Positions 1 through 45,774 of a stretch of DNA of 45,774 bases are shown one piece after another. The position numbers and the translations under genes are program-made. The first letter of the stretch is position 1. The number at the start of each line of letters is the position of its first letter. The DNA comes from a phage. A model generated the notes under the pieces. The model saw nothing but the letters and a program-made list of their open reading frames with translations, was not told the DNA's origin and did not search any database. The stretch lies in sequence record PZ349761.1; one strand, given 5' to 3'.

Positions 1-480
1 CCATACAAGTTGATTTTGATTCTGGCTGGGATCGTTTTGCGCATACGCGTTATAAAAGTTATGCCGTGTGGATGAAATCACCCTCCGCAGGAATCGCGTA
101 CGTCTATAACGCAGAATTACGCAATGGTTACATAATAATATCTATATATATCAACCATTTAGTAATATTATTATTATTATTATTATATACGTGTATATAG
201 TGTAGATAGTGGATATTGGATATTGCGATAGTTTTCTATGATTTTTTCCTACACTTGTAGGAATGGTATTACATTGTAGGAATAAATAGGCATATATGGC
301 CCAATTCACCATGAAAGCTGGTGTACAAGCTGTACACGATTTTACATTGAGCTATATCTGGGGTTTGGAGCTGAAAAGCGTAAATAAATTGAATACAACC
401 ATAAATAACACTTGATAACATGTAACCTCAATGATATTATGCACCCATCTTAACGAGAGCAACCAATCAGGAGTATATCT
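1..480. repeat. AT-rich noncoding control region with (TTA)6 microsatellite (167-187), iteron-like short repeats (190-235), CCTACA-ct-TGTAGG palindrome (250-263) and ACGCGT-core palindromes (45-50, 95-100)
   Basis: No credible ORF; about 90 bp (115-200) is a direct repeat of 27207-27295. Confidence 0.6.
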
Positions 481-1002
481 ATGTCAAATCGCATTCAACC
501 AGTAAGCCTTGGTGATGTTATCCGCTACATGGCTAAGCAGGCACTTAAGGCCGACAACAGGACTTTTCATGTTCCAATAAATCTTATAGCTCGCCAGGTT
601 TACGGGCTAACGTCTGATGATATGGGCCGAATCAGCGCTGAAGATCTCGAGGCTGGCGGCAAATACAGTTTGGCAAAGTTGAAGGCTTCATATGTCTCTA
701 ACACAGTTGCCAGGATGTCAGAGATTCAGGAGGCGAACGTTCGGGCTAAGCTGTCAATCAAGGACGGCGACTTCGGTGATGATGTTGACGTTCGATGCGC
801 ATACATCACATTGGTTGATGGGGCAATACAGACAGGAAAGAGAGTTAAGGCCAATAATCAGGTTGCTGAGAATGCGGTGAGCGACTTCAAGGATAGAATC
901 CTTAAGCTAATGCCATCAGTTACTGATCTTGAAGGTGATGAGATTACAGGAGCCATCAAGGCAATCAAGATGTACCAGGAAATGATTAAGGAGGCAAAAT
1001 AA
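481..1002 (+). CDS. hypothetical protein (173 aa)
   Basis: Complete ORF directly after the control region; stop overlaps next start; no recognisable motif. Confidence 0.5.
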   Translation: MSNRIQPVSLGDVIRYMAKQALKADNRTFHVPINLIARQVYGLTSDDMGRISAEDLEAGGKYSLAKLKASYVSNTVARMSEIQEANVRAKLSIKDGDFGDDVDVRCAYITLVDGAIQTGKRVKANNQVAENAVSDFKDRILKLMPSVTDLEGDEITGAIKAIKMYQEMIKEAK

Positions 1003-1532
1003 TGGGGATGTTTGATTTTAACGAAGATAAGCTGACTAATGATGAGATTATGAAGATTTCCATGCGGGATGGACTTCCTCCGCTACGGGTTGCGATCAAT
1101 GCTAATGGATATCGGCAAACTCAACGCCTCTGGGGCAAGCCTGACGCGTCAGAGGTATACATAGATGAAGCGAAGGGCGTTCTGATTAAGCTGATCAGGA
1201 AAATGGCAATGAACGGAAATGGAGTATTGGGGGTGAGGTCTTTATACGAAACCGCACGAAAAGTTAAGCCATTTGAGGGTCGTAATGGAATCATGGTGCG
1301 CATTAAGGACGAGCTCATCCCAGCTCTAGAGGAAATGAATCTAGTTTGCCTCATTGGCGATAAAATTTATGTCCACCCGGCAATCATTGATGAGTATTGG
1401 CAGCCTAACTTCAAAACTTACGAAGGTGAACATGCTAGTAGACTACCATACCACTTGCGGTACAGCGAGGAAGAGGTTGAGGTGGCAATTGAGTTCTATA
1501 GGAAAGCTAAATCACTACTGAATGGTAAATAG
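1002..1532 (+). CDS. truncated paralogue of the 527-aa P-loop protein (N- and C-terminal segments only, ATPase core missing)
   Basis: N-terminus MFDFNEDKL..LPPLRVAINANGYRQ and C-terminal block G..RSLYE.ARKVKPFE..IKD..CLIGDK.Y..P match 42117-43700 (-) but the central ~370 aa with the Walker A motif are absent. Confidence 0.6.
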   Translation: MGMFDFNEDKLTNDEIMKISMRDGLPPLRVAINANGYRQTQRLWGKPDASEVYIDEAKGVLIKLIRKMAMNGNGVLGVRSLYETARKVKPFEGRNGIMVRIKDELIPALEEMNLVCLIGDKIYVHPAIIDEYWQPNFKTYEGEHASRLPYHLRYSEEEVEVAIEFYRKAKSLLNGK

Positions 1533-1546
1533 CACTTTTTGCCTAA
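1529..1546 (+). promoter_or_regulatory. conserved palindromic box (ATAGCACtttttGCCTAA) of promoter cassette
   Basis: TAG stop of 1002-1532 lies inside box; CATAAT at 1567-1572; CATCGAAACGAG at 1578-1589; ATG 1611. Confidence 0.6.
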
Positions 1547-1610
1547 CGCGGTAATGCCATGGATGGCATAATAGCCTCATCGAAACGAGATACGTAAATG
1601 AGGATTTAAA

Positions 1611-1829
1611 ATGAGCAAGGCAATCACACTGCAATGCCTTAAGACAAATAACCCAGAGTTCTTAAAAGGTCACAAATATGTAGCAACTCTGGTAGACGGT
1701 AAAACGTGGGCAGTTAAGGGGGGATTCCAGGATTACAAATTCCCACTCGAGCACATTCCTGGTGGAAATCTTGGTTTTGTTAGTAGCTGCCGCTCGGTTA
1801 AGTTCGTGTTTGAAGTGGTAATGAAATAG
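1611..1829 (+). CDS. hypothetical small protein (72 aa)
   Basis: ORF preceded by cassette promoter and RBS; stop TAG inside next box. Confidence 0.55.
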   Translation: MSKAITLQCLKTNNPEFLKGHKYVATLVDGKTWAVKGGFQDYKFPLEHIPGGNLGFVSSCRSVKFVFEVVMK

Positions 1830-1843
1830 CACGAATTGCTAAA
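1826..1843 (+). promoter_or_regulatory. conserved palindromic box ATAGCACgaattGCTAAA
   Basis: Overlaps TAG stop of 1611-1829; 22-nt spacer, TACGAT, CATCGACAACAACGAGG leader. Confidence 0.6.
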
Positions 1844-1893
1844 CAATGGATCGGGTAGTCGGCTACGATTACCCCATCGACAACAACGAGGAA

Positions 1894-2133
1894 ATGAAGA
1901 TGGAAAACAATTACGAAATGAAAACAGATCGCAAGCTCTTTAAAGACATGGAAGGCGACGACTGCTGGATTGACACGATGACAAATTTCGGAGATGTCAC
2001 TGTCGAGATTGTAATTGACGATGACTCTGGAACCTTTCCCGTGCAAGATGCGGATACCGTACGCGCAATGGGTGAGCACTTAATCAAGATGGCTGACTAC
2101 ATGGAGAGCCAGGGGAAATTAGCTGTAAATTAA
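1894..2133 (+). CDS. hypothetical small protein (MKMEN family, copy 1)
   Basis: Start moved from 1846 to in-frame ATG 1894 because 1846-1893 is occupied by the promoter cassette; N-terminus MKMEN and upstream ACAACGAGGAAATGAAGATGGAAAA duplicated at 2150-2180. Confidence 0.5.
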   Translation: MKMENNYEMKTDRKLFKDMEGDDCWIDTMTNFGDVTVEIVIDDDSGTFPVQDADTVRAMGEHLIKMADYMESQGKLAVN

Positions 2134-2165
2134 TCAAGATTCGCATTATCAATAACAACGAGGAA

Positions 2166-2375
2166 ATGAAGATGGAAAATATTCGTATTGAAGATGTTCA
2201 CTTTGACCAAGCTGAGGTCGGAATCACAAAAAGCGCTCGCGGAGACGTTGTATATCTGGACTTTAATCCGGATGACTACGGGGACGGCCAGATGCTGATG
2301 CACTACAGTCCTGATAAGGCGCGCAAATTGGCGGCAGCATTAATCCTGGCGGCGGACGAGGTGGAGAAGCAATGA
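2166..2375 (+). CDS. hypothetical small protein (MKMEN family, copy 2)
   Basis: Same leader and N-terminus as 1894 gene; tandem paralogue. Confidence 0.5.
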   Translation: MKMENIRIEDVHFDQAEVGITKSARGDVVYLDFNPDDYGDGQMLMHYSPDKARKLAAALILAADEVEKQ

Positions 2376-2632
2376 AACGTTTAATGAAATGCATGACCAT
2401 TATTGCGGCAATGATTGCTCTTACTGGTTGCGAGAAGGCACCAGAGGTTCAGATTCAGTCAGGTGAATTCAATGTGGAGCGTCTATTCACAGTGGATGGA
2501 TGTACCGCCTACAGATTCCGAGATAGCGATAGAGCCATCTACTACACAAATTGCAATGGCAGTACGCAGAGTGAGTACAGGCACGGCAGGGCCATGAAAC
2601 AAGAAACAGTTCAGACAGATCGCACGAATTGA
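2372..2632 (+). CDS. small lipoprotein (signal peptide with lipobox LTGC); possible superinfection-exclusion type protein
   Basis: N-terminus MKRLMKCMTIIAAMIALTGC is a classic lipoprotein signal; 4-nt overlap with upstream gene. Confidence 0.5.
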   Translation: MKRLMKCMTIIAAMIALTGCEKAPEVQIQSGEFNVERLFTVDGCTAYRFRDSDRAIYYTNCNGSTQSEYRHGRAMKQETVQTDRTN

Positions 2633-2815
2633 TAAAGGGGGATTCATCCTGACTGGTATAATCGCCAGCATCAACCACATGAATGGAAGTTAAGTGACGA
2701 TATACGAACATAAATTCAGTAGCAGGGGTATTGATATGCTCCTGCACTATGTAGACGAAAAATACGCAAAGCTCATGCTTAAGACGCATGGCGGCACAAT
2801 AACGAGGGTTGAGAT

Positions 2816-3145
2816 ATGAGTAAGTACGATCGTGAAATTATTGGAATTGATGGCACGGTAACAACAGTAGATGTTTATCGTGTTCTTGATGCGTTTGGCG
2901 TATCTGACCCGGCAACTCAGCACGCAATCAAGAAGCTATTGTGTCTTGGGCTTCGTGGCCACAAGGATTACCTTACCGACCTCAACGACTCGATTGATTC
3001 ATTACAGAAAGCTAAGGAGCTTTACGGGCAGAAGATGATTCATGAATCCGATAAAATCACTGATTCAATTTTAAATCCACCAAAAGAAGCGAGATTTAGT
3101 ACTGCTAATGGTTCAGAATTCACTTTCGGAAAGGTTAGAGTCTAA
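2816..3145 (+). CDS. hypothetical protein (109 aa)
   Basis: ORF with RBS GAGATATGAG context; stop TAA immediately followed by box. Confidence 0.55.
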   Translation: MSKYDREIIGIDGTVTTVDVYRVLDAFGVSDPATQHAIKKLLCLGLRGHKDYLTDLNDSIDSLQKAKELYGQKMIHESDKITDSILNPPKEARFSTANGSEFTFGKVRV

Positions 3146-3163
3146 ATAGCACGAATTGCTAAA
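3146..3163 (+). promoter_or_regulatory. conserved palindromic box ATAGCACgaattGCTAAA
   Basis: Directly after TAA stop; followed by terminator-like hairpin CCCGC-tcct-GCGGG-TTTT (3164-3180), TATAGT 3184-3189, leader CACCAATCGAGAGG. Confidence 0.6.
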
Positions 3164-3307
3164 CCCGCTCCTGCGGGTTTTGTTATAGTTAGTTCACACC
3201 AATCGAGAGGAAATGGAAATGAAGCAATACCCATCTAGCAATCACCATAACGGTCACATCATGCAGTTCTATCGCCACAATCTGAAGACGAAAGGAGTAT
3301 TTGGAAA

Positions 3308-3499
3308 ATGATTACAATTAACCTTTCAGAAGAAATGGCTGCTGACCTTATTGATTCACTAAGCCTGGTTAAAATTCGATACGGAACTTACCACATGAGC
3401 GAATCAGTAAAGGAAGTGGTAAAGCAAGTTAAGCAGCAGGTCGGAGCTGCCAAAATTGAATTGCAGAACACCCCGTGCGATTTTAATAAAGGTGAATAA
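3308..3499 (+). CDS. hypothetical small protein (MITINLS family, copy 1)
   Basis: ORF; N-terminus MITINLSEE shared with next gene. Confidence 0.5.
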
Positions 3500-3500
3500 G

Positions 3501-3728
3501 ATGATTACGATTAACCTGTCAGACAAGCAAGCGGCAGAACTCAAGTCCATGATGAACTCTTTCATGCCAACGCGCTGCGACGGTCAGCGTAATGTGGTAG
3601 ATGAGGTTAGAGACCAAATCAACAATCAGCAATTTGACGTATCAGACTTCGAGTCGTCACGGCAGTACGAAGCATTAAGCGTCAACGCTGCATACCTTAC
3701 TAACTGGGATAAGGCGACAAAGAAATGA
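3501..3728 (+). CDS. hypothetical small protein (MITINLS family, copy 2)
   Basis: In-frame ATG at 3501 right after stop of copy 1; N-terminus MITINLSDKQ. Confidence 0.5.
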   Translation: MITINLSDKQAAELKSMMNSFMPTRCDGQRNVVDEVRDQINNQQFDVSDFESSRQYEALSVNAAYLTNWDKATKK

Positions 3729-3898
3729 AGCTTGACAAAGAGGTATTAAGAGATAATTTCATAGCTCACGGAATTGATGATGAAGAGTTCCTAAATTGGT
3801 TCCTTGATAAAAAAGCCGATGAGCTTGGTTTGTACTGGTTCTCAACTGGCGCGACAATGTACGAGGCATGGATGGCAGCAATGGAGACTAAGAAATGA
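3725..3898 (+). CDS. hypothetical small protein (57 aa)
   Basis: Short ORF below track cutoff, read by eye; start overlaps upstream stop (ATGA); fits same-strand gene packing better than antisense ORF 3766-4035. Confidence 0.3.
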   Translation: MKLDKEVLRDNFIAHGIDDEEFLNWFLDKKADELGLYWFSTGATMYEAWMAAMETKK

Positions 3899-4032
3899 TT
3901 TACGTTCATACGTATTACACTGGCAAGTTTAACAGCGTTAAGCATGTACGTGTTCACGATACCTACGAGAGCGCAAAGGCTCAATGGTTGGTTCTTGGTG
4001 GTGATATTAATTATTATAAACTTGTTGAATAG
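3895..4032 (+). CDS. hypothetical small protein (45 aa)
   Basis: Short ORF with ATGA overlap; ends in TAG inside box at 4029. Confidence 0.3.
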   Translation: MIYVHTYYTGKFNSVKHVRVHDTYESAKAQWLVLGGDINYYKLVE

Positions 4033-4046
4033 CACTAATTGCTAAA
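4029..4046 (+). promoter_or_regulatory. conserved palindromic box ATAGCACtaattGCTAAA
   Basis: 22-nt spacer with hairpin GGGGTAA..TTACCCC, TATAGT 4067-4072, CATCGAAACGA 4078-4088, ATG 4103. Confidence 0.6.
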
Positions 4047-4102
4047 ACAGTACCGGGGTAATTTGTTATAGTTACCCCATCGAAACGAACGAGGAAGAAG
4101 AA

Positions 4103-4315
4103 ATGAAAATTGAAATTATCTACGTAGACTACAAGACAGAGACTGACATTCTCACACTGCGTGACTGTGGTTTCCAGGTTGGAGATGTAGTTGAAGTATC
4201 TGGCCTATACAAAGGAGGGGATCTTTCAATTCAAGCTATCCGTGAAACCGAGCTTGTGAATGTCGGGGATGAGATCAGTATTAGCGAGCATGAATACAAG
4301 GTGGTGGAAGAATGA
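4103..4315 (+). CDS. hypothetical small protein (70 aa)
   Basis: ORF with cassette promoter and RBS GAGGAAG. Confidence 0.5.
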   Translation: MKIEIIYVDYKTETDILTLRDCGFQVGDVVEVSGLYKGGDLSIQAIRETELVNVGDEISISEHEYKVVEE

Positions 4316-4491
4316 GATTTCAACAATCAGAGCCTAAACTCCAGATTAACCACTTCGACGGCTACGCAACATTCATCATTGCCCAGGCGTGCGGTATGCG
4401 AGACGAACCCCAGGTTCACACAATCCATATGACAGAAGAGCAGGCTCGAGAGTTGGCTTATGAAATTCTTGAGCAATTGAACCTAATTTAA
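4312..4491 (+). CDS. hypothetical small protein (59 aa)
   Basis: ATGA overlap with upstream gene; read by eye. Confidence 0.35.
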   Translation: MRFQQSEPKLQINHFDGYATFIIAQACGMRDEPQVHTIHMTEEQARELAYEILEQLNLI

Positions 4492-4542
4492 CGTGCCTAA
4501 AACGCATTCTAACGAACTATAATTTAAGTAAGGTGATTCATC

Positions 4543-4674
4543 ATGGTAGCGAAAGAAAGCCCCGCAGAGTGGTGTAAGCGAATGCAAGACGAAGCTAAAA
4601 CGGGCGAAGAGGCGATGGCTTACTACGAGCTTGCAAAAATTTGGATGGAACGGGAGAAAAAGAGAAATGACTAA
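4543..4674 (+). CDS. hypothetical small protein (43 aa)
   Basis: Short ORF with RBS AAGGTG upstream; read by eye. Confidence 0.3.
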   Translation: MVAKESPAEWCKRMQDEAKTGEEAMAYYELAKIWMEREKKRND

Positions 4675-4819
4675 CACTTGTGTATTTTTTTATGATGGTG
4701 AATTTATTGATGACTTAATCTACTTCAATGAAAAGTATGGCGACACATTCGAATGCGACGGTGACAATCTCGAGGTTCTAGCGACATTCAATAGGGGTGG
4801 CAAAAATGAGTTTCACTGA
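4667..4819 (+). CDS. hypothetical small protein (50 aa)
   Basis: In-frame ATG within track ORF 4631-4819, overlapping upstream stop. Confidence 0.4.
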   Translation: MTNTCVFFYDGEFIDDLIYFNEKYGDTFECDGDNLEVLATFNRGGKNEFH

Positions 4820-4949
4820 ATATGTTATCGCATGTGAACGACTGGTCTTTGATATGAAGACTTTTCACTGGTTCATAATTAAGGATTTAATAAAGCCTTA
4901 TAAGCAAGGCGTTACGCCAGAGACGTTTGTTGAGTCATTCTACAAATAG
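4806..4949 (+). CDS. hypothetical small protein (47 aa)
   Basis: Short ORF ending in TAG inside box at 4946. Confidence 0.3.
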   Translation: MSFTEYVIACERLVFDMKTFHWFIIKDLIKPYKQGVTPETFVESFYK

Positions 4950-4963
4950 CACTAAAAGCTAAA
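4946..4963 (+). promoter_or_regulatory. conserved box variant ATAGCACtaaaaGCTAAA
   Basis: 22-nt spacer, TATAAT 4984-4989, leader CTATCAATACAACGAGAGAG, ATG 5023. Confidence 0.55.
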
Positions 4964-5022
4964 CGCAGTCGCCACGGATGGCATATAATTACCCTATCAA
5001 TACAACGAGAGAGATAAAGCAA

Positions 5023-5220
5023 ATGAACAAAAAATCAAATAAAGTTACCAAAGTTAAATCACATATCGCAGAAAATAATTATGAGGAGCCTTTGGATTTA
5101 GGTTTCAATTCAAGAAAAGTGGTTGTTAACGGAATCATGGGTTTTCATTCTCGCTGCGTTATAGCTAAACCAGTTATTGGCTTTGAGTCTCGATGCGTCT
5201 TTGTTGGTGGGGTCTTATAA
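5023..5220 (+). CDS. hypothetical small protein (65 aa)
   Basis: In-frame ATG downstream of cassette inside track ORF 4978-5220. Confidence 0.45.
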   Translation: MNKKSNKVTKVKSHIAENNYEEPLDLGFNSRKVVVNGIMGFHSRCVIAKPVIGFESRCVFVGGVL

Positions 5221-5459
5221 TGTTCGGATTATCAGAAGCACACTTTAACGCAGTTAAACGTCAGGCTGCAAAGTTGAACGAAGAGTACAGCAAGTTATCG
5301 CCAAAGCAGCGTAAGGACGATAAGCAGGTCGCGGCATTGATTTCAAAGATGTGGGAGCCAGTTTTCACAATCATCAGTCGAGATCGCTTTGTTTGGACTA
5401 GCGGTTATCTTAAGGGTCGCGTTGGTCACGACGAGAATGGGAATAGCCTTTATGAGTGA
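5220..5459 (+). CDS. hypothetical protein (about 80 aa)
   Basis: ATG overlapping upstream TAA (TAATG) inside track ORF 5193-5459. Confidence 0.45.
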   Translation: MFGLSEAHFNAVKRQAAKLNEEYSKLSPKQRKDDKQVAALISKMWEPVFTIISRDRFVWTSGYLKGRVGHDENGNSLYE

Positions 5460-5516
5460 GTTAACAATCTGGTTTATCGCAGGTATGATTACTTGGGCTT
5501 ACTTTATGGTGGCAGC

Positions 5517-5741
5517 ATGAGAACATTGAGGCAGATTTTACACGGCTGCAAGAAGCATCACTACGTTTACTATCGTGATATTAAATGGTTCGAGGAGGCT
5601 CATTGCAAAGGTGGTTACAAGACGAAGTTGATATGTAAGAAATGCAGGCACGTGACCAACAGCAAGGTTGATATGATGATTTGCCGTAGCACTCTTGATT
5701 ATATGCGTTACGGGCTCATAAAACCGCCAGTTAAGCCTTAA
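5517..5741 (+). CDS. small Cys/His-rich protein, possible zinc-ribbon
   Basis: CKKHH..HCKGG..CKKCRH..C pattern; in-frame ATG inside track ORF 5493-5741. Confidence 0.4.
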   Translation: MRTLRQILHGCKKHHYVYYRDIKWFEEAHCKGGYKTKLICKKCRHVTNSKVDMMICRSTLDYMRYGLIKPPVKP

Positions 5742-5950
5742 TTGTTAAAAATAGCTTGCACCACTGACCGGAATTATCTAATATTAACCACGTAGACAAA
5801 CGAGCCATCCAAGATGGAACGGCGCACGGAGTGCAACTACTAAGTCCGTTGCTCATTAAGTAGCGCATGCGGCATTAAGACCTAGCGCAAATAGGCAGAT
5901 TAACCGGCTGTATCAGGCAGCCCCGGAGCCGTAACCGGGACTCATTCAAG

Positions 5951-6028
5951 GCTCCGCTAGCTCAATTGGACAGAAGCAACGACCTTCTAAGTCGCAGGTT
6001 ACTGGTTCGAATCCAGTGCGGAGCGCCA
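5951..6028 (+). tRNA. tRNA-Arg (anticodon UCU), CCA encoded
   Basis: Cloverleaf read by eye: 7-bp acceptor GCTCCGC/GCGGAGC, T8, anticodon loop CTTCTAA with TCT at 5986-5988, T-arm ACTGG-TTCGAAT-CCAGT, discriminator G, CCA 6026-6028. Confidence 0.8.
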
Positions 6029-6055
6029 AACTTAACCAATAATCCTGGGGGATTT

Positions 6056-6268
6056 ATGAAGAAAGTAACAATAATTGTAAAGGATATTGAAAGCGGCACA
6101 AGTCAGAAGTTCAATGCCACACTTGATCTAGAGCATAAATGCTTAAAAGGTGTAATTGGCGGTGTGTCTGTTAGCGCAGATATTAATGCATATCTTGAAA
6201 TGGACCGTAAGGTATCAGAATTTAGCAAGCAGAAAGCGAAAATTAAAAATGCAATTATGGGACGTTAA
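6056..6268 (+). CDS. hypothetical small protein (70 aa)
   Basis: In-frame ATG with RBS GGGGGA just after tRNA, inside track ORF 5966-6268. Confidence 0.45.
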   Translation: MKKVTIIVKDIESGTSQKFNATLDLEHKCLKGVIGGVSVSADINAYLEMDRKVSEFSKQKAKIKNAIMGR

Positions 6269-6437
6269 ACTTTCTATCAGATTAATGGGCCGCTCGTGCA
6301 AGAGCTGCACCCAAGATTATGTAGCGTCAGTTGCCGCAATCAGCGCTGAGGATGCGGTAGCGAAAGTAAAGGAGATGTCAGGCGCTGACCCTGACACTCA
6401 CAAATTCCTGGTAGCTTACGTTCGTGAGCGAAAGTAA
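6249..6437 (+). CDS. hypothetical small protein (62 aa)
   Basis: In-frame ATG inside track ORF 6156-6437. Confidence 0.4.
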   Translation: MQLWDVKLSIRLMGRSCKSCTQDYVASVAAISAEDAVAKVKEMSGADPDTHKFLVAYVRERK

Positions 6438-6481
6438 AAAGTGTTATACCCTCGTTAAGTTTCGTTTCTCTCGTTGTTTTT

Positions 6482-6505
6482 AGCCCTCGCTTGAGGGCTT
6501 TTTTT
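6482..6505 (+). terminator. rho-independent terminator
   Basis: AGCCCTC-gctt-GAGGGCT hairpin followed by T6. Confidence 0.7.
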
Positions 6506-6548
6506 CGTCTGTAATATGGTATAATCTGACATCAACAAAGGAGGATTT

Positions 6549-7055
6549 ATGAGCAAAGCGGCATTAAAGATGGGTGAGGGAAATTTCAAGGCGCTCTACA
6601 ACAAGAAGTATGGCGATATTGCTATGGTGGCAATTAACCGCAAGTACACGCCTGAGGAAGTTTTTGATTTCGCTGTTCGATACTTCTCATGGGCAGAGAG
6701 TGAGGCAATCAAAGCTACTGAGACAGCAGCATTCCAGGGCGTGGTTAGCGAAAGTCTGGTGCACAAGCCTCGAGTGTTCACATTAACTGGCCTGGCGCTC
6801 TTCATGGGTGTTAACATCAATAGATTCGCTAAATGGCGCACTGAGGCTGGGTACTCTGATGTGATGGAATTCATTGATAACGTAATCTACGAGCAGAAGT
6901 ATCAGCTTGGCGTTGCAGGTATTATCAACTCCACAATCGTTGGTAAAGAGCTAGGCATTGATAAGCCGCAGGAGATTAAGATTAGCAACAACTCCACAGC
7001 TAACGACGTTGATAGCATGAAGGAAGCTCTGGAATCTGTGATTAGTAAGCTATAA
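6549..7055 (+). CDS. putative terminase small subunit
   Basis: 168-aa gene immediately upstream of large terminase, first gene of late block after terminator and extended -10 TGgTATAAT; assignment by position and size only. Confidence 0.5.
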   Translation: MSKAALKMGEGNFKALYNKKYGDIAMVAINRKYTPEEVFDFAVRYFSWAESEAIKATETAAFQGVVSESLVHKPRVFTLTGLALFMGVNINRFAKWRTEAGYSDVMEFIDNVIYEQKYQLGVAGIINSTIVGKELGIDKPQEIKISNNSTANDVDSMKEALESVISKL

Positions 7056-7164
7056 CAATAAGAGGGTATAACATGGTTATTTGCACATTTCTTGGTTGGT
7101 GGATGATGACCAGGAATCTTAACGCAGGACTGCTATATATAGTTATTAATATGGGGGTTTCTCA

Positions 7165-8730
7165 ATGTCTTTAGTGTGGGAAGAAATGACCATTCAGGAA
7201 AAGATGGCTGTCAAAGCGATATCAGAGCATAGCTTCGAGGGTTTTCTGCGCTGCTGGTTCCAAATAACACAAGGTGAGCGATACATCCCTAACTGGCATC
7301 ACAAGTACTTGTGCAGAATCATTGACGAGATTATCGCAGGGGAACGCAAGGACACCATCATTAACATAGCTCCGGGCAGCGGAAAGACGGAAATCACATC
7401 AATTCACTTCCCTGTATACTCTATGTTGAAGCTGAAGAAGGTTCGAAACCTTAATATCTCTTTCGCCGACTCAAACGTAAAGCGCAACTCAAAACGAGTG
7501 CGTGACTTAATATCATCAAAGGAGTTCCAGGAACTCTGGCCTTGCAAGTTCGGGACAAATAAGGATGACGAGATTCAGATCGTTGACGACAGCGGAAAGG
7601 TTAGATTCGAGTCCATATCAGCATCAAAAGGAGGCAGGATTACTGGCACGCGTGGTGGTTATATCACCGACACATACAGCGGCGCGGTAATGCTGGATGA
7701 CTTCGATAAACCAGACGAGATGTTTTCATCCGTATACAGGGCAAAGAGTCACACGCTGCTTGGCAATACCATTCGCTCACGCCGCGCTAGCTCGGTAAAA
7801 GGGAAGGCAACTCCAATTATCCAGATTCAGCAGCGACTTCACGTCAATGACTCAACGTGGTTCATGCTTAGCGGTGGTATGGGCATTGATTTTGATTTGG
7901 TGAAGATACCAGCACTGGTTACTGAAGATTACGTTGATACATTACCTGACTGGATTAAACAGCAATTCATTGATGACGTATTATCAAGCGAAAATATCGA
8001 GCGTGACGGAGTGAAGTATTACAGCTACTTCCCAGGGAAAGAGTCCGTGCATGACCTGGTTGCGATGTGGGATAGTGACCCGTACACATTCCTTAGCCAG
8101 TATCAACAAGAACCTGTAGCATTGGGCGGAAATCTTATTAACGTAGACTGGTTCCAGCGTCTTAGTGATACATTCAGGCCTCCAGTTAAGTATGATTACA
8201 GATTCATCACATGCGATACCGCGATGACTACAAAGAGTTATAGTGACTTCTCTGTACTTCAGTTGTGGGGATACAAGGATGCTAAGATTTACCTGATAGA
8301 CCAGCTCAGAGGAAAATGGGAAGCGCCGGAGTTGGAGGCTGAACTACTGGACTTCGAGAAGAAATCAAGGGCAACCAGTCAATCAGATGGCATACTCCGA
8401 AAGATCATCATCGAGAAGAAAGCCTCTGGTATCGGCCTGATTCAATCGGCAGGTAGAGTTATGCGAACACCGATAGAGCCATACGTTCCGGATAACGACA
8501 AGCTGACTCGCGTAATGAGCGCATTGCCACAGATTAAGGCTGGTAATGTCGTTCTTCCAGAGTCTGCGCCGTGGCTAAACGGATTGCTTACTGAGGTTGC
8601 TGCTTTTACGGCAGATGATAGCCACAAACACGACGACCAGATTGACTGTCTAACAATGGCAGTAAACCTTGTACTTAACATTGCGGACGACCCAAAAGCG
8701 CGACTAATGCGCATAGCGGGAATTAAATAG
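7165..8730 (+). CDS. terminase large subunit
   Basis: 521 aa; P-loop-like APGSGKTE near N-terminus, acidic nuclease-type C-terminal half; canonical position before portal. Confidence 0.85.
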   Translation: MSLVWEEMTIQEKMAVKAISEHSFEGFLRCWFQITQGERYIPNWHHKYLCRIIDEIIAGERKDTIINIAPGSGKTEITSIHFPVYSMLKLKKVRNLNISFADSNVKRNSKRVRDLISSKEFQELWPCKFGTNKDDEIQIVDDSGKVRFESISASKGGRITGTRGGYITDTYSGAVMLDDFDKPDEMFSSVYRAKSHTLLGNTIRSRRASSVKGKATPIIQIQQRLHVNDSTWFMLSGGMGIDFDLVKIPALVTEDYVDTLPDWIKQQFIDDVLSSENIERDGVKYYSYFPGKESVHDLVAMWDSDPYTFLSQYQQEPVALGGNLINVDWFQRLSDTFRPPVKYDYRFITCDTAMTTKSYSDFSVLQLWGYKDAKIYLIDQLRGKWEAPELEAELLDFEKKSRATSQSDGILRKIIIEKKASGIGLIQSAGRVMRTPIEPYVPDNDKLTRVMSALPQIKAGNVVLPESAPWLNGLLTEVAAFTADDSHKHDDQIDCLTMAVNLVLNIADDPKARLMRIAGIK

Positions 8731-8744
8731 CACGAATTGCTAAA
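8727..8744 (+). promoter_or_regulatory. conserved palindromic box ATAGCACgaattGCTAAA
   Basis: TAG stop of terminase gene inside box; TATAGT 8765-8770; leader CACACCAACGAGAGG; ATG 8802. Confidence 0.6.
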
Positions 8745-8801
8745 CGCTAGAGCCACGGATGGCGTATAGTTACTTCACACCAACGAGAGGAGAAAAGACA
8801 A

Positions 8802-9176
8802 ATGAAAAACAAATCAAAGGCTTTATATCTTGGAAACACCTATGACGAGTGTTGTGAATTCACTCCGGGAAGAGAGTACGATTTTTACGATCTTGGTGAT
8901 GGATTTATTGGTCTTTGCGATGATAATGATACTGAACGTTGCATTAAAAACGGAACGTTCTACAAGTTTAAACTAATCAATGAGGATCATTTTGTAACTG
9001 AAACTGAGTGCGCATCCATGCAGCCTGGCGCCGATAAAAAACCCGAGTTTAGATATTACATCAATGGCGAAGTGGTTACTAAGGTAAAGTTCGACGATAC
9101 GCTATTATGCGTCAAGGACTTTGAATCTAGTGGGGTTGATACATCATCAATCAAGTTCGAAGTAAAATTCGAGTAA
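8802..9176 (+). CDS. hypothetical Cys-containing protein (124 aa), moron-like insert between terminase and portal
   Basis: Own cassette promoter upstream and own terminator downstream. Confidence 0.55.
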   Translation: MKNKSKALYLGNTYDECCEFTPGREYDFYDLGDGFIGLCDDNDTERCIKNGTFYKFKLINEDHFVTETECASMQPGADKKPEFRYYINGEVVTKVKFDDTLLCVKDFESSGVDTSSIKFEVKFE

Positions 9177-9197
9177 TCAAAAACCGTGTGATAAACT

Positions 9198-9219
9198 AGC
9201 CCCCACATGGGGCTTTTTT
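9198..9219 (+). terminator. rho-independent terminator
   Basis: AGCCCCC-acat-GGGGCT hairpin plus T5. Confidence 0.65.
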
Positions 9220-9232
9220 ATTGGAGAAAAAC

Positions 9233-10486
9233 ATGGTCAAGACAGACAGCTACGCCAATATCTTTCTAGGCGGCAGTGATGGTAGTGAGATTTACGGGAG
9301 CTTACAGAATCAGGAGCCTACAATCCTGGCTTCTCTTTATGCGAATAATGCGCTGGTACGTAGAATTATCGACACAATCCCTGAGACAGCATTAGCGGCA
9401 GGATTCCACATTGATGGTATTGATGATGAGCCAGCATTTTGGTCGCGATGGGATGACCTGGAAATGACGCAGAATATTAACGACGCTTGGTCGTGGGCCA
9501 GATTGTTCGGTGGAGCCGCAATTGTCGCTATCGTTAAGGACAATAGAGCACTAACAAGTCCGGTCAGGGAGGGTGCTGAACTTGAAACTGTTAGAGTTTA
9601 CGATCGCACGCAAGTAAAAGTACAAACTCGCGAGGAGAATCCACGTAACGCACGTTTTGGTAAGCCACTAACCTATCGCATCACCACAAATGAGAGCGAT
9701 ATGTTCTATGATGTGCACTACAGCCGAATTCACATCATTGACGGAGAGCGAATTCCTAACGTAATGCGTCGGCAAAATGATGGCTGGGGCCGTAGCGTTC
9801 TATCCAGTGACATTCTTGACTCAATTAAGGATTACACCAACTGTGAACGACTTGCTACGCAGTTACTGAAGCGCAAGCAGCAGGCGGTGTGGAAGGCGAA
9901 AGGTCTGGCTGAGTTATGTGATGATAGCGAAGGATTTGGTGCAGCTCGATTGAGACTTGCACAGGTTGACAACAATAGCGGCGTAGGCCAGGCGATTGGT
10001 ATCGATGCGGAATCTGAAGAATACAGCATTCTCAACTCCGATATTGGCGGGATCGATGCGTTCCTGGATAAGAAGTTCGATAGAATCGTTGCCCTGAGCG
10101 GTATCCATGAAATCATCCTGAAAAACAAGAACGTTGGTGGTGTGTCATCAAGCCAGAATACAGCCCTTGAGACATTCCATAAGCTAGTTGACCGCAAACG
10201 TAACTCTGAGTTGCTTCCTATTCTTGGGTTCTTAATCCCGTTCATCGTAAATGTAGAAGAGTGGTCAGTTGAGTTTTATCCTTTAGCTCAGGAATCAAGC
10301 AAGGATAAGGCTGAGATTCTGGAGAAGAACGTAAACAGCATTGCATCACTAATTGAATCTGGCGCTATGAATGCTAACGAGGCACGTGATACACTACGAG
10401 CCATCGCACCAGAGATTAAGATTGGTGATGGTGATATTGAAGCTCAACAACAAGAACCAGAAGAGGAGGTTGTAATTAATGAGTAA
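9233..10486 (+). CDS. portal protein
   Basis: About 417 aa directly after terminase; start set to ATG 9233 with RBS GGAG (track start 9221 is TTG). Confidence 0.7.
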   Translation: MVKTDSYANIFLGGSDGSEIYGSLQNQEPTILASLYANNALVRRIIDTIPETALAAGFHIDGIDDEPAFWSRWDDLEMTQNINDAWSWARLFGGAAIVAIVKDNRALTSPVREGAELETVRVYDRTQVKVQTREENPRNARFGKPLTYRITTNESDMFYDVHYSRIHIIDGERIPNVMRRQNDGWGRSVLSSDILDSIKDYTNCERLATQLLKRKQQAVWKAKGLAELCDDSEGFGAARLRLAQVDNNSGVGQAIGIDAESEEYSILNSDIGGIDAFLDKKFDRIVALSGIHEIILKNKNVGGVSSSQNTALETFHKLVDRKRNSELLPILGFLIPFIVNVEEWSVEFYPLAQESSKDKAEILEKNVNSIASLIESGAMNANEARDTLRAIAPEIKIGDGDIEAQQQEPEEEVVINE

Positions 10487-11567
10487 AATCCGCTATGACA
10501 GCGCAAAGTTTAAGGCAACAATCGACGAGAATGGATTCTTAGTCGACACGCCAGTAGTCGCACGTCTAGGCGTGCAGGTCTACTACATGGAGGACGGCCG
10601 CACTGTTCGAGAGTTTCGCCCAGCAGAGGAAGTTTTCAAGGATGAATCCCTCGCGAGCTACCAGGGTAAGCCAATGACTCTGGACCATGTTTTCGTTAAC
10701 TCAGAGAACGCCAAGGAGGTAGTGGTAGGTTCAGTTACTGGCAAGGCTGAACCATTGGGTAGCTCAGTGGTTGCTCCTATTGTTGTTTACGACAACACAG
10801 CCATTCAGGAAGCTATGGCAGGTAACGCTAAAGAGTTATCCGTTGGATACTCATCAGTTATTGATTACACCCCCGGCTGGGGCGACCCTGTTACTGGCGA
10901 GTACTTCCTCAAGTCTGAAAGTGAGCTATTCGACGTACCAGAAGGATGGCAGGAGTTCGACGCAATTCAGCGTGACATTAAAGTGAACCATCTGGCAATG
11001 GTGTATCGCGGTCGCGCAGGTATTGCCAAATTGAATATGGACGGTGAGCAGGAAAACCCGTATACTACTGACGTTGATATCAATAAAGAGGATAAACAGG
11101 AAATGACAGTTAAAATTAAACTCGACGGCGCGCAGGAATTTGAGGTCGCCCCGGAAATCGCCTCTCACATCGAAGCACTGAACGCAAAGGCTGACACCGC
11201 AATCGCAGAGCGCGATTCTCTGAAAGCTAAAGTTGATGCAATGCCTGCTGAAATCGAGGCCGCAGTTGCTAAAGCGAAAGCTGATGCTGATGCCCTGGCT
11301 GCTCTGGTTGCTGTTGCTGCTGAGGCTGGTGTAAAGGCTGATGGACTGGATGCTAAAGGCATTAAAGTAGCTTACGTTAAGGAAGTCTCAGGCCTGGATG
11401 TTTCCGAGAAGTCCGACGCGTACATCGACGCAGCGTTCGACATTGCCAAAGAATCTGATAAAATGGCTGAAGTACGTAAAGCGACTACCGCTTCCGACAA
11501 ATCTGACAGCGCCGATGAGCCTAAGAAATTAGACCCACGTGCTCGTTTAGCTAAAATTAAGAAATAA
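10479..11567 (+). CDS. putative prohead protease/scaffolding protein
   Basis: Globular N-terminal half then Ala/Lys/Glu-rich predicted coiled coil; between portal and capsid genes. Confidence 0.5.
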   Translation: MSKIRYDSAKFKATIDENGFLVDTPVVARLGVQVYYMEDGRTVREFRPAEEVFKDESLASYQGKPMTLDHVFVNSENAKEVVVGSVTGKAEPLGSSVVAPIVVYDNTAIQEAMAGNAKELSVGYSSVIDYTPGWGDPVTGEYFLKSESELFDVPEGWQEFDAIQRDIKVNHLAMVYRGRAGIAKLNMDGEQENPYTTDVDINKEDKQEMTVKIKLDGAQEFEVAPEIASHIEALNAKADTAIAERDSLKAKVDAMPAEIEAAVAKAKADADALAALVAVAAEAGVKADGLDAKGIKVAYVKEVSGLDVSEKSDAYIDAAFDIAKESDKMAEVRKATTASDKSDSADEPKKLDPRARLAKIKK

Positions 11568-11579
11568 GGAGTTATAAAC

Positions 11580-12101
11580 ATGGCAATTCGTTCCGTAGCA
11601 CTGGCTGGTATGGTTTCTGATACTTCTCTGTACAACATCGACGGCGCTTGCGTAGTTGGCGGCGCAGCAGCCATTCCGGTTGGCACTTTTGTTGGAGTTA
11701 CATCCGCTCAGCCTGTAGATGGTCACAAGGTTGTTGGGCTTCCTGCTGTGACTGGCACACCAGTTAAACCTTACGGTGTTGTTGTTAAATCTCATTATGA
11801 GACTCCAGATGGCACTGCTCGCGTAAATGAAGCGGTTAACGTGATGACACACGGTCGAATCTGGGTTCGTACAACTCTAGCGGCTGCGCCAGTTTTTGGT
11901 AGTAAGGTTTACGTAAACGCGAGTGGCGTTGTTGCTGCTGAGGCTGCTACCACTACCTGGGAAACTGGTTTTACATTTGCTGGTGGCTATGTGTCGGCTT
12001 ACGCTGGCGGCGCTGACCCAATTAAGCAAGGTGAAAGCGTTGATGGTGCAATGGTTGAGGTTCAGTTGATTCAATCAGCAGACTCAACTGTCGCTGCTTA
12101 A
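11580..12101 (+). CDS. capsid-associated structural protein (possible decoration protein)
   Basis: Gly/Ala/Val-rich 173-aa protein immediately upstream of major capsid gene. Confidence 0.4.
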   Translation: MAIRSVALAGMVSDTSLYNIDGACVVGGAAAIPVGTFVGVTSAQPVDGHKVVGLPAVTGTPVKPYGVVVKSHYETPDGTARVNEAVNVMTHGRIWVRTTLAAAPVFGSKVYVNASGVVAAEAATTTWETGFTFAGGYVSAYAGGADPIKQGESVDGAMVEVQLIQSADSTVAA

Positions 12102-12118
12102 TAATTAAGATATATAAA

Positions 12119-12140
12119 GCCTCCTTCGGGAGGTTTTTTT
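12119..12140 (+). terminator. rho-independent terminator
   Basis: CCTCC-ttcg-GGAGG hairpin plus T7. Confidence 0.7.
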
Positions 12141-12146
12141 ATACCA

Positions 12147-12174
12147 TTGCGTGGGCTAAAAACTAGTGTATAAT
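12147..12174 (+). promoter_or_regulatory. sigma70-like promoter (TTGCGT-N16-TATAAT) for major capsid gene
   Basis: -35-like 12147-12152 and consensus -10 12169-12174. Confidence 0.55.
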
Positions 12175-12212
12175 GAACCCGTAGACACCTAACTGAAAAG
12201 GAACAATAAAGA

Positions 12213-13154
12213 ATGGCCATTAAATTTGATGCAGAACAAGCAAAAATCACCGCTCACCTCGAGCAAATGGGCGTAGAGAGAGCGGATGCCGCTGGTATCT
12301 GGACCGTAAAGCAGCTTACCGCAGCACTTAATCGTGCTTACGAAAAAGAATACGCAGAAAACTCTGTTGTTAATATCTTCCCCGTAACCAATGAAATACC
12401 TGGTCATGCGAAGTATTTCGAATATCCAGAATTTGATGGTGTTGGCATTGCTCAGATTATCGCTGATTACTCTGACGACCTGCCGCTGGTTGATGCTTTC
12501 ATGACAGAGAAGCAAGGTAAAGTGTTCCGTTTCGGTAACGCATTCCTGATTTCCACTGATGAAATTAAAGCAGGTGCAGCTACCGGTCAGCCACTGTCAA
12601 CTCGCAAACAGGCACTTGCTTTCGAAGCGCACGACAACCTGTTGGACAAATTGGTTTGGTCTGGTTCCGCTCCGCACGGAATTCCTAGCGTATTCAACCA
12701 TCCTAACATCAACAACGTTGTTGCTGGTACGTGGAACTCCGCAGCTGCCGCCATGACCAATATCACAGCACTTATTGACGCAATCGAGACTTCGACTAAT
12801 GGCACTCACACCGCAACTGATATTTTGCTGCCTGCTTCCGCTCGCCGCCTGATGCAAGAGCTGGTTCCTAACACCTCCATCAGTTACGCGCAACTGTTCG
12901 CCACCAACAACTCTGGCATCAATCTGCGTTATCTTCAGTTCCTGGATAACTACGATGGCGCAGGCGGCAAGGCTGCCCTGGCTTTTGAGAAGGATCCGCT
13001 GAACGCTAGCATCGAGATTCCAGAAGCTACCAACGTACTTCCTGGTCAACCGAAAGATTTGCACTTTAAGTACCCGGTAACTTCTAAAGCGACAGGTTTG
13101 ATTTTATATCGTCCTCTGACGATGGCAGTAATGAAAGGCATTACCTACGAGTAA
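12213..13154 (+). CDS. major capsid protein
   Basis: 313 aa; insulated by terminators on both sides with a near-consensus promoter; position after scaffold. Confidence 0.7.
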   Translation: MAIKFDAEQAKITAHLEQMGVERADAAGIWTVKQLTAALNRAYEKEYAENSVVNIFPVTNEIPGHAKYFEYPEFDGVGIAQIIADYSDDLPLVDAFMTEKQGKVFRFGNAFLISTDEIKAGAATGQPLSTRKQALAFEAHDNLLDKLVWSGSAPHGIPSVFNHPNINNVVAGTWNSAAAAMTNITALIDAIETSTNGTHTATDILLPASARRLMQELVPNTSISYAQLFATNNSGINLRYLQFLDNYDGAGGKAALAFEKDPLNASIEIPEATNVLPGQPKDLHFKYPVTSKATGLILYRPLTMAVMKGITYE

Positions 13155-13160
13155 TAAATG

Positions 13161-13182
13161 GCCCTCTTCGGAGGGCTTTTTT
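13161..13182 (+). terminator. rho-independent terminator
   Basis: GCCCTC-ttcg-GAGGGC hairpin plus T6. Confidence 0.7.
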
Positions 13183-13246
13183 ACGTCTGTACCAAATGGA
13201 TTTGTTGAGTTATAATCACTCAATCAGATAAACAAAGGAGACAAAA

Positions 13247-13492
13247 ATGATTCGTTTAGAACACACTGGCGCTTGCCTTATCGTTTATAAGGGTGAGAAA
13301 TATCTGCCTGGTGACACTTTCGAGGTTGATGTAATTTGCGACGGACTCAAGCGTTTAATTGCAGAGGGTAAGCTAACCATTGAGGGTGACGCAAAAACAA
13401 CCAAACAGATCGCGCAAGAAATTGTTAGCAAGAAAAAGCGCAAAGAACCGAAAACCATCTCCGAAGCTGAGACTGGCAACGAGTACAAATAA
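13247..13492 (+). CDS. hypothetical head/connector-region protein (81 aa)
   Basis: ORF with RBS AAGGAG; between capsid and tail genes. Confidence 0.45.
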   Translation: MIRLEHTGACLIVYKGEKYLPGDTFEVDVICDGLKRLIAEGKLTIEGDAKTTKQIAQEIVSKKKRKEPKTISEAETGNEYK

Positions 13493-13518
13493 CAAACAGG
13501 GCGCTTCGGCGTCCTTTA

Positions 13519-13935
13519 TTGTATGGAGTTAATATGAATGATGCAATTTTGGCGTTTATGCGCTCACTTGTTCCTGCGCTCAAGGCAGTGGATGACGAAT
13601 CAATTAATGTGTGGATCGATTTGGCACGTCTCTACGTATGTGAGAGTAAGTTTGGTAATGATGCAGATCGCGCTGTGGGCCTTTATGCATTACACCTGAT
13701 GCTTTCTGATGGCGCTTTTAAGGGTGAGAATGAAGGCCTTGAGACATACAGCCGTAGAATGGCAAGTTATGCACTGAGCGGTGAATTCTCTATCACCTAT
13801 GATAACCAATCAGCAATCCAAGGTGATTTATCATCTTCCTCCTGGGGCCGTATGTACAAAGCACTTCTCCGCAAGAAAGGTGGCGGCTTTGGACTGATTA
13901 CTTCCGCTCGTGGCGGTGGGTGCGGTTGCCGATGA
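13519..13935 (+). CDS. putative head-tail connector/adaptor protein
   Basis: Position in head-tail joining block; no specific motif. Confidence 0.4.
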   Translation: MYGVNMNDAILAFMRSLVPALKAVDDESINVWIDLARLYVCESKFGNDADRAVGLYALHLMLSDGAFKGENEGLETYSRRMASYALSGEFSITYDNQSAIQGDLSSSSWGRMYKALLRKKGGGFGLITSARGGGCGCR

Positions 13936-14303
13936 ACTACAACGAAATTGAATCAATCACTCGCGCTGGAATTAACTTCTTTAGTGATGCCAATGGCGTC
14001 TACGAGATGAGCACTGGTGCTGGATATGTTAAAATCGTCAATGGCGTTGAAGTAGAAGTGCCAGCGCAAACATTCCAGCTAAAAGGCTTAGTGCGAGAAA
14101 TCAAGACGCGAGATATTGATGGCGAGTTTATCCAGTTTGGCGATAAGCGCGGAATCTTCACAGCACAGGCGGAAATTAAGCAGGGTTATCAGATTAAAGT
14201 TGATGGCGAGACTTTCGTTGTTGTTGACCCTCGGCCTGTAAAACCAACCGGCACAGTTGTTGGTTATAGACCGATTCTTCGTAGGGTGGCTACTTATGGC
14301 TAG
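13932..14303 (+). CDS. putative head-tail joining protein
   Basis: ATG overlapping upstream TGA (ATGA). Confidence 0.4.
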   Translation: MNYNEIESITRAGINFFSDANGVYEMSTGAGYVKIVNGVEVEVPAQTFQLKGLVREIKTRDIDGEFIQFGDKRGIFTAQAEIKQGYQIKVDGETFVVVDPRPVKPTGTVVGYRPILRRVATYG

Positions 14304-14733
14304 AAATATTGGAAGTGTCGCTACGTTTGAGAAATCTATTGCTGACTGGATTAACAGAGCAGATAAGGGATTTGAAATTGTAGTCGCCAACACGGTTACC
14401 AAGACAGCCAACGCAATTGTGGACCTTTCCCCTGTCGACACTGGTAGATTCAAGGCTAACTGGCAAATTACCGCAAACTCACCAGCCCAGCAGTCTCTGA
14501 ATGAGTACGATCAGACTGGCGGGCAGACAAAAACATATCTCGCCAGACAAGCCAGAGCAGTAGCCAATTCAAAAGCCACTAGTGTTATTTATATCACCAA
14601 CCGACTTGATTACGCAGCCGACCTTGAGTATGGAGCTTCAAATCAGGCTCCGTCTGGTGTTTTGGGCGTGGTGCAAGCGAGGCTTGGCAGGTATTTTCAA
14701 GAAGCAGTGGAGGAGGCTCGTCGTGCAATATGA
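14296..14733 (+). CDS. putative tail completion/neck protein
   Basis: ATG overlapping upstream stop; position only. Confidence 0.4.
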   Translation: MARNIGSVATFEKSIADWINRADKGFEIVVANTVTKTANAIVDLSPVDTGRFKANWQITANSPAQQSLNEYDQTGGQTKTYLARQARAVANSKATSVIYITNRLDYAADLEYGASNQAPSGVLGVVQARLGRYFQEAVEEARRAI

Positions 14734-15124
14734 ATTATCATTAGCAGCAAGGAAATTCGTCAACGATTTGTTGGTAAATGAATTTCCGGTCAGATATCCA
14801 GTTGCGTGGGAGAATGCTGCATTCACCCCTCCTGCGGATGGATCAATCTGGCTTAAGTACGACTACACGGAAGTTGATACTGTAACCTACGGATTAAGCA
14901 GGAAGTGCAAATACTACGTAGGCATGGTGCAGATTTCTGTTTTCTTCAGCCCTGGCACTGGAATTGATAGACCCAGACAAATCGCTAATCAATTGGCAGA
15001 ATCTATCGTTGATGGTACAATGCTTGACAGCGGGACCATTTATGAGTCTGGAGTTGTTAACCCGGTTATCAAATCCAAATCTGGGTGGTTTATCCCGGTT
15101 CGTTTTTATGTTCGTCTAGACTAA
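14723..15124 (+). CDS. putative tail terminator-type protein
   Basis: GTG start 9 nt after GGAGGA, overlapping upstream stop. Confidence 0.4.
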   Translation: MQYELSLAARKFVNDLLVNEFPVRYPVAWENAAFTPPADGSIWLKYDYTEVDTVTYGLSRKCKYYVGMVQISVFFSPGTGIDRPRQIANQLAESIVDGTMLDSGTIYESGVVNPVIKSKSGWFIPVRFYVRLD

Positions 15125-15139
15125 CAAAAGGAAAAATAC

Positions 15140-15796
15140 ATGGCTCATTTATCAAACGGCACTCAGGTGTTCGTAGAAGGCTCTCGCGGTGATGCGATTG
15201 ACGTAACTGCAATTTCTAACGCAGTTACCCCTGTTTTAACTGTATCTGACGCTTCTGGTTTGGTCGTTGGTGATTACCTGCTTTTCACCTCTTCTGCTTC
15301 AACGCTTCTGGCTGACAAGCAAGTTCGAGTGACTGCAATCACTGGTACGTCAGTAACTGTTGAAGGTATTGACACCTCCAGCACCACCAAGTTCCCGGCC
15401 GGTTTGACTGGTGAAGTCGTTAAGATCACCTCCTGGTTCGAAGTTCCGTGTGTTCGGGATGTTTCTACTGACGGCGGCGAACAGCAGTTCGTTAACTTCC
15501 AGTGTCTTTCTGATGACCGTGAACAGCAGATTCCGACTTATAAATCTGCGGTAACAAACACCTTTACCTTTGCTCATGAGTACACTAACCCGGTCTATCC
15601 GGTTCTGCGTAACTACGATGAGTCGGGCCAGGTTGTTGCGATTCGCCTGTTCGTACCTCGCGCCCAGGAAATGCGCTTGCAGTCCGGCACTATCGCTTTC
15701 AACGACACCCCTACCATTGGTGTTAACGAAATCGAAACGGTATCCATCGCGGTATCCATTCGTGGTCGACTGTCCTCTGTGGCAGCGGAAGTTTAA
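15140..15796 (+). CDS. major tail (tube) protein
   Basis: 218 aa directly upstream of chaperones and tape measure; followed by strong terminator. Confidence 0.6.
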   Translation: MAHLSNGTQVFVEGSRGDAIDVTAISNAVTPVLTVSDASGLVVGDYLLFTSSASTLLADKQVRVTAITGTSVTVEGIDTSSTTKFPAGLTGEVVKITSWFEVPCVRDVSTDGGEQQFVNFQCLSDDREQQIPTYKSAVTNTFTFAHEYTNPVYPVLRNYDESGQVVAIRLFVPRAQEMRLQSGTIAFNDTPTIGVNEIETVSIAVSIRGRLSSVAAEV

Positions 15797-15802
15797 AACA
15801 CA

Positions 15803-15824
15803 AACCCTCTCCGGAGGGTTTTTT
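15803..15824 (+). terminator. rho-independent terminator
   Basis: CCCTC-tccg-GAGGG hairpin plus T6. Confidence 0.7.
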
Positions 15825-15829
15825 ATTGC

Positions 15830-15847
15830 ATAGCACTTTTTGATAAA
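15830..15847 (+). promoter_or_regulatory. conserved box variant ATAGCACtttttGATAAA
   Basis: 22-nt spacer, TATAGT 15868-15873, CATCGAAACGA 15879-15889, ATG 15907. Confidence 0.55.
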
Positions 15848-15906
15848 GCGCTCATTCAACTTTGATGTATAGTTAACTCATCGAAACGAAATGAGAGATT
15901 AAAGAA

Positions 15907-16155
15907 ATGAATAACGTTAAAAACATCATCAAGATTGCTGCGGTTCTGTTTGCTTTTTATGCGGTAGTTCAGATTATAAACCCAACAGGTGAGGCTGATG
16001 CCAATAGCAAGGCAAACAAATATACTGTTGAATTTGCTAAGGCTGAGCGAGCATGTCAGGAGCTTGTAGGTGGCAAAGTTGACCAAATCATGAAATACGG
16101 CAAAGAGGTTTGTAAGGACTCGGCTGCTAAGATTGCAAAAGAAAACACTAAGTAA
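15907..16155 (+). CDS. small exported/membrane-anchored protein (82 aa), moron-like insert in tail gene cluster
   Basis: N-terminal hydrophobic segment IIKIAAVLFAFYAVVQII; own cassette promoter. Confidence 0.5.
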   Translation: MNNVKNIIKIAAVLFAFYAVVQIINPTGEADANSKANKYTVEFAKAERACQELVGGKVDQIMKYGKEVCKDSAAKIAKENTK

Positions 16156-16193
16156 TAGAATACATACTCACAAACAATAAGAGGATTAACAAA

Positions 16194-16508
16194 ATGGCAA
16201 AGTTCAAACTTTCACTGGCGGCACTCCCAGACTTTAAGCTACCAGTAAAATTTAAGCTGGCTAACGACCAGGATGTAGAGGTTATCTTTACAGTCAAGCA
16301 CAAGAAAACATCTGAGTTGCAGGGGCTGCTTAGCAAGGAAGACTTGAGCACAAAAGAGCTTATTATGGCAATTGCCTCTGATTGGGATCTGGAAGAAGAA
16401 TACAACGAAGATAACGTTAATGAGTTCTCAGACCTTTTCCCGGCCTCAACTGTTGCGCTGACAACTGCTTACATGCAAGCGCTTGCTGGTCAGCGAGTAA
16501 AAAACTAA
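16194..16508 (+). CDS. tail assembly chaperone (gpG-like)
   Basis: 104-aa acidic protein just upstream of tape measure; slippery heptamer A-AAA-AAC at its 3' end. Confidence 0.65.
   Translation: MAKFKLSLAALPDFKLPVKFKLANDQDVEVIFTVKHKKTSELQGLLSKEDLSTKELIMAIASDWDLEEEYNEDNVNEFSDLFPASTVALTTAYMQALAGQRVKN
16499..16505 (+). other. programmed -1 ribosomal frameshift slippery site A AAA AAC
   Basis: Heptamer sits in zero frame 2 codons before the G stop; -1 frame reads directly into ORF 16517-16828. Confidence 0.6.
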
Positions 16509-16516
16509 AACGAGCG

Positions 16517-16828
16517 GTGTATCTACAGTACCAGTCAGAGCCAACTGATGCCGAGCTGGAAGCTATTGGGATGCGCCGCTCTGATTACGAAGATGAAGAG
16601 CCTGAAGTTTTGCACTTCGACGACAACATGATGAAGGCGTGGGACATTTACTGTTCAATGGCTACACAATGGAGAGTCGGGGCTAACGGAGCTACAGGGT
16701 TAGATTACAACGTGCTAAATTTCCTCTTTAGAGTGTATAATGTTTCTGAAGAAGAATTGGTACTCAGCGATTTACGCATCCTTGAAGCTAAGGCTCTTGA
16801 GATGATGGATAACCTGAGAAAAAAATAA
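16517..16828 (+). CDS. tail assembly chaperone T-frame (probably made only as G-T fusion)
   Basis: ORF has no ATG (track start is GTG) and is in the -1 frame relative to G. Confidence 0.55.
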   Translation: MYLQYQSEPTDAELEAIGMRRSDYEDEEPEVLHFDDNMMKAWDIYCSMATQWRVGANGATGLDYNVLNFLFRVYNVSEEELVLSDLRILEAKALEMMDNLRKK

Positions 16829-16846
16829 CCCGCTTCGGCGGGTTTT
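16829..16846 (+). terminator. terminator-like hairpin
   Basis: CCCGC-ttcg-GCGGG plus T4. Confidence 0.5.
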
Positions 16847-16863
16847 CTATTGTGGAGGCTTAG

Positions 16864-19842
16864 ATGGCAACAAATGAATTAGCCGGAATCACACTAGCCG
16901 TAGATGTCTCGCAAGTAGACAGGGGAACGCAATCCCTGCAAAAGTTCAGACAGGCAAACCAGCAAGCCGCTTCAGGTATTAGTGAATTCGTCAACGCTGA
17001 GCAGGTTGCTAAAAACCAGGCGAGAGATACGGCTCGTGCACTTTCTGAGCAGCAAGCGTCACTAGCTAAATTGCAAACAGCTATCGACCCAACTGCTGCA
17101 AAGTTCCGCAAGCTGCAAGAGGCAGCAGTGGGTCTTGATAAGGCATTCGCGGCTGGCGTAGTTCCTGATGAGGAGTTTTTCCGCTTAGGCGAGGCGCTTG
17201 AAACTCAGAATGCAAAACTTGCTCGTTCACGCGCAGCTCTCACAGAAGAGGGAAGAGCGGCGGCGCAGGCTGCAAAAGATAAGGCAAGGGCAAAGGCCGA
17301 GGCGGATAGATTCATTGCATCACTTGAGCGTCAGGCTCAGGCTGCAACATTGACGCGCGAGGAGTACTTAAAATTACAGGCGGCCCAGCTTGGCGTTAGT
17401 TCTCAGGCAGCACCCATCATTGACAGAATCGCCGACGCATCACAGAAGGCAAACACCCAGTTAATTGCTCAGAGTAAGGCTTTTCAGAAATCAGGATTAA
17501 GCGCCGGGCAATACAAGAATGCCATATCTCAACTACCAGCGCAGATTACTGATATTGGCACGTCGCTTGCTGGCGGCATTCCGATTTGGCTTATTGCAAT
17601 TCAGCAAGGTGGGCAGATCAAGGATGCATTTGGCGGCATTGGTAACACCTTTAGATTCGCACTTGCAGCCTTAAACCCATTCAATGTAGCTGTTGGTGTT
17701 TTGGGTGGGGTACTTGTAGCTCTTGGTGTTGGTGCGGCTCAGGCTGAAAGTGAATTCAGGGCGTTAAACTCTGCTATTGCATTCTCCAACAACTCAACAA
17801 TTACATCAATCTCGCAAGTTAGAGAGTTGGTTAGCTCCGTCTCTGATGCAACGGGTGCCACCAGGGGGCTTGTGACTAGCATCGCAACAAGCCTTGTGGA
17901 ACAAGGAAACCTTACGCTAACGCAGATTGACAAGATTACTAAATCGACAGCAAGATGGGCGCAGTTGACAGGCAAGGACGCGAAGGAAATTACTGGTTAC
18001 TATAACCAGATTGCGAGCGACCCAATACAGGGATTGGTTGATTTGGATAAGCGCTTTAACTTCCTCACGCAGGGGCAGTTGACAACAATCGAAAACCTGA
18101 GAAAGACAAAGGGGGAAGTAGAGGCCGTTACCGCCGCGATAGATATTTTCAGCAAGTCACAGGAAGCTAACCTTAACGATATTGCGGCTCAATTGACACC
18201 ACTTGAGCTAGCCTGGAATGATTTCAGAAAGTACATCTCTGATATCTGGGATGCAATTAGTCGCAGAACAGTTGGGGCTCTAAACCTTTTCGTTGACGTT
18301 ATAGCTGGAACAATTGAACAGATTAGAGTCTTCCTTAATCAGGGTGATGTACTGATTGGTGAATTCGTAATTAGCGCAACTCAGGCATTGCAGAACATTC
18401 CTGGTCTTGATGGGGTTGGTGATGATGTTATCAAGGGCCAGCAGAAGATTATCGATGCCGCCAAGAAGCAAAACCTTGAGCTAGAGAAGTCTATCAGGGA
18501 GCGTGATGCCAGAATCAGAGAGGGAGAACTCGGTTACGTTACTCGCAGAGAGAATCAGAATACCAATGAGCAATCCGGTACTGATGAGGAATTCGCAAAA
18601 AGGAAGAAGGCACTTAAGGATGAGCTTGATGCGATCAAGAAAAACAGAGCTGAGGAAAAAGGAAGAGTTAAAGAGCAAAGGGACCTTACCATAGGATATG
18701 AATCTGGCGTGCTGGCACTTCAGGCTCAACTCAAGGTTCTTCAGGAAAACAGGGATATCGGTGCGGTAATAAGCAATGAGCGCAAGCAGTATCTTCAGGA
18801 AGAGGCTAAATTCAGGATCCTTGAGCAGAGGCAACTTGATGGCTCAATTACCAAAGAACAAGCAAGACTCCTCATTGAAAAGGATAAAGTTCTTGAGTTG
18901 GCCAAACAGAAGGCTGAGCTAGGCGATCAGATTGTTTTGCAGGAGCGCGCTAATAAGTTAGCTGAAGATAACCGCAAGAAGATTCTTCAGATTAACAATG
19001 AGGCTGCCAACATAGATATTGGTTCTGGATTATCATCTCGCGAGCAGCAAAGAGCTAAAGAGTTGCAGGCTCTTCAGTCCAATCAGGTTAACGCTGGCGG
19101 CTCTCTTGATGATGTTGATTTTCAGCAATTGCTGGAAGCAAGAAAGGAATACTACAAACAGGAGGATAATCTTAGGTCAGACTGGCAATCAGGCGTAACA
19201 TCCACTCTCGCCGACTTGACAGAGAAGTACACTGATTACAACCAGATTGCTAAGGACTTGACAGTTGCGGCATTCGATGGAATTACAGACCAGATTACAA
19301 ACCTTGTGACCACTGGTGAGACTAATTTCAGAGATTTCACGGCAAGCATCCTCAAAATGATTGCGAAGATTGCAACTCAGTTACTTTTGGTTAAGGCTAT
19401 AGAATCAACATTAACTAGCTTTGGCGGTGGAGGAGGTAATGCGTTTGCCTCTTTTGCTTCTGCTATAGGTTTCGCCGGTGGCGGCTATACTGGTGATGGC
19501 GGGAAGTATCAGCCAGCAGGAACTGTACACCGTGGTGAGTTTGTATTCACAAAAGAAGCAACAAGCCGCATTGGTGTTAAGAACCTTTACGCGCTAATGA
19601 AAGGTTATGCAAACGGCGGCGCTGTTGGTGGTCCTTCTGGTTATGCAAATGGCGGCTTGGTTTCTGGTGGCCCTAATGTTGATATTAGTGGTATCACTGT
19701 TAACGTAAACTCCGGGGTTGGTAGCGACCCAGAGCAAGCTAAGGCGTTGCAAAACGGAGTTAAGGCAATCGTAGCGGAAGAGATTGCTCAGTCCTTCCAG
19801 CAGGGTGGCAGAGCTTATCAGTATCTTCGAGGATTTAACTAA
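16864..19842 (+). CDS. tail tape measure protein
   Basis: 992 aa; long Ala/Gln/Glu-rich helical regions, hydrophobic central segment, Gly-rich C-terminus; follows G/T. Confidence 0.85.
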   Translation: MATNELAGITLAVDVSQVDRGTQSLQKFRQANQQAASGISEFVNAEQVAKNQARDTARALSEQQASLAKLQTAIDPTAAKFRKLQEAAVGLDKAFAAGVVPDEEFFRLGEALETQNAKLARSRAALTEEGRAAAQAAKDKARAKAEADRFIASLERQAQAATLTREEYLKLQAAQLGVSSQAAPIIDRIADASQKANTQLIAQSKAFQKSGLSAGQYKNAISQLPAQITDIGTSLAGGIPIWLIAIQQGGQIKDAFGGIGNTFRFALAALNPFNVAVGVLGGVLVALGVGAAQAESEFRALNSAIAFSNNSTITSISQVRELVSSVSDATGATRGLVTSIATSLVEQGNLTLTQIDKITKSTARWAQLTGKDAKEITGYYNQIASDPIQGLVDLDKRFNFLTQGQLTTIENLRKTKGEVEAVTAAIDIFSKSQEANLNDIAAQLTPLELAWNDFRKYISDIWDAISRRTVGALNLFVDVIAGTIEQIRVFLNQGDVLIGEFVISATQALQNIPGLDGVGDDVIKGQQKIIDAAKKQNLELEKSIRERDARIREGELGYVTRRENQNTNEQSGTDEEFAKRKKALKDELDAIKKNRAEEKGRVKEQRDLTIGYESGVLALQAQLKVLQENRDIGAVISNERKQYLQEEAKFRILEQRQLDGSITKEQARLLIEKDKVLELAKQKAELGDQIVLQERANKLAEDNRKKILQINNEAANIDIGSGLSSREQQRAKELQALQSNQVNAGGSLDDVDFQQLLEARKEYYKQEDNLRSDWQSGVTSTLADLTEKYTDYNQIAKDLTVAAFDGITDQITNLVTTGETNFRDFTASILKMIAKIATQLLLVKAIESTLTSFGGGGGNAFASFASAIGFAGGGYTGDGGKYQPAGTVHRGEFVFTKEATSRIGVKNLYALMKGYANGGAVGGPSGYANGGLVSGGPNVDISGITVNVNSGVGSDPEQAKALQNGVKAIVAEEIAQSFQQGGRAYQYLRGFN

Positions 19843-19872
19843 TTGACGGGGCTTCGGCCCCTAAGGATTTTT

Positions 19873-20223
19873 ATGGCTATTGATACTTTTAACTGGTGCA
19901 CGCAAATCCAGGGTGGATCAGCTTCATTCAGTAACACAAACAACGTGCGAATTGTTAGCTTCGGCAATGGTTACGAGCAGCGCGGTACGGGTGGCTATCG
20001 CAGCAACAAACGCAGTTACCATATGACCTACACCAATAAGGACTGGCGTGAGGTGATGGATTTTTGCTTCAACCACATCATCACTCCATTCTTCTGGACA
20101 ACTCCACAGGGTGATACATCAATGTTTGTTATCCAGCAGGACAGCATTAGTGTCACACCACTCAGTAAGGAAGTTCAGACTGTAAACATGCAATTCGTAG
20201 AAGTATTTAGCTCAATGAGTTAA
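19873..20223 (+). CDS. minor tail protein (gpM-like)
   Basis: About 116 aa directly after tape measure; start set to ATG 19873 (track start 19843 is TTG inside hairpin). Confidence 0.5.
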   Translation: MAIDTFNWCTQIQGGSASFSNTNNVRIVSFGNGYEQRGTGGYRSNKRSYHMTYTNKDWREVMDFCFNHIITPFFWTTPQGDTSMFVIQQDSISVTPLSKEVQTVNMQFVEVFSSMS

Positions 20224-20227
20224 ACTA

Positions 20228-20251
20228 AGCCCCATTAGGGGCTTTTTTTTT
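20228..20251 (+). terminator. rho-independent terminator
   Basis: AGCCCC-atta-GGGGCT hairpin plus T8. Confidence 0.65.
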
Positions 20252-20264
20252 ATTGGAGAAAATC

Positions 20265-21020
20265 ATGTTAAGTCCAAAGTTTGAAAATCAGTTGCAAAGC
20301 CTTTTCCCCGGAGAGATTGTTACTCTAATCCAGGTTGATGGAACCTCCTTTGGAAGTCTCGTTTACAACTTCCACAATGAGAACATTTCATACACGCCAG
20401 AAGAAATCATGCTAGCCCAAATGAATGGCGAGCCACTACCAGAGAAGACGATTACATTTCGCGGTGAAGAGTACGGGCCTCGACCATTTGGTATCTCGGG
20501 TATCAACATGACGTCTGACGGCAAGGCCAACAAAGTTACGCTAACAGTATCAAACGTAGACCAGCGCATTAGCGCATTGATCCGTACCTATAATGGATTG
20601 GTTAAGGCAAAGGTCACCATCTGGATTACTACGCGAGATAACATCAATGAAGACGGAAGCATTGCTGACGGGGACTATCGCAGATTCGTTTACTTCATTG
20701 AGCGACCAAAGCAGGTTGACTACAAAACGGCATCATTTGAGCTAAGCAGCCCTATGGATATGGATGGCATTTACATTCCAGCGAGACTTGTTCAGTCTGT
20801 TTGCTATTGGGCTTCCAGGGGGTGGTATCGTAGCGGGAATGGTTGCGACTATGCTGGCAATCGTTATTTTGACAAGGATGACAATCCAGTTGATGACCCC
20901 TCTTTAGACTTCTGCTCTGGAACAGTAAACAGCTGTAAGATTAGGTTTGGTGAGAATAATCAGCTTTCATTTGGCGGATGCGCGGCAGCAAGCCTTCAGG
21001 CCAAAGCCAATCAGAGTTAA
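20265..21020 (+). CDS. minor tail protein (gpL-like)
   Basis: About 251 aa; C-terminal Cys cluster C..C..C..C as in tail tip L proteins; ATG 20265 with RBS GGAG. Confidence 0.6.
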   Translation: MLSPKFENQLQSLFPGEIVTLIQVDGTSFGSLVYNFHNENISYTPEEIMLAQMNGEPLPEKTITFRGEEYGPRPFGISGINMTSDGKANKVTLTVSNVDQRISALIRTYNGLVKAKVTIWITTRDNINEDGSIADGDYRRFVYFIERPKQVDYKTASFELSSPMDMDGIYIPARLVQSVCYWASRGWYRSGNGCDYAGNRYFDKDDNPVDDPSLDFCSGTVNSCKIRFGENNQLSFGGCAAASLQAKANQS

Positions 21021-21029
21021 GGGGTATAT

Positions 21030-21788
21030 ATGTTAACACCAAAGGTTAAACTAGAGATCTTCCAGCATGCAAAAGAGGTTTACCCTCAGGAATGCTGCGG
21101 GGTTGTCACACAGAAGGGTAGGGCGCAGAAGTACCACAGAATCACAAATGCAAGCAAGGACCCAGAAAATGAGTTTGTGCTTGATTCAAACGAGTATGCA
21201 GATGTTCTCTTTGAATTGGCTCACAACGAGTCAATTGTTTATGTAGTTCACTCTCATACGGGTGATGGAGCGACAACGAGGCCTAGCCCAGCAGATATCT
21301 GTAGCTGTAATGAATGCGAGATTCCTTACGTTATTGTAAGCATCCCAGAGGGTGATATGCGAATTCTTGAGCCATCAACCATGCCTCTGATTGGTCGACC
21401 ATGGGGTCTTGGTAGCTTTGATTGCTGGGAGTTAGTGATGAGTTTCCACAAGAAATACGGCGTCAAACTGAATGACTACCGCGTCAATTACCAGTGGTGG
21501 GAGAAACGGTACAATGAAAATATCTATGACGACAATTGGGTTAAGGAAGGATTTGAGCCGGTAAAAAATTCAGACATTCCGATTGGCTCGATGATTATGA
21601 TGCAGGTGCAAAGTGAGGTGACAAACCACGCCGGAATATACATTGGCAACAACAGATTCATCCACCACCTCTATGGTAAAATGAGTTCTGTTGATATCTA
21701 CTCCGATTATTGGCGCGAGCGCACTGTGCGAATCGTTCGCCATAAGGATTTACCAGAGGATGTAATTTATGACCCAGAAACTGATTGA
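21030..21788 (+). CDS. tail assembly protein (gpK-like, MPN/JAMM plus NlpC/P60-type)
   Basis: N-terminal HSHTGDG..SP.D metalloprotease-like motif, later Cys and His; position after L. Confidence 0.65.
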   Translation: MLTPKVKLEIFQHAKEVYPQECCGVVTQKGRAQKYHRITNASKDPENEFVLDSNEYADVLFELAHNESIVYVVHSHTGDGATTRPSPADICSCNECEIPYVIVSIPEGDMRILEPSTMPLIGRPWGLGSFDCWELVMSFHKKYGVKLNDYRVNYQWWEKRYNENIYDDNWVKEGFEPVKNSDIPIGSMIMMQVQSEVTNHAGIYIGNNRFIHHLYGKMSSVDIYSDYWRERTVRIVRHKDLPEDVIYDPETD

Positions 21789-22341
21789 TATTAAGTTAGG
21801 ATTATCACTAGGCCGTAAATTTGGAAAGATTCACCAAATGGCAGTGAGTAGCGTGCCAGAGGCAATGCGAGCGCTGTGTTCACAGATTCCTGCTTTCAAG
21901 GAGTTCATGAATAGCCATGTCGGTCAGAACACAAAGTACGCCGTGTTCGTTGATGGCAAAAATGTGAACGAGCATAGAATCTCTGATTTTAGTGCCGTTC
22001 AGGAGATACGCATCTTACCAATCCCTCAAGGTCGCAAGTCCGGCGGGTTGTTTCAGACAATTTTAGGCGCCGCGCTTATCGTGGTTGGTTACTTCACTGG
22101 CCAGATTTATCTTGTTGGGGCTGGTATATCGCTAGCGGCTGGCGGCGTTGCGCAGCTACTTTCACCACAGGCAACAGGATTGAAGACTCAGAGCAACCAA
22201 ACAAGCAACAGGGCATCATACGCATTCGGCTCAGCCGTAAACACAGTGGCTGCTGGTTATCCAGTTTGTCTTCCGTATGGATATCGAACGGTTGGCGGTT
22301 CTGTGTTTAGTGCGGGTTCATATAGTGAAGACATTGCTTAA
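21769..22341 (+). CDS. tail assembly protein (gpI-like)
   Basis: 190 aa with hydrophobic Gly-rich segment; between K and J. Confidence 0.5.
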   Translation: MTQKLIDIKLGLSLGRKFGKIHQMAVSSVPEAMRALCSQIPAFKEFMNSHVGQNTKYAVFVDGKNVNEHRISDFSAVQEIRILPIPQGRKSGGLFQTILGAALIVVGYFTGQIYLVGAGISLAAGGVAQLLSPQATGLKTQSNQTSNRASYAFGSAVNTVAAGYPVCLPYGYRTVGGSVFSAGSYSEDIA

Positions 22342-22349
22342 ATATCATA

Positions 22350-22370
22350 CCCGCCTAGTGCGGGTTTTTT
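22350..22370 (+). terminator. rho-independent terminator
   Basis: CCCGC-ctagt-GCGGG hairpin plus T6. Confidence 0.7.
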
Positions 22371-22382
22371 ATTTAGTGTAGA

Positions 22383-25300
22383 ATGGCACAAATGATCAAA
22401 ACAAACATGAGGCTTTGTGATATGGCTGAAGATATTAAGATTTATGGTGCTAAGGGTGGTAGCCAGAAGCAGCATCAACCAGTGGAGCAGGAAGATAACC
22501 TCATTTCACTAAACAAGGTTAAGGTTCTTTTGGCTGTTGCTGATGGTGAGGTTGACCCCAATTTCTCAATGAAAGATTTATACCTTGCCGACGTTCCGGT
22601 GCAAAACCAGGATGGTAGCTACAACTACGAAGGTGTTCGCGCTGAGTTCCGTGCCGGCACGCAGTATCAGGATTATATCGCCGGGCTTGACGGTGCTAAC
22701 TCAGAGATTCAGGCATCCAGAGAAATCACGAACGATACCCCGTACATCATTGCGGTTAACAATACTCAGCTATCAGCGATTCGTGTAAAGCTATATTGGC
22801 CTAGACTGGTTAAGCAAGAAAGCAATGGAGACCTGAACGGAACAACTTGTGAGTACGCAATTGACCTGTCTGTTAATGGTGGAGCATATCAGGAATACAC
22901 TCGCGGAGTTGCTAACGGCAAGACAACTACAGGTTATGACCGCAGCATTCGCGTGAACCTTCCGGCTGAATTTGATAGCGCACTGGTTCGAATCCGCAAG
23001 ATTACACCCGATTCAACAAGCAGTACGCTGGTCAATGGTATGCAGATTACAACCTATCAGGAAGTAATCGACGCCAAATTCCGCTACCCGCTTACGGCTC
23101 TGGTCTATGTTGAGTTTGGTTCTGACTTGTTCCCTAACGGCATCCCGACAATCTCAATAAAGAAGCGTTGGAAGCTAATTCAGGTACCGACAAACTACGA
23201 CCCGGAGACAAGGACTTACAGCGGGACATGGAATGGCTTATTCAAGATGGCATGGTCGAATAACCCGGCATGGGTTCTCTATGACCTGGTGACAAACCGA
23301 CGCTATGGGCTTGACCAGCGAGAGTTGGGTGTAGAGATTGATAAATGGGGATTGTATGAAGCCGCGCAATTCTGTGACCAGATGGTTCCGGATGGTAAGG
23401 GTGGTTTAGAGCCGCGTTACCTTTGCGATATGGTTGTGCAAAACAAGGTTGAGGCCTACACGCTAATTCGTGATATCTGCTCAATCTTCCGTGGTCTGAC
23501 TTTCTATGACGGTGAAAATATTGGTATCGTGGTTGATAAGCCTCGCAACCCATCTTACATCTTCACCAATGATAACGTTGTAAACGGATTGTTCAGTCGA
23601 ACCTTTGCCAGTGATAAAAGCCTTTACACCACGGCAAACGTCCAGTTTGATGATGTAGAGAACAACTATCAACAGGATGTTGAGCCGGTATTTGAATTAG
23701 AGGCAACTCGTCGTTTTGGATTTAACCCTGTAGATTTAACTGCGATTGGATGCACTCGCAGAAGTGAAGCAAACAGACGTGGAAGATGGCTCCTGAAAAC
23801 AAACCTGAGAAGCGAAACTATCAGCTTCACTACAGGGTTGGAAGGTATGATTCCGATGATTGGCGAGGTAATTGCGGTCAATGACGCCGCATGGTCTAGC
23901 AACTATCAGTTAAACCTTTCCGGTCGTATTGAGTCAGTTCAGGGGTTGCAGGTTTTTACCCCTTTTAAAGTTGACGCAGCGCCTGGTGACAGAATTCTTC
24001 TGAACAAGCCAGACGGAAGTCCAGAGGCAAGAACTATTGCCAGCGTTTCGGAGGATGGAAGAACAATCAACCTTAACACTGCTTTTAGTTTTGTAGCTCA
24101 ACCTGACACTGTTTTCGCAATCGATAAGGATAATCTCGCGCTTCAACAGTATGTTGTGACCGGTATTCAAAAAGCAGATTCTGATGGCTCTGATTCATTC
24201 CAGTATACGATTACCGCAGTAGAGTATGACCCGAACAAGTATGACGAGATTGACTACGGCGTTAACATTGTTGACCGCCCGACTTCAATCGTGGAGCCTG
24301 ACAGATTGTCGCCGCCTGAGAACTTAACAGTGTCAAGCTACAGTAAGGTTGTTCAGGGATTGTCAGTTGAGACAATGGTTATCGGATGGGATAAAGCGCC
24401 ATACGCCAAAACCTACAATGTTCAGTGGAGGAAAGAAAATGGTAACTGGATTAACGTACCCAGAACAGCTAGCACAGAGGTTGATATCGAAGGTATTTAC
24501 GCAGGAATCTATGACGTTAGGGTTCGTAGCGTATCAGATACTGAAAACGTGTCTGCCTGGTCTGACATTGTAACGGTATCGCTAACTGGCAAGATTGGTA
24601 GGCCATCTGCACCTACGGTTGTCACGGCTTCAACTGATGAGGTATTTGGCATCCGTGTTAAGTGGGGTTTCCCTGATGGATCCGGTGACACTGCTTACAC
24701 TGAACTTCAGCAGGTTCCTGATAATGGTGACGGTACTTACAATCCTGATAACGCAAGTCTGTTGACCTTACTTCCGTACCCAGCTTATGAATACTGGCAC
24801 ACGCCGATTCAGTCAGGCAAGGTTATCTGGTATCGCGCAAGATTGATTGACAGAATCGGCAACACTTCTGACTGGTCTGATTTTGCTAGAGGCATGAGTA
24901 CTGACGATGCCAATATTATCAACGAATACATCAAGGTTGATATTGAGGGTTCGGAAGGATTTAAATACCTTGAGCAGAATGCGATTCAAAAGAATCAGGA
25001 CATTCAGAATCAGGCTGAGGCAATTATCGAGAACGCACTGGCTAACGATACTGACGTTCGTCGCATGACAAGGGAAAACGGCGCCAGAAAGGCTGAATAT
25101 GTTCAAGCAGTGAATCTGATAGCTGATGAAACTCAGGCGCGTGTAGAGGCACTAACGCAGCTTAAAGCGCAGATTGATGATGAGGTTGTGGCATCAATTA
25201 CTGAAGTTCAGACGGCGCTAGCTACAGAGGAGCAAGCAAGAACTACTGCCGACACTCAGCTATCAGCAAGGATTGGCGATAACGAGGCGGCGCTAAATCA

Positions 25301-25808
25301 GAAGTTAGACGCTTTTGCTAACGCTGAGTCAACTGGTGTGCAGTACGGCATCAGTTTGGGTCTTAACTATAATGGGCAGACATATTCATCTGGCATGAGC
25401 ATGGAGCTTGTTGGAGCTGGTGATAATGTTCGCAGTCAATTCATTTTTGACGCAAACAGATTCGCAATCAGTAACGGCATTGGTTCTGGATCCGGTCAGT
25501 GGAAACTCCCCTTCGTTGTCGAGAACGGAAACGTAATCATCCAAAGCGCAGTAATCGGCGATGGCTCAATTACTAACGCTAAGATTGGTAATATAATTTC
25601 ATCAAATGATTATGTAGCAGGCTCTCAGGGGTGGGCGATACTGAAAAGTGGTGCGTCAGAGTTCAATAACACAACTGTAAGGGGCAATCTTTACGCTAAC
25701 AATGGTAACTTTGCTTTTAACGGAACCAATAACACGGTTCAGATTAACAATAACGGAATCACTGTAAACTTACCGAACGGAGGAAGAGTGGTAGTTGGAG
25801 TGTGGTAA
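22383..25808 (+). CDS. central tail fibre / tail tip protein (gpJ-like)
   Basis: 1141 aa, largest tail gene after I; repetitive beta-rich middle region. Confidence 0.8.
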   Translation: MAQMIKTNMRLCDMAEDIKIYGAKGGSQKQHQPVEQEDNLISLNKVKVLLAVADGEVDPNFSMKDLYLADVPVQNQDGSYNYEGVRAEFRAGTQYQDYIAGLDGANSEIQASREITNDTPYIIAVNNTQLSAIRVKLYWPRLVKQESNGDLNGTTCEYAIDLSVNGGAYQEYTRGVANGKTTTGYDRSIRVNLPAEFDSALVRIRKITPDSTSSTLVNGMQITTYQEVIDAKFRYPLTALVYVEFGSDLFPNGIPTISIKKRWKLIQVPTNYDPETRTYSGTWNGLFKMAWSNNPAWVLYDLVTNRRYGLDQRELGVEIDKWGLYEAAQFCDQMVPDGKGGLEPRYLCDMVVQNKVEAYTLIRDICSIFRGLTFYDGENIGIVVDKPRNPSYIFTNDNVVNGLFSRTFASDKSLYTTANVQFDDVENNYQQDVEPVFELEATRRFGFNPVDLTAIGCTRRSEANRRGRWLLKTNLRSETISFTTGLEGMIPMIGEVIAVNDAAWSSNYQLNLSGRIESVQGLQVFTPFKVDAAPGDRILLNKPDGSPEARTIASVSEDGRTINLNTAFSFVAQPDTVFAIDKDNLALQQYVVTGIQKADSDGSDSFQYTITAVEYDPNKYDEIDYGVNIVDRPTSIVEPDRLSPPENLTVSSYSKVVQGLSVETMVIGWDKAPYAKTYNVQWRKENGNWINVPRTASTEVDIEGIYAGIYDVRVRSVSDTENVSAWSDIVTVSLTGKIGRPSAPTVVTASTDEVFGIRVKWGFPDGSGDTAYTELQQVPDNGDGTYNPDNASLLTLLPYPAYEYWHTPIQSGKVIWYRARLIDRIGNTSDWSDFARGMSTDDANIINEYIKVDIEGSEGFKYLEQNAIQKNQDIQNQAEAIIENALANDTDVRRMTRENGARKAEYVQAVNLIADETQARVEALTQLKAQIDDEVVASITEVQTALATEEQARTTADTQLSARIGDNEAALNQKLDAFANAESTGVQYGISLGLNYNGQTYSSGMSMELVGAGDNVRSQFIFDANRFAISNGIGSGSGQWKLPFVVENGNVIIQSAVIGDGSITNAKIGNIISSNDYVAGSQGWAILKSGASEFNNTTVRGNLYANNGNFAFNGTNNTVQINNNGITVNLPNGGRVVVGVW

Positions 25809-25812
25809 TAAA

Positions 25813-25840
25813 TAAAGCCCCTTAATTGGGGCTTTTCTTT
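25813..25840. terminator. bidirectional terminator between convergent J and RBP genes
   Basis: AGCCCC-ttaatt-GGGGCT hairpin, T-rich on both sides. Confidence 0.6.
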
Positions 25841-26802
25841 TAGTAGAAGTTTGGGATAAATGGAAGTGCCATTGATATGTTCGTGTCGAAAGGAAACTGA
25901 GCGCCTGTCTGAGTTGAGTAGTTACCTATTACAGATCCAGGAACAGCCCTAACGGAGCCTCCAGACATGCAAACACCCTTGTATCGTAAGTTGTTATACC
26001 CTCCGGTAACTCTAGTTGTAGCGCCGCACCTAAGCAGCGGGAAGAAACCACCATTTATTGACTGATATCCATTGCTTATTTGTATAAATCCACCAAGAAC
26101 GAATGGGCGGCGAACACTTGAAAAAACAATCTGACCAGAACTATTTGACATTGTGAGTCCAGGCCCGGCCGTTGGTGGTTCATTCCTGAATATCACCAGC
26201 TGAACATGGGTACTTGCCGCAACATCATCTGTACCTCCGTAGGTTATATCCCTGCACCATATTGTTGATCCATCTGATTCAAGTGATACGTTTGGATTAT
26301 CCCACTTGCCGAATGGTATTCCGCTAACTGGTAGCGATGCTGCACCGTTAACCTGTATGCCACCAACCCAGGCCGCAGACATTAGCCGCGAGTTGCTTGA
26401 TATAGCAAGGAAATCAGTTGAGTTCTCAACAAGTATTCCAGGACTTGATGAGGATGAAGCCGGTAGTATCTCAAAGCAATTACCAGCAAAGTCAATTATT
26501 CGACCATTAGCACCATTGAAGTTGCTGAGAGTTATCCTGCCAGTTCCGTCATTTACCTTTTGAAACCCGTTCATGTAATAAACTTCGGGTATAACATCGT
26601 AAGCGTCTACGTGTACGGCCTTTGTTGGTAGGCAGAAGACCGTAGAGCCAGGTGACATTGTCAATCCAAAATCCCAAAAACTCGCCGGGGTTGAAAGTCC
26701 ATTAGTATTTATCGAGCCAGTCACCGCAGGCGCCCTTAACCCTGCCGTAATCTCCATAGCTGGCCTTCCATCATTCAGGTCAATCAATATACCTTGTGGC
26801 AT
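25840..26802 (-). CDS. candidate receptor-binding protein (tail tip accessory)
   Basis: About 320 aa Gly/Ser/Asn-rich beta-type protein; ATG overlaps stop of upstream lipoprotein gene (TAATG); position next to J. Confidence 0.45.
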   Translation of the reverse strand: MPQGILIDLNDGRPAMEITAGLRAPAVTGSINTNGLSTPASFWDFGLTMSPGSTVFCLPTKAVHVDAYDVIPEVYYMNGFQKVNDGTGRITLSNFNGANGRIIDFAGNCFEILPASSSSSPGILVENSTDFLAISSNSRLMSAAWVGGIQVNGAASLPVSGIPFGKWDNPNVSLESDGSTIWCRDITYGGTDDVAASTHVQLVIFRNEPPTAGPGLTMSNSSGQIVFSSVRRPFVLGGFIQISNGYQSINGGFFPLLRCGATTRVTGGYNNLRYKGVCMSGGSVRAVPGSVIGNYSTQTGAQFPFDTNISMALPFIPNFY

Positions 26803-27047
26803 TATTTCCACTCCTTACTTCCGTGATCAGCTACTGAGCCACCATAACCGCCGCCAGCCTTGCTTTCAATGCCAGCGTAGCGAATATCAACCTCACCAGC
26901 CGGAACAACTACACCGCCTTTCCACTTAGCTACGCACACGCCGTTTGCTTGTGTTGCACACCACCCATCAGGTCGAGGACCAGAAGAACAACCTACTGTC
27001 ATGATTACTGCTGCGGCGATGATTGAAAGTTTGATTAGGTTAGTCAT
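26802..27047 (-). CDS. small lipoprotein, candidate superinfection-exclusion protein
   Basis: [22 protein letters not shown] signal peptide with lipobox; start set to ATG 27047 downstream of minus-strand cassette. Confidence 0.55.
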
Positions 27048-27095
27048 TTTGTATTCCTCATTAAGTTGTTTCGTTTCGATGGAGTAATAGTACAA

Positions 27096-27593
27096 CCGTC
27101 TAGCCTGAATGTCTTTAGCTATTCGTGCTAATGTTTACGCGTAACCGATGTAACTCGATGTATACAATCTCATCCGCGGAAAATGATATACGCACTGTTA
27201 CGCCAACTTACGCATTTGTTACATTAAAATATCTATATATATCAACCTTTTACTCTTATTATTATTATTATATATATTACTGTGTATATCATGTAACTAC
27301 TTCTATAGAGTGTTCCGGTTATAATTTTAATATCATGTGATTTTATACAGTATTGCACGGCAGCTATACCAATGCACCATCAGCAATAAATGATATACAC
27401 GATATACACGCCGGTTACATTGAGCTATAGATGGGCTGAGATGCCAAAAAACGTAACTAATGGCAATGCCTACACGGAATTACAAGGATTTACGCGTAAA
27501 CTTAAATCAACGATTGGCAAAACCAATTGGACTGGCTACGGTGCTGAATATATAGTTACCTCATCGAAATCAAAAAACCAGAGAGATACATAA
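27096..27593. repeat. second AT-rich repeat-laden control region: (TTA)5 at about 27256-27271, TTTACGCGTAAA palindromes (27134-27144, 27489-27500), GATATACAC direct repeat (27400-27418)
   Basis: 27207-27295 is a roughly 85 percent identical direct repeat of 115-200; track ORFs here look spurious. Confidence 0.6.
27114..27132 (-). promoter_or_regulatory. conserved box variant (minus strand reads ATTAGCACgaataGCTAAA)
   Basis: Downstream on minus strand: TACTAT, CCATCGAAACGAAAC (27071-27082), ATG 27047. Confidence 0.55.
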
Positions 27594-27788
27594 ATGACCT
27601 ACTACATTATCAAAGAGAAAAACAACGCACTGTTCGGCGACTGCTACTTTGGAGGTGAAGCCGGTTACACTACAGATAAAAATGAGGCAGACCGATTCGA
27701 AACTAAAGAAGATGCCAAATCTTTACTGATCGGATACTTTACAGAGGAAGAGTTGAAGTCTATTAAGATTGTTAAGGTTAAGGAGTGA
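27594..27788 (+). CDS. hypothetical small protein (64 aa)
   Basis: ORF preceded by TTGGAC-N18-TATAGT and leader CCTCATCGAAATC. Confidence 0.45.
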   Translation: MTYYIIKEKNNALFGDCYFGGEAGYTTDKNEADRFETKEDAKSLLIGYFTEEELKSIKIVKVKE

Positions 27789-27791
27789 AAT

Positions 27792-27953
27792 ATGAAGATC
27801 AAGGTTTTTATAAATAGAGAAGAGATGGAGCAACTAGGTGCGAACACTGATGTTGAAGTTGCTAAAGTAATAACCTATGACCTAAAAAATAGTGATTGCT
27901 ATGACGAGTTTCCATATCCTGATTTTCAAGTTATTGTTAATGTAGAGGATTGA
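27792..27953 (+). CDS. hypothetical small protein (53 aa)
   Basis: Short ORF with RBS AAGGAG; read by eye. Confidence 0.35.
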   Translation: MKIKVFINREEMEQLGANTDVEVAKVITYDLKNSDCYDEFPYPDFQVIVNVED

Positions 27954-27956
27954 GTA

Positions 27957-28922
27957 ATGACATTTAAAGTCTACACGCGAGAAGAGTTAAGCAACGAGGC
28001 TTACCACTCAGAGACTGACCACATCTCAGGCTCCTCACTTGTCGAGATTATTCAGGGTTCACCAGCTAAGTGGAAATTCAAACAGCGCAATAGCGACAGC
28101 AAGGCTCTTAAGTTTGGAACGCTGAGTCACACGTACATCCTAGAAGGTGACATGTTTGACAAAGAATACCTTCGAGCCACAGACATTGACGCGATTGAAG
28201 GCTTAATTACAAGCCAGACTGGATTATCAGCAGCACTTAAAAAAGTTGGTGTGTCCGGCACATCCGGGAAGGGCTATAGCGAACTCGTAGAGATGATGTA
28301 TCGCTCAGGAGAGGATTGGCCTGTTAAGTGGCTAATTGAGCAGCAAGAGAGCTCTCAGGCGCTCGTGGAGGGTAAGGAGCTAGTTAGTGCAGCTGACTAT
28401 GACAAAGTTGTGGCTATGCGTGAGGTTCTTTGCAATATTCCGGCATACAATGCAATCGTGAATAGTGAGACGGCGCAGAAAGAGCTATCAATCTTCGGTG
28501 AGATTCTCTGTGTCGGCGTGAAGATTCGAATAGACCACGTTGATGTTGTTGATGGAGTAGTTCGGATCACAGATTACAAAACGACAGCAGACGCAAGCCC
28601 TGAAGGATTCGGAAAGTCTGCATTCAATCACGGATACCTTGCAAAAATGGCATTACAGCGTGATCTGTTTGTGAAGGCGTTCAACGAAAAGCGCAAGGTT
28701 GTTGTAGGATTGCTGGCGCAGGAGAAGGTTGAGCCATACCTCCCAATGCTTTATACATTGACGGACGAACAGCTAAGAATTGGTCGCCTTCAGTATCTTG
28801 AGGCTCTTGCCACATACAAGAAGTGTAAGGAGCTAGATAGCTGGCCAGGTTATTCGAATGGCATTACAGAGCAAGAGCTATTAGTTCCTGAGTGGGCTAT
28901 TAAACAATACAGAGAGATATAA
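27957..28922 (+). CDS. putative PD-(D/E)XK-type recombination nuclease
   Basis: IRIDHVD...VRITDYKTT resembles the RecB-like D..D/E.K core; sits in a module with Erf and SSB. Confidence 0.5.
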   Translation: MTFKVYTREELSNEAYHSETDHISGSSLVEIIQGSPAKWKFKQRNSDSKALKFGTLSHTYILEGDMFDKEYLRATDIDAIEGLITSQTGLSAALKKVGVSGTSGKGYSELVEMMYRSGEDWPVKWLIEQQESSQALVEGKELVSAADYDKVVAMREVLCNIPAYNAIVNSETAQKELSIFGEILCVGVKIRIDHVDVVDGVVRITDYKTTADASPEGFGKSAFNHGYLAKMALQRDLFVKAFNEKRKVVVGLLAQEKVEPYLPMLYTLTDEQLRIGRLQYLEALATYKKCKELDSWPGYSNGITEQELLVPEWAIKQYREI

Positions 28923-28923
28923 A

Positions 28924-29388
28924 ATGAACAAAGATAGCTGGCAGACTCCTTTAGAGTTATTCAAACAACTAGATGATAAATACAATTTTGAGGTTGACGT
29001 ATGCGCCAGTCCAGACAATGCTCTTTGTGAATATTTTTGGACTGAAGATGATGACTGCCTACAACAGGACTGGGGTGATGGCAACGGTTTCGTCTGGTGT
29101 AATCCTCCATATAGCAATCCATTGCCATTTGTCGAAAAGTGCCAAGAATATGGTTATGCAGTCATGCTATTGAATCAGGACACATCAACAAAATGGGCTA
29201 AGGTAGTCTTTGAGAAAGCTTCAAAGGTTATACTTTTATCAGATAGGGTTAGGTTTATAAATCCATTAACATTGGAGGTTGGAAAGTCAAACCCTAAATG
29301 TCAGATGATTGTGGTTTTCGACAAGCTCAGTAACCCTGGTGTTGATATGCGCTGGTGCTCAATAAAGGATATTCATAAGCACATATAA
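28924..29388 (+). CDS. dam: DNA N6-adenine methyltransferase (phage Dam-type)
   Basis: Catalytic motif IV NPPY present as WCNPPYS; small single-domain size typical of phage Dam. Confidence 0.75.
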   Translation: MNKDSWQTPLELFKQLDDKYNFEVDVCASPDNALCEYFWTEDDDCLQQDWGDGNGFVWCNPPYSNPLPFVEKCQEYGYAVMLLNQDTSTKWAKVVFEKASKVILLSDRVRFINPLTLEVGKSNPKCQMIVVFDKLSNPGVDMRWCSIKDIHKHI

Positions 29389-29406
29389 ATAGCACGAATT
29401 GCTAAA
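29389..29406 (+). promoter_or_regulatory. conserved palindromic box ATAGCACgaattGCTAAA
   Basis: Directly after TAA stop of dam; hairpin GGGGTA..TACCCC, TATGAT 29427-29432, leader CCATAAACAACGAACGAGG, ATG 29462. Confidence 0.6.
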
Positions 29407-29461
29407 GACAAAATTAAAAGGTGGGGTATGATTACCCCATAAACAACGAACGAGGTTAAAG

Positions 29462-30112
29462 ATGCAAATTTCAGAGTCATGCAAATCAATTTTAAACGCG
29501 CTACACACTGCCAAATCGCTATTTGCGAAGGCTGAAAAGTCAAAGCAGAACTCGCACCTTAAGAATAAATACGCTACCTTAGAAGACGTTTTGGCGGCTG
29601 TTGAGCCAGGGCTTGATGAGTGCGGCCTGGTAATGTTCCAGAGCGTTCTTGATGATGAACAAACTAATCGTATGAAGGTTGAGACAAAACTGTTCCACGC
29701 AGAATCTGGAGAATGGGTTAGCTTCTTAATGATAGTCCCAATCAGCAAGAATGATGCACAAGGTTACGGCTCAGCTTTAACATACGCTCGACGTTACGGT
29801 ATTACGGCAGCTTTAGGACTTAGCCAGGCTGATGATGATGGTAATCTTGCAACTAAGGGTGTTAAGGACTTTAAACGAGAGCTTGAGAAGTGCAGCACGC
29901 TCGATGATCTTCGTAACATATGGAAAGAGGCTAAGCAATCACTCGACGCGGCAGGATGGAAGGTTTTCGAACCACATATCATCGAGCGCAAAGCAGAGAT
30001 TGAAGCAAATGCAATGACAGGTTTTAACCCGGCAACACCAAAGAAAGTTGCAGAAAAAAGTAGTGCTGAAGAAAAAGTTGAAGTAGAATCTCAACAAATC
30101 GACACATTCTAA
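29462..30112 (+). CDS. erf: Erf-like single-strand annealing protein
   Basis: N-terminal region with ...KYATLEDVL.AVEP.L.ECGL... pattern; adjacent to SSB and nuclease. Confidence 0.55.
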   Translation: MQISESCKSILNALHTAKSLFAKAEKSKQNSHLKNKYATLEDVLAAVEPGLDECGLVMFQSVLDDEQTNRMKVETKLFHAESGEWVSFLMIVPISKNDAQGYGSALTYARRYGITAALGLSQADDDGNLATKGVKDFKRELEKCSTLDDLRNIWKEAKQSLDAAGWKVFEPHIIERKAEIEANAMTGFNPATPKKVAEKSSAEEKVEVESQQIDTF

Positions 30113-30152
30113 ATTAAACGTGGCTTCAGCCCCAATAAAAGAGAGATAAAGC

Positions 30153-30581
30153 ATGCACGTAATTACTGGTCAGATTCGCCGCGCTCCATTCACTAAAGAA
30201 GGTCAAAACGCAAATGGTAACTGGAAAATGTTTGCAGTTGATTTGAGCGAGCGATACAAGGATAAAGATGGGCAATCACAGTACACAAACTATCGAGCAG
30301 TCTTCTTCGCTAAAGAGTCAATGCTAGATTGGTACAATGAGGCATTTCAAGAAGGTAAAGTTGTTAGCGTTAGCGCAGAGACTCTTTCTGTTGATGTTAG
30401 GGATAAAGATGGCAAGACTTACGTTACTGTCAACATGAACAATCCTAGACTTGAGTTTAGTCAGCGCGGTGAAGGTGGCGTGCAGCAGCAGAATCAACAG
30501 AAGCCACAACAACAGCAACAACAACAGCAACAGCAACAACCGAAGCAACAACAGAACTTTGAGGATGACATCCCGTTCTGA
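30153..30581 (+). CDS. ssb: single-stranded DNA-binding protein
   Basis: OB-fold-sized N-domain, Gln/Pro-rich linker and acidic C-terminal tail ending DDIPF. Confidence 0.85.
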   Translation: MHVITGQIRRAPFTKEGQNANGNWKMFAVDLSERYKDKDGQSQYTNYRAVFFAKESMLDWYNEAFQEGKVVSVSAETLSVDVRDKDGKTYVTVNMNNPRLEFSQRGEGGVQQQNQQKPQQQQQQQQQQQPKQQQNFEDDIPF

Positions 30582-30592
30582 TATAAAAGATA

Positions 30593-30615
30593 AGGCCCCT
30601 TTCGGGGCCTTTTTT
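30593..30615. terminator. bidirectional rho-independent terminator between SSB and tail fibre genes
   Basis: AGGCCCC-tttc-GGGGCCT hairpin plus T6. Confidence 0.7.
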
Positions 30616-30616
30616 A

Positions 30617-33199
30617 TTAACCTATTTTAGTGTAAGTCCATTGGTATGTTGCAGCTCCCTTGGCAGTTATCCCGACAGCTCTTCCACTTACATCCATTGA
30701 AGTGAAAGCGCCAGTTTTTGTAATTGTTATTGATGATGTGGAACCATCAAAAAGTACGTCAGCAATTACACTATAGTTAGGTCCAGCACCAGTAACCCAG
30801 GTCGAAACCTTGTATAAACCAGCGTTGTTTGGCAACTCAAAAAGACCAGTTGAAACATTCGCCTGAACAGCCATCGCGCCCTTTCCGGTGTACACACCGT
30901 CAGTTTTAAGACCTAATGATGAATATGTTTGCTTATAGCCACCAATGATGGCACCACCCATAGGTTCAGTAAACCAGTTCACATTACCCTGACTAACAAC
31001 AGATATCGCTGGAGACCCCCCTTTAGCTGACTGAAACCTACCGCTTAAAATGTCAATTCTAGATGCTGAATCCTGGGCGTAGATAGTTACAGGATACCCA
31101 CCAGAACCAGTGTAAACCAAGCCGTTATCATTAATGTCATCTTCAGACGAGTCAATGATTACATGGGAAGTTCCAGACGCCTTGATGAACGAAACAACAC
31201 CGCTAGAACCAGCACCTGTTGTTCTAACTTCATTCTTCCATGATGTTAGGCCTGAAATTCTGCCATTTGAGTTATTAAACCTAATCAGGCAACAATCTTG
31301 CGATCCGTTGGTGTCAATAATGTTACCTTCAACGTCCATCCCTAGTATGTTTACGCTATGGCTGTTGATGAAGTTAATCCCAGCACCACCGTAAGAACCA
31401 GATGTTGATGATATATTACTGGCATCCATTGCGCAGTTAATCATTGTAACGCTCATTACCGAACCAAATTCATAAGGTGAAATGCAATCTGATGCGTAAC
31501 AAGTCTCAAGCAATATTGTCGTTCCCGTCGCCTTTATGAATCCAGTCCTGCAATTCCTGGCCCAAACATTCTGTAGCTTAGTCTGGTATGTTCCAGTGGT
31601 GTCCGTGTAGCAACCCCATGCTCCATGGACTGTGCAATCTTTGATACATGAATTTTCTAGCCCTGTTGCAGAACCAACATTAGAAACGAAGTTAAATGCT
31701 ATCTTTTGATCATTCCCTGATGCTGAGGTAGGTGTAGTGCCTGGGTTATAAAAAATGTAAAGTCCCTCAATAAACACTTGATACATTCTTATGTTTTGCG
31801 CATCACCCTGAACCAGGGCGAATAGGTTTATGTTCCCATCAACTGAGATAAATGTTTGCGCCCTGTTAATTTGGTTTGTTCCCTCGCCAATAATTCTTGT
31901 ACTGTTGCCAATCCTCACCGTCCTGTTAATGAACATAAAACCTTTTGGTATGTATACAGTTTTACCGGTATTAACTGCCGCCTGAAGCGCAACTGCGTCA
32001 AGTGACTCGTTAAGGTTTGATGCAAATGGATAAACAAACCGCGCATCCTCAATTGTCGAGAATTTAGATGAAAGAGGAACTAAAGTACCATTGTTTGTAG
32101 CACCAAAATCCATGACGTTAACAAAGTCACCAAGTTTACTATCCTTACTCCTTTCTACAAATGAGGCCAATGTAGATTTGTAATTCATCGAACTGAATTG
32201 TGATTGAGCCTCTATCTTTGAATAAACATCTGATCTTGGGTAAACCTCTGATTTTGAATAAACATCAAGCAAACCCCTAGCTCTTTCAGCAGTAGCGCCG
32301 CCAACCGACTTCCCGCCTTCAACCATAATGTATTCGCGTAAGTAGAAGTTTCTTGATCCTTTAGCGCCCGCCATCCTGAGGTGAGTAGCCCTATATGATG
32401 AATCAGAATTCAATGCCGGATATATATCAATCTCATAAGAGCCTTGAGCTCCACTTGTGCCCCTAACACATATAAAAAGCGTAGCGTTGGCTGTAGTGTA
32501 TGTCGCAGCTAGTGATGCTGGAACGTTTGTCATGTTAGATACTACAACTCGATAATTACCACCACTTTTAAATTCAACTTGCTGCCAATCCAATGATGGC
32601 ATAGCTATTGTCGATGTGCTTGCGATACCCTCATTGGCTAGAGTAACCAAAGTTGCAGCATCACCAGCGTTGGCAATGACATTAACTGTGTTGTTGTATG
32701 CCTCCTGCGCACTACTTGCGCTTGATTCAGCCTGAGCCTTGCTTGTAGCGGCAGCTTGCTGGCTGGCAGATGCAGCCGATTCGCTTGAAGCCGCATTTGT
32801 TTCGCTTGCCTTCGCCTCATCAACTAATCGTTGTAACTTATCGAAATCAAAATCACCAGATTCAGCCAACTCAACAAGTGACGCAACCTCAGTTTCACGT
32901 GACTGATAGTAACGAAGAGTTTCCGCAACATCCTGAGCTAGCCCCTGAACGGTAATTCCATCATGCGCAAGGATAGCGTAACCAGTTCCAGCAGGAACAG
33001 TTTCGGAGTTAGGGTTGTAAACATTAATCTGCGTATCGCTGATAATTTCTGAGATGGTGTAAATCTGTACTGGTTCAGTTTTAAATACAATGGTTGCACC
33101 TACGCGAATCAGTGTAAGAGGTGCTTTCCATGTTGTCCCGACGCCAGTCACCTCACCACTTGCTGCTAGAGAAGCTGTTCCTGAGTCATAAATTGCCAT
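30617..33199 (-). CDS. lateral tail fibre / tailspike with predicted right-handed beta-helix
   Basis: About 860 aa; Ala/Ser-rich N-terminal linker, long Gly/Asn/Thr/Ser-rich repetitive region; start set to ATG 33199 with RBS GGAG (track start is GTG 33229). Confidence 0.65.
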   Translation of the reverse strand: MAIYDSGTASLAASGEVTGVGTTWKAPLTLIRVGATIVFKTEPVQIYTISEIISDTQINVYNPNSETVPAGTGYAILAHDGITVQGLAQDVAETLRYYQSRETEVASLVELAESGDFDFDKLQRLVDEAKASETNAASSESAASASQQAAATSKAQAESSASSAQEAYNNTVNVIANAGDAATLVTLANEGIASTSTIAMPSLDWQQVEFKSGGNYRVVVSNMTNVPASLAATYTTANATLFICVRGTSGAQGSYEIDIYPALNSDSSYRATHLRMAGAKGSRNFYLREYIMVEGGKSVGGATAERARGLLDVYSKSEVYPRSDVYSKIEAQSQFSSMNYKSTLASFVERSKDSKLGDFVNVMDFGATNNGTLVPLSSKFSTIEDARFVYPFASNLNESLDAVALQAAVNTGKTVYIPKGFMFINRTVRIGNSTRIIGEGTNQINRAQTFISVDGNINLFALVQGDAQNIRMYQVFIEGLYIFYNPGTTPTSASGNDQKIAFNFVSNVGSATGLENSCIKDCTVHGAWGCYTDTTGTYQTKLQNVWARNCRTGFIKATGTTILLETCYASDCISPYEFGSVMSVTMINCAMDASNISSTSGSYGGAGINFINSHSVNILGMDVEGNIIDTNGSQDCCLIRFNNSNGRISGLTSWKNEVRTTGAGSSGVVSFIKASGTSHVIIDSSEDDINDNGLVYTGSGGYPVTIYAQDSASRIDILSGRFQSAKGGSPAISVVSQGNVNWFTEPMGGAIIGGYKQTYSSLGLKTDGVYTGKGAMAVQANVSTGLFELPNNAGLYKVSTWVTGAGPNYSVIADVLFDGSTSSITITKTGAFTSMDVSGRAVGITAKGAATYQWTYTKIG

Positions 33200-33222
33200 T
33201 GTGTAGAGTCTCCATTTGTAAA

Positions 33223-33240
33223 ATAGCACGAATTGCTAAA
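33223..33240 (+). promoter_or_regulatory. conserved palindromic box ATAGCACgaattGCTAAA with no plus-strand gene downstream
   Basis: Lies about 24 nt upstream of the minus-strand tail fibre ATG and lacks the downstream -10 and leader. Confidence 0.5.
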
Positions 33241-33264
33241 GTGGATTGTAGCATCTTTGAGTCA

Positions 33265-33287
33265 TAAAAAAACCTCCCGAAGGAGGT
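33265..33287 (-). terminator. rho-independent terminator of the minus-strand primase operon
   Basis: Minus strand reads CCTCC-ttcg-GGAGG followed by T7. Confidence 0.65.
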
Positions 33288-34213
33288 TAGTCTAGTAATT
33301 CGCTCGCCTTGTATATTCGCTTTCTTATTCCTGATTTGAAGTGGTTATCATTATTTGGCATTACAACATCAAGATTGCGATCGTCAGCAACGGCGAGTAA
33401 ATCAAAATCGCTGCGAGTACAAGCGATGCGTAACTTGTAGTTTCTAAGCGCGTAAGCAACCATTTCCATGTTGTAACTGGAGTGGCAAACAAGCACACAG
33501 CGGTTCCCAGTAGCAATGTGAACGCGATAGCCATCAATGAAATTATCGACCAGATAAGCGTACTCATCATCCTTAAAGGAACCAATAACAGAAACAGACT
33601 GGCGAGTATAATCTTTTGCAGCATAACTAACATCTCCCTCTTCATTGATAAACATTACGTTGCACATCTCTTCTGATATGCCGTCACTATAAGCCATAAA
33701 GCACGGAACTGCGTGGATTAATTCACCTGATTTCGTCCTGCCAACATCAAAACCGAACTCGCTATAGATACCCTCGTATGTACTGAGAGGAGTTGATTCT
33801 ACTCTTTCCGTCCTTTCCATTATCTCTAAGCATCTTTCGTGATCAATCTGAGCGCCCATTTTGTATGGTGATGTTCTTGAAGCTCTTTTGTTTGCTTTTG
33901 ATATAACCTCTACTGGAACGAGATTCAGCCAATCACCAAGCGTATCTATTGTTTCACTATAACTCATTCCAGAACACTTCATTACCCAACCAACACCAGA
34001 ATCATTTCCACACTGGTTGCATATTGCTGCGCCATTTCCCTTTTCTTGACCTAACTCATCAGTGAAGCGAAACCTATCCTTGCCAAAGCAGTAAGGGCAC
34101 GGACCATGCTTCTTGTTGAGATTCTCCTTTGTCCATCCCAGGTGCGACGAGTAGAAAGCACTCCACATTCCCTTCATTTTTGCTATCACTTCATTTTTAT
34201 CATGGTGACTCAT
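33287..34213 (-). CDS. putative DNA primase (zinc-binding plus Toprim-like)
   Basis: CPYCFGKDRFRF...CNQCG zinc-ribbon-like N-terminus; start set to ATG 34213 with RBS GGAGG; adjacent to helicase. Confidence 0.5.
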   Translation of the reverse strand: MSHHDKNEVIAKMKGMWSAFYSSHLGWTKENLNKKHGPCPYCFGKDRFRFTDELGQEKGNGAAICNQCGNDSGVGWVMKCSGMSYSETIDTLGDWLNLVPVEVISKANKRASRTSPYKMGAQIDHERCLEIMERTERVESTPLSTYEGIYSEFGFDVGRTKSGELIHAVPCFMAYSDGISEEMCNVMFINEEGDVSYAAKDYTRQSVSVIGSFKDDEYAYLVDNFIDGYRVHIATGNRCVLVCHSSYNMEMVAYALRNYKLRIACTRSDFDLLAVADDRNLDVVMPNNDNHFKSGIRKRIYKASELLD

Positions 34214-34268
34214 AGTTACCTCCGCAAACAATAAAGGCACTATACATAATGCACAGTGCCATTGTTTA

Positions 34269-34748
34269 TCAAATCGTGCTGTTTTTCTCTTTCTTCTTCT
34301 GGTTCTCTAATTTAATTTTGCGCCAGGAGCGACATTCAGGCTTTGTGGCTAGTTCAGCCTCAGTAACTACGCGCAGCATGTGACGTTTTTTGCAACGAAG
34401 CGTCAATGGCTTTCCGTTACCGTCGAATTGCAGGTCTGGCCTGCAGAATGTAGCGCGAAAACCTTCTCCATTTCGCTTATAGTAGTTGTGCGAAAGTTGA
34501 GCTCCACGTGCAGAAATCATACCACGCTTAAACCATTCCTCTACAGCCTGTGGCGTTACCTTTAACTGCTTCGCTATATTCGCCTTTGTGCCGAAGAAAT
34601 CAAGAACCATCTCCAGCCGTGCTCGTAAGCCAGCCCTTACTTCATCTTTTAATACGTAGTAGCCTGAAGGTCGTTTACGTTGTTTTTTGTCTTTGGTGCG
34701 GACGGTTCCGTTATTACCGTTAATTGTTCGTTTGTCGACTGAACTCAT
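34269..34748 (-). CDS. putative HTH DNA-binding protein (transcriptional regulator candidate)
   Basis: Basic N-terminus, helix-turn-helix-like IAKQLKVTPQAVEEWFKRG; first gene of minus operon at a divergent control region. Confidence 0.5.
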   Translation of the reverse strand: MSSVDKRTINGNNGTVRTKDKKQRKRPSGYYVLKDEVRAGLRARLEMVLDFFGTKANIAKQLKVTPQAVEEWFKRGMISARGAQLSHNYYKRNGEGFRATFCRPDLQFDGNGKPLTLRCKKRHMLRVVTEAELATKPECRSWRKIKLENQKKKEKNSTI

Positions 34749-34760
34749 TTGATCACCTCA

Positions 34761-34778
34761 ATAGCATTTTTTGTTAAA
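34761..34778 (+). promoter_or_regulatory. conserved box variant ATAGCATtttttGTTAAA in divergent control region
   Basis: Between divergent HTH gene and helicase gene; leader CTCAATTAAACGC; ATG 34850. Confidence 0.5.
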
Positions 34779-34849
34779 AGTCATCCTTATTTGATGGTAG
34801 TATTGTACTCAATTAAACGCTACAAGACAATTTTTATAGGAATTTAGAT

Positions 34850-36844
34850 ATGTTGCCTATCGAGAAGCTGGTTGCCAACTTCGATAAAGAAAGAATCAAA
34901 CAGATTCAGAAAGACTATCAGTTTGGAGAGATAACCCCTTACGAATTCCAGTGCGTGACATTTGATGCAATCGGAAAGGCTATTGGCAAGTACGAGGCAC
35001 CATTTATCGCAGACCTTTCAGTATCTGCGGGTAAGACAATCATCCTGGCTATGATTGGTAAGCGCATGGAGCAGCTTGGGCTTCCTTATATGGTTCTTTC
35101 TCGCCAGTCAGAGATAATTAGCCAGAACTCAGAAGAGCTTCGTAATTTCGGCATCCGTAATAGCGTCTATTGCGCTGGCCTTAACGTCAAATCAGTTTAC
35201 TACCCAACTATAGTGGCCAGTGAGGGTACGGCAGCCAACGGCTTGTTTAAGGGGCTTGGTGACTATGTTCCGGCAGTTATCGCTATAGATGAGTGTCACA
35301 TGGTCGATCACATGGATATCGTGGAGGCTGAAGAGAATGAAGAAACATTTGAGCAAATGAGCACAAAGAAAGGCGATATGGTTTTTAAGGATGGCGTAAA
35401 CACAGGATTGCTTGGTACTGGTCGTGCGCAGTACACGCTAATTATCACCGAGATGAAACGTCGTTGTCGTGAGAAGTACGGGCGTGAGCTTCGTATATTC
35501 GGTCTTACTGGCAGCCCGTATCGTAACAACGATCATATCGTCGTTAGCAACCCAAACATCCGTGGATTCTGGCGCAAAACAGTGATTCAGGTGCCAACAA
35601 ATTATCTGGTTGATTTGGGCTTCGTGGTTCCTACTGTTTATGGTGAAGTTGGTGACCTGGGTTATGACCTTAGTGAGTTTGCGCCAGACGGAAGCGATGG
35701 CGTTAAAGACTTCAGCAAGAAAGAAATGGATGCAATGGCTGCAAAGATTCACGACAACCAATCAATGACCCAAAAGATAATGGGTTTTGTTGTGAAAATA
35801 CTCGAGACTCGTAACGCTGCATTGGTAACATGCGCTGGCAAACTCCATTGTGATGAGGCTGCTGCGGCACTACCAGATGGATACCCTTACGCCATCATCA
35901 CAGACTCTACGAGAGAGAGGAAGCGCAGGGAGATTCTGGCTGATTGCCAGACAGGTAAGTACAAAATAATATTCCAGATTGGTTGTCTTACTACGGGCGT
36001 AAACCAGCCGCTGTGGGATACTAGCGTCATACTACGCAAGATTGGCAGCCTAACGCTTATGATTCAGCTTCTTGGTAGGGGGATGCGCAAACTTAAGAGA
36101 TCTCATATTGATGCTGGTTTTCATAAAGAAGATCACCTTGTGCTGGATTTTGCTGGCGCACTTGATGATATGGCTGAGCTTTACTTTGACCCAATTATTG
36201 AAGAGATTCAGGCTGAGAAGTTTAAATCCTCAAGAAAAGGTGGCGATGAGGTTCGTCAGTGTCCGCAATGTGGATATGAAAATTCCCCATTCGCTCGTCG
36301 ATGTAGCAATAAGATTGATGGCGTTAGATGCGATTACTTTTTCCAGTTCACAACATGTGAGGATATCACGGACCCTCAGACGAAAGCTATTATTAAAAAG
36401 GGTTGTGGCGCTCGCAATGACATAGCAGCAAAGGTTTGCAGGGAATGCGGCGAGATGCTTAAAGACCCAAATGCTAACCTGACTGGCAAAATGTATCGTC
36501 GTGGTGATTACCTTCGTGTTTATGATTTTCAAGTTGGGTTAAGTAAGAATCAGACAGGAATTGTAGTTAAGTACAATATAATGGCTCATAACGGAGAGAG
36601 ATTTAACGCTTGGGAGTTCTTTAATCCAGAATCAGACCATCGAGTTTGCAGTGTGCTCTGGAAGAACTTTTGCTTAGCTCATATTGAGAATCGCACGGAA
36701 GCGGCACGAATTGGCAGGCTTAAAAATGCCAGAATGATTATGACTAACGTAGATAAGTTCCGTGCGCCAGTTCAGGTTACGCATCGCCGGAATGCAAAAG
36801 GAAAGGACGTGATAGCGTTTAAGAATTTTGGAGAATTATTATGA
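34850..36844 (+). CDS. SF2 DNA helicase with C-terminal zinc ribbon
   Basis: Walker A SAGKT, DECH box (AIDECHM), Cys pairs CPQCGY..C..C near C-terminus. Confidence 0.8.
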   Translation: MLPIEKLVANFDKERIKQIQKDYQFGEITPYEFQCVTFDAIGKAIGKYEAPFIADLSVSAGKTIILAMIGKRMEQLGLPYMVLSRQSEIISQNSEELRNFGIRNSVYCAGLNVKSVYYPTIVASEGTAANGLFKGLGDYVPAVIAIDECHMVDHMDIVEAEENEETFEQMSTKKGDMVFKDGVNTGLLGTGRAQYTLIITEMKRRCREKYGRELRIFGLTGSPYRNNDHIVVSNPNIRGFWRKTVIQVPTNYLVDLGFVVPTVYGEVGDLGYDLSEFAPDGSDGVKDFSKKEMDAMAAKIHDNQSMTQKIMGFVVKILETRNAALVTCAGKLHCDEAAAALPDGYPYAIITDSTRERKRREILADCQTGKYKIIFQIGCLTTGVNQPLWDTSVILRKIGSLTLMIQLLGRGMRKLKRSHIDAGFHKEDHLVLDFAGALDDMAELYFDPIIEEIQAEKFKSSRKGGDEVRQCPQCGYENSPFARRCSNKIDGVRCDYFFQFTTCEDITDPQTKAIIKKGCGARNDIAAKVCRECGEMLKDPNANLTGKMYRRGDYLRVYDFQVGLSKNQTGIVVKYNIMAHNGERFNAWEFFNPESDHRVCSVLWKNFCLAHIENRTEAARIGRLKNARMIMTNVDKFRAPVQVTHRRNAKGKDVIAFKNFGELL

Positions 36845-37260
36845 AGATTACAGATAAAGAAGATTACATTGAGTTTTACCCTGGTCCGGTTAAGTCATGC
36901 CCTAAAGAGGATGACGAACAAATCTTTTGCTCTGATTGGGTTAAGTATAACTACCCAGATATGGTATTTTTCCATTGCGTGAATGAGGGAAAGAAAACCA
37001 TTGGTCAAGCAAGAAAAGACCAGGCTAAGGGGCTTCTAAAAGGCGTATCAGACTGTATGTTTCTTATTCCTGAATCACTTCGAGGTAAGTATCCTTTCGG
37101 AGCTATAGAGCTAAAGAGGGCTGGCAAAACTCAAGCAAGTCCAGTCAGCGAAGAACAGAAGGCATTCCTGAAAAGTGTAATGGAATCAGGCGGTTTCTCG
37201 GCAGTCGCCTACGGACGCGAGGGTTTTCTGGCAGCATTTAAAGAAATGATTTCAAAATAG
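36841..37260 (+). CDS. VRR-NUC-type nuclease domain protein
   Basis: D..E.K pattern (SDCMF..GAIELKRAGK); ATGA overlap with helicase. Confidence 0.55.
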   Translation: MKITDKEDYIEFYPGPVKSCPKEDDEQIFCSDWVKYNYPDMVFFHCVNEGKKTIGQARKDQAKGLLKGVSDCMFLIPESLRGKYPFGAIELKRAGKTQASPVSEEQKAFLKSVMESGGFSAVAYGREGFLAAFKEMISK

Positions 37261-37274
37261 CACGAATTGCTAAA
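37257..37274 (+). promoter_or_regulatory. conserved palindromic box ATAGCACgaattGCTAAA
   Basis: TAG stop inside box; TATTAT 37295-37300; CATCGAAACGA 37306-37316; ATG 37339. Confidence 0.6.
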
Positions 37275-37338
37275 GACGAATCGGTGAGGTGGTGTATTAT
37301 CACTTCATCGAAACGAAACAGAAAGAGAGAGAAACAAA

Positions 37339-37542
37339 ATGGCTACTATCTACACTGGAAAATTCTACGAATCACGCAAAACTGGTTATATGTATGAACT
37401 GGCAATAACAACAAGCGTTGGATATATACTGATTGATGTTGATGATAAGTCTTACGCATTCGAAGTTAGTCCAACCTACAAAGATGATTTAGAAACTGTT
37501 AAAAACGCATTTGGCGAAAAATTTGATGAGGTGTCAGAATGA
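37339..37542 (+). CDS. hypothetical small protein (67 aa)
   Basis: ORF with cassette promoter. Confidence 0.45.
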   Translation: MATIYTGKFYESRKTGYMYELAITTSVGYILIDVDDKSYAFEVSPTYKDDLETVKNAFGEKFDEVSE

Positions 37543-37697
37543 GAGAGGCAATCGTAAACTGGAAAACTGGAGAGGATTCAAAATTCCTCTTCAATACATT
37601 CACGCAATACATTGACAAGTTTGTTTTCGTAATTGATGGTGGATGTGAGGTTGTTGTGCCTATTAAGCTAATTGATGGATTGGGGGTTACGGAGTAA
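37539..37697 (+). CDS. hypothetical small protein (52 aa)
   Basis: ATGA overlap; read by eye. Confidence 0.35.
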   Translation: MREAIVNWKTGEDSKFLFNTFTQYIDKFVFVIDGGCEVVVPIKLIDGLGVTE

Positions 37698-37918
37698 TGA
37701 AAAAATTAACTTTTGATAAGCAATGGGAGCTATTTCAGGCAATGGCAGCTCAGGAGTTGACTAAGGCTGGATATAAACATGATGTTTGGGATTTGGCGTG
37801 GTGCCTTGATTATAGTTTTGAAGAAGACTACCTGAACACTGATATTGAAACATGGCGCGACCGCATGGTTGCTGATATCGAAGAAATGAAGAAAGATTGC
37901 CAGGAGGATTTCTTATGA
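37697..37918 (+). CDS. hypothetical small protein (73 aa)
   Basis: ORF overlapping upstream stop (TAATG). Confidence 0.45.
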   Translation: MKKLTFDKQWELFQAMAAQELTKAGYKHDVWDLAWCLDYSFEEDYLNTDIETWRDRMVADIEEMKKDCQEDFL

Positions 37919-38115
37919 TTAATAATAGACCGTTCGTTGTTACGTTTAAGCCAAGAAACAACACCCCACGGATGGATATTGATGAGTACCTTCTGAAACG
38001 AGGAAATAGCTATTTTGTTCTTGAAATTTCCGCAGACTCAGATAGGTATATAGTCAAAAACGATGCGGGTATTGTTGTTAGTGTTTCAAAATTGGATGTG
38101 GAGATTGTGAGATGA
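37915..38115 (+). CDS. hypothetical small protein (66 aa)
   Basis: In-frame ATG with ATGA overlap inside track ORF 37897-38115. Confidence 0.45.
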   Translation: MINNRPFVVTFKPRNNTPRMDIDEYLLKRGNSYFVLEISADSDRYIVKNDAGIVVSVSKLDVEIVR

Positions 38116-38306
38116 TTAATGCAACTTGTGTAAAAGCAAATGGTTCCTTTACTCTACTTGAAGATTACGAAATTATCTTTAATTCAGATGGTGCAATAAC
38201 AGTATTAAGCGATGATGGATGCTATTGGTTCGTTAGTTATCAAGGTGATGGGTATTACGGGTGTAGAGATTCGAATGGAAAAGAAGTTAGCTTCTTAGTT
38301 GAATAG
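38112..38306 (+). CDS. hypothetical small protein (64 aa)
   Basis: ATGA overlap; stop TAG in box. Confidence 0.45.
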   Translation: MINATCVKANGSFTLLEDYEIIFNSDGAITVLSDDGCYWFVSYQGDGYYGCRDSNGKEVSFLVE

Positions 38307-38320
38307 CACTTTTTGTTAAA
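38303..38320 (+). promoter_or_regulatory. conserved box variant ATAGCACtttttGTTAAA
   Basis: TAG stop inside box; AT-rich -10 about 38341-38347; ATG 38377. Confidence 0.5.
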
Positions 38321-38376
38321 ACTCAAATCCACGTATGGATTATATTAAGCACATCAACAACACATAGGATTAAGAG

Positions 38377-38502
38377 ATGAAAATTGTAGACAGAGAGATG
38401 TTTGAGATCGCACAGATATACGCAAATGATGCTGTAAAAACTGGCTCTTATTATTGCTGGATGTGCGCTAAAGAATACCTGAAAATGGCCTACGGCTTAT
38501 GA
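38377..38502 (+). CDS. hypothetical micro-protein (41 aa)
   Basis: Short ORF with RBS AAGAG; stop overlaps next ATG. Confidence 0.3.
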   Translation: MKIVDREMFEIAQIYANDAVKTGSYYCWMCAKEYLKMAYGL

Positions 38503-38747
38503 TAGTTGAAACTGGGCGAGCAGCAGTATGGGCGCATTGTGGAGAGGCTGGATTGCAGGATGACATTAAGCAGATATCACGATTCTTTGACATAAAAGAT
38601 ATCAGCGTTGTTTTCAATGGTAAATTCTCATACATGGATGAGCGACCAAGAAAATACGTAAGAGTTAAGCCAGGTGTCAGGATTGATGTTAATGAATTCC
38701 TTAAATCTGAGGGATTCAAGTTTAAGATAACGAAGCCTAAGGATTAA
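38499..38747 (+). CDS. hypothetical small protein (82 aa)
   Basis: ORF from track. Confidence 0.45.
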   Translation: MIVETGRAAVWAHCGEAGLQDDIKQISRFFDIKDISVVFNGKFSYMDERPRKYVRVKPGVRIDVNEFLKSEGFKFKITKPKD

Positions 38748-38749
38748 GT

Positions 38750-39001
38750 ATGTTGGGTTTAGATTTTCAGCCAGAGCATTACGATTTAGTATATGGACAA
38801 AGTGGATCTAAGTTTAGAACGATACCTATTGCTGACTGGTTCCCTCCTGACTATGTTGATGTGAATGCAAAAACTAAAGACGGCAAGTGGGTGCAGATTT
38901 ACTACTCCCCAGCATGCGGAAGCCTTTGCATGGCTGACCTTGATCAGAAATTAGCAATTAGTGCGGAAGTGATAGACTACTGGTTGAAAGAAGTTGAATG
39001 A
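38750..39001 (+). CDS. hypothetical small protein (83 aa)
   Basis: ORF from track. Confidence 0.45.
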   Translation: MLGLDFQPEHYDLVYGQSGSKFRTIPIADWFPPDYVDVNAKTKDGKWVQIYYSPACGSLCMADLDQKLAISAEVIDYWLKEVE

Positions 39002-39084
39002 CGAGCCTAATACTAGTAGCATCGTTACCACTGTTTAGCTTTACCATCTTATACTTTATCGTAATGAATTAAGGAACTTCTATA

Positions 39085-40215
39085 ATGGCAACCGCAAAAA
39101 TCACCAACGAACAATTGCGCGAAGAGTTAGCAAATGGCATGACCAACAAGGCAATCGCAGAGAAGTACGGAATGAACATTCGCAACGTTGAATTGCGTCG
39201 CAGTAAATTAGCTAAACAAGGCGAAGGGCATGGTCGCGATGTAAGCAACTTAATCCCTCAGGGCTATGCAGTTAAAGGCGTCTCCAGCTTAATTGGTGCT
39301 GATGGCGAGATTAAGCAACAGTGGGTTAAATCAGATATCGACAAGGAGAAGCAAGAAGAGATGATGCTTCAGGCAATTCAGGCCCTAACTGATGAGTTGC
39401 CGCGTGAGAAAGTTAAAGCCTTAAGGGTTGGTTTGTTTGAGGACACTTTAAGCCTTTACCCCGTATTCGACCTTCACATTGGCGCAATGGCTCATCATGC
39501 TGAGTGCGGAGAGAATTATAGCACCGAAATCGCTGAACGAGTCCTTAATGACTACTTTGATTATGCGGTTGCAAAAGCCCCTAACTCAAAGAGGGCTGTA
39601 TTGCTGATTGGTGGTGACTTCCTTCACTCTGACGGAATGGAAGCTGTAACTCCAACGAGTAGACATATTCTTGACCAAGATAGCCGCTATCACAAACTTG
39701 TTTACGTAGCAGTGCGAGCAACTCGCCGAGCAATTAGTAGAATGCTTGATAAGCACGCCGAGGTTGAAGTTCAGATTATCCCAGGAAATCACGATCTCTC
39801 AGGTATGATTTGGCTTCGTGCTGCAATGGCAGCTTTCTATATGGATGAGCCTCGAGTTAGTGTTGATACGTCCCCAGCTGCGCTTCACGTAACGCAATTT
39901 GGGAAGACGCTGCTTGGTTACTGCCATGGGCACGAACTCAAAAAGCCTGATACACGACTATCAGCACTGGCTCGTGACCATCGAAAAGCATTTGGTGAAT
40001 CAGAGTATGTTTACACCCATTCAGGCCACTACCACCATCAAACTATTACGGAAGGAAATCTGGGTATTGATGAATCACACGGCCAGCTTGGAGCGAAAGA
40101 TGCGTACAGTGCTAACGGAGGTTATCGCTCTTACCGACAGGCTTCGGTGATAATTTATAGTCCTGAGTTTGGTGAGATTGGACGATTTACTTGCCGACCT
40201 GAAATGTTTAGTTAA
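39085..40215 (+). CDS. calcineurin-like metallophosphoesterase with N-terminal HTH-like domain
   Basis: Ordered motifs DLHIG, GGDFLHSDG, PGNHDL, CHGHE, HSGHYHH match the metallophosphatase signature; N-terminus has helix-turn-helix-like NKAIAEKYGMNIRNV. Confidence 0.6.
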   Translation: MATAKITNEQLREELANGMTNKAIAEKYGMNIRNVELRRSKLAKQGEGHGRDVSNLIPQGYAVKGVSSLIGADGEIKQQWVKSDIDKEKQEEMMLQAIQALTDELPREKVKALRVGLFEDTLSLYPVFDLHIGAMAHHAECGENYSTEIAERVLNDYFDYAVAKAPNSKRAVLLIGGDFLHSDGMEAVTPTSRHILDQDSRYHKLVYVAVRATRRAISRMLDKHAEVEVQIIPGNHDLSGMIWLRAAMAAFYMDEPRVSVDTSPAALHVTQFGKTLLGYCHGHELKKPDTRLSALARDHRKAFGESEYVYTHSGHYHHQTITEGNLGIDESHGQLGAKDAYSANGGYRSYRQASVIIYSPEFGEIGRFTCRPEMFS

Positions 40216-40232
40216 TAGCACTTTTTGCCTAA
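40215..40232 (+). promoter_or_regulatory. conserved box variant ATAGCACtttttGCCTAA
   Basis: Directly after TAA stop; hairpin ATGCCGCA-gaaa-TGCGGCAT, CATAAT 40253-40258, CATCGAAACGAG 40264-40275, ATG 40300. Confidence 0.6.
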
Positions 40233-40299
40233 CGCATGCCGCAGAAATGCGGCATAATTACCACATCGAAACGAGATGAACTAAACGAGGAAACACAAA

Positions 40300-40476
40300 A
40301 TGACTAAAATGATTTATTGCACCAAGAACAACTCCAAGACACTGCCATTTACAGTTAACCAACCGTACAATGCAGAGTACCAGGGTGACGGATACTACAA
40401 GATTTACGGCGACGATATGACGTGGATTTTAGCGCCGATTGATGGTTCGCTGGTTGAATTTATTATCGCAGACTAG
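40300..40476 (+). CDS. hypothetical small protein (58 aa)
   Basis: Short ORF with cassette promoter and RBS ACGAGG; read by eye. Confidence 0.4.
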   Translation: MTKMIYCTKNNSKTLPFTVNQPYNAEYQGDGYYKIYGDDMTWILAPIDGSLVEFIIAD

Positions 40477-40502
40477 CGCATCTAAAACATAGCTTTACAA
40501 GT

Positions 40503-40528
40503 GGGGGGCCTTTTGGCTCCCCTTTTTT
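40503..40528 (+). terminator. rho-independent terminator
   Basis: G-rich/C-rich hairpin followed by T6. Confidence 0.55.
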
Positions 40529-40580
40529 GTGCTTCTTTTCCGAGCAGGGCTGCTGTATCATTCTTTTACTAACTTAAACA

Positions 40581-40823
40581 TTGACAGATAGACAAATGGA
40601 GGATCACATGAGGGAAGTAATCAACGCCGCTACGGCGTCAACTGGAGGGGCAGCGGTAACTGGAGCGGCAACTGGTCAGATGACTATAGCAATAATCAGC
40701 CTTATCGCTTTAATCATTTTTGGTGCGTGGGGTGCTTACTGGAAGTTTAAGGATAGCCAGGCGATTCGGCGCGCTCTTGAATCAGGAGACTTAAAAACAG
40801 CAATCAAGATAAGGAGTAAGTAA
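40581..40823 (+). CDS. holin (pinholin-like, two predicted TMDs)
   Basis: 80 aa; weakly hydrophobic Gly/Ala-rich segment then strongly hydrophobic MTIAIISLIALIIFGAWGAY, charged C-terminus; immediately upstream of endolysin. Confidence 0.55.
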   Translation: MTDRQMEDHMREVINAATASTGGAAVTGAATGQMTIAIISLIALIIFGAWGAYWKFKDSQAIRRALESGDLKTAIKIRSK

Positions 40824-41309
40824 ATGAAGCAGAAGCTGCTAATTAGCGCGGCTACGGCTGCGGCAATATACATCGCAGCGCCGCTTATTGAGCTCGTTGA
40901 GGGTGTGGAGAACAAGCCTTACATGGACATTGCCGGAATCCCTACAGTTTGTTCTGGTATTACTGGTCCTGACGTTGTTTGGGGTAAGACTTACAGCAAT
41001 AGTGAGTGCCGTAACCTGCTGGAGAAACACATCCAGATTCATGCTAAGTATGTTCAGGATGCAGTTACCTACCCAATTGCACCACAGACAAGAGCTGCAT
41101 TAATCAGCTTTAGCTATAACGTTGGCGGCAATGCAATGAGGAAGTCTACCGCTGTAAGGCTAATCAACCAGGGTAAAGTTGAGAAGGGTTGCAACGCTCT
41201 CGGGATGTGGAACAAAGCAAGAGTTAACGGAAAGCTGAAGGTAGTTAAAGGCTTGGTGAATCGCAGGAATGAGGAGATTAAGTTATGTTTAAGTGGATTG
41301 CAGCGTTAG
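40824..41309 (+). CDS. GH24 lysozyme endolysin with N-terminal signal-anchor-release (SAR)-like segment
   Basis: Catalytic triad spacing E-x8-D-x5-T in EGVENKPYMDIAGIPT; N-terminus LLISAATAAAIYIAAPL is Ala/Gly-rich and weakly hydrophobic. Confidence 0.7.
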   Translation: MKQKLLISAATAAAIYIAAPLIELVEGVENKPYMDIAGIPTVCSGITGPDVVWGKTYSNSECRNLLEKHIQIHAKYVQDAVTYPIAPQTRAALISFSYNVGGNAMRKSTAVRLINQGKVEKGCNALGMWNKARVNGKLKVVKGLVNRRNEEIKLCLSGLQR

Positions 41310-41674
41310 TAGTGTGCGTAGCTTTATCTGGATGTTCGGCAACTGATGCACTGACTGGATTGATTGGAAGCAAGCCGGAAGTTACAGCTCAGGTCGGGGC
41401 TGAGAACAACAAGGTTGGCGTTGGGTTAACGAATAAGGTCGATTCCAGCAGCTCCAGTGAAGCCACGGTTAAAGATTCTAAAGTTGGGTCACTTGATAGC
41501 TCAAGCGGGAAAAAGACTGCTGACAACTCTATTAAGGCATCTACAATCACTGCCGAAAAGATTGAGATTACCAACAACGACTCATCCGCGCCTCCATGGA
41601 TTGTAATGGGAGCTATGGGGTTGCTGTTTTTTGTTCCACTTACCGCAATCTTAAGACGCAAAAAAGCCTCCTAA
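41285..41674 (+). CDS. unimolecular spanin (N-terminal lipoprotein signal plus C-terminal TMD)
   Basis: Lipobox LSGC after signal peptide; C-terminal WIVMGAMGLLFFVPLTAIL then RRKKAS; last gene of lysis cassette. Confidence 0.65.
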   Translation: MFKWIAALVVCVALSGCSATDALTGLIGSKPEVTAQVGAENNKVGVGLTNKVDSSSSSEATVKDSKVGSLDSSSGKKTADNSIKASTITAEKIEITNNDSSAPPWIVMGAMGLLFFVPLTAILRRKKAS

Positions 41675-41690
41675 TGGAGGCTATATTTTT
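41661..41690. terminator. bidirectional terminator between lysis cassette and minus-strand genes
   Basis: GCCTCC-taat-GGAGGC hairpin flanked by A-run and T-run. Confidence 0.65.
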
Positions 41691-42024
41691 AGCTAAATAA
41701 CTCGTCGTCAGTCATTGTTCCTATATTCATCATCTCTTTTATGTACTTGCTTTGATACCCGTTAAGCGCCTCGAAGTTAAACTCAAATGGCCTCTTCAAG
41801 CTACCATTGCTAGCAAACTCACCGCACTTACCATCAATGTATCCCATGCTAAGCATCTTCGCGCAGAACTCCTTTGAAGCCGCGCTGCAAAACTCCCTAT
41901 GCGATAATCCTGCCGCCTTACTGAATCTCTGAGAGTCCTTATGCTGGTAGATGAATCGCGCCAAATGCTGTCGCGTGAAAAAGCTGTAAGATTCGCAGAA
42001 CCGGTACAAGTCAAGGATGAACAT
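41689..42024 (-). CDS. hypothetical protein (111 aa)
   Basis: ORF from track with ATG start. Confidence 0.45.
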   Translation of the reverse strand: MFILDLYRFCESYSFFTRQHLARFIYQHKDSQRFSKAAGLSHREFCSAASKEFCAKMLSMGYIDGKCGEFASNGSLKRPFEFNFEALNGYQSKYIKEMMNIGTMTDDELFS

Positions 42025-42116
42025 AATTAACTCCTGAGCACTGCCAAAACAAATAGAAGCATCGAAATTGTTACAACAAAACCAAGTATTATCAGTAGTA
42101 TCGATTCAATCATAAA

Positions 42117-43700
42117 TCACCCCAGCAATCTCGGATTAATGTAAACTTTATCACCAATCAGGCACGTATAGTTTTTCTCATCAAGCATTGGCAGTAAGTG
42201 ATCTTTAATCTTCGTCATCACTCCAGCCTGAGCCTCGAACGGCTTAACCTTTCGCGCCGCTTCATACAGTGAACGAATACCAACTACGCCTTTACCGTTC
42301 TTACCTTGCTTGATTAGTATATCAATCAACTTGTTCATCTCGGCATTGTCTCCAGCGTGACCGGCGGCGTTAGCGGATGACAGGTAAGTCTTGCTAAGTT
42401 CCTGGAAGATAATGACGGCTTCTTGCATCGTATCTAACTCAATTTCTCTCGACTTCTGCGGACTACCACCGTTAGGGTTGAACCAGTTACGCACAGTGTG
42501 AAGTACCGCTGCAATCCTTATTGCCTGTTTATCAAACTTACCCAAAGCGCCGCGCAACATTGTGTGTGAATACTTTCCTCCGTCAGCAAGGTGAGGCTCC
42601 ATCTCCTGGCGTGCTCGGTTGAGATATTTCATTGCAGAGTTACTCACTGTCAGCTTAACATCTTGCTCATTCATTATTTCGTGAACCAAGCGGAAGTAGT
42701 CAGCCTTCAGGCCACCATCAATTGGCTCGTATGTTGAATCTCCATTCTCATCAACAAAAACACGCTCACCCAGGAATGACTTCTCGCGTACAAGCAGAAA
42801 ACGTTCCGACACGCCGATTCCACGAGCGCCCGCGTTCATGATCGCATTTATTGTTTCATCCTGCGCAATTACCGAGATGCAACCCATAGCAACGAAGCTC
42901 ATGTTGTTCTCTGCGTTTGCACGCGCGATAGATACGTTACCCGCATCCCATGCCTTCAGTACAAGCTCGCTGTTCGTTTTCTTTGAGCCATCACCATAGG
43001 TCATGCCCAGAAGTGAGTTCACGCTCGTTGCCTCGTCAGAGATAACAGCGAAGTTTCCCTGGCGATTGTTGATTCTGGCTAGACCTTCAGGTGTTGTATC
43101 GGACACGGGGAATACTATGTCACAAAGTTTCTCTAGCTTTTCCTCAAGTTCCTCTTTCTCCTCAAAAAGTGAGGCCATCTCTGATGGTGACTTTTCCTGC
43201 TTCATCTCCTTGGATAATGCAGATAGTTTAGCCATTATTTTCTTGCGCTCGCGCTTTCGCACTTCATTAAGCCGCTCAGTCTCAGCGATCATTGGAGCAA
43301 TAGAAAGTGAGTTGATTGCTGATTTACCAGTCGATGGCGGCTGGCTTGTTACGACGTACAGCGAGGTTGGTTGCTGAGTCCCGTGATATTCAACAGTAAA
43401 TCGTCCAAGCATGGCGGCAGAAATACACCCCAGAAAGTGCATGTATGCGGATGACTCTGGAAACTGGACCGAACGAGCAATATTGGCTGAAAGTTTGCCA
43501 ACAACATCAATATCATTACCGAGTGAGATTACTGGATACTTGTCATTTGCCGCATCAATCTCGACAGGAGCTTTCCAGAATGATTGAGACTGACGATAGC
43601 CATTAGCATTAATAGCCACTCGCAGGGGTGGGAGGTTGTCTGCGGCAGCAATTGCCATAACCTGTTCAACAGATAGTTTATCTTCGTTGAAATCAAACAT
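42117..43700 (-). CDS. P-loop NTPase of unknown function (full-length paralogue of 1002-1532)
   Basis: Walker A-like PPSTGKS; N- and C-terminal segments shared with the 176-aa protein at 1002-1532. Confidence 0.6.
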   Translation of the reverse strand: MFDFNEDKLSVEQVMAIAAADNLPPLRVAINANGYRQSQSFWKAPVEIDAANDKYPVISLGNDIDVVGKLSANIARSVQFPESSAYMHFLGCISAAMLGRFTVEYHGTQQPTSLYVVTSQPPSTGKSAINSLSIAPMIAETERLNEVRKRERKKIMAKLSALSKEMKQEKSPSEMASLFEEKEELEEKLEKLCDIVFPVSDTTPEGLARINNRQGNFAVISDEATSVNSLLGMTYGDGSKKTNSELVLKAWDAGNVSIARANAENNMSFVAMGCISVIAQDETINAIMNAGARGIGVSERFLLVREKSFLGERVFVDENGDSTYEPIDGGLKADYFRLVHEIMNEQDVKLTVSNSAMKYLNRARQEMEPHLADGGKYSHTMLRGALGKFDKQAIRIAAVLHTVRNWFNPNGGSPQKSREIELDTMQEAVIIFQELSKTYLSSANAAGHAGDNAEMNKLIDILIKQGKNGKGVVGIRSLYEAARKVKPFEAQAGVMTKIKDHLLPMLDEKNYTCLIGDKVYINPRLLG

Positions 43701-43756
43701 TACTTCTCTCCGTGTTGTTTCTGAGCGGCCATTATAACAACGACCGCTTATAAAGC

Positions 43757-43774
43757 ATTATCAATTTGTGCTAT
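43757..43774 (-). promoter_or_regulatory. conserved box variant (minus strand reads ATAGCACaaattGATAAT)
   Basis: Follows TAA stop of upstream micro-ORF; about 20-nt spacer then TATAAT (plus 43731-43736); ATG of P-loop gene at 43700. Confidence 0.5.
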
Positions 43775-43890
43775 TAATTGTTCTTAATCCACTTTAAACA
43801 CATCCACAATGCAGCCCCATAGAATGCAATCTTAAGAACTTCAGCTAAGACAAGGATAATAAAGTATCCACCACCAAGTAAATCAATCAT
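43774..43890 (-). CDS. hydrophobic micro-protein (38 aa, single predicted TMD)
   Basis: Short ORF with ATGA overlap to upstream gene; read by eye. Confidence 0.3.
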   Translation of the reverse strand: MIDLLGGGYFIILVLAEVLKIAFYGAALWMCLKWIKNN

Positions 43891-44126
43891 TTTTTAATCT
43901 CCATTTCCACAATTTCATAACTTATGTAATTATTTATCATTCCAATAAGTGATTTTGGGTATGTCTTCATATGCTTCTTGGCGGAATCTTCATCAAGATG
44001 TGCTGATATGTTGTGAAAATTGTATTCATAATCCATGCCAATTAGTATGTATATCTTATCGTGAGCATTAATGAAGTTATTTGATTTTATTTCCCCAAGC
44101 GACCAGTCCTTTCCTTTTCTAATCAT
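43887..44126 (-). CDS. hypothetical small protein (79 aa)
   Basis: ORF from track. Confidence 0.45.
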   Translation of the reverse strand: MIRKGKDWSLGEIKSNNFINAHDKIYILIGMDYEYNFHNISAHLDEDSAKKHMKTYPKSLIGMINNYISYEIVEMEIKK

Positions 44127-44476
44127 TTGTATTGAGCCTCAAAGCGATAGTCGCCGCAAACTGTAACAAAGCCAACATCTTCGTCGCGATATAGCTGCCA
44201 TGCGCTGCCATCTTTATCGTAAATGTACCCAGCGCGCTTACCAAGTCCAGCATGGAGATCTACTTGATATCTCTTCCCTTCAGTGAAGTATTTACGAATG
44301 GATGAGCGATGATTAACCTTTGTGCAGTAAATGGTCTTGGTCTTGATATATTTGCCGCGCTCTTCCAGATTAATCCATTTACCATATTTCTTGATTTGCT
44401 CTACGCTATCTTTTACTCTGGCTTTGTATAATACGTTTTCGTTGCTGATCCAGTTTTTGGTAATCGTAGTGGTCAT
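44123..44476 (-). CDS. hypothetical protein (117 aa)
   Basis: ORF preceded on minus strand by cassette (leader CTCATAGAAACGAAAC). Confidence 0.5.
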   Translation of the reverse strand: MTTTITKNWISNENVLYKARVKDSVEQIKKYGKWINLEERGKYIKTKTIYCTKVNHRSSIRKYFTEGKRYQVDLHAGLGKRAGYIYDKDGSAWQLYRDEDVGFVTVCGDYRFEAQYK

Positions 44477-44538
44477 TTTGCTTTCCTTTGTGTGTTTCGT
44501 TTCTATGAGCTGAATATACAGTAGAAGCCCAGAAGGGC

Positions 44539-44557
44539 TTTAGCAATTAGTGCTATT
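44539..44557 (-). promoter_or_regulatory. conserved palindromic box (minus strand reads AATAGCACtaattGCTAAA)
   Basis: Upstream ORF 44540-44791 reads through the box and stops at the TAA of GCTAAA; hairpin AAGCCC-ttct-GGGCTT follows. Confidence 0.55.
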
Positions 44558-44791
44558 TATTGCCTTTCGCCCAAGTGGTGTTATCGCTACCTTATACCAA
44601 GTTCCAATTTCTGGATTATTTACATTATATGCCAGATCTACATAGCCTAGCCGAAATAGTTTTGGTATACACCTGGATGAATTGCCTGAGTCTCGAATCC
44701 TGCCTCGATTAAAGTCATAGCTTATTTGATGAATCTCTCCATTATGAATGCGGTGGAGGGTTTTTATTGCGGATTCAGAAATTTTAATCAT
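44540..44791 (-). CDS. hypothetical small protein (83 aa)
   Basis: ORF from track; C-terminal 5 codons encoded by the box. Confidence 0.45.
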   Translation of the reverse strand: MIKISESAIKTLHRIHNGEIHQISYDFNRGRIRDSGNSSRCIPKLFRLGYVDLAYNVNNPEIGTWYKVAITPLGRKAINSTNC

Positions 44792-44958
44792 TTACTTTCA
44801 CCGTTAATATTATTTGCTTTTTCTATCGCCTTGAGCATAATTTCATGACTCTCAAGCAAGTCTTCGCGGAACCAATCACCGCAAGGCCAACCCTTACCGC
44901 TGTAGGCGCTTATGACCTCAAGATCGAAATAATTTATCTCAGATGGCAGTAGCATCAT
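44788..44958 (-). CDS. hypothetical small protein (56 aa)
   Basis: Short ORF with overlapping start/stop on both sides; read by eye. Confidence 0.35.
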   Translation of the reverse strand: MMLLPSEINYFDLEVISAYSGKGWPCGDWFREDLLESHEIMLKAIEKANNINGESK

Positions 44959-45194
44959 TTCACCTCGTCAAAAGTTGCAATCCCAGGAATAAACATCCCA
45001 ACCTTCCAGCCTGCAATGGCAATCCATCCAGAATCGTGCTTATGCGGTCGCTCAGCGCCATTAATAACCCACTCGTTCGGGATTACCTTGCCGTTAATGA
45101 TTAGCGGCTCAGCGTCGTATACAGAGCCTTTTACGAATGGTGTAAGAACCTTTTTGTCGGTGCTTGTAATAACGTTAGTGCAGCGAATTTTCAT
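44955..45194 (-). CDS. hypothetical small protein (79 aa)
   Basis: ORF from track. Confidence 0.45.
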   Translation of the reverse strand: MKIRCTNVITSTDKKVLTPFVKGSVYDAEPLIINGKVIPNEWVINGAERPHKHDSGWIAIAGWKVGMFIPGIATFDEVK

Positions 45195-45364
45195 TCTACC
45201 ACCTCAAACTCACCATGGTGAATAACAAGCGGCTTAGATGTGCCATCCATTATTACAACCCTTCCATCTCCGCAATCCATGAGCACATCGTGAACTTCGC
45301 CAATCTCAATGCCGTAATAATCTGGCGTGTAAATCGTGTCAAACTTAACAATCTTAATTTTCAT
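45191..45364 (-). CDS. hypothetical small protein (57 aa)
   Basis: ATGA overlap; RBS GAGG; read by eye. Confidence 0.35.
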   Translation of the reverse strand: MKIKIVKFDTIYTPDYYGIEIGEVHDVLMDCGDGRVVIMDGTSKPLVIHHGEFEVVE

Positions 45365-45374
45365 TTCTCAATCC

Positions 45375-45554
45375 TCAAATAAATGGCAGACATTCGGCGC
45401 AGCCAAGTCCATCGCAGCACAGGAATTCATCTTCTGACTGGAGTTGCTTGGCTAAGTCTATATCCAACTTTCCGCGCAACACAAAGTTAGTGTAATCTTC
45501 GTTAAGCCCAATCAGTGCGCATTCGTGGCGTAACTCATCTTTATCAATCTTCAT
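45375..45554 (-). CDS. small Cys-rich protein (59 aa)
   Basis: ORF directly downstream of minus-strand cassette; CCDGLGCAEC cluster. Confidence 0.4.
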   Translation of the reverse strand: MKIDKDELRHECALIGLNEDYTNFVLRGKLDIDLAKQLQSEDEFLCCDGLGCAECLPFI

Positions 45555-45607
45555 ATCTATCTCCTCGTTTTGATGAGTTAACTATATCCTCCATGACCAC
45601 TAATGTC

Positions 45608-45625
45608 TTTAGCAAAAAGTGCTAT
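45608..45625 (-). promoter_or_regulatory. conserved palindromic box (minus strand reads ATAGCACtttttGCTAAA)
   Basis: Minus strand downstream: TATAGT, CATCAAAACGAGGAG, ATG 45554. Confidence 0.55.
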
Positions 45626-45774
45626 TCGTTAGATTTATGTATTGTTGCAGATATTGCAATGATTCTCATGACTATTGCACATATAGCAATATTGCTTCAG
45701 ATGCAATGATGTTTTTGATTGTTGCGAAAAGTGAAATGAAGTTGGGAGTGAGCGAATGAAAGATGGATGGACTA

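Follow-up and report, generated by a model that had tools for sequence, protein, structure and literature searches.

Next to the J-like tail gene of the phage genome analysed here (the window, 45,774 nucleotides, PZ349761.1), two genes run leftward on the minus strand, which raises the question of what they do for the phage and on which receptor of the host they act. A preliminary description of this DNA had read them as a lipoprotein gene followed by the gene of a candidate receptor-binding protein (RBP), had suggested that the pair may set host range and exclusion, and had named FhuA, BtuB and LptD as receptors to consider. We regard it as highly probable that the pair is an LptD-type module of the kind with which small T1/Rtp-like siphoviruses recognize their host and exclude further phages. 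What is established here is how the genes are arranged, to which families and fold their products belong, that key residues are conserved and that the synteny is kept; the features are collected in Table 1.

Table 1. Features of the leftward two-gene unit and its surroundings, in positions of the window.
Feature	Position	Strand	Details
J-like central tail fibre / tail tip protein	22383..25808	plus	1141 aa; Pfam and PHROG matches
Bidirectional intrinsic terminator hairpin	25814..25835	both	8-bp stem, T-run on each strand
RBP gene	26802..25840	minus	ATG 26802-26800; 320 aa, 963-bp ORF; LptD type, DUF6453
TAATG stop/start overlap	26804-26800	minus	one A common to lipoprotein stop and RBP ATG
SD AAGGAG, RBP gene	26811..26816	minus	read from sequence; within lipoprotein gene 3' end
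Lipoprotein gene	27047..26802	minus	ATG 27047, TAA 26804-26802; 81 aa precursor, 62 aa mature; Rtp45 family
SD GAGGA, lipoprotein gene	27055..27059	minus	read from sequence; 7 nt 5' of ATG 27047
Promoter-like cassette	27087..27130	minus	inverted repeat + AAAGAC 27130-27111, 18-nt spacer, TACTAT 27092-27087

The gene layout agrees with what had been described: the minus-strand ORF downstream of J encodes an 81-aa lipoprotein with a lipobox (Cys20, PF24052 match), and its TAATG coupling to the gene of the 320-aa protein is borne out by the overlap, in which the RBP start shares one A with the preceding stop. The RBP gene is convergent with the J gene and ends 32 nt past the J stop, the two being parted by a terminator hairpin with 5 GC pairs in its stem, the RNA of which folds with -14.4 kcal/mol on the plus strand (z -2.45) and -13.8 kcal/mol on the minus strand (z -4.4). 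The J homologue matches Pfam FNIII-A_GpJ (8.7e-39) and Phage_Tail_Tip (2.2e-35), also Phage-tail_3, as well as PHROG 31 ('central tail fiber J'). Over aa 1-900, it shares 98% identity with Rtp43, and it presumably serves as the platform to which the RBP attaches.

The 320-aa protein, which is rich in Gly, Ser and Asn as previously stated (12.2%, 10.6% and 7.2%, respectively), matches PF20051 (DUF6453) with an E-value of 2.4e-139 and 464 bits against a cut-off of 25, residues 4-297 aligning to profile positions 1-291. Sequence and structure searches both lead to the RBP of phage Oekolampad. By phmmer, residues 2-320 match PDB chain 9rpt_C with an E-value of 9.6e-68, and a PDB sequence search with E up to 0.01 returned this chain alone; pb5, which like Llp is present in the PDB, was not found. 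The AF2 model is all-beta (pLDDT 87.3), and Foldseek aligns it to the same chain (E 5.2e-22, TMt 0.91), the sole match below 1e-3. No NCBIfam model matched either the RBP or the lipoprotein. Furthermore, LptD-type RBP genes measure about 930-960 bp and lie directly downstream of gpJ, and the RBP gene found here fits this size and place. The closest relatives are those of T145P1 (98.8% identical) and OzMSK (96%, twelve substitutions), followed by Sfin-1 (68%) and the Dhillonvirus relative Psq-1 (45%), while the counterparts in Rtp (Rtp44), Bas01 and Bas02 are 41% identical. Among 63 homologues, the N-terminal residues 1-25 are nearly invariant, with M1, G4, I7, N10, D11, M16, I18 and P25 present in 63 of 63 sequences, and residues 31-110 are the most variable; mean entropy is 0.6 at residues 1-20 and reaches 2.3-2.8 at residues 31-50 and 91-110. 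We thus take the 320-aa protein to be an LptD-type terminal RBP, and its sequence predicts that this allele, too, binds LptD.

The lipoprotein belongs to the Phage_lipoprotein family PF24052 (E 2.3e-39, 133.6 bits vs a cut-off of 27) and matches Rtp45 as present in its complex with LptDEM (PDB 9rps_D) with an E-value of 3.6e-37. It is 93% identical to its counterpart in OzMSK, 87% to that in Bas01, 84% to Rtp45, 75% to that in Bas02 and about 40% to that in the Dhillonvirus relative Psq-1. A PROSITE-type lipobox rule is satisfied at Cys20, behind a hydrophobic core with a Kyte-Doolittle value of 2.4, and the residue at +2 is Ser; sorting to the outer membrane goes with the lack of Asp at this position. 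The cysteine positions (20, 30 and 38) are the same in Rtp45, and a pair equivalent to Cys30/Cys38 also occurs in the homologues of Sfin-1, Psq-1 and EP335. Residues 30-35, which in Rtp45 pair with LptD, read CATQAN here vs CATQAS in Rtp45, and the hairpin segment is conserved as well; close to its C-terminus, the protein has an insertion of five residues, rich in Gly, that Rtp45 does not share. In the available portions of the literature, the support for exclusion by Rtp45-type lipoproteins is structural, and no in vivo exclusion assay was found there. Judged by family and residues, the present protein is probably a superinfection-exclusion lipoprotein of the Rtp45 family.

The arrangement J(+)/RBP(-)/lipoprotein(-), including the one-base overlap, recurs in Rtp, Bas01, Bas02, BEK3 and OzMSK, and in Sfin-1 and Psq-1 the RBP gene likewise follows directly after J and is convergent with it. 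Gene order and strands are those of the Braunvirinae LptD module (Rtp44/Rtp45, bas01_0028/0029, bas02_0024/0025), and the present pair falls into the allele group of OzMSK/MSK (CPT_vB_ecoS_OzMSK_038/039), Rogue1 and Veterinaerplatzvirus T145P1. OzMSK differs in that a DNA methylase gene lies between the cassette and the lipoprotein gene, an insertion that the present phage lacks. Rtp has the same upstream cassette and a similar J and lipoprotein, but its RBP is the divergent partner noted above. DNA homology to Rtp is interrupted between the RBP stop codon (25840) and 26768, 35 nt inside the 5' end of the RBP gene; since it breaks at the borders of this gene, the RBP allele has been exchanged as a cassette. 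Oekolampad (Bas18, Dhillonvirus; PDB 9RPT/9RPW/9RQI) shares the Pfam families, the fold and the place after gpJ, yet belongs to another genus, with about 45% identity for the RBP and about 40% for the lipoprotein (both measured on Psq-1) and 37% for J. Farther away, the DUF6453 homologue of Gordonclarkvirinae podoviruses lies next to tail-fibre genes, and their Rtp45-family lipoprotein is encoded, unlinked, among early genes; the available portions of the literature on LptD-binding phages hold no mention of LptD dependence for this group.

For relatives of both proteins, the interaction with the LPS translocon has been visualized. Cryo-EM structures were reported for the RBP of Oekolampad with LptDE (PDB 9RPT) and for Rtp45 on the periplasmic side of LptDE(M) (PDB 9RPS), and the LptD substitutions D352Y and Y671N abolish binding of RBP_Oeko (PMC12685063). 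In the Rtp45 complex, residues 30-35 pair with LptD residues 318-323, Cys30 and Cys38 form a disulfide, and LptD EL4 is shifted by up to 20 Å (PMC12685063). Maffei et al. matched the locus type downstream of gpJ to LptD specificity and described lptD resistance mutants (PMC8594841). Homologues of both genes have thus been shown to be an RBP and an LptD-bound lipoprotein, which supports the earlier proposal of an RBP with its cognate superinfection-exclusion lipoprotein next to J. From the three receptors that had been named, LptD is retained, given the match to 9rpt_C and the 96% identity to the RBP of OzMSK, while FhuA and BtuB drop out, as the evidence leads to LptD only. Similarly, the suggestion that the pair sets host range was too broad: it applies to the terminal receptor, whereas strain-level host range of such phages is reported to depend mainly on lateral fibres and O-antigen (PMC8594841). 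The module as such is already known; it was described in publications of 2021-2025, and genes that are 96-99% identical are present in GenBank.

From these relatives we infer that the present alleles have the same function, and the following course of events can be envisaged. The conserved N-terminal ~25 residues of the RBP would attach it to the J-like fibre tip, and its variable distal loops would enter the extracellular mouth of the translocon LptDE, leading to irreversible adsorption. In the infected cell, the 81-aa precursor would be exported, lipidated at Cys20 and sorted, by virtue of Ser at +2, to the inner leaflet of the outer membrane. The 62-aa mature lipoprotein may then sit on the periplasmic side of LptD, where its residues 30-35 would pair with the base of strand beta6 and its hairpin would be pushed up the lumen of the LptD barrel. 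This would displace EL4 and keep LptD out of the open state on which the RBP depends, so that infected cells and debris would cease to adsorb this phage and other LptD-dependent phages. Both genes would be co-transcribed leftward from the phage-wide cassette element, with transcription of the unit stopping at the terminator that it shares with J; because of the TAATG coupling, cells that make the RBP should also make the blocker. The docking of the allele found here is not confidently modellable, since AlphaFold3 mispredicted details of Rtp45 and of the two LptDE complexes (PMC12685063).

In organization, such a module follows the logic of T5 pb5/Llp and of the T1 FhuA module with Cor, where the gene of a dedicated tail-tip RBP adjoins that of a small periplasmic outer-membrane lipoprotein by which the receptor is altered from within (PMC9586334). 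The likeness is one of functional analogy, with no homology detected beyond the signal peptide. The receptor of T5 and T1 is the TonB-dependent transporter FhuA, and Llp acts through long-range allostery, whereas Rtp45 physically displaces EL4 (PMC12685063); moreover, the T1 module consists of two co-directional ORFs, with cor alone on the opposite strand. Could the present lipoprotein nevertheless be a Cor/Llp-type FhuA blocker, with a target unrelated to the neighbouring gene? One relative is annotated in GenBank as 'Cor superinfection exclusion protein', the size class, the lipobox and the place near J are the same, and BLASTP aligns it to T1 Cor with an E-value of 4e-5. This alignment, however, covers residues 7-25 alone, that is, signal peptide and lipobox. 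Against PF24052, T1 Cor scores 17.7 bits and thus stays under the 27-bit cut-off that the lipoprotein far exceeds, and the PDB search with E up to 1, in which Rtp45 stands out, returned no Llp chain. We hence rejected membership in the Cor or Llp families and consider an FhuA blocker extremely improbable. Just as little speaks for the 320-aa protein being a non-virion moron product, with J itself binding the receptor as in lambda. The category of PHROG 1265 ('moron, auxiliary metabolic gene and host takeover; membrane protein'), RefSeq records labelled 'membrane protein' and the position of the gene on the strand opposite the tail genes would fit such a role, but the Kyte-Doolittle maximum over 19 residues is 1.1, leaving no TM segment, and the model is that of an all-beta soluble protein, so that we discarded the annotation as a membrane protein. 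In addition, the DUF6453 homologue of Klebsiella Webervirus is co-directional with J, 1 nt downstream of it, and that of Gordonclarkvirinae comes after tail-fibre genes.

Somewhat more weight, though still little, is due to the idea that the protein is indeed an RBP of the DUF6453 fold and that the divergent Rogue1/OzMSK-type allele uses another outer-membrane protein, or a second receptor besides. The present RBP shares no more than ~41-45% identity with those RBPs for which structures or genetics give direct proof, and its residues 31-110 belong to a hypervariable part of the family; besides, Bas01 uses NupG as a second receptor, which it needs via a J domain (bioRxiv 10.64898/2026.04.02.716166). 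Yet OzMSK was unable to infect two different LptD loop mutants, a link between RBP and LptD that was made at the level of the phage and not by a binding assay (PMC13035648), and the family downstream of gpJ is described, in the available part of the preprint, as one LptD-specific family whose members share >30% identity and are tied to LptD without exception (bioRxiv 10.64898/2026.04.02.716166). The partner lipoprotein, too, is close to Rtp45, which was solved on LptD. As for NupG, the J protein of the present phage resembles that of Bas02, a phage without a reported need for it, and lacks the 33-aa insert found in Bas01 J after aa 929; because this Bas01-specific insert is missing, a NupG-type second receptor contacted via J is unlikely. 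Altogether, we judge a receptor other than, or in addition to, LptD to be improbable, and LptD remains the preferred receptor.

A module of this kind in a genome predicts LptD as receptor, resistance through changes in EL4/EL5/EL11 and cross-exclusion among LptD phages. As LptD is essential and conserved, phages that dock to it are attractive for therapy; they are also troublesome laboratory contaminants, since fhuA strains are not protected against them. The nearest GenBank labels ('membrane protein', 'hypothetical protein', 'Cor') can be corrected, a gain in annotation rather than a discovery. More speculatively, the Rtp45-type lipoprotein could serve as a universal 'LptD lock', freely reassorting with different RBP alleles and cross-excluding all LptD-dependent phages, possibly including Gordonclarkvirinae, with the cassette representing an activator-dependent regulon. 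Such a lock is conceivable because the lipoprotein acts on the receptor and not on the RBP, and free reassortment fits the identities to Rtp (84% for the lipoprotein vs 41% for the RBP) with breakpoints at the RBP borders. We hold this wider reading to be possible, albeit rather doubtful; if it is true, the inverted-repeat cassette, centred near -42 of the -10-like box, would time blocker and RBP together.

The cassette itself is a recurring element. The 20-mer TAGCACGAATAGCTAAAGAC, located on the minus strand 64 nt upstream of the lipoprotein gene, is present eight times in the window, where 0 copies are expected (self-BLAST), and holds an inverted repeat TAGCA-N5-(A/T)GCTA, here TAGCA-N5-TGCTA. 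In seven of the eight copies, a -10-like hexamer TAnnnT follows 17-18 nt on, and then a conserved leader, an SD and an ATG; copy number and common downstream architecture together show that the element is real. The cassette also lies upstream of rtp45 in Rtp, and in OzMSK it is duplicated around the DNA methylase insertion. A generic sigma-70 scan of 25600-27700 gave 6 weak sites vs 4.8 expected, which is chance level. Hence, of the minus-strand cassette promoter that had been proposed, the cassette holds, and its recurrence suggests that it may act as a promoter. Rtp52 and inverted repeats are reportedly treated in the Rtp genome description of Wietzorrek et al. from 2006, and the cassette may be linked to an Rtp52-like regulator. 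In the intergenic neighbourhood upstream of the unit (27135-27499), a palindrome (TTACGCGTAA) and a motif (GTGTATATCAT) were observed, both of which are confined to this neighbourhood rather than spread genome-wide.

Both minus-strand ORFs beside the J homologue lie where the preliminary description had placed them, and the TAATG at their junction gives the lipoprotein stop codon and the start codon of the receptor-binding protein (RBP) one base in common. The hairpin separating this unit from J is a bidirectional terminator. At the DNA level, the region shares 96% identity with Veterinaerplatzvirus T145P1 and 90-92% with SU57 and OzMSK/MSK, all Rtp-like Braunvirinae of the Drexlerviridae, and the usual T1-like gene set (RecE-like exonuclease, Dam methylase, Erf recombinase, primase) flanks the unit. 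Gene order and TAATG coupling are kept in Rtp, Bas01, Bas02, BEK3 and OzMSK, while Sfin-1 and Psq-1 have a 2-nt gap instead of the overlap.

Features of the unit, the recurring cassette and related loci (window coordinates unless a fetched record, L number, is given)
Feature	Position	Strand	Remarks
Lipoprotein gene	ATG 27047 to TAA 26804-26802	minus	81 aa
RBP gene	ATG 26802-26800, end at 25840	minus	320 aa
Shine-Dalgarno GAGGA, lipoprotein gene	27059-27055	minus	
Shine-Dalgarno AAGGAG, RBP gene	26816-26811	minus	
J homologue	22383-25808	convergent with unit	1141 aa; Pfam FNIII-A_GpJ, Phage_Tail_Tip, Phage-tail_3
Hairpin between J and unit	25814-25835	both	8-bp GC-rich stem, T-runs either side
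Cassette copies	1827-1846, 3147-3166, 8728-8747, 29390-29409, 33224-33243, 37258-37277	plus	
Cassette copies	27111-27130, 44536-44555	minus	
DUF6453 homologue, EP335	L006 4953-5984		E 2e-23; directly after tail-fibre genes
Rtp45-family lipoprotein, EP335	L009 2486-2767		E 3.5e-36; among small early-type genes
Hotspot, OzMSK	L001 4409-4425 and 5164-5180		DNA methylase inserted; cassette and leader doubled, both sides of insert
Hotspot, Bas02	L012 5649-6338		Dcm-like methylase
Hotspot, Bas01	L013 10419-11108		Dcm-like methylase
Hotspot, BEK3	L008 2302-3708		Roi-like DNA-binding protein and hypothetical protein

The earlier reading of this unit as a receptor-binding protein plus an exclusion lipoprotein is supported by homologues, which specify the receptor as LptD. 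The 320-aa product is indeed rich in Gly, Ser and Asn (12.2, 10.6 and 7.2%), matches Pfam DUF6453 over its full length (E 2.4e-139) as well as PHROG 1265, and in a PDB sequence search retrieves one family alone, chain C of 9RPT/9RPW/9RQI (9rpt_C, E 9.6e-68, residues 2-320). This chain is the RBP of phage Oekolampad, observed by cryo-EM inserted in the extracellular mouth of the open-state LPS translocon LptDE (PMC12685063). Furthermore, an AlphaFold2 model computed with 63 homologues as input is confident (pLDDT 87.3) and all-beta, and its sole significant Foldseek match in the PDB is 9rpt_C (E 5e-22; TM 0.91, normalised on the target). Its closest characterised relative is OzMSK_038 (96% amino acid identity), and OzMSK cannot infect two E. 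coli strains carrying LptD loop deletions (PMC13035648). Maffei et al. paired this allele type downstream of gpJ with LptD in seven phages (PMC8594841), and one protein family (>30% identity) at this locus is specifically associated with LptD (bioRxiv 10.64898/2026.04.02.716166).

The lipoprotein precursor, in which the first 20 residues are followed by Ser-Ser, obeys the lipobox rule (Cys20, Ser at +2), as had been claimed, and yields a mature protein of 62 aa with two more cysteines, Cys30 and Cys38. Its Pfam family is PF24052 (E 2.3e-39), and its PDB match is 9rps_D (E 3.6e-37), which is Rtp45 of phage Rtp (84% identity). In the cryo-EM structure, Rtp45 occupies the periplasmic face of LptD, close to strands 5-8 and sandwiched between LptE and LptM, and forms a beta-sheet through its residues 30-35 with LptD 318-323; it carries a Cys30-Cys38 disulfide, and its hairpin climbs through the LptD lumen and shifts EL4, an extracellular loop, by as much as 20 Å, which blocks the open state required by the RBP (PMC12685063). 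Cys20, Cys30 and Cys38 are all retained in the window lipoprotein, residues 30-35 read CATQAN versus CATQAS in Rtp45, and the hairpin segment is near-identical; the main difference is a 5-residue Gly-rich insertion close to the C-terminus of the window protein.

Other assignments of the two proteins were rejected. T5 pb5/Llp and T1/Cor hold as functional analogies (PMC9586334), yet the window pair does not belong to their families: the BLASTP alignment with T1 Cor covers the signal peptide alone, T1 Cor falls below the PF24052 cut-off, the PDB sequence search returns no Llp chain, and the T1 FhuA module is organised differently. The label 'Cor' in one record of the lipoprotein family is contradicted by the PDB evidence. 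Likewise, the label 'membrane protein' or 'moron' attached to the RBP family (PHROG 1265, several RefSeq records) conflicts with fold, PDB evidence and hydropathy, no hydrophobic segment being found in the 320-aa protein.

An RBP paired with an LptD-locking lipoprotein is the reading best supported by the family and structure matches. The RBP would be mounted on the J fibre tip, as its nearly invariant N-terminal 25 residues and published proposals suggest, and would dock into LptDE. The lipoprotein, presumably co-transcribed and translationally coupled with the RBP, would acquire its lipid anchor, be targeted to the outer membrane and lock LptD from inside, such that infected cells and debris would no longer adsorb LptD-dependent phages. 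This instance is already known: the literature describes the module, its receptor and how exclusion works, and near-identical genes occur in GenBank. As to the proposed role in host range, the choice of terminal receptor stands, the broader host range does not. An 870-aa ORF (30617-33229, minus strand) without Pfam match occupies the position of the lateral tail fibre/tailspike gene of relatives; in OzMSK the gene there (OzMSK_047) has a pectate-lyase-like domain in its annotation. The 870-aa product probably determines the primary receptor and would thereby be the main factor in strain-level host range.

Comparison with Rtp revealed a mosaic, with J 98% (aa 1-900) and the lipoprotein 84% identical, whereas the RBP reaches just 41%. 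DNA homology is lost from the RBP stop codon (25840) and returns 35 nt inside the RBP 5' end (26768); judged by this alignment, the RBP is a clean allelic replacement with breakpoints at gene borders. Sfin-1 (Tunavirus) has the opposite pattern (RBP 68%, lipoprotein 45% identical to the window proteins). RBP alleles have therefore been swapped independently of the lipoprotein, as would be expected of a lipoprotein that acts on the receptor and not on the RBP. J is least conserved versus Rtp at aa 1051-1100 (66%), in keeping with a published co-variation between J tip and RBP type (bioRxiv 10.64898/2026.04.02.716166). The J of Bas01, a phage reported to require NupG as well (same preprint), has a 33-aa insertion that is absent from the window J.

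The claim of a cassette promoter holds in part: a recurring element is present, while a generic sigma-70 scan at the unit gave nothing above chance. The 20-mer TAGCACGAATAGCTAAAGAC at 27130-27111 has eight copies in the window versus 0 expected; the 20-nt element, TAGCACGAAT(T/A)GCTAAAG.., contains the inverted repeat TAGCA-N5-TGCTA. In all but one of the eight, a TAnnnT box 17-18 nt on is followed by a similar leader (…CATCGAAACGAAAC…), a Shine-Dalgarno sequence and an ATG start codon. The repeat centre would lie near -42 relative to the expected start, a class II activator position, and the set resembles a phage-specific promoter/operator regulon. In Rtp, this element also stands ahead of rtp45. 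Conserved inverted repeats were reportedly noted in the Rtp genome paper and attributed to the regulator Rtp52. The plus-strand copy at 33224-33243, flanked by the 870-aa ORF and a primase-like ORF, both on the minus strand, has no downstream gene; a hairpin, CCTCCCGAAGGAGG, comes after it. This copy may be an orphan promoter, an antisense promoter or a remnant.

In the Klebsiella Webervirus Opt-817 (vB_KpnD_Opt-817; L005 547-4957), the RBP homologue (35% identity in global alignment) is co-directional with J, starting 1 nt after the J stop, and no lipoprotein gene is annotated within the fetched J-RBP neighbourhood; module architecture therefore varies between genera. Other Klebsiella phages have lipoprotein homologues at ~59% identity. 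Gordonclarkvirinae podoviruses (~76 kb; EP335, SU10, ES17, TH43, etc.) encode both families at loci separated by about 45 kb, which points to LptD as their putative terminal receptor; LptD is not named for this group in the BASEL-2 paper.

The divergent AT-rich intergenic region carries further repeats. The window has exactly two copies of the perfect palindrome TTACGCGTAA (0.05 expected), one just upstream of the lipoprotein-gene cassette (27135-27144) and one within the first rightward small ORF (27490-27499), which may form a local operator pair. The motif GTGTATATCAT (0.7 expected genome-wide) has four copies at 27183-27409, confined to this region, two of which overlap the start region at 27390-27409, and a 64-nt AT-rich stretch (27208-27271) recurs with 87.5% identity at 117-180, close to the window's left end. 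In relatives, the space between cassette and lipoprotein gene is an insertion hotspot.

Follow-up and report, generated by a model that had tools for sequence, protein, structure and literature searches.

Two long intergenic regions of this phage genome carry the same composite module, in which short repeated units with the consensus wTACRY flank an AT-rich centre. By analogy with known iteron origins, we give an even chance to the reading that both modules are origin-type initiator-binding sites read by the MCM-like helicase of the phage. The module in region B (27188-27296) would be the stronger origin candidate on sequence grounds because it is better conserved and richer in iterons, and the module in region A (98-205) may be a second origin or an auxiliary site, as crr is in P4 or oriR in SPP1.

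Two divergent intergenic regions share an extended repeat

The window is the whole stretch of 45,774 nt that was analysed. Judged by its sequence, the genome is that of an Rtp-like coliphage of the Braunvirinae (Drexlerviridae). The nearest match to the 1-kb stretch around region B is Veterinaerplatzvirus T145P1 (91%), followed by Rtp, Msk, JulesPiccard, and others, and the gene order is that of T1. Because the window start is internal in JulesPiccard and continuous there with the window end, we take the window as a complete, circularly permuted genome, which therefore has two long divergent intergenic regions, about 27 kb apart:

Region A, 45556-45774 plus 1-480: divergent intergenic region
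Region B, 27096-27593: divergent intergenic region

The first-pass annotation had reported a direct repeat of roughly 90 bp, about 85% identical, between region B and the window start. The repeat is real, but its identity is 79% (68/86, 115-200 against 27206-27291) and the B copy lies at 27206-27291 (register +27091) rather than at 27207-27295. A repeat search paired 104-204 with 27195-27295 (78% identity, ungapped) and, as a second block, 342-387 with 27415-27460 (76%). The 19-mer ATATCTATATATATCAACC occurs exactly at both 138-156 and 27229-27247, with a chance expectation of 0.01. Local alignment of 1-480 with 27096-27593 gave a score of 72, against 15.6 ± 2.9 when region B was permuted in 10-bp blocks that kept its local AT-richness (z ~20). 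Because the score is far above those of the block shuffles, AT-richness alone cannot account for the similarity, which is colinear over ~345 bp (A 44-387 to B 27136-27460). The likeness thus goes well beyond low-complexity AT sequence, and its position is kept in relatives.

Both modules are built from one short unit

Besides the long repeat, a perfect 12-bp palindrome, a near-copy of it, and a short direct repeat had been pointed out in region B. The palindrome TTTACGCGTAAA is indeed present at 27489-27500, and its near-copy, at 27134-27145, has a single mismatch (0.09 expected). The tandem pair of GATATACAC also exists, although at 27392-27409 and not at 27400-27418. Palindrome, near-copy, and GATATACAC repeat thus reduce to a single unit, wTACRY, from which the following elements of region B are built:

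27134-27165, unstranded: outer-left array, with the unit pair TTTACGCGTAAC at 27134-27145 and minus-strand units ATGTAA at 27148 and ATGTAT at 27158
27188-27224, plus strand: inner-left iterons ATACGC at 27188, TTACGC at 27198, TTACGC at 27208, and TTACAT at 27219
27225-27281, unstranded: AT-rich centre, with the 19-mer at 27229-27247, the IHF core TATCAACCTTTTA at 27240-27252, and (TTA)5 at 27256-27270
27282-27296, minus strand: inner-right inverted iterons GTGTAT at 27282 and ATGTAA at 27291
27320-27325, plus strand: perfect TATAAT, ~35 bp to the right of module B and conserved in Braunvirinae
27392-27420, plus strand: second array, GATATACAC GATATACAC at 27392-27409 followed by TTACAT at 27415-27420, ~10 bp apart
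27489-27500, unstranded: the palindrome TTTACGCGTAAA, two overlapping inverted TTACGC units

The corresponding elements of region A are:

98-133, plus strand: inner-left iterons GTACGT at 98, TAACGC at 107, TTACGC at 117, and TTACAT at 128
134-190, unstranded: AT-rich centre, with the 19-mer at 138-156, the IHF core TATCAACCATTTA at 149-161, and (TTA)7
191-205, minus strand: inner-right inverted units GTGTAT at 191 and GTGTAG at 200
321-347, plus strand: second array GTGTACAAGCTGTACACGATTTTACAT, three units 10 bp apart

The cores of A and B have a common layout of four wTACRY units in 10-11 bp phase, an AT centre of ~57 bp, and two inverted units, and in both centres 35 bp separate ATCAACC from TGTATAT. 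In module B, the four direct units on the left are phased by 10, 10, and 11 bp, the two units on the right read GTTACAT GATATACAC on the minus strand, and an inverted repeat (27183-27194 and 27281-27292, 92% complementary) encloses the centre, which is a candidate DNA-unwinding element. Beyond the core, the outer-left array, whose minus-strand units fall within 27139-27163, has a unit spacing of 9-10 bp and is almost unchanged in 16 relatives. The three direct units of 27392-27420 are paralogous to 321-347 of region A; they are strongly conserved in 14 Braunvirinae/Nouzillyvirus-like relatives and diverged in Sd1 and e4/1c. Palindromic unit pairs TTACGCGTAA adjoin the flanking promoters, outside the cores.

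The two cores are the AT-richest 60-bp and 100-bp windows of the 45.8-kb genome. The B centre has an AT fraction of 0.88 over 60 bp and 0.81 over 100 bp, compared with a genome mean of 0.557, and the A centre is the AT-richest 60-bp window of all (0.90). The two cores are likewise the two densest wTACRY clusters, with 16 and 9 units per 450 bp where the genome mean is 2.0 (sd 1.8); the full counts are 17 units in region B and 9 in region A. An unbiased test of the k-mers outside the AT centre gave TTACAT (27x), TTACGC (19x), and GTTACA (30x) as the top enrichments, and GTTACA (36x) was the top k-mer in the two equivalent regions of T1. The units are not equally sharp everywhere. Copy A contains degenerate ones (GTACGT, TAACGC, and GTGTAG), and the left side of module B in T1 has only one clear unit.

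The layout is conserved in both loci across the family

Our alignment of the A and B cores covered 14 phages, comprising Braunvirinae, the Rogunavirinae Sd1 and e4/1c, the Nouzillyvirus p111, and T1. The layout is found at both loci in all 14 of these Drexlerviridae, which represent four lineages and include T1, and blastn located relatives of the B core in 134 phage records and of the A core in 81. In 10 of 13 relatives (Braunvirinae and one Nouzillyvirus), the B core is 95-97% identical, the surrounding 1 kb being 81-91% identical across relatives, so that the core exceeds the flanking genes in conservation. Across the 26 non-T1 copies, the TAC of each left unit and the GTA of the right ones are invariant, as are parts of the centre, and the length of the AT centre is almost fixed among orthologues. 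These results bear on the earlier proposal that the two regions are paired binding arrays for the same factor, which is well supported at the sequence level by the same phased wTACRY units around both AT centres and by the TAC/GTA cores, unchanged in 26 of 26 copies from 13 non-T1 phages.

Copy B is better conserved than copy A. Identity between A and B is 0.743 within a genome and 0.733 between genomes, and the partner from the same genome is rarely the best match; we therefore rejected concerted evolution or gene conversion of the two copies. Judging from these alignments, the pairing of A and B is ancient, and selection maintains both copies.

Host nucleoid proteins had also been suggested as binding factors, and for these the evidence is mixed. 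Matches to the IHF consensus WATCAANNNNTTR lie in both centres (149-161 and 27240-27252), two of only three in the genome, which lends the suggestion weak support. On the other hand, the centre comes in two versions, TCTATATATATCAACC and a palindrome of the CCTTATATAATAAGG type, and Sd1 and p111 have a mixture of the two across A and B. The IHF match is replaced by the CCTTATATAATAAGG-type centre in B of Sd1, A and B of e4/1c, and A of p111, and is absent in T1. IHF was accordingly discarded as a universal centre-binding factor.

The conservation also bears on whether the regions need any specific function. Spurious repeats are common in AT-rich sequence, and the annotations of Rtp, CEB_EC3a, and JulesPiccard have ORFs across 27390-27593, a stretch that in phage Rtp is joined to the next gene as rtp46. 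A chance AT-rich likeness, a neutral old duplication, the N-terminus of rtp46, or a small RNA gene could thus be imagined, and to this group of explanations we give next to no weight. Chance is opposed by the z of ~20 against composition-preserving shuffles, and lack of function by a layout that keeps its position in 14 genomes with a B core more conserved than the neighbouring genes. The coding reading fares no better. Upstream of the ATG at 27594, the open frame extends for anything from 0 to 95 codons among close relatives, in which indels of 1 and 2 nt break the frame, and variable columns fall on the three codon positions of ORF 27390-27593 as 38/33/38, compared with 2/2/6 in the adjacent real gene. 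We therefore rejected the N-terminal extension of rtp46 as a protein, as it has neither a conserved start or frame nor an excess of third-position changes, and region B is non-coding as first described; region A is likewise non-coding. The covariance models of Rfam 15 gave no match at E<=1 on either strand of 26900-27800, and neither region A nor region B matches a known RNA family. Conservation, codon positions, Rfam, and shuffles together rule out the chance, coding, and RNA explanations.

Flanking promoters and a possible transcriptional role

Region B had been placed at the switch between leftward and rightward transcription, and the ORFs and the annotation of relatives agree with this. 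The further claim of outward promoters on both sides holds in part, with a leftward element of the 21-nt repeat type and a rightward sigma-70-like promoter. The promoter elements are:

27114-27132, minus strand: leftward promoter element of the 21-nt repeat type, the reverse complement of ATTAGCACGAATAGCTAAA
27528-27556 within 27513-27556, plus strand: rightward sigma-70-like promoter TGGACT-17-TATAGT
412-440, plus strand: rightward early promoter of region A, TTGATA-17-TATTAT, with the unit pair AACATGTAAC in its spacer

The leftward element is the left boundary of region B, drives the Cor-like lipoprotein/DUF6453 operon, and is conserved in 16 relatives. The 21-nt repeats aaATAGCACnnnTTGnTAAAA, described for TLS, T1, Rtp, and Rogue1 (PMC11447400), occur in the same genome and intergenic regions, one copy bounding each of A and B on the left. 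They are nonetheless a different motif, found as single copies ~76 nt upstream of many genes, and are not the A/B module. The Rtp52 inverted repeats, which the Rtp genome paper reportedly describes, share the genome and the intergenic regions, but their motif too differs from the module. On the right of region B, the palindrome ATTGG-N5-CCAAT (27513-27527) overlaps the promoter and the family leader CATCGAAA is present; the genes served are a 64-aa gene and those for exonuclease VIII, Dam, Erf, and SSB. The promoter at 412-440 drives DUF7174 and a mini-helicase paralogue. Promoter scans gave no more hits than shuffled sequence in either region (6 against 3.9 ± 1.9, and 3 against 2.9), and many of the hits are uninformative ones inside the AT centre. 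The perfect TATAAT at 27320-27325 lacks a good -35 hexamer and was not flagged by the two-hexamer scan; relative to it, the AT centre of B occupies the position of an UP element. Literature searches for transcription start-site data in the T1 family yielded nothing usable.

These surroundings raise the possibility that the wTACRY arrays and unit pairs are operators or enhancer sites for a phage or host DNA-binding protein. The AT centre would then be an UP element or a bendable hinge, with IHF in some lineages, and the sites would co-control the early rightward operons (host take-over at A, recombination at B) and perhaps the leftward ones. OmpR/ArcA-type response regulators read direct repeats 10-11 bp apart. 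A and B lie exactly between divergent promoters, a position that fits such a role equally well, and the palindromic unit pairs sit at the promoters themselves: the pair at 27134-27145 abuts the leftward element, that at 27489-27500 lies 28 bp before the -35 hexamer of the rightward promoter and is kept in relatives as wYACRYGTAA, and AACATGTAAC is inside the spacer of the promoter at 412-440. Both rightward promoters are without the 21-nt repeat and hence form a separate promoter class; the conserved TATAAT with the AT centre upstream and the IHF core consensus in both centres, with only three matches genome-wide, point the same way. Against this, 250-330 bp separate the rightward promoters from the module core upstream of them, a long way for ordinary control, the promoter-like hits stay at the shuffled expectation, and the Rogunavirinae-type variant of the centre has lost the IHF match. 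The units have drifted between T1 (GTTACA/TTAACAC) and Rtp-like phages (TTACGC/ATACAC) that share the same host, which argues against a host factor. A transcriptional role also leaves unexplained the AT-centre/iteron modules that accompany DUF3987 genes in unrelated phages (see below). On balance, we consider it possible, although rather unlikely, as the whole explanation. Origin and transcriptional roles are not exclusive and could coexist, as origins are often activated by transcription.

The packaging site lies beside module A

Region A contains one further conserved element:

45622-45735, unstranded: conserved stretch found only in region A, with AGATTTAT and ATTGCA/TTGCAAT repeats

This stretch of ~110 bp hardly varies across the family, is not present in region B, and is the probable pac recognition region. 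The motif AGATTT has been designated the pac site of TLS (PMC11447400), the start of the T1 record falls within the equivalent of 45622-45735, and PhageTerm gave a single forward terminus for Msk, at 36,862 (PMC8421802), which corresponds to base 1 of the window. For these three reasons, we place pac in region A, to the left of the shared module. Since the ATTGCA/AGATTTAT array is missing from region B, the module shared by A and B is unlikely to be the pac determinant. Region B was rejected as a pac site, because only A has the array and adjoins the mapped terminus.

An accessory part in packaging was considered separately, in which the AT-rich module would be a bend or terminase-assembly site, as cosB with IHF is in lambda, and copy B a secondary or vestigial pac site. 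Copy A begins ~100 bp to the packaged side of the Msk PhageTerm cut and ~200 bp from the start of the T1 record, and five ATATA repeats in T1 and close relatives were predicted, in a pac context, by Wietzorrek et al. 2006, as quoted in PMC8421802. However, the strongly conserved array by the cut has no counterpart in B, Msk has one forward terminus only, the better conserved copy is the one away from the genome end, and the TLS pac is the AGATTT motif and not an AT-rich module. A packaging role of the shared module is unlikely, and the accessory-site version of it seems very improbable.

A DUF3987 helicase is the candidate initiator

Three genes are relevant to the origin reading:

42117-43700, minus strand: DUF3987 helicase, 527 aa, with a predicted MCM-like AAA+ core and C-terminal winged helix (aa 451-521)
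33287-34240, minus strand: separate primase (Zn_Ribbon_Prim, phrog_510)
1002-1532, plus strand: mini-helicase paralogue, 176 aa, the second gene to the right of region A

The DUF3987 family has been described only as a predicted mobile-element helicase (PMC5862659). Because phmmer found no significant match to the helicase among PDB sequences, its structure was predicted. The model suggests an MCM-like fold with a C-terminal winged helix that matches generic WHDs only. By analogy with other replicons, this helicase is a candidate initiator that would read the iterons. A Pfam search of 30 proteins for other DNA-binding candidates found only a Cro/YdaS-like regulator (34269-34748), which is associated with the different 21-nt repeat. 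Its gene belongs to the leftward operon starting at region A. Module A is at the head of this operon, ~100 bp inside the pac end and 1.9 kb from the start of the helicase gene, and module B is ~15 kb from that gene, before the recombination genes. In the T1 record, the primase is annotated as resembling alpha proteins of the P4 family.

The mini-helicase corresponds to the helicase reduced to its first 50 aa and its C-terminal winged helix (57-62% identity), with the ATPase absent, and is missing from T1. It is a possible second reader or regulator of the same sites.

Comparison with origins of self-loading helicases

The kind of origin proposed here is already known from the iteron and AT-centre origins of self-loading helicases. 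In SaPIs, the Rep helicases (SF3 or MCM-like SF6) are themselves the initiators, and their C-terminal WHD binds penta- or hexanucleotide iterons. The SaPI origin comprises 6-12 iterons divided equally between the two flanks of an AT-rich centre, no fewer than two on each flank and in opposite directions, and a separate gene encodes the primase (PMC9371898). The modules resemble it in several respects. The units are short (17 in B and 9 in A, with k-mers enriched 19-30x) and stand on both sides of the AT-richest windows (27225-27281 and 134-190). Four plus-strand units on the left face two minus-strand units on the right, an arrangement invariant in 26 copies, and an MCM-like helicase with a predicted C-terminal winged helix is accompanied by a separate primase. 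There are also differences. The SaPI origin is directly downstream of the helicase gene, whereas neither module is here, and the two modules are 27 kb apart. The 10-11 bp phasing, the outer arrays, and the palindromic unit pairs reaching the flanking promoters are further features of the present modules. Finally, the element is a virulent 46-kb siphovirus and not a satellite.

Two distant copies also have precedents, in SPP1 (oriL/oriR) and P4 (ori/crr). In P4, ori and crr are separated clusters of short direct and inverted repeats, each needed in cis and read by the DNA-binding C-terminus of one primase-helicase. Here, two separated clusters with the same units are present. P4 alpha combines primase and SF3 helicase in a single polypeptide and its sites are 4.5 kb apart, while this phage has an MCM-like helicase, a separate primase, and sites 27 kb apart, each with its own AT centre. 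SPP1 is, like this phage, a pac-type siphovirus (~44 kb) with two distant modules of repeats and AT-rich sequence, oriL and oriR, served by one replication protein. Its initiator G38P is not a helicase and SPP1 uses a DnaB-type helicase with a loader; its repeats are unrelated to those of A and B in sequence and design.

We also compared four distant phage contigs encoding DUF3987 helicases with 35-41% identity to the one here, two of the contigs being judged by eye:

L042, upstream of the helicase gene: six copies of GGGGG to the left and eight of CCCCC to the right (p 1e-33)
L046, upstream of the helicase gene: four copies of TGGGG to the left and five of CCCCA to the right (p 8e-14)
L043, directly downstream of the helicase gene: flanked on either side by CCCCAG/CTGGGG, as judged by eye
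L045, upstream: a (TAA)n ATATA run and, after it, CTTACAT/CCTTACC repeats; the run lies at the end of the contig, which truncates the left side

All four have an AT-rich stretch with short repeats on one or both sides within ~0.6 kb of the helicase gene or operon, and in L042, L043, and L046 the flanked stretch is the AT-richest 100 bp of the locus. The automated k-mer analysis recovered the CCCCAG repeats of L043 uncleanly, and that case rests on reading the sequence. The repeats themselves differ in sequence from phage to phage. A GIPQL motif at WHD helix 3 is common to the two G-iteron phages, whose WHDs resemble each other more closely (0.45-0.49) than do their ATPase bodies (0.41), which gives a weak sequence signal of covariation between WHD helix 3 and the iterons.

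The first-pass annotation had left open whether the regions were two origins or paired binding arrays. After the comparison with SaPI-type origins and with distant phages that have a helicase of the same family, we favour two origins by analogy; one of the copies could be an auxiliary site. Following the SaPI Rep model, the C-terminal winged helix of the helicase would bind the wTACRY iterons and helicase rings would assemble on both sides of the AT centre, which would melt open between the oppositely pointing iterons. The separate primase would then prime, and host Pol III would elongate. Three considerations hold the origin reading at an even chance: the modules are not beside the helicase gene in Drexlerviridae, MCM-type winged helices need not bind specific DNA, and a site between divergent promoters suits a transcriptional role equally well. 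As regards the second point, MCM-type winged helices often mediate protein contacts rather than sequence-specific DNA binding. GC skew merely mirrors gene orientation and was dismissed as an origin signal.

A more elaborate version, in which A and B form a bipartite long-range replication switch and the helicase and mini-helicase compete for or bridge the iterons, thereby coupling origin firing, early transcription, and pac, strikes us as distinctly improbable. If true, a virulent phage would have a handcuffing-like control system, and DUF3987 helicases would share a general "iteron code".

Implications for the T1 family

The A/B pair was not described in the family literature that we searched, a scope that left the Rtp genome paper (PMC1367250) outside, and searches for a mapped T1-family origin returned nothing usable. 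The 2024 reannotation of TLS found no iterons anywhere in that genome (PMC11447400). By analogy with the systems above, A and B are thus the first concrete candidates for the origin or origins of the T1 family. T1 is one of the original T phages, and the Drexlerviridae comprise hundreds of genomes and are common therapy candidates. If the modules are origins, the question of where T1-family replication starts would become directly testable at defined coordinates, and annotators would have reason to drop ORFs such as the N-terminal part of rtp46 over region B. DUF3987 proteins would then be self-loading, iteron-reading, MCM-like initiators in phages of Gram-negative bacteria, and modules of an AT centre with inverted iterons could locate origins in many unannotated phage genomes.

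Probable packaging and promoter elements

A stretch of approximately 110 bp, located within region A, one of the two divergent intergenic regions that share the AT-centre/iteron module, is nearly invariant among the Drexlerviridae sampled. This stretch (45622-45735) contains AGATTTAT, the P22-pac-like motif that was the basis for assigning the pac of TLS (PMC11447400), together with six ATTGCA/TTGCAAT-type repeats. The terminus published for phage Msk, determined with PhageTerm (PMC8421802), corresponds exactly to base 1 of the window, and the start of the T1 record falls within the ATTGCA/TTGCAAT array. Together, the stretch and base 1 probably make up the site at which pac is recognised and cleaved.

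Promoter-like elements in and outside regions A and B are as follows.
1824, 3144, 4027, 4944, 8725, 15828, 29387, 33220, 37255 and 40213, plus strand: AATAGCACGAATTGCTAAA elements
27114, 44540 and 45608, reverse complement: AATAGCACGAATTGCTAAA elements
27320-27325: perfect TATAAT approximately 35 bp right of module B, conserved in Braunvirinae
27513-27527: palindrome ATTGG-N5-CCAAT, overlapping the -35 hexamer of the region B rightward promoter

The AATAGCACGAATTGCTAAA family is already known from TLS, T1, Rtp and Rogue1, where its members were described as 21-nt direct repeats (PMC11447400). Each copy is followed, about 22 nt downstream, by a TATAGT-like -10 element and a CATCGAAACGA leader. 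Because the distance from TTGCTA to the -10 element is too great for a -35 role, these elements look like activator-dependent promoters. The palindrome at 27513-27527 shares its design with TAGCA-N5-TGCTA but differs in its half-sites, which suggests a second regulator specificity. No -35 hexamer can be recognised for the TATAAT beside module B, whose AT centre occupies the position of an UP element; this TATAAT could be a promoter activating the putative origin or a further early promoter.

Variation within the two regions

Repeats present in region A only are as follows.
246-263: perfect inverted repeat TTCCTACA-ct-TGTAGGAA
275-282: third copy of TGTAGGAA

In 12210I, T145P1 and Sd1, the two arms of the inverted repeat are altered jointly, to TTCTGACA...TGTCAGAA, a covariation that suggests either a hairpin or a site for a dimeric protein. 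Two forms of AT centre occur in the A and B cores: one is TCTATATATATCAACC, the other a palindrome of the CCTTATATAATAAGG type. Phage e4/1c carries the palindromic type at both loci (core sequences L041 and L034), whereas Sd1 (L005 and L035) and p111 (L038 and L032) each have one centre of each form, at opposite loci in the two phages. This distribution suggests that AT centres have been exchanged between loci or between phages.

Associated genes and distant modules

Two genes are considered here.
1002-1532, plus strand: ATPase-less paralogue (176 aa) of the DUF3987 helicase, an early protein
28924-29388, plus strand: Dam-family N6-adenine methyltransferase gene, flanked by exonuclease VIII and Erf

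Compared with the helicase (42117-43700, minus strand), residues 3-57 and 61-129 of the paralogue share 62% and 57% identity with helicase residues 1-51 and 458-526, respectively, and its predicted structure places a winged helix at residues 56-124. The paralogue is conserved, with 329 homologues of about 175 aa each, but T1 lacks it. The T1 methyltransferase gene is placed elsewhere, at 39024-39737 of the T1 record.

In four distant phage contigs encoding DUF3987 helicases, AT-rich centres with oriented repeats adjoin the helicase operon.
L042, 9230-9620
L046, 260-580
L043, 11130-11480
L045, 1-200

The flanking repeats are G-rich (GGGGGT/TGGGGT), CCCCAG or CTTACAT. The modules are origin candidates in phages that are otherwise unstudied.

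Follow-up and report, generated by a model that had tools for sequence, protein, structure and literature searches.

An inverted copy of a repeated promoter box follows the predicted tail fibre promoter of a T1-like coliphage and may act as its operator

The lateral tail fibre gene in the analysed DNA (45,774 nt, hereafter the window), which originates from a T1-like coliphage of the Drexlerviridae (Braunvirinae), is preceded by a predicted promoter of its own and, immediately downstream of it, by an inverted copy of an 18-nt box. We regard it as an even call whether this inverted copy is the operator of a putative box-binding factor that activates the cassette promoters of the phage and blocks the fibre promoter. 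The box family as such is already known: 21-nt direct repeats of phage TLS, DR1-DR18 with the consensus aaATAGCACnnnTTGnTAAAA, were published in 2024 as multi-copy, intergenic elements with G, T and A subtypes defined by the central triplet, oriented with transcription and located about 76 nt before start codons, with suggested roles as stoperators, enhancer sites or UP elements (PMC11447400). The likely fibre promoter, the fixed -41.5 geometry and a set of copies in putatively negative positions are the contribution made here. A literature search covering the box sequence, T1-like transcriptomes and Rogue1 promoters returned nothing beyond the TLS paper, and neither a transcription start map or expression data for any member of the Drexlerviridae nor a box-binding factor was found in it.

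The box at the fibre gene is an exact copy of ATAGCACGAATTGCTAAA on the plus strand, identical to six further copies in the window and to DR2, DR5, DR13 and DR15 of TLS; with its flanks (33221-33241) it reads aaATAGCACGAATTGCTAAAg, matching the TLS consensus. At up to three mismatches the window contains 14 copies against 0.09 expected, a number reached in none of 100 shuffles, while an Rfam scan of the window returned a tRNA-Arg only. The position given in the sequence-only reading, about 24 nt before the fibre ATG, was confirmed, with exactly 23 nt (33200-33222) in between. That reading had also described the core as palindromic, which holds for the 'GAA' subtype present at the fibre gene, although only for 5+5 bp (TAGCA-N5-TGCTA); the arms mismatch in other subtypes and the family consensus, ATAGCACnnnTTGnTAAA, is asymmetric. 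The fibre copy thus shares the sequence family of the TLS repeats and differs from them in being inverted, close to the ATG and downstream of a promoter: it lies on the plus strand within a minus-strand gene block, and neither the orientation nor the ca. 76-nt distance of the TLS type was found. DR7 of TLS is an inverted copy like that of the fibre gene, and such copies are not discussed in the TLS paper (PMC11447400).

All other boxes in the window share one architecture. Eighteen of 19 lie 19-21 nt upstream of a -10 element, the fibre copy being the sole exception, and the same was seen in Rtp, where 19 of 20 boxes have a cassette -10 and only the fibre copy does not. In 79 cassettes from five genomes the gap between box and -10 was exactly 20 nt, placing the box at -50 to -33 with its centre at about -41.5; no information was present at the -35 position, a G was found at -14 in 61 of the 79, and the start position +1 was an A. 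The family-wide repeat is therefore a promoter element of fixed geometry centred at -41.5. Box cassettes are likewise found ahead of certain late genes of the window (8727, 15830), so a simple rule by which cassettes are early and operators late fails. Two other interpretations of the forward boxes were discarded: TTGCTA as a true -35 would leave a spacer of 22 bp in all cassettes, with no -10 found 17 bp downstream, and a resemblance to sigma54 promoters (GCAC...TTGC) is 2 nt short in spacing and lacks the GG.

The fibre copy departs from the cassette layout of box, 20 nt, -10 and A/C-rich leader in both respects, as the sequence-only reading had observed. On the plus strand no TAnnnT occurs at offsets 19-21 (offset 20 reads GTCATA, and offset 22 CATAAA), and the conserved leader (cCAtcgAAACgaaa...), SD and ATG are missing; 3' of the box lie the hairpin of the primase terminator and then the 3' end of the primase gene in antisense. 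A plus-strand promoter running antisense to primase was accordingly rejected, as the window, Rtp and T1 all lack a TAnnnT at 19-21 nt and no leader is present, and so was activation of a minus-strand -10 located 20 nt gene-ward by a palindromic box, the sequence at that site being ACAATG, which overlaps the start codon.

The sequence-only reading overlooked the extended -10 motif TGcTACAAT between the primase terminator and the box (P1; Table 1), the location of which makes the geometry of the box interpretable. P1 has TGn directly before TAnnnT, the hallmark of sigma70 promoters in which the -35 is dispensable. It has no -35, its upstream neighbour being the T-run of the terminator, which explains why it is missing from a scan for -35/-10 consensus pairs. 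The implied start is predicted at about 33238/33237. Since P1 lies between the primase terminator and the box, the box core falls on the predicted positions +1 to +15, within the -10 to +20 interval in which a bound protein would be expected to act as a steric operator; relative to predicted starts, the core lies at +2 to +16 in T1 and +7 to +21 in the Henu7 group. The primase terminator folds at -10.5 kcal/mol, a stability reached by 3 of 200 shuffles, and its equivalent in SU57 is annotated as a terminator. A fibre transcript arising mainly from upstream of it is unlikely, since this strong terminator (stem plus U7) is followed by a predicted promoter dedicated to the fibre gene. In the leader of the window no hairpin or terminator was found between box and ATG, and the 5' UTR was less structured than shuffled sequences (z = +1.6). 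A role of leader RNA structure was not supported, on this ground and on the loss of the box hairpin in other lineages.

Table 1. Features of the fibre 5' region and of the regulator gene, with positions in the window.
Feature	Position	Strand	Details or basis
Bidirectional terminator common to the convergent ssb and fibre genes	30592-30611		-16 and -16.8 kcal/mol
Lateral tail fibre/tailspike gene	30617-33199	-	860 aa plus stop
SD GGAG	33210-33213	-	Sequence; 10 nt upstream of ATG; G-rich block conserved in alignment A3
Second extended -10-like motif TGcTATTTT (inverted box plus flank)	33220-33228	-	Sequence
Inverted orphan box ATAGCACGAATTGCTAAA	33223-33240	+	The only one of the window's 19 boxes outside a cassette
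Dyad core TAGCA-N5-TGCTA	33224-33238		Falls on positions +1 to +15 of the predicted fibre transcript
Predicted fibre promoter P1, extended -10 TGcTACAAT	33245-33253 (hexamer 33250 to 33245)	-	Sequence
Intrinsic terminator of the regulator-primase operon	33264-33288	-	7-bp stem, UUCG loop, U7
Cro-like HTH 'transcriptional regulator', 159 aa	34269-34748	-	Pfam, PHROG, gene context
Helicase-cassette box	34761-34778	+	-10 TAGTAT at 34798-34803; 12 nt upstream of divergent regulator ATG

The gene downstream of this region was listed as an ORF beginning at an upstream GTG (30617-33229); counted from the ATG that follows the SD (A at 33199), its length agrees with the roughly 860 aa first assigned to the minus-strand fibre gene. 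The product belongs to PHROG tail-fibre families. Its N-terminal part of about 200 aa is a conserved virion-anchor domain with homologues in 901 phage records; residues 1-198 match 7lzj/7vyv (E 1e-41) and are thus homologous to the anchor of the Webervirus depolymerases Depo32/DpK2 from Klebsiella phages. PDB sequence searches also matched the tailspikes 4ru4/4ru5 (E 1e-12), while a match to Pfam PF12708 was weak and below the cut-off (E 0.004). An AF2 model (pLDDT 88.2) retrieved phi297 gp61 (E 4.5e-11), LKA1 gp49 and the Sf6 tailspike from the PDB using Foldseek, and the C-terminal part of about 520 aa is predicted to be a right-handed beta-helix receptor-binding/depolymerase module, a fold that it shares with LKA1 gp49 (4ru4) and the Sf6 tailspike. 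The module is also carried by P22-like and TSP1-type tailspikes, its closest relatives being uncharacterised tailspikes of E. coli prophages. Structure prediction, proposed in the sequence-only reading as a way to the glycan target, yielded the tailspike fold, from which glycan specificity is not readable. A putative glycan-cleaving activity has indirect support from the haloed plaques described for the close relative SU57 and from the presence of the module on tailspikes of E. coli P22-like prophages.

The order of terminator, TGnTAnnnT, a gap of 6-7 or 12 nt, inverted box and SD was found in 30 of 74 distinct homologous fibre-upstream sequences drawn from IMG/VR and GenBank. Carriers include Braunvirinae (the window, SU57, JeanPiccard and Rtp), Tunavirinae (T1) and Tempevirinae (Henu7), which according to the BASEL paper represent the two main clades of the family (PMC8594841), and the layout is kept in Rtp, T1 and Henu7 although their flanks are otherwise unalignable. 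TGnTAnnnT was present in 28 of the 30 box-bearing loci, and the gap to the core, 6-7 nt in 21 loci and 12 nt in 8, was variable in sequence (e.g. CCACTT, GCGCTT, TTATTT, CATTGCT). The two gap classes are about half a helical turn apart, so steric hindrance fits better than a phased contact. In a 14-lineage alignment (A3), the invariant columns were the T-run, the T, A and T of the -10, the box and a few SD-proximal positions, with the TG of TGn nearly invariant. Substitutions in fibre copies (central N3; TAGCA/TATCA/TAACA) fell on the positions that are also free in forward boxes and were non-compensatory, which indicates protein-DNA recognition and not an RNA stem. In the close Braunvirinae group, conservation extended over the whole 5' UTR and was not confined to the box. 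TLS, Webervirus-like loci and three further loci (L030-L032) have kept the fibre promoter without any box, and the element is therefore dispensable.

The leading candidate for the box-binding factor, from its gene context and an autoregulation-like layout, is the product of the Cro-like regulator gene. It matched Pfam P22_Cro with an E-value of 3e-6 (27.4 bits, below the curated cut-off of 30.2 bits) and phrog_2856 with 1e-82, and a PDB sequence search gave only a marginal Cro match (E 0.79). The gene adjoins primase also in T1, TLS, Rtp and Henu7, and its homologues were found in T1-like phages only (825 records), with the box present in all five genomes examined. The predicted recognition helix varies (TPQAVEEW in the window, SNQTVQGW in T1, NLKTVWGW in TLS) against a nearly identical box. 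A promoter predicted for the regulator, TTGTCT-17-TACAAT (34830 to 34802), has a -10 that overlaps the helicase -10 by 2 bp, and the helicase-cassette box lies in the regulator 5' UTR, inverted with respect to this gene just as the fibre copy is to its own; the fibre box is thus not quite the only copy so placed. A box 10-12 nt before the regulator ATG and downstream of its own sigma70 promoter was found in the window, Rtp, T1 and TLS (P57/DR11 in the latter; PMC11447400 Table S1). This arrangement corresponds to a classic layout of autoregulation.

Further non-cassette boxes in T1, TLS and Henu7 lie on or just past sigma70-type promoters of the late genes terS, major head, J and fibre, in either orientation. 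In T1, the promoter-downstream boxes are forward at terS and J and inverted at the head and fibre genes. Exceptions to this placement are T1 120-, Henu7 28382+ (after TerL) and Henu7 34442+ (inside a gene).

What the sequences show directly is the set of elements with their fixed geometry and conservation; where transcription starts, whether and which factor binds, and the sign of its effect are inferred. In the mechanism that we propose, the fibre gene would be transcribed by host sigma70 polymerase from P1, directly after the primase terminator, and the inverted box would serve as an operator on the first ~15 transcribed bp. The factor, probably a phage-encoded dimeric DNA-binding protein and at best guess the Cro-like HTH protein, would bind at -41.5 of the approximately 18 cassette promoters that lack a -35 and switch them on in the geometry of a class II activator, while at +1 to +15 of the fibre promoter it would keep RNA polymerase off or prevent its escape from the promoter. 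Fibre expression would then run in anti-phase to, or be damped relative to, the cassette genes, and the regulator's own gene would be under the same control. Against this mechanism stand the varying recognition helix of the candidate, the fibre promoters that lack a box, the cassettes ahead of late genes and, in the close Braunvirinae group, the conservation of the whole 5' UTR. The initial suggestion, that a shared factor recognises this site and regulates the fibre gene in another way than the cassette-driven genes, is partly supported: it agrees with all that was computed, including the conservation of the copy in both major clades, its forward-like variation and its operator position just past a conserved extended -10, while the core is only partly palindromic. 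A wider version, which we put forward tentatively and hold to be doubtful, is that a single box-binding protein, possibly the Cro-like HTH protein, runs the whole programme of the Drexlerviridae as cassette activator and as repressor of host-only promoters, released late by titration. From -41.5 the protein would be strictly required to activate some 18-20 cassette promoters without a -35, and from boxes that overlap or follow a promoter it would repress the fibre gene and its own gene in Braunvirinae and, in T1-like phages, also the genes for major head and J, joined in T1 by terS; replication would multiply the ~20 sites per genome, titrate the factor and release the structural promoters late. 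If this is true, copy number would be a timer that needs neither a phage sigma factor nor a phage RNA polymerase.

Class II activators such as CRP and FNR at -41.5, and lambda CI at OR2 for PRM, repress where their site overlaps the start. The forward boxes are likewise dyad-like, centred at -41.5 and found at promoters without a -35, and the fibre copy is at a repressing position, overlapping +1; in contrast to these systems, the box is only quasi-palindromic and has no sequence relation to their sites, and activation and repression are putative here. Protein p4 of phi29 activates the late promoter A3 and represses the early promoters A2b and A2c from differently placed sites. The likeness lies in the proposed opposite outcomes by site position alone and in a temporal switch, whereas the direction is probably reversed here, since most genes would be switched on and a structural gene held down, the sites are built differently and no evidence points to homology. 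The stoperators of mycobacteriophage L5 (gp71 sites) are asymmetric sites within transcription units that work in only one direction with respect to transcription. They resemble the boxes, for which the analogy was suggested by the TLS authors (PMC11447400), in that a short site is repeated many times in the genome, in part inside transcribed leaders, where bound protein would stand in the way of polymerase. Unlike stoperators, however, promoter-downstream boxes are found in either orientation, and the majority of the boxes precede a -10 at a constant distance, which makes them promoter elements. A lambda Q-type site, i.e. a qbe with a terminator, was not found at the fibre gene, while the major-head leaders of T1, TLS and Henu7 have such a hairpin.

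Several other explanations of the inverted box were weighed against an operator function. We judge it unlikely that the copy has no regulatory function of its own, being a decayed or inverted cassette relic or a conserved homology arm that moves with the fibre N-terminus when, as often happens, fibre modules are exchanged. The fibre locus is a hot spot of recombination, with conservation confined to the gene's 5' end and the region upstream (PMC8594841; SU57 paper), the whole 5' UTR is retained within the close group, and the box-less fibre promoters of TLS, the Webervirus-like loci and L030-L032 show no obvious replacement; yet box and distance to the -10 persist between lineages with unalignable flanks, the subtypes differ (CGAAT, CGATT, CTAAT, CGTTT, CTTTT) with invariant positions as in functional forward boxes, and the same layout recurs at the regulator gene and, in T1, TLS and Henu7, at late genes. 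Quite improbable is that the box belongs to the core machinery, with TGcTATTTT acting as a possible weak promoter (P2) or as a sigma70-dependent pause element for polymerases started at P1. The motif retains -12T, -11A, -7T and the TG, the inverted box at the major head gene of T1 and TLS provides spacer and extended -10 of the near-consensus TTGACG-16-TGcTATTAT, and Webervirus-like fibre promoters use TGCTATTAT. Outside the close Braunvirinae group, however, lineages with the box do not keep the hexamer (TATTTA in T1 and group C, TAAACA, TATCAA and TATTAA in L023, L025 and L045, respectively), the upstream TGnTAnnnT being nearly universal instead, and a P2 transcript would start at or inside the SD.

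A positive role of the bound protein, or one in elongation, through Q-like loading of polymerase or as a barrier to read-through from the primase operon that spares P1, seems very unlikely. It draws on the inverted-box promoter of the major head gene in T1, TLS and Henu7, followed by a terminator-like hairpin in the leader that recalls lambda PR'-qbe-tR', and on the occurrence of promoter-downstream boxes in both orientations; against it stand the absence of a terminator between box and ATG in the unstructured fibre 5' UTR and the two distance classes, about half a turn apart and unfavourable to a specific contact with polymerase. An RNA-level element was considered the least probable, either as a 5'-terminal mRNA-stabilising hairpin or as an 18-21 nt trans antisense complement, beside the SD, of forward boxes present in the 3' UTRs of many other phage transcripts. 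Provided that P1 is real, the mRNA begins with the box as its first ~15 nt; the G-type copy forms a hairpin of 5 bp (-3.8 kcal/mol), and the six other exact copies of the window would be complementary in sense where upstream transcripts read in. The hairpin is weak, though, and is abolished without compensation in group C (UAACA...UGCUA, 0 kcal/mol) and L024; the fibre subtype of Henu7, CGTTTTGTTAAT, lacks an exact forward twin in its own genome, and the promoter-downstream boxes of T1 face either way.

T1 belongs to the original T phages. To our knowledge, T1-like phages have no RNA polymerase or sigma factor of their own, and the genome papers find only few sigma70 promoters. In the SU57 paper, transcription of the tail-spike gene is even called into question on account of the terminator ahead of it; a likely fibre promoter has now been identified, together with a small group of box copies at positions from which the same factor would be expected to have a negative effect. 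For host-range engineering, fibre swaps should retain or deliberately remove the control region 33223-33253. A repeat of vague role thereby becomes part of a two-state model that can be tested and that names a candidate protein.

As the sequence-only reading had proposed, the exact 18-mer ATAGCACGAATTGCTAAA lies at 33223-33240 (+) near the fibre start codon, and copies of this box with up to 3 mismatches number 14 in the window against 0.09 expected. The fibre gene (33199->30617, minus strand) encodes 860 aa; the listed ORF opens at an upstream GTG, and the ATG preceded by a Shine-Dalgarno sequence (SD) has its A at 33199, so that the box ends 23 nt from the ATG. The absence of a downstream -10 or leader was also borne out: GTCATA and the primase terminator stand there instead, whereas a hexamer resembling a -10, and then a conserved A/C-rich leader, come after every other box in the window. 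The palindromic core claimed for the box, TAGCA-N5-TGCTA, is perfect in the subtype of the fibre copy only, the family consensus being asymmetric.

Veterinaerplatzvirus T145P1 genomes match the region 30400-33600 at 98.7% identity, and the phages vB_EcoD_SU57 and JeanPiccard (both Drexlerviridae, Braunvirinae) match 77-79% of its length at ~91%. Its gene order is the family standard (Table). At the 3' end of ssb (30470-30560), the canonical acidic tail DDIPF is preceded by a long CAA/CAG repeat that is rich in glutamine (QQQNQQKPQQQQQQQQQQQPKQQQN), and a tRNA-Arg (anticodon TCT) at 5951-6028 is the sole Rfam or ARAGORN match in the window. Over its N-terminal 198 aa, the fibre is similar to the domain that anchors Klebsiella Webervirus depolymerases (7lzj, 7vyv; E ~1e-41); a second stretch, residues 355-448, aligns with the tailspikes of LKA1 and phi297. 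Structure prediction of the C-terminus, suggested earlier as a route to the glycan target, yielded a tailspike beta-helix fold: the last 528 aa, modelled with AF2 (mean pLDDT 88.2), form a parallel beta-helix, then a beta-sandwich, with the O-antigen- or capsule-cleaving tailspikes phi297, LKA1, Sf6 and CBA120 TSP2 as best PDB matches. In metagenome-assembled contigs and E. coli prophages, P22-type head-binding domains and TSP1-type N-termini are joined to the same module (52-61% identity), sharing that is typical of exchangeable O-antigen-specific tailspikes; the specific glycan was not inferable from the model, the PDB matches or the module homologues.

Boxes within 2 mismatches of ATAGCACNNNTTGNTAAA were followed by TAnnnT at 19-21 nt in 18 of 19 cases in the window, 19 of 20 in Rtp, 18 of 23 in T1, 18 of 20 in TLS and 19 of 24 in Henu7. 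In a profile of the 79 cassettes (forward box, -10 and leader) with exactly 20-nt spacing, the box spans -50 to -33 (centre -41.5), the -10 is TATaaT, +1 is A, G-14 occurs in 61 and TG in 34 cassettes, and the -35 hexamer position carries no information. TTGnTA within the box was ruled out as a normal -35, as 22 bp separate it from the -10. The geometry thus resembles that of a class-II activator-dependent promoter, as established from CRP, FNR and CI. The TLS re-annotation described aaATAGCACnnnTTGnTAAAA as a repeat with 21 copies, lying 'in the direction of transcription' ~76 nt before start codons, noted 'similar repeats' in T1, Rtp and Rogue1, and only suggested a function as stoperators, enhancer sites or UP elements (PMC11447400); no other mention of the repeat was found in the literature searched.

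Many cassettes (for example 4047-4081, 29407-29440 and 34236-34260; T1 and TLS too) form a hairpin between the 20-nt spacer and sequence just past the -10, so that the -10 falls within the loop or the 3' arm (GGGGTAAtttgtTATAGTTACCCC, AAGGCCAtttgaTATAGTGGCCTT); the arm sequences vary from cassette to cassette. The mean longest stem was 4.95 bp versus 3.85 +/- 0.10 with permuted partners (0/500 reaching 4.95), and stems of at least 6 bp occurred in 25 of 73 cassettes. Full terminators enclose the -10 at TLS 35240-, T1 35995- and window 34260-34236, and other cassettes have a terminator wholly inside the spacer (window 3164-3183).

Upstream of the fibre gene, an extended -10 follows the primase terminator (Table). 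Assuming the usual 7-nt distance, transcription would start at ~33238/33237, so that the box core would occupy +1 to +15 of the predicted transcript. At least on paper, this -10 settles the doubt raised in the SU57 paper, which questioned transcription of the tail-spike gene on account of the terminator ahead of it. Structural-gene promoters directly after terminator T-runs (window 12110-12190, 13170-13235 and 33245-33290) share a recurrent TTTTTTTAT(A/G)CC start, and the same layout is seen in T1, TLS and other phages' fibre loci; these are the 'transcripton' modules proposed for T1, and the T-run may act as an upstream promoter element.

Table. Genes of the fibre locus, elements of the predicted fibre and regulator promoters, and non-cassette boxes
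Feature	Genome	Position	Strand	Detail
recE-erf-ssb	window		+	
Lateral tail fibre gene	window		-	convergent with recE-erf-ssb
Primase and Cro-like 'transcriptional regulator'	window		-	
Helicase	window			divergent from regulator
Primase stop	window		-	first in order
Primase terminator, strong intrinsic	window	33288-33271 (stem)	-	plus U7; -10.5 kcal/mol
Spacer, terminator to fibre -10	window		-	15 nt
Fibre extended -10, TGcTACAAT	window	33253-33245	-	
CCACTT gap	window		-	between -10 and box core
Reversed box core, TAGCAATTCGTGCTA	window	33238-33224	-	
TTTTACAAAT	window		-	between box core and SD
SD GGAG	window	33213-33210	-	10 nt to fibre ATG
Predicted regulator promoter, TTGTCT-17-TACAAT	window	34830->34802	-	reads through 34761-34778 box
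terS box	T1			overlaps TGgTAAAAT
Major-head inverted box	T1, TLS, Henu7			spacer + TGcTATTAT of TTGACG promoter
Major-head promoter	T1; TLS; Henu7	15060-15120; 15015-15070; ~32600-32697		TTGACGc-TTTAACAAAAAGTGC-TATTAT; near-consensus sigma70
Tail-tip J gene box, ATAGCACAAAAAGGTAAA	T1; TLS; Henu7	25021-25038; 24908-24925; 42604-42621	forward	~14 nt after -10 (TATAAT/TACAAT), overlapping SD
Fibre box	T1, Henu7			non-cassette
Remaining box	T1	120	-	
Remaining box	Henu7	28382	+	after TerL
Remaining box	Henu7	34442	+	inside a gene

The fibre-upstream set comprised 83 places (SU57, JeanPiccard, the window and 80 IMG/VR loci from an N-terminal domain alignment), giving 74 distinct sequences. The inverted box is present in 30 of these, with TGnTAnnnT just upstream of its core in 28. 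Between -10 and core, 21 of these 30 sequences have a gap of 6-7 nt, among them locus L039 (TATAAT without TG), and 8, the Henu7-like group, have one of 12 nt; T1 has TTGCAA-17-TAAAAT, 7 nt and then the box. The columns without variation across 14 aligned lineages belong to the terminator T-run, the T/A/T of the -10, the box (TTA.CAA...GTGCTA) and some positions close to the SD; TG is near-invariant and all remaining columns have diverged. Box bearers belong to Braunvirinae, Tunavirinae and Tempevirinae, which span both major Drexlerviridae clades as defined in the BASEL paper (PMC8594841). No box was found at the TLS fibre promoter, which is a canonical TTGCAT-17-CATAAT, at loci L030-L032, which retain TGATACAAT, or in the many Webervirus-like phages of Klebsiella, whose fibre gene lies after ssb, co-directional with it and preceded by TGCTATTAT. 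Since box-less groups keep such a promoter, a dedicated, terminator-adjacent, mostly extended -10 fibre promoter is near universal; the box that follows it, though widespread, is an addition that can be dispensed with. In the Webervirus-like loci L041-L094, terminator-TTCATTGATGCTATTAT-CTGCGTTACTCAACCAAC lies ~60 nt before the ATG of a fibre gene co-oriented with ssb; the extended -10 resembles the 3' half of an inverted box and is accompanied by a cassette-type leader, a full box being absent.

The second window gene with a box in its leader encodes the Cro-like regulator. This box (34761-34778) ends 1 nt before the regulator SD and 12 nt before its ATG, a distance of 10-12 nt being conserved in Rtp, T1 and TLS, and in the forward sense it serves the helicase promoter as its -41.5 element. 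Within 34798-34807, the helicase -10 TAGTAT (34798-34803, +) and the regulator -10 TACAAT (-) overlap by 2 bp, so that use of one promoter should exclude use of the other, a compact switch by a shared box. In TLS, the authors' P57 promoter sits upstream of DR11 (PMC11447400). The layout looks like that of an autoregulated activator or repressor gene, which makes the regulator the leading candidate for the box-binding factor. It matches Pfam P22_Cro below threshold (E 3e-6), and its putative recognition helix is not alike in the window, T1 and TLS; homologues occur solely in T1-like phages (825 records), and every genome examined has the box.

In T1, TLS and Henu7, nearly all other non-cassette boxes overlap or closely follow sigma70-type late structural promoters (Table), and the Henu7 34442 copy is probably a chance match. 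Their mixed orientation favours an orientation-independent steric effect. A terminator-like hairpin lies directly downstream in the major-head leader of T1 and TLS, an order of promoter, site and terminator that recalls lambda PR'/qbe/tR'; the window lacks this layout, its capsid promoter (12150-12190) having no box. The J box, 4-17 nt before the ATG, is kept in three genera, and its AAGG also serves as SD in T1 and TLS.

Whereas 18 window copies are placed at -41.5, the fibre copy is centred at +8 of the predicted transcript. We infer that one dimeric factor would bind all copies, replacing the missing -35 contact at cassettes and hindering RNA polymerase binding or escape at the fibre and regulator promoters. 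That the bound factor blocks the fibre promoter, leaving fibre expression damped or in anti-phase to the cassette genes, is a reading we hold with equal belief and doubt; the box would then be a position-dependent activator/repressor site, mechanistically ordinary. Cassettes also precede some window structural genes (8727, 15830), which cautions against a simple early/late scheme.

It is unlikely that the fibre copy is a functionless relic or recombination arm, and less likely again that the TGcTATTTT formed by the box acts as a core promoter or pause element. A positive or elongation-modifying role seems very unlikely, and a role of the inverted box at the RNA level the least probable of these. 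Against the latter, changes among fibre copies, limited to the central triplet and one arm position at which forward boxes vary too (TTGnTA; reversed TAnCA, as TAGCA, TATCA or TAACA), disrupt the potential stem without compensation. For the box hairpin, folding gave -3.8 kcal/mol with the window copy and 0 with Henu7-type and L024 fibre copies, and shuffled controls are more structured than the predicted fibre 5' UTR (z = +1.6 for the UTR). The Henu7 genome contains no forward box identical to its fibre subtype, which weakens a trans-antisense role. With stem-breaking changes, an unstructured leader and no forward twin, the constraint on fibre copies looks like that on forward boxes and points to protein recognition of duplex DNA rather than an RNA element.

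The box family was already known. In the literature found, there is no description of the fibre copy, of its promoter context or conservation, or of the regulator parallel. With the fibre copy, regulation in the T1 family becomes open to direct testing.

Follow-up and report, generated by a model that had tools for sequence, protein, structure and literature searches.

Predicted overlapping divergent promoters and a candidate class II marbox between the pir and helicase genes of a T1-like phage

In the short spacer between a regulator gene and a divergent helicase gene of a T1-like coliphage, a sigma-70-type promoter of the regulator appears to overlap a class II marbox promoter of the helicase operon, with a host AraC-family activator acting on the box and on its copies in the genome. 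We give this reading, which is drawn from sequence and promoter geometry, a probability of roughly 60%. The DNA analyzed (PZ349761.1; 45,774 nucleotides, referred to here as the window) is the near-complete genome of a member of the Drexlerviridae (Veterinaerplatzvirus) and is 97% identical to Veterinaerplatzvirus T145P1 and phage 2725-N35. With regard to transcription control in T1 and its many relatives, the latest re-annotation of phage TLS contains only three sigma-70-like promoters plus an unexplained 21-nt repeat (PMC11447400).

The pir-helicase spacer and its two predicted promoters

The regulator gene (34269-34748, minus strand) encodes a 159 amino acid HTH protein and is assigned as a pir ortholog based on its open reading frame, a match to PHROG 2856 and homology to T1 ST23. 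The helicase gene (34850-36844, plus strand), supported by its open reading frame and by domain matches to Helicase_C and zinc ribbons, is the first gene of a rightward operon. A sequence-only reading of this DNA had described the divergence of the two genes from a region of about 100 bp, a box variant within that region and, on the minus strand, a TTGTCT-N17-TACAAT element followed by CCATCAAATAAGG. All of these are present. The intergenic spacer measures 101 bp (34749-34849) and contains the box ATAGCATTTTTTGTTAAA at 34761-34778. The predicted sigma-70-type pir promoter consists of TTGTCT (34830-34825) and TACAAT (34807-34802) on the minus strand, separated by 17 nt, with a start near 34795, and CCATCAAATAAGG follows at 34797-34785 on the same strand. 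On the plus strand the box, which resembles a marbox and has a 15-nt core, GCATTTTTTGTTAAA, at 34764-34778, faces the helicase gene. In reverse orientation the same box would fall at about +18 to +35 of the pir mRNA, counted from the predicted start, and immediately precede the pir ribosome binding site (RBS).

The box probably also serves the helicase gene because it lies 19 nt upstream of a plus-strand TAGTAT (34798-34803), the predicted -10 of the helicase operon, whose transcript would start near 34810-34811. This -10 overlaps the minus-strand pir -10, and upstream of it no -35 hexamer is recognizable. A sigma-70-like pattern alone has 4 matches in the window compared with 3.9 expected and is therefore not above chance. 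The arrangement of box and promoters occurs in 52 distinct versions among Drexlerviridae: the place equivalent to the pir -10 reads TATAAT in 40, the helicase -10 equivalent reads TATTAT in 38 and in 37 a TATTATA/TATAATA element is used in both directions with the two -10s offset by 1 nt. Related contigs supply 66 distinct regions upstream of the regulator in which a -10 is followed, after about 20 nt, by the reversed box, the RBS and the regulator ATG. A sigma-32-type reading of the CCCCAT that follows the -10 was discarded, since CCCCAT is not present throughout and the sequence 13-15 nt upstream lacks a TTGAAA-like element.

A repeated box with the sequence and geometry of class II marboxes

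Counting the spacer box, about 18 boxes in the genome are linked to promoters. Allowing at most one mismatch, TAGCAnnnnnTGCTA has 17 matches in the window compared with 2.0 expected, while GCANNWWNTGNNAAA has 16 exact matches compared with 0.9 expected, a count reached in none of 100 shuffles. Marboxes have been defined as gcannwwntgnnaaa (PMC12052159), with GCAHWWWWTGYYAAA as an alternative consensus (PMC6900184). The core GCATTTTTTGTTAAA of the spacer box matches the first definition exactly, and 14 of the 16 exact matches to this definition are box sites. G-type, T-type and A-type copies of the box are present in the window, and the T-type boxes also fit GCAHWWWWTGYYAAA. The spacer box is one base away from the ChIP-defined SoxS/MarA site of ypeC (GCATTTTTTGCTAAA), and the boxes as a group are near-identical to this site and to the ChIP-defined sites of marR/marC (CCACGATTTGCTAAA) and micF (GCACTGAATGATAAA). 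Among 304 distinct boxes of the family, variation tracks marbox degeneracy, with position 2 being only T or C, position 14 C or T, and positions 9-10 A or T. T1, Vc1 and Motto carry the box in the same form as the window phage, and the viral contigs carrying the exact 18-mer are, among the matches listed, all of Drexlerviridae size. The box next to pir is T-type in 51 of the 52 versions, a constraint that runs counter to the marbox reading in that a marbox alone does not require it.

The distance between box and -10 is 20 nt at 15 of the 19 window sites and 19-21 nt at 18 of them; 20 nt is also found at 71% of 411 sites across the family, and the helicase promoter has 19 nt. All but one of the 19 boxes are co-directional with the -10 and the downstream gene. 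The E. coli micF promoter, a class II marbox promoter with a solved structure, reads GCACTGAATGTCAAA, 20 nt, TAGAAT, 7 nt, +1. Class II sites lie over the -35 region with their centers near -40, and the window boxes do so as well when the predicted starts are used. The best -35 match at box promoters averages 3.06 of 6 positions and never exceeds 4, compared with 2.5 in random sequence; class II marbox promoters are likewise reported to lack a -35. The window shares with micF and the mar-sox-rob(-ram) regulon the GCAnnWWnTGnnAAA core, its forward orientation and 20-nt spacing, the missing -35 hexamer and the center near -40. In contrast to that regulon, the window has about 18 uses of the element in a 46-kb virus genome, at early, replication, structural and lysis genes, and its boxes are much nearer to the consensus than most host marboxes. 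Overall, the box looks like a class II marbox-type site for host MarA/SoxS/Rob and not like a palindromic Pir operator. In a literature search that extended to Drexlerviridae transcriptomics, no publication connected marboxes with T1-like phages.

The sequence-only reading had taken the box for an operator-like palindrome read by the HTH protein. A 5+5 dyad (TAGCA-N5-TGCTA) with half-site centers 10 bp apart can be discerned, but its halves are unequally conserved: G4 is found in 100% and its mirror position C14 in 66% of family boxes, absolute values that are inflated, as the consensus served to seed the family position weight matrix. C7 (93%) mirrors T11 instead of a G and has no mirror partner, and positions 2 and 14 do not vary in mirror fashion. 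The box thus departs from a symmetric operator, in which both half-sites would be conserved to the same degree, and its fit to the non-palindromic marbox makes the palindrome claim doubtful. SlyA/MarR-type sites read TTAGCAAGCTAA; such a site was rejected for the box since the half-site spacing is off by 5 bp.

Phage TLS contains a 21-nt 'direct repeat', aaATAGCACnnnTTGnTAAAA, also found in T1, Rtp and Rogue1, that points with transcription and falls into A, T and G subclasses; its function was left open as a stoperator, an enhancer site or an UP element, and the paper mentions neither marboxes nor Rob/MarA/SoxS or Pir (PMC11447400). The TLS repeat and the window box are one element, alike in their orientation rule and in their A, T and G subclasses. 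Middle promoters of T4 (MotA/AsiA) and the Mor/C promoters of Mu are similar in design to those of the window, combining a good -10 with no -35 and an upstream box at a fixed distance, but differ in box sequence and position. The MotA box is centered near -30. No homolog of MotA, AsiA or Mor is found among the 62 open reading frames of the window.

The Pir ortholog and candidate readers of the box

The 159 amino acid protein is 53% identical to T1 ST23 (Pir, Orf23; E 5e-47) and matches PHROG 2856 'transcriptional regulator' over residues 1-155 (E 1e-82). The gene order primase (minus), regulator (minus), helicase (plus) is the same in T1 and the window, and a regulator located between primase and helicase and divergent from the latter is found in T1, Vc1, Motto, 2725-N35 and 80 viral contigs. 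The 113 homologs of the regulator are all located on contigs of Drexlerviridae size, and Pir occurs in 825 phage records. Residues 47-72 give a weak HTH match to Pfam P22_Cro (27.4 bits, gathering score 30.2), a second weak HTH match is to YdaS and sequence comparison with solved structures returns marginal Cro matches (E about 0.01). An AlphaFold model, based on an alignment from which the T1 sequence was left out, has a pLDDT of 88.6. In a fold search its central domain resembles the all-alpha Cro proteins of Xfaso 1 (3bd1), P22 (1rzs) and N15 (6on0), which supports a Cro/cI-class HTH domain at residues of about 35-95. Compared with these Cro proteins, Pir possesses an additional, invariant, basic N-terminal arm of 25 residues, seen as a disordered and highly conserved segment at residues 5-26 in the model and conservation profile, and an extra 60-residue C-terminal domain without a structural match, conserved at residues 96-128. 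The predicted recognition helix (residues 66-75) is the structured segment with the greatest mean entropy, 2.09 bits, and 16 different residues are found at position 66 across homologs.

In GFP reporter assays, T1 Pir, the 'prophage induction regulator', acts as a repressor of its own promoter and of PrecE and as an activator of Pdam and Phol (Laganenka et al., 2019; PMC6737242). These functions were established for T1 only, using plasmid reporters and over-expression, and no binding site was defined (PMC6737242). The window protein is a transcription regulator and very probably controls its own expression, because it is the ortholog of T1 Pir, which is self-repressing in published reporter assays. 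The autoregulation put forward in the sequence-only reading is thus upheld by way of the T1 protein. At both pir loci a sigma-70-type promoter (TTGAAT-17-TATAAT in T1, TTGTCT-17-TACAAT in the window) precedes a reversed T-type box, which in turn precedes the RBS, and the published T1 Ppir insert contains this promoter and the box in the 5' UTR, as in the window. A difference is the second T1 regulator, Orf65, which has no homolog in the window.

Pir itself may be the box binder, and we regard this as fairly unlikely. A Pir dimer would occupy TAGCA-N5-TGCTA near -42, activate the approximately 18 promoters as lambda cI does at PRM, or as Mu Mor does, and repress its own gene by way of the box in the 5' UTR of that gene. 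The pir gene adjoins a box in every relative, a 5+5 dyad with 10-bp half-site centers suits an HTH dimer and the Cro-type Pir, present in 825 phage records, carries the only Pfam-recognizable HTH among the 62 open reading frames. The Pir-activated Pdam insert of T1 is a T-type box promoter and the 5' UTR at the repressed Ppir contains a T-type box; Pir alters both, so it could be a reader or co-reader of at least T-type boxes, and the near-exclusive T-type next to pir and the lack of Orf65 in the window point the same way. However, the conservation is asymmetric and the marbox already explains every conserved position. Box orientation strictly follows transcription, which would be needless for a symmetric site. 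Among the structured segments of Pir the recognition helix varies most, whereas the box stays unchanged from one family member to the next, and the P22_Cro match stays under the Pfam threshold. T1 Porf65 carries a perfect box, yet is reported to be Pir-independent (PMC6737242), while PrecE and Phol are Pir-responsive without a recognizable box. Compared with Cro and lambda cI at PRM, Pir lacks a conserved recognition helix and no lysogeny module is found nearby. The HTH protein, previously proposed as the prime candidate for the box-binding factor, loses that rank given the marbox fit, the variable recognition helix and Pir-independent Porf65.

Two observations bear on host activators as readers. 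Under standard growth conditions most Rob is reported to be sequestered, and MarA and SoxS have to be induced, so it would be odd for a robust lytic phage to place nearly all of its promoters under them. Phage Motto has 15 exact boxes in 40 kb and a host recorded as Pseudomonas aeruginosa, a label that is doubtful at 44.8% G+C; if this non-enteric label is right, a phage-encoded reader such as Pir would be favored. A phage-encoded MarA/SoxS-like protein was rejected, as an AraC-type HTH model has no matches among the 62 open reading frames of the window and the Pir fold searches returned neither MarA nor Rob.

It is very improbable that the box needs no dedicated factor and is read by RNA polymerase as an UP-like element or as a displaced -35, TTGCTA. 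This hexamer agrees with TTGACA at 4 of 6 positions, but its 22-nt distance to the -10 exceeds what sigma region 4 can span, and no -35 is present at a spacing of 16-18 nt, leading us to reject TTGCTA as a true -35. UP elements are among the options of the TLS authors (PMC11447400), the family position weight matrix has A-rich flanks on both sides of the box and box promoters are basally active in phage-free E. coli reporters (PMC6737242). Nevertheless, the invariant GCAC core is not A/T-rich, unlike an UP element, and the fit to a known activator site together with the geometry would be left as coincidence. We give hardly any credence to a small, unrecognized early phage protein binding the box with Pir and host factors as bystanders: early genes are mostly small open reading frames of no known function and Orf65 of T1 stimulates its own box promoter while repressing pir (PMC6737242), but no other open reading frame has a recognizable DNA-binding domain, box promoters work in uninfected reporter cells and Orf65 was rejected as a general reader since tblastn gives a best E of 2.4 in the window even though the box system is identical.

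Proposed switch and neighboring elements

With a host activator on the boxes, the leftward TTGTCT-17-TACAAT promoter would produce pir mRNA without an activator, whereas the rightward helicase operon would depend on a promoter that lacks a -35 and has a forward marbox-type box 19 nt upstream of its -10. The approximately 18 promoters share one design of box, 20 nt, -10, conserved leader and RBS. A host AraC-family monomer (Rob, MarA or SoxS, and RamA in Klebsiella and Salmonella hosts) would bind the boxes and recruit RNA polymerase as at micF. Occupation of the box and the rightward promoter should shut the pir promoter because the -10 hexamers overlap and the box is located inside the pir 5' UTR. 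The spacer would then switch the phage from making the regulator to expressing its replication genes. The Cro-fold regulator, judged by its T1 ortholog, would lower its own expression and raise that of some phage promoters. It may act at the overlapping promoter pair or on the T-rich box subclass, or alternatively on a conserved host partner via its invariant N-terminal arm and C-terminal domain. We see an even chance that this extends to the Drexlerviridae in general, with almost all promoters wired to host MarA/SoxS/Rob (RamA) via consensus class II marboxes that replace the -35 and with Pir tuning or timing that dependence instead of reading the box.

Reading the repeat as a consensus class II marbox provides a cheaply testable mechanism for about 20 promoters per genome in hundreds of sequenced phages. 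If true, phage gene expression would be tied to the clinical multidrug-resistance regulators MarA, SoxS, Rob and RamA and would increase whenever the mar/sox/rob/ram regulon is active, as with bile salts, salicylate or oxidative stress or in marR/ramR multidrug-resistant mutants. For phage therapy with Klebsiella and E. coli members of the family, marR/ramR mutants or hosts in the bile-rich gut might be better suited, and loss of rob/marA/soxS might offer a route to phage tolerance.

Similar elements are found downstream of pir. A second box, ACAGCACGATTTGATAAA (34282-34265, minus strand), overlaps the last codons and the stop of pir and represents the putative marbox of the primase promoter. 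Directly 3' of pir, a terminator-like hairpin with a T-rich tail (34236-34260, minus strand; dG -18.5, z -6.7) contains the predicted primase -10, TATAGT (34244-34239, minus strand), inside its descending arm. The primase gene (Zn_Ribbon_Prim; 33287-34240, minus strand) likely has its true start at ATG 34213, after GGAGG. Neither the second box at 34282-34265 nor the plus-strand role of the box at 34761-34778 figured in the sequence-only reading. An orphan perfect box at 33223-33240 (plus strand) has no -10 at the right distance; its T1 equivalent is at L002 34902. On the minus strand, the orphan box lies between an extended -10, TGcTACAAT (33253-33245), and the tail-fiber RBS and ATG (33199), so that the tail-fiber locus has the same layout of promoter, reversed box and RBS as pir.

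A divergent spacer within a genome-wide promoter series

The window (45.8 kb) is the essentially complete genome of a T1-like siphovirus (Drexlerviridae, Braunvirinae, Veterinaerplatzvirus). Over 4.1 kb around the spacer discussed here it is 97% identical to Veterinaerplatzvirus T145P1 and Escherichia phage 2725-N35, and in the latter the 159-aa ORF is annotated as 'transcriptional regulator' between 'DNA primase' and 'DNA helicase'. The regulator gene (34269-34748, minus strand) and the helicase gene (34850-36844, plus strand) diverge from a spacer of 101 bp. It contains a box, ATAGCATTTTTTGTTAAA (34761-34778), facing the helicase gene and followed after 19 nt by the predicted helicase -10 TAGTAT (34798-34803), and on the minus strand a sigma-70-like TTGTCT-17-TACAAT (34830-34802) followed by CCATCAAATAAGG. 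A second box (34282-34265, minus strand) overlaps the regulator stop codon and serves the primase gene, with its -10 inside the terminator-like hairpin ending the regulator transcript. The positions that the sequence-only reading had given for both genes, the box and the minus-strand promoter all proved correct. By itself, the sigma-70-like match occurs at chance level locally; the box family and the whole layout do not.

Repeat finding and a motif census identified 19 copies of the 18-nt box in the window. In 18 of these, a -10-like hexamer lies 19-21 nt after the box (20 nt in 15), and the same units continue on the same strand with a conserved leader (TACCCCATCGAAACGA-like), a ribosome binding site (RBS) and a start codon. 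No -35 hexamer was found at the box promoters. The box oriented toward the helicase gene is a member of this series. The same element was described in phage TLS in 2024 as a 21-nt direct repeat, aaATAGCACnnnTTGnTAAAA; the authors left open whether it acts as a stoperator, an enhancer-binding site or an UP element, named no binding factor and did not cite Pir, the T1 'prophage induction regulator' Orf23/ST23 (PMC11447400).

Resemblance of the box to a class II marbox

The conserved core of the box is GCAC-N4-TG-N2-AAA. MarA, SoxS and Rob are host AraC-family proteins that act as monomers on the marbox. This site is defined as 5'-gcannwwntgnnaaa-3' (PMC12052159), with an alternative form, GCAHWWWWTGYYAAA, bound by a MarA monomer (PMC6900184). 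In class II promoters the marbox is forward-oriented and overlaps the -35 (PMC12052159), with RamA positioned at about -41 on micF (PMC8811837), and no -35 is recognisable (PMC10268841). The window contains 16 exact matches to gcannwwntgnnaaa against 0.9 expected from shuffles, and 14 of the 16 are box sites, including GCATTTTTTGTTAAA in the regulator-helicase spacer, which is one base off a ChIP-defined SoxS/MarA site at ypeC. Read directly, the E. coli micF promoter consists of GCACTGAATGTCAAA, 20 nt, TAGAAT and 7 nt up to the first micF RNA base, a spacing to the -10 identical to the 20 nt of the phage box promoters. Among 304 distinct boxes drawn from the window phage, T1, Vc1 and 80 related contigs, GCAC and (T)AAA are invariant and variation tracks marbox degeneracy (T/C at position 2, C/T at 14, A/T at 9-10); the consensus served as seed for the position weight matrix, so its information lies in which substitutions are allowed and not in the absolute values.

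In the best supported reading, with a probability of roughly 0.6, a host activator of the MarA/SoxS/Rob type reads the boxes, which would be class II marbox promoters, and Pir is a Cro-fold regulator that controls its own gene and acts at or near the overlapping promoter pair. Against a host factor, Rob is reported to be sequestered and MarA and SoxS are inducible (PMC10268841), and the record of phage Motto (ON843697.1) also argues against it. This Pseudomonas phage has a Drexlerviridae genome of 44.8% G+C and is recorded with Pseudomonas aeruginosa as host. Its 40 kb hold 15 exact matches to the marbox, spaced from the -10 as usual, which leaves two possibilities: a doubtful host label, or a box reader other than a host MarA/SoxS/Rob protein. 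No AraC-like protein was found among the 62 window ORFs, of which Pir is the sole recognisable HTH protein. A literature search that covered few subscription journals returned no paper joining the marbox, SoxS or Rob to T1-like phages. The repeat itself was known from TLS, and the window regulator is a further member of the experimentally touched Pir family; new here is the proposal that the repeat is a class II marbox of consensus type and that the spacer is a pair of overlapping, divergent promoters arranged around it.

The overlapping promoters and the role of Pir

Of 52 distinct family versions, 51 have a T-type box (TTTTT centre) next to pir, often with GCAT in place of GCAC (contigs L004-L083; T1, L002, 36444-36461; Vc1, L003, 27203). 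Other parts of these genomes commonly carry G-type (CGAATTG) and A-type boxes, and the T-type constraint at pir is not explained by the marbox consensus alone. The helicase -10 is TATTAT in 38 of the 52 versions, the pir -10 is TATAAT in 40, and in 37 these hexamers, one on each strand, are displaced from each other by 1 nt, indicating that a single TATTATA/TATAATA element serves both directions. In the window, TAGTAT and TACAAT (34807-34802) share two bases. The predicted starts, at about 34811 rightward and 34795 leftward, are 16 bp apart; counted from the leftward one, the box spans about +18 to +35 of the predicted pir transcript. With overlapping -10s and starts this close, RNA polymerase could occupy only one promoter at once. 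Polymerase recruitment to the box promoter would lower pir transcription, whatever recruits it, and negative regulation of pir would result whoever binds the box.

In T1, GFP reporters showed that Pir activates Phol and Pdam and represses PrecE and its own promoter. A second T1 protein, Orf65, acts as a repressor of pir and as an activator of the orf65 promoter, which is 'independent of Pir'; cAMP-CRP is a further repressor of pir, and the study defined no Pir binding site (PMC6737242). T1 ST23 shares 53% identity with the window protein (E 5e-47) and lies between primase and helicase, exactly as the window gene does. By analogy with this tested syntenic ortholog, the earlier description of an autoregulated regulator is supported. 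We located the published reporter primers on the T1 genome and checked the inserts for the box. Pdam, activated, contains a complete T-type box promoter and Phol, also activated, a box fragment only; Ppir, repressed, carries TTGAAT-17-TATAAT followed by a reversed T-type box before the RBS; PrecE, repressed, has TTGACT-16-TATAAT and no box; Porf65 has a perfect G-type box and is Pir-independent. Box presence and Pir response therefore match only in part. As the Ppir insert includes the complete divergent helicase promoter, the same occlusion could explain the T1 result.

The HTH assignment of the 159-aa protein was borne out by a match to PHROG 2856 'transcriptional regulator' (E 1e-82) and by a confident predicted model (pLDDT 88.6) whose central domain matches all-alpha Cro proteins; Pfam matches to P22_Cro and YdaS were weak and sub-threshold. 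The protein has homologs in 825 phage records. Homologs were likewise found in 113 protein clusters, whose contigs all have the size of Drexlerviridae genomes. Conservation along the protein has an unusual pattern, being highest in a basic, predicted disordered N-terminal arm (residues 5-26, DKRxxNGNNGTxRGxDKKxRKRP, with an AT-hook-like RKRP), helix 1 (EVRAGLRAR), the GMIS turn and a C-terminal domain (residues 96-128) with two invariant cysteines (C102, C119), for which no structural match was found. Among the structured segments, variability is greatest in the HTH helices: the recognition helix (66-75) reaches an entropy of 2.09 bits, with 16 different residues at position 66. About 20 'Campylobacter phage' records (host C. 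jejuni) carry the regulator at about 67% identity; by appearance these are ordinary enterobacterial T1-like phages and the host labels are probably wrong.

These features bear on the proposal that the HTH protein is the prime box-binding candidate, with a Pir dimer occupying an operator-like palindrome. Adjacency of gene and box, the T1 Pdam and Ppir responses and the strict T-type box at pir speak for it. However, T1, Vibrio phage Vc1 and Motto all have the same box, while their Pir recognition helices differ strongly. A protein that reads some 20 unchanging sites in each genome would be expected to retain its base contacts, so the variable helix argues against a classical HTH reading, as does the Pir independence of Porf65 despite its box. 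The dyad, TAGCA-N5-TGCTA, is real and partly inherent in the marbox consensus (GCA...TGC), but its half-sites are not equal: across the 304 boxes G4 is conserved in 100% and its mirror C14 in 66%, C7 (93%) lies opposite T11 where symmetry would require G, and variation at positions 2 and 14 has no mirror at 16 and 4. In addition, 18 of the 19 window copies point in the direction of transcription. We consider a Pir dimer on the box less likely than a host activator. An interaction with a conserved host partner or a non-classical DNA contact would be compatible with the invariant arm and C-terminal domain. Orf65 is ruled out as general box reader because the window encodes no homolog.

Further features of the box promoters

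A post--10 leader or initial transcribed motif, (T)ACCCCATCGAAACGA, is present at most box promoters and runs into the RBS (e.g. 4072-4088, 15874-15892, 37301-37319 and 40259-40277); it is also found in T1, Vc1 and Motto. It may act in promoter escape, affect the stability or translation of the mRNA, or be the target of a protein or an RNA. An inverted repeat in the spacer plus -10 encloses or adjoins the -10 at about 11 of the 19 box promoters (z between -3 and -6.7 relative to shuffles), as at 1826, 4029, 29389, 34282 (minus), 37257, 40215, 43774 (minus) and 44556 (minus). Because the arm sequences vary among promoters, selection seems to act on structure. Certain spacers are genuine terminators (3164-3181, CCCGCTCCTGCGGGTTTT), and each promoter unit thus consists of the box, then a hairpin or terminator, then the -10. 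Read-through transcripts could be processed or terminated at these hairpins.

A perfect orphan box in 33223-33253 has no -10 at the correct spacing. On the minus strand it directly follows an extended -10 (TGcTACAAT) and precedes an RBS and ATG (33199) of a gene for an 870-aa tail-fibre or tailspike, a layout that mirrors pir and suggests the same negative control. T1 has an equivalent orphan box (L002, 34902). Beside the exonuclease and recombination genes, the divergent region 27048-27600 combines a box promoter on the minus strand (27131) with a box-less leader-type sequence on the plus strand (27550-27596). This region is the counterpart of the T1 cor-recE gap, the site of the box-less, Pir-repressed PrecE.

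Follow-up and report, generated by a model that had tools for sequence, protein, structure and literature searches.

The T1 gp16/KP36 gp63/TLS gp66 family of phage proteins (PHROG 704) combines a helix-turn-helix (HTH) with a phosphoesterase domain, and its genes are positioned upstream of a module of SH3, holin, endolysin and spanin genes. The gene is persistent in Drexlerviridae (508 of 522), where it has been described next to the SH3/lysis module and, in many members, upstream of genes for a polynucleotide kinase/3'-phosphatase and a dNMP kinase (PMC13164509). Family members carry the labels 'DNA repair exonuclease', 'phosphoesterase' or 'proof-reading exonuclease', which are annotation only; KP36 gp63, for example, is already annotated as a 'DNA repair exonuclease' that is similar to T1p16 and has a Sigma70_r4_2 domain (PF08281). 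We found no experiment on any PHROG 704-family member in the literature, and nothing on the gene in a phage Tn-seq preprint, in a PUA-Cal-HAD preprint (where escapers led to T2 denA) or in the KP1801 paper.

Phages T1 and TLS degrade the DNA of their host and reuse its nucleotides, and which genes are responsible is an open question; T1-like phages encode no DNA polymerase (PMC11447400). T1 mutants impaired in this degradation reportedly transduce more efficiently (Roberts & Drexler 1981). A metallophosphoesterase of cluster A mycobacteriophages (A10ZJ24 gp48, Bxb1 gp47) is a DNase that damages host DNA, and the phage requires it to replicate in M. tuberculosis (PMC12287305). Here, we analyse the PHROG 704 member encoded in a 45,774-nucleotide phage sequence (PZ349761.1; hereafter, 'the window'), a T1-like coliphage genome that belongs to the Braunvirinae within the Drexlerviridae.

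The gene and its protein

The gene order around the phosphoesterase gene matches that of Escherichia phage JeanPiccard (Bas02), and the encoded protein shares 98.4 per cent amino-acid identity with its counterparts in JeanPiccard and Escherichia phage 2725-N35. Identity to family members within Drexlerviridae ranges from 56 to 98 per cent. The features of the locus are collected in Table 1.

Table 1. Features of the HTH-phosphoesterase locus, with positions in the window and the basis for each assignment.
Feature	Position	Strand	Details and basis
Nearest upstream box-type promoter	38303..38346	+	Box 38303-38321; -10-like TATATT 38341-38346
Ribosome-binding site, AAGGA	39071..39075	+	9 nt before the phosphoesterase ATG; read from sequence
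HTH-metallophosphoesterase CDS	39085..40215	+	376 aa, ATG start; ORF list and full-length PHROG 704 match; orthologs T1 gp16, KP36 gp63, JeanPiccard bas02_0047
Three-helix HTH, residues 8-44	39106..39216	+	Structure model and profile matches of family members
Beta-hairpin (61-85) and helix (87-102), family-specific	39265..39390	+	Model; kept in HTH-less homolog
Calcineurin-like metallophosphoesterase core, residues 119-376	39439..40212	+	
Motif I, D129-L-H131	39469-39477	+	
Motif II, G177-D-F-L-H181-S-D183	39613-39633	+	
Family-specific loop VTPxSxHxLDxDxR			Residues 188-201, in the phosphoesterase core
Motif III, G234-N-H-D237	39784-39795	+	
Motif IV, H281-G-H283	39925-39933	+	
Motif V, G314-H-Y-H317	40024-40035	+	
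Box-type promoter at the stop codon of the gene	40215..40258	+	Box 40215-40233; -10-like CATAAT 40253-40258
DUF7244 ORF	40300-40476		E = 1.3e-29

A sequence-only reading of this locus had listed the metallophosphatase motifs DxH, GDxxHxD, GNHD, GH and GHxH. All of them are present, in that order, and are conserved in ~140 homologs: the five motifs occupy invariant or near-invariant columns of two alignments of diverse homologs (41 and 141 sequences), whose members are only ~30-40 per cent identical to the query. Such an ordered set is, as read from the sequence, far beyond chance, and we assign the ORF to the calcineurin-like metallophosphoesterase superfamily (PF00149 clan), with the motifs of a predicted two-metal site intact. 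The Pfam Metallophos model is matched marginally by the query (20.3 bits against a cutoff of 21.5); despite this score, the beta-sandwich phosphoesterase fold is unambiguous in the AlphaFold model (mean pLDDT 93.3, with 95-99 in the core). The latter model was built on the 141-sequence alignment and replaced a shallow-alignment model with a pLDDT of 73 and a disordered motif V region.

Distribution of the family

The protein matches PHROG 704 ('DNA repair exonuclease') over residues 4-375 (E = 8.8e-149). In a tblastn search, 2050 phage records match the query, 1743 of them with a coverage of 80 per cent or more. The matched phages comprise Drexlerviridae, Jerseyvirus, Dhillonvirus, a Casjensviridae Rhodobacter phage and Vibrio siphophages, and further include N4-like roseophages and phages of Flavobacterium and Campylobacter. 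An exhaustive HMM search recovered 5493 cluster representatives at 50 per cent identity (1403 with E <= 1e-30), most of which are 370-420 amino acids long. The N-terminal region is present in 140 of the 141 full-length representatives. The fusion of an HTH to a phosphoesterase, described as unusual in the sequence-only reading, is thus the standard architecture of these proteins, as is also evident from PHROG 704, from the annotation of KP36 gp63 and from the persistence of the gene in 508 of 522 Drexlerviridae (PMC13164509). The occurrence of the gene is ordinary: it belongs to a catalogued, very widespread phage family, and its HTH and phosphoesterase domain had already been noted by annotators. 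As an observation, a catalogued core gene of Drexlerviridae adds little.

Bacterial chromosomes yielded only 6 loci when 185,579 species genomes (one genome per species) were scanned with narrow peptide patterns, and all 6 lie on phage-sized or tiny contigs, one of them evidently a contaminating T1-like genome. A comparable pattern scan of viral contigs returned 461 loci. Because the peptide patterns are narrow, the rarity in prophages is indicative only; it suggests that the gene is typical of free lytic-type phages. The search for related loci on viral contigs retrieved only close T1-like relatives, so that it did not add to the diversity of genomic contexts considered below.

The N-terminal helix-turn-helix

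In the AlphaFold model, the HTH consists of helices at residues 8-16, 21-28 and 32-44 (pLDDT ~79-95), followed by a flexible linker at residues ~45-60. Among 41 diverse family members, the N-terminal segment matches Sigma70_r4_2 in 9 (best E = 1.5e-9) and GerE in 5 (best E = 2.4e-8); HTH_23 and related HTH families are also matched by this segment in members of the family. The query alone scores below the threshold against GerE (E = 0.045). When the family profile was compared to the PDB, the GerE structure 1fse was found at E = 0.013, and HTHs of LuxR-type response regulators were also found at marginal E-values. Profile matches and model together support a fold of the sigma-70 region 4/LuxR-GerE type for the HTH.

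The linker is followed by a beta-hairpin and a helix, in which G74 and W80 of the hairpin are invariant, low-entropy alignment columns. Both elements are kept in the HTH-less homolog of Campylobacter phage F370, whose alignment to the query starts near residue 65. Because they are retained in HTH-less homologs, residues ~60-118 belong to the catalytic module and not to the HTH, and the DNA-binding addition therefore measures ~40 amino acids rather than ~90. Of the ~90-residue N-terminal HTH proposed in the sequence-only reading, the HTH itself proved real, with three helices and matches to HTH families, and its length is reduced to ~40 residues (residues ~8-44).

Fold neighbours

Structure prediction followed by a fold search, as that reading had proposed, revealed the closest resemblance to DNA exonucleases. 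Specifically, the best-scoring fold neighbours are the proofreading exonuclease PolD DP1 (score of 15.9), SbcD (14.7), Mre11 (14.7) and MJ0936 (14.1), followed by LpxH (13.4), the PdeM-type 'Nuclease MPE' (9.2, at 23 per cent identity) and Protein phosphatase 5 (9.0). In Foldseek, the top match is T. maritima Mre11, and Rv0805, DP1 and GpdQ come next. In a viral structure library, the family groups with many phage proteins of ~400 amino acids that were automatically named 'DNA polymerase II small subunit', and an SbcD-annotated phage protein ranks no higher than 47th. These relationships are far less visible in sequences: a PDB sequence search with the single protein as a query gave no match at E <= 10, and the family profile reaches Mre11/SbcD and PdeM only marginally (E = 0.03-0.8). 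Motif II of the phosphoesterase reads GDFLH, which conforms to the Mre11-like pattern GDxxH. In Mre11, this motif is GDLFH.

Gene neighbourhoods

In the window, the phosphoesterase gene ends a rightward DNA-metabolism operon, in which it is preceded by genes for a SNF2-type helicase (carrying Helicase_C and zinc ribbons) and a VRR-NUC nuclease and by small ORFs. Downstream of it are a box-type promoter, the SH3/DUF7244 gene and then the lysis cassette. The neighbouring regulator is Cro-like.

Elsewhere in the family, the gene is found in several kinds of surroundings. Genes of nucleic-acid and nucleotide metabolism accompany it in KP36, AAS23 and YenM_22 (polynucleotide kinase/3'-phosphatase and dNMP kinase directly downstream), in Campylobacter phage F370 (where it directly follows DNA ligase), in an N4-like roseophage (thymidylate synthase and dCMP deaminase) and in metagenomic contig L100, where it closes an operon with a 5'-3' exonuclease and a primase-helicase. 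Packaging and head genes are its neighbours in metagenomic contig L011 (between TerL and portal), in the P0189 contig (directly upstream of portal-protease-capsid), in YenM_22 (upstream of portal), in EP23 (adjoining TerS/TerL across the genome ends) and in Vibrio phages (among head genes). In RcPutin, the gene is located after the lysis genes, and in Jerseyvirus dunkel it lies inside the tail-gene region, in the opposite orientation.

Proposed function

We propose that the protein is a stand-alone DNA phosphodiesterase because of its two-metal site, its nuclease-like fold neighbours, its HTH and its nucleic-acid-processing neighbours. We judge the chance that it is a DNA-acting, stand-alone nuclease of phage DNA metabolism to be somewhat better than even, given the sequence and the model. 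A DNA-bound nuclease was among the candidate roles put forward in the sequence-only reading, and it is the one best backed by structure and gene context. The architecture, the intact active site, the fold neighbours, the size of the family and the gene contexts come directly from this analysis; the DNA substrate, the tethering by the HTH and the biological role we infer. The protein would be a divalent-metal-dependent exo- or endonuclease that works alone, held on double-stranded DNA by its N-terminal HTH, and it would trim DNA ends or nicks during infection. Its most likely role would be to convert host DNA into 5'-dNMPs for reuse, and the 3'-phosphatase/polynucleotide kinase and dNMP kinase, whose genes often follow, would cooperate with it in nucleotide recycling. 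As an alternative or an added role, it may process intermediates of replication, recombination or packaging.

A more specific version, in which T1-like phages use the phosphoesterase to destroy the host chromosome, with the enzyme tethered through its HTH and releasing 5'-dNMPs for recycling, is a tentative possibility whose chances we place well below even. If true, it would explain both the core status of the gene in the polymerase-less T1-like phages and its near-absence from prophages. Against the nuclease reading stand the other candidate nucleases of T1-like phages (VRR-NUC and a RecE-like exonuclease) and the marginal sequence links to Mre11/SbcD and PdeM. This reading also leaves the sparing of phage DNA unaccounted for, and it is limited by several distant lineages in which the gene has terminase/portal or lysis genes, and not replication genes, as neighbours; such contexts fit the degradation of host DNA no better than a late or packaging-related role. 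The value of the gene is that of a well-defined target: a family of thousands of clusters with an intact active site and a candidate for the question of how T1 degrades host DNA (PMC11447400).

The same contexts lead to the rival explanation that survives best, although we consider it unlikely: a packaging- or virion-associated nuclease, which would act with the terminase or portal or would be ejected with the DNA from the particle. It draws on the positions of the gene between TerL and portal (L011), before portal-protease-capsid (P0189) and portal (YenM_22), beside TerS/TerL (EP23) and among Vibrio head genes, and also on the detection of the AAS23 ortholog in CsCl-purified virions by LC-MS/MS (PMC8004638). 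That detection consists of 1 peptide (2.67 per cent coverage), whereas the scaffolding protein is represented by 4 peptides in the same sample. Because the scaffolding protein outnumbers it, carry-over is likely, and we rejected virion association of the AAS23 protein as too weak. In addition, in the 508 of 522 Drexlerviridae that have it, the gene lies at a distance from the terminase, at the end of a replication-side operon (PMC13164509), and T1-like phages already possess a standard TerS/TerL pair.

We give little probability to an anti-defence phosphodiesterase, also a candidate in the sequence-only reading, that destroys the nucleotide second messengers of CBASS, Pycsar, Thoeris or type III CRISPR systems (cyclic oligonucleotides, cNMPs or gcADPR-like signals). 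The fold does include cyclic-nucleotide phosphodiesterases, with Rv0805 and GpdQ matched by Foldseek at E ~1e-7, and the gene is often situated at module boundaries, where accessory genes gather. Yet its neighbours are enzymes of nucleic-acid and nucleotide metabolism, a DNA-binding HTH has no obvious use in a hydrolase of soluble signals, and a gene that persists in 508 of 522 Drexlerviridae (PMC13164509) is a core gene and not a patchy accessory one. There was also no PADLOC match, in a library that models defence rather than anti-defence proteins.

The repeated promoter box

The window contains a ~20-nt repeat, AAATAGCACGAATTGCTAAA, which had been described as a 'palindromic box' and for which the phosphoesterase had been named as a candidate binder. 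The same repeat was given as aaATAGCACnnnTTGnTAAAA in the TLS paper, without an assigned function. The box fits the published asymmetric mar/sox/rob consensus, AYnGCACnnWnnRYYAAAY (PMC3709825). With at most one mismatch, this consensus has 16 matches in the window against 1.0 expected, and 13 matches in KP36 against 0.7 expected. Every box copy is on the transcribed strand and has its GCAC distal, and the gap between the box and a -10-like hexamer is exactly 19 nt in 15 of 17 copies and 20 nt in the other 2. Orientation and 19-nt gap are identical in the micF promoter of E. coli K-12, which serves as the class II reference; the class II soxbox lies at -41.5 (PMC9638938).

Two of these promoters flank the phosphoesterase gene (Table 1). 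The upstream one probably drives the ORFs at 38377-39001 and the phosphoesterase gene as a co-transcribed unit; no terminator-like site was found on the + strand between this promoter and the start of the phosphoesterase gene. The promoter at the stop codon would serve the genes that follow it, the SH3/DUF7244 gene and those of the lysis cassette, rather than the phosphoesterase gene.

Recognition of the ATAGCAC...TTGCTAAA box by the HTH, with activation or repression of box-type promoters by the protein, is very improbable in our estimate. In favour of such a function are the sigma region 4/LuxR type of the HTH, the box copy that begins at the last base of the phosphoesterase stop codon and the fact that the TLS paper left the repeat unexplained. 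The genomes of Jerseyvirus dunkel and Dhillonvirus EP23, however, contain 0 matches to the box, although the recognition helix hardly differs in their orthologs (NIRNVELRRSKLAKQG vs SRRNVQLRSARLAKKG and ALRNVYMRKARLSKKG). Moreover, sites of the mar/sox/rob type are bound by monomeric AraC-type activators with two HTHs, and the orientation of the box and its 19-nt spacing to the -10 hexamer match micF exactly. Box promoters occur genome-wide, including before small leftward and rightward ORFs that look early, and the factor that recognizes them must therefore be present at the start of infection. The strict conservation of the catalytic residues, for its part, argues for an enzyme. The HTH-phosphoesterase is hence a poor candidate, because of both the phyletic mismatch and the mar/sox/rob character of the box. 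A host activator of the Rob/MarA/SoxS type is probably the better one.

A phage-encoded MarA/Rob-like activator was also considered, and none was found in the window or in KP36. As an observation in its own right, T1-like promoters reproduce the layout of the host's own class II mar/sox/rob promoters; dropping the phosphoesterase as the box binder sharpens this more interesting observation.

Comparison with known phosphoesterases

With Mre11/SbcD, the protein shares a nuclease domain of the phosphoesterase type, in which the GDxxH and GNHD motifs are present, at 13-16 per cent identity. It carries an N-terminal HTH and a beta-hairpin as additional elements, and in the model it ends with the core fold, without the C-terminal capping domain of those nucleases. 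The large ORFs of the window include no gene for a Rad50/SbcC SMC-type ATPase, none was found in the fully annotated genomes of KP36, dunkel and EP23, nor was one adjacent to the phosphoesterase gene in any sampled locus. The sequence-only reading had taken homology to a standard Mre11/SbcD-type nuclease as an outcome that would count against it; what was found resembles these enzymes but has neither the capping domain nor the ATPase partner. It is accordingly most doubtful that this protein is a canonical Mre11/SbcD nuclease for double-strand breaks, partnered by a Rad50/SbcC ATPase, or else a protein phosphatase of the lambda-PP kind, given the missing capping domain, the lack of an SMC-like ATPase gene in the window and in the fully annotated KP36 genome, and the appearance of phage SbcD-type structures only in 47th place in the viral fold search.

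Archaeal PolD DP1, a 3'-5' proofreading exonuclease, is 12 per cent identical to the phosphoesterase. Its OB-fold is missing from the phage protein, in which only a two-stranded hairpin and a helix precede the core, and its DP2 partner is missing from T1-like genomes. PdeM (the ligase-associated DNA damage response endonuclease or 'Nuclease MPE'; PDB 6nvo, TIGR04123) is a protein of ~210 amino acids without the HTH or the hairpin; the phosphoesterase scores 18.7 bits against the PdeM cutoff of 150 (E = 9e-4), and neither the Lhr helicase nor the ligase that are partners in PdeM gene clusters was found in the window.

The mycobacteriophage proteins A10ZJ24 gp48 and Bxb1 gp47 offer a functional precedent, in proteins of ~255 amino acids that lack the HTH. 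We rejected homology between them and the phosphoesterase, since the hhalign probability is about 5 per cent and only motifs III-V align, which places the resemblance at the superfamily level. By its model and its sequence, then, the T1 gp16-type phosphoesterase is nuclease-like but is best regarded as a family of its own, because it is set apart from Mre11/SbcD by the missing capping domain and Rad50/SbcC gene, from PolD DP1 by the missing OB fold and DP2, and from PdeM by a score far below the cutoff.

Genomic neighbourhood of the phosphoesterase gene and its homologs

The homolog of the phosphoesterase directly adjoins terminase or portal genes in several phage lineages that are only distantly related, in the orders TerL–homolog–portal or homolog–portal–protease–capsid (see table). 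For these lineages, such placement is a hint that the protein may act late or in connection with packaging. The orthologous ORF38 of Pantoea phage AAS23 was reported in CsCl-purified virions, but because its detection consists of a single peptide with 2.67% coverage (PMC8004638, supplementary table), its virion association should be viewed with caution.

A 95%-identical copy of the coliphage gene was found in the assembly of the sulfate reducer Nitratidesulfovibrio liaohensis (NZ_VSMK01000220.1), where the whole 46,669-bp contig matches a T1-like genome in size. Most probably, this contig comes from a phage that contaminated the assembly.

In the window, the operon of the phosphoesterase gene includes two further candidates for the host-DNA-degradation activity of T1: a VRR-NUC nuclease and a helicase that carries Helicase_C along with several zinc-ribbon motifs. 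The small ORF that separates the phosphoesterase gene from the holin codes for a DUF7244/stand-alone SH3 protein, the shell gene that PMC13164509 describes for Drexlerviridae lysis modules.

Features in the window and homologs in other lineages
Feature	Coordinates	Strand	Detail
Box copies	starts 1529, 1826, 2619, 3146, 4029, 4946, 8727, 15830, 29389, 37257, 38303, 40215	+	
Box copies	starts 27131, 34282, 44556, 45625	-	
Stretch (A/T)CCCCATCGAAACGA, examples	1565-1591, 15866-15892, 37293-37319, 40251-40277		families D2, D5, D9
Direct repeat, ~100 nt	104-204 vs 27195-27295		family D6 or D19
Direct repeat, ~46 nt	342-387 vs 27415-27460		family D6 or D19
Helicase	34850-36844	+	
VRR-NUC nuclease	36841-37260	+	
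DUF7244/SH3 ORF	40300-40476	+	E 1.3e-29
Homolog, metagenomic contig L011	3359-4555		adjoins terminase/portal
Homolog, contig P0189			adjoins terminase/portal
Homolog, locus L015	4492-5682		adjoins terminase/portal
Homolog, locus L009	42685-43827		adjoins terminase/portal

Repeated elements and promoter geometry

Two direct repeats of the window (families D6 and D19) have copies 27 kb apart that are 76–78% identical, as would be expected if an intergenic or regulatory region had been duplicated.

The ~20-nt box at the promoters, listed as an unexplained repeat in the 2024 TLS paper, had been described as palindromic in the sequence-only reading; it agrees with the asymmetric mar/sox/rob box (AYnGCACnnWnnRYYAAAY), which has 16 matches in the window versus 1 expected. 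A box of this type is also carried by the T1-like phage KP36. The gap between the box and a downstream -10-like hexamer is exactly 19 nt in 15 of the 17 copies in the window, and at many box promoters the hexamer is followed directly on its 3' side by a common, conserved stretch, (A/T)CCCCATCGAAACGA. This stretch would span the start of transcription as well as the bases transcribed first, and it may act as a discriminator, as an element of the leader RNA, or as a second site for binding.

No MarA/Rob homolog was found among the phage-encoded proteins. Together with the mar/sox/rob fit and a micF-like geometry, this suggests that T1-like phage promoters may belong to class II, with a host activator of the Rob/MarA/SoxS type serving them: at micF, a class II promoter of Escherichia coli, the box has the same orientation and spacing as at the phage box promoters.

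Follow-up and report, generated by a model that had tools for sequence, protein, structure and literature searches.

Phage T1 carries its lysis genes in the order gp13-gp12-gp11, the same order as in the locus described here, and T1 gp11 is the prototype of the unimolecular spanins (u-spanins). Phage 21, the second system with which we compared the locus, has a two-component Rz/Rz1 spanin and not a u-spanin. The papers on Sushi, TLS and KanT1 describe the T1 cassette as a pinholin, a SAR endolysin and a u-spanin, and according to Kongari et al. (2018; PMC6139136), the cassettes of the T1 gp11 family encode a pinholin together with a SAR endolysin. The same authors placed RTP and ACG-M12, at 129 aa, in the T1 gp11 family, found that T1 gp11 complements lambda Rz/Rz1, and presented the u-spanin fusion mechanism as a model (PMC6139136). 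Closest to our locus are the cassettes of the Rtp/SU57/vB_EcoS-12210I type (Braunvirinae: Rtpvirus, Veterinaerplatzvirus), with 87–98% nucleotide identity over positions 40400-41900; these are annotated as holin, endolysin (in one case “SAR endolysin”) and unimolecular spanin, with essentially no difference from the cassette here.

A Three-Gene Lysis Cassette of the T1/Rtp Type

The DNA that we analyzed (the window) is a stretch of 45,774 nucleotides (record PZ349761.1) from a Veterinaerplatzvirus phage of the Drexlerviridae. Its ORF listing places three ORFs on the plus strand at 40581-40823, 40824-41309 and 41285-41674, and the features in and around them are as follows:

40300..40476, plus strand: standalone SH3-clan protein of 58 aa, DUF7244, T1 gp14 homologue (Pfam PF23896, E = 1.3e-29)
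40503..40522, plus strand: intrinsic terminator-like hairpin (8-bp stem with 7 GC pairs, T-run)
40533..40561, plus strand: candidate weak promoter (TTCTTT, 17 nt, TATCAT), inferred
40598..40603, plus strand: Shine-Dalgarno sequence GGAGGA for the holin, 4 nt before ATG 40608 (RBS annotated there in SU57)
40608..40823, plus strand: holin gene, 71 aa, T1 gp13 family (phrog_2877 holin, E = 5e-37)
40824..41309, plus strand: SAR-type GH24 endolysin, 161 aa (PF00959, E = 1.9e-35)
40836-40889, plus strand: putative SAR segment of the endolysin, approximately residues 5-22 (hydropathy)
40899-40901, 40926-40928 and 40944-40946, plus strand: endolysin catalytic codons E26, D35 and T41 (E-x8-D-x5-T)
41285..41674, plus strand: unimolecular spanin, 129 aa, T1 gp11 family (phrog_1804 Rz-like spanin, E = 4.4e-49)
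41333-41335, plus strand: codon of Cys17, at the end of the spanin lipoprotein signal (residues 1-17, lipobox LSGC)
41597-41653, plus strand: C-terminal TMD of the spanin, residues 105-123 (KD19 = 2.19), followed by an RRKKAS tail
41665..41682, both strands: bidirectional terminator hairpin, overlapping the spanin stop codon

These three genes are the ordinary module with which a T1/Rtp-like E. coli phage bursts its host, made up of a small holin, a probably membrane-tethered lysozyme and a single-protein spanin, and because of the gene order, the tight packing and the terminators on both flanks we treat them as one unit. We put at roughly 85% the probability that the unit is a late lysis cassette of a T1/Rtp-like siphophage in which a holin, a SAR endolysin and a u-spanin act in three steps. 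An earlier sequence-only reading of this DNA had proposed such a cassette, and its genes lie where that reading had put them; gene structures, motifs, homologies and conservation are directly observed. The features on which the proposal was built proved to be conserved and unique within the window: of the 144 ORFs that reach 60 aa or more in the six frames, exactly one combined an N-terminal hydrophobic segment with the E-x8-D-x5-T triad, and exactly one had a lipobox signal together with a TMD at the C-terminus. Synonymous codon changes outnumbered non-synonymous ones in all three frames when compared with relatives, and this pattern indicates purifying selection on the holin, endolysin and spanin frames.

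The comparison with T1 gp11-gp13 that the sequence-only reading had proposed gave identities of 58% for the holin (T1 gp13), 46% for the endolysin and 44% for the spanin (117 aligned positions with T1 gp11). T1 has the identical LSGC lipobox, a 71-aa holin and the same triad, and its neighboring genes are those found here, with exonuclease gp16 and SH3-like gp14, then convergent gp10 and helicase gp09. The two loci differ in that T1 carries an HNH gene between the exonuclease and SH3 genes, where none is present here, and in that the T1 endolysin and spanin genes meet at a one-base junction, whereas those of our locus overlap, as had been read from the letters, by 25 nt (41285-41309). The SAR segment here is more hydrophobic than that of T1 gp12 (KD17 = 1.99 vs. 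1.68), while the spanin TMD is less hydrophobic than that of T1 gp11 and contains a Pro.

The sequence-only reading had also taken the cassette as its main evidence for a T1-like assignment. The assignment holds, but it stands more firmly on nucleotide similarity across the genome to Veterinaerplatzvirus/Rtp phages and on the synteny with T1 from gp16 to gp09. The cassette confirms a Drexlerviridae (Rtp/Veterinaerplatzvirus) genome that uses the standard T1-type lysis strategy. This cassette type is already known, having been described in relatives, and the endolysin has already been assayed in what is evidently the same phage; the importance of the cassette beyond correct annotation is small.

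Proposed Course of Lysis

By homology or analogy with the systems above, the cassette would act as follows. The endolysin would be exported via the host Sec system, and the 71-aa holin would build up in the inner membrane, trigger at a set time and collapse the proton-motive force. Pinholes would most probably be made by the strongly hydrophobic second holin helix, once the weakly hydrophobic segment 1 had exited the bilayer. Depolarization would free the SAR segment from the membrane, and the endolysin would then refold as R21 does and degrade the peptidoglycan. Cys17 would carry the lipid anchor that holds the u-spanin in the outer membrane, and the C-terminal TMD would fix it in the inner one; with the peptidoglycan mesh gone, the u-spanin would be freed to disrupt the outer membrane, probably by fusing both membranes. 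Three of these points are carried over from homologous or analogous systems: that the SAR segment stays uncleaved and is released, that pinholes form, and that the spanin fuses the membranes.

Extent and Family of the Holin Gene

The first gene of the cassette had been read as encoding an 80-aa holin. A holin gene is indeed present, but the length did not stand, as the 80 aa counted from TTG 40581 are the maximal ORF and the gene itself encodes 71 aa from ATG 40608. In a PHROG profile search, positions 1-71 of phrog_2877 covered residues 10-80 of the 80-aa ORF, a full-length match to the 71-residue T1 gp13 family profile, and the annotations of relatives give the holin 71 aa. Upstream of ATG 40608 the in-frame codons lack conservation, with an in-frame stop in Rtp and no ATG 40596 in 26020III. 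A dual-start holin/antiholin arrangement (TTG 40581 or ATG 40596, then ATG 40608) was considered and rejected, since the upstream codons have no Shine-Dalgarno sequence and are not conserved. The holin annotation should read 71 aa.

At this length, the holin is 99–100% identical to those of Rtp and SU57 (100% for SU57), and the comparison with Rtp showed 19 synonymous changes to 1 non-synonymous change. The T1 gp13 family is narrow and accounts, among 1.84 billion representatives, for only approximately 8 clusters at 50% identity, and a broad search for distant relatives returned approximately 8 credible cluster representatives and no deeper family. At curated cut-offs, neither the holin nor the spanin was matched by Pfam or NCBIfam models, and both were recognized by PHROGs alone.

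Membrane Segments of the Holin

Hydropathy analysis agreed with the earlier description of a weakly hydrophobic, Gly/Ala-rich first segment followed by a strongly hydrophobic second one. In 71-aa numbering, residues 4-22, which are rich in Gly, Ala and Thr, gave KD19 = 0.91 with 79% G/A/S/T, whereas the strongly hydrophobic TMD, comprising residues 24-44, gave KD19 = 2.28 at residues 25-43. Segment 1 carries an i+4 stripe of small residues (A7, S11, A15, G19, G23), and the T1 gp13 family as a whole conserves an uncharged run of 42 residues. Save for one Asp in P0006, the only acidic residues in the family sit where the two segments meet, a junction that tolerates Glu; this arrangement is consistent with a hairpin, and the basic C-terminal tail of the holin with a C-in topology.

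The same weak-then-strong hydropathy pattern with a basic C-terminal tail is seen in the S21 68 holin of phage 21, whose sequence as used here matches the phage 21 record at 100% identity, and its dynamic TMD1 gave KD19 = 0.64 and 63% G/A/S/T, compared with 0.91 and 79% in segment 1 here. The likeness does not extend to the sequence: BLASTP found no detectable similarity between the two holins (E = 3.0), and our locus has no conserved dual start. In the absence of S21 homology, the holin can therefore be only an analogue and not a member of the S21 family. The adjacent gene encodes an R21-like SAR endolysin. Judged by its composition and by this pairing, rather than by S21 homology, the holin is most probably a pinholin; for T1-family holins in general, too, the label is an inferred one.

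The T1 GenBank record describes gp13 as having a “single transmembrane domain,” and a holin that crosses the membrane once, N-out and C-in, would keep its Gly/Ala-rich N-segment in the periplasm from the start and could make large holes. Such a topology would accord with the low hydropathy of segment 1, with an apparent insertion energy for this segment that sums to +6.7 kcal/mol on the biological hydrophobicity scale, and with the short N-terminal tail, MRE, which has a net charge near zero and could translocate easily; the lack of S21 homology and of a conserved antiholin start points the same way. We nevertheless consider it unlikely, given that TMD1 of S21 68, which is proven to be dynamic, has a hydropathy lower still (KD19 = 0.64, +6.4 kcal/mol) and that segment 1 is strongly conserved and nearly charge-free over approximately 20 positions, with an i+4 stripe typical of membrane helix packing. 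Moreover, the partner SAR endolysin requires depolarization only, and Young-lab annotations put T1-type holins in class II pinholins. It is more doubtful still that the protein represents a distinct type of small holin, not a pinholin in the S21 sense, in which the glycine-zipper-like A7-S11-A15-G19-G23 segment and an unusually conserved cytoplasmic tail would act differently; one conceivable form of this would be control by the neighboring cytoplasmic SH3 protein (DUF7244).

A Probable SAR Endolysin Homologous to R21

The endolysin had been described as having the GH24 triad E-x8-D-x5-T behind an Ala-rich, SAR-like N-terminus, and both elements were recovered. The triad falls at E26/D35/T41 within the PF00959 match, and the N-terminus consists of a basic MKQK followed by LLISAATAAAIYIAAPLI, with KD17 = 1.99 and 53% G/A/S/T at residues 6-22. 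As residues 1-42 contain no Cys, and the SAR segment is accordingly Cys-free, the disulfide mechanism of P1 Lyz does not apply. The best PDB matches were RrrD (4zpu) and R21 (3hde/3hdf), with E = 2.8e-28 to 5.5e-27. R21, a clear homologue (E ~1e-27; 1.3e-27 for 3hde), shares the triad and likewise has no Cys in its SAR segment (KD19 = 2.11, 63% G/A/S/T), and its alignment with our endolysin reaches into the SAR region; the Gly-Gly motif of the R21 SAR segment is absent from the window sequence. Homology to these solved structures already settles the fold of the endolysin. Homologues from T1, Tlsvirus, Hanrivervirus, Webervirus, Drulisvirus and Phimunavirus conserve both the hydrophobic N-terminal segment and the triad, and a curated relative from Citrobacter phage Sazh is labeled “putative soluble endolysin” despite a similar N-terminus.

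A 2026 preprint on phage vB-EcoS_57-3 describes its endolysin, 57_3Lys, as a class II SAR endolysin. The endolysin here is evidently this published protein, as its coordinates, N-terminus, molecular weight, pI and GRAVY all equal those of 57_3Lys. According to the preprint, 57_3Lys has a SignalP 6.0 match and the HAMAP SAR-endolysin signature and lyses cells when expressed alone, and this lysis is blocked by 5–10 mM NaN3; its authors admit that azide has pleiotropic effects. The azide experiment thus provides reported, indirect evidence for Sec-dependent, holin-independent export. Non-cleavage, membrane tethering and release would follow by analogy.

Azide sensitivity speaks to Sec dependence and not to tethering, and the SignalP 6.0 call of a signal peptide would also suit a cleavable Sec signal, with A12-A13-A14 as a possible source of a −3/−1 site and the secreted enzyme restrained in the periplasm by other means. 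This would sit poorly with the clear homology to R21 and RrrD, the alignment with R21 continuing into its SAR region, and with the position of catalytic E26 just 3 residues past the hydrophobic core. Pro20, after the best Ala-Ala pair, disfavors cleavage there, a G/A/S/T content like the 53% seen here is what SAR domains typically show, and the HAMAP signature reported for 57_3Lys is that of SAR endolysins. In R21, moreover, the released SAR segment is said, from work by Sun et al. in 2009, to belong to the active fold. We therefore regard cleavage as very improbable and retain the SAR endolysin.

A Unimolecular Spanin of the T1 gp11 Family

The last gene was read as encoding a 129-aa protein with both a lipobox (LSGC) and a C-terminal TMD, and this architecture is present: the N-terminus, MFKWIAALVVCVALSGC, contains LSGC with Cys17 and has Ser at +2, and residues 106-122 gave KD17 = 2.28. 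The absence of Asp at +2 is as expected for outer-membrane sorting. The periplasmic domain is Ser/Thr-rich and Cys-free; in the RTP spanin, 26 of 86 periplasmic residues are assigned to beta structure and 5 to helix (Kongari supplement, PMC6139136). Identity to the Rtp spanin is 84%, and to the SU57 protein annotated “unimolecular spanin” it is 91%. Kongari et al. (2018) clustered proteins that share at least 40% identity with a family member across 40% or more of the length, and by this rule the protein joins the T1 gp11 family through both T1 gp11 and Rtp. These data support a T1 gp11-type unimolecular spanin as the product of 41285-41674, and homology and analogy suggest a function in membrane fusion.

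If the 129-aa ORF were not a functional one-piece spanin, a hidden two-component spanin or another outer-membrane disruptor would have to take its place. Nothing positive points to one, the NCBIfam “spanin2” model scoring sub-threshold at 26.5 bits against a cut-off of 80, and we consider this almost certainly not to be the case. Lipobox and TMD occur together in every spanin homologue examined, in two phage families, and homologues are found in 1170 phage records, many of them labeled u-spanin; complementation of lambda Rz/Rz1 by T1 gp11 (PMC6139136) argues in the same direction. No ORF embedded in 41285-41674 bears a lipobox (the 49-aa ORF is Cys-free, and the 34-aa ORF has Cys residues but no lipoprotein signal), which effectively refutes a two-component spanin embedded in the gene.

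The annotation of the u-spanin should cover 129 aa including the signal peptide; the RefSeq version of the Rtp protein is 9 residues too short. As a separate observation, the u-spanin was overlooked in the preprint on phage vB-EcoS_57-3.

Flanking Elements and the Upstream SH3 Protein

Upstream of the cassette, the DUF7244 SH3 protein has no N-terminal hydrophobic segment. It has been proposed as an auxiliary lysis factor (PMC13164509), and we take it as a candidate accessory to the lysis module. Being cytoplasmic, it could not pass pinholes to reach the cell wall, so that a role as a wall-binding factor would be poorly explained.

The hairpin at 40503..40522 ends the upstream unit directly before the cassette and separates the SH3 gene from the holin gene; T1 has an equivalent hairpin between gp14 and gp13 (L004 4782-4808). 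Between 40523 and 40607, a consensus scan passed no canonical sigma-70 promoter and did not report the TTCTTT/TATCAT pair. The position of this candidate promoter at 40533..40561 matches that of a BPROM promoter annotated in SU57 at L001 2634-2662. At the other end, the hairpin at 41665..41682 is common to the spanin gene and the convergent minus-strand gene at 41689-42024, and a terminator is annotated at the equivalent position in both SU57 and T1.

Organization of the lysis cassette

We found the three lysis genes, predicted in a sequence-only reading to encode a pinholin-like holin, an endolysin of the SAR type and a unimolecular spanin (u-spanin), at the positions that it gave. They are tightly packed: the endolysin ATG directly adjoins the holin stop codon (TAA, 40821-40823), the endolysin and spanin genes overlap by 25 nt, as predicted, and a Shine-Dalgarno sequence is present at each of the three starts.

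Features of the lysis region and the tRNA gene
5951-6028, +, tRNA-Arg, anticodon TCT
40300-40476, +, standalone SH3-clan protein, DUF7244 (E = 1.3e-29), 58 aa, T1 gp14 homologue
40503-40522, terminator-like hairpin, upstream flank of the cassette
40581-40823, +, holin, maximal ORF, 80 aa from TTG
40608-40823, +, holin gene, corrected, 71 aa from ATG 40608
40824-41309, +, endolysin gene, 161 aa
41285-41674, +, spanin gene, 129 aa
41665-41682, terminator-like hairpin, bidirectional, downstream flank of the cassette

Codon changes relative to phages Rtp, SU57 and vB_EcoS-26020III were mostly synonymous in all three frames (synonymous to non-synonymous counts against Rtp: holin, 19 to 1; endolysin, 41 to 19; spanin, 33 to 20). 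As a control for chance, we screened every six-frame ORF in the window that reached 60 aa (144 in all) for feature combinations. Only the spanin ORF (1/144) combined a lipobox signal with a C-terminal transmembrane domain (TMD), and only the endolysin ORF (1/144) an N-terminal hydrophobic segment with a catalytic triad. The features of all three proteins were found again in T1, Tlsvirus, Hanrivervirus and Webervirus homologues, and those of the spanin and SAR-type endolysin also in the podoviruses Drulisvirus and Phimunavirus.

The endolysin

The endolysin carries the expected triad E26-x8-D35-x5-T41 after a hydrophobic N-terminal segment (residues 6-22; 17-residue hydropathy 1.99; 53% G/A/S/T) that lacks Cys, and it matches the GH24 family PF00959 (E = 1.9e-35). 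Its nearest solved structures are DLP12 lysozyme RrrD (4zpu) and phage 21 R21 (3hde, 3hdf), at E = 2.8e-28 to 5.5e-27, and the alignment extends into the SAR region of R21, the paradigm SAR endolysin. Its Cys-free SAR segment, together with an E-D-T triad, places it alongside R21 rather than in the P1 Lyz disulphide class.

The protein (17.55 kDa, pI 9.7, GRAVY -0.057; N-terminal 20 aa, MKQKLLISAATAAAIYIAAP) agrees in coordinates, size, N-terminus and these values with 57_3Lys, described in a preprint on phage vB-EcoS_57-3 (bioRxiv 10.64898/2026.09.09.750462). There, 57_3Lys has a SignalP 6 match and the HAMAP SAR-endolysin signature, and is likewise concluded to be a SAR endolysin. Expression of the endolysin alone, proposed as a check in the sequence-only reading, is also reported: plasmid-borne 57_3Lys lyses E. 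coli, and 5-10 mM NaN3 suppresses lysis, which indirectly indicates Sec dependence. We consider the protein very likely to be a SAR endolysin (probability about 0.85).

The spanin

Both the lipobox and the C-terminal TMD foreseen in the 129-aa protein are present. Its N-terminus, MFKWIAALVVCVALSGC, contains the lipobox LSGC with Cys17 and Ser at +2; the periplasmic part has no further Cys; and the TMD (residues 105-123; 19-residue hydropathy 2.19) is followed by RRKKAS. The protein matches phrog_1804 (E = 4.4e-49) and is 44% identical to T1 gp11, 84% to the Rtp protein and 91% to an SU57 protein annotated "unimolecular spanin". The T1 gp11 family includes RTP and vB_EcoS_ACG-M12, the RTP spanin has 129 aa and no periplasmic Cys, the gp11 lipobox is LSGC, and T1 gp11 complements a lambda Rz/Rz1 defect (Kongari et al., 2018, PMC6139136). 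A two-component spanin was also considered, and no embedded lipoprotein ORF in the spanin gene suggested one. The 129-aa protein is almost certainly a u-spanin.

In the RefSeq Rtp record (NC_007603.1), rtp65 is annotated at 3410-3772, as 120 aa from Met10 (MCVALSGC), so that the lipoprotein signal loses its n-region; the 129-aa start (MLKWIAALVMCVALSGC), which gives 3383-3772, is present, and Kongari's spanin database uses it. The preprint (bioRxiv 10.64898/2026.09.09.750462) covers the holin and endolysin and never mentions the spanin gene. U-spanins of the T1 gp11 family (42-51% identity) are found as well in the Autographiviridae podoviruses Klebsiella phage SU503 and Pectobacterium phage Gaspode. 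Their genes run in the order spanin-holin-endolysin, with a holin that is barely or not at all related and a longer endolysin that has a SAR-like N-terminus; given the different order and holin, the spanin travels independently of the T1 holin.

The holin

The proposed weak-then-strong pair of hydrophobic segments was borne out (residues 4-22, 19-residue hydropathy 0.91, 79% Gly/Ala/Ser/Thr; residues 25-43, 2.28), whereas the 80-aa length was not. The 71-position PHROG holin profile aligned with residues 10-80 of the maximal ORF, SU57 and Rtp are annotated with 71-aa holins, and GGAGGA lies 4 nt before ATG 40608. An in-frame ATG four codons upstream (MEDH-M; 40596-40610) resembles a dual-start motif. 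We rejected this candidate: the upstream ATG overlaps the Shine-Dalgarno sequence, would add acidic residues, not basic ones, and is not conserved in Rtp or vB_EcoS-26020III. Since conservation does not extend to the codons upstream of ATG 40608 (Rtp carries a stop in frame, and vB_EcoS-26020III lacks ATG 40596) and the start is ATG 40608, a conserved dual-start (antiholin) arrangement is excluded.

The holin matches phrog_2877 (E = 5e-37) and is 58% identical to T1 gp13; its family is narrow, with only about 8 clusters at 50% identity among 1.84 billion representatives. Across these clusters, residues 4-45 form an uncharged 42-residue run, acidic residues are confined to the point where the two segments join (except one Asp in P0006), and the C-terminal tail is basic and well conserved. 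This charge pattern fits a helical hairpin with both termini inside. In the phage 21 pinholin S21 68, TMD1, known to insert into and then exit the membrane, is no more hydrophobic than segment 1. T1-type holins have been termed class II pinholins (Kongari et al., 2018, PMC6139136; Sushi, TLS and KanT1 papers). On the other side, no sequence similarity to S21 68 was detected, no curated holin model (Pfam, NCBIfam) matched, and the T1 GenBank record notes a "single transmembrane domain" for the T1 holin; we therefore put the pinholin assignment no higher than probable. The reading of the cassette as holin, SAR endolysin and u-spanin is correct, with the pinholin part inferred.

Within residues 7-23, a small residue recurs at each fourth position (A7, S11, A15, G19, G23), a pattern largely kept in T1 and other family members; this glycine-zipper-like face of segment 1 may pack against the second helix.

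Proposed lysis pathway

While the gene structure, motifs, homology and conservation of the cassette are observed directly and Sec dependence is reported by others, we infer the remaining steps. The endolysin would be exported via Sec and, by analogy with R21, would stay uncleaved, held inactive in the inner membrane by its tether. Holin triggering would depolarize the membrane, freeing the SAR segment so that the enzyme could refold in the R21 manner and degrade peptidoglycan. The u-spanin, predicted to span both membranes with lipoylated Cys17 and the C-terminal TMD as its anchors, would then be freed from the mesh and, probably through fusion, disrupt the outer membrane (model of Kongari et al., 2018, PMC6139136).

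The upstream DUF7244 protein has been proposed as a Drexlerviridae accessory lysis factor (2026 paper, PMC13164509). As it has no export or signal sequence and pinholes would bar access to the wall, a periplasmic wall-binding role before lysis is doubtful. Co-transcription with the cassette is also disfavoured, since a strong terminator (40503-40522) separates its gene from the holin gene, an arrangement shared with T1 (4782-4808).

Genome affiliation

The cassette had been offered as the main evidence for a T1-like phage; genome-wide similarity supports this more strongly, and the cassette follows from the assignment. Identity of the region to Veterinaerplatzvirus T145P1 records (Drexlerviridae, subfamily Braunvirinae) is 95-98%, and to SU57, 2725-N35, CEB_EC3a, ACG-M12 and Rtp it is 87-92%; the first 25 kb of the window behave the same way. 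Synteny with T1 is complete over gp16-gp14-gp13-gp12-gp11-gp10-gp09. On all points compared, including the GC content (44%), the single tRNA gene and the endolysin, the window agrees with the description of vB-EcoS_57-3 (GenBank PZ349761), and it is almost certainly the genome of that phage. The cassette is ordinary, all its parts having been described for the family (Kongari et al., 2018, PMC6139136; Sushi, TLS and KanT1 papers), for relatives in GenBank (SU57, "unimolecular spanin"; vB_EcoS-26020III, "SAR endolysin") and for the endolysin itself.

T1/Rtp-like lysis genes also appear in records of Campylobacter phage A110b (MG065688.1) and Pseudomonas phage PsgS01F (PP134917.1), both 87-90% identical to this cassette in nucleotide sequence, and of Streptococcus phage MBBL140 (OR786094.1; 45% amino-acid identity to the spanin). 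Mislabelled hosts or contaminated preparations are the probable cause, in line with the notoriety of T1-like phages as laboratory contaminants.
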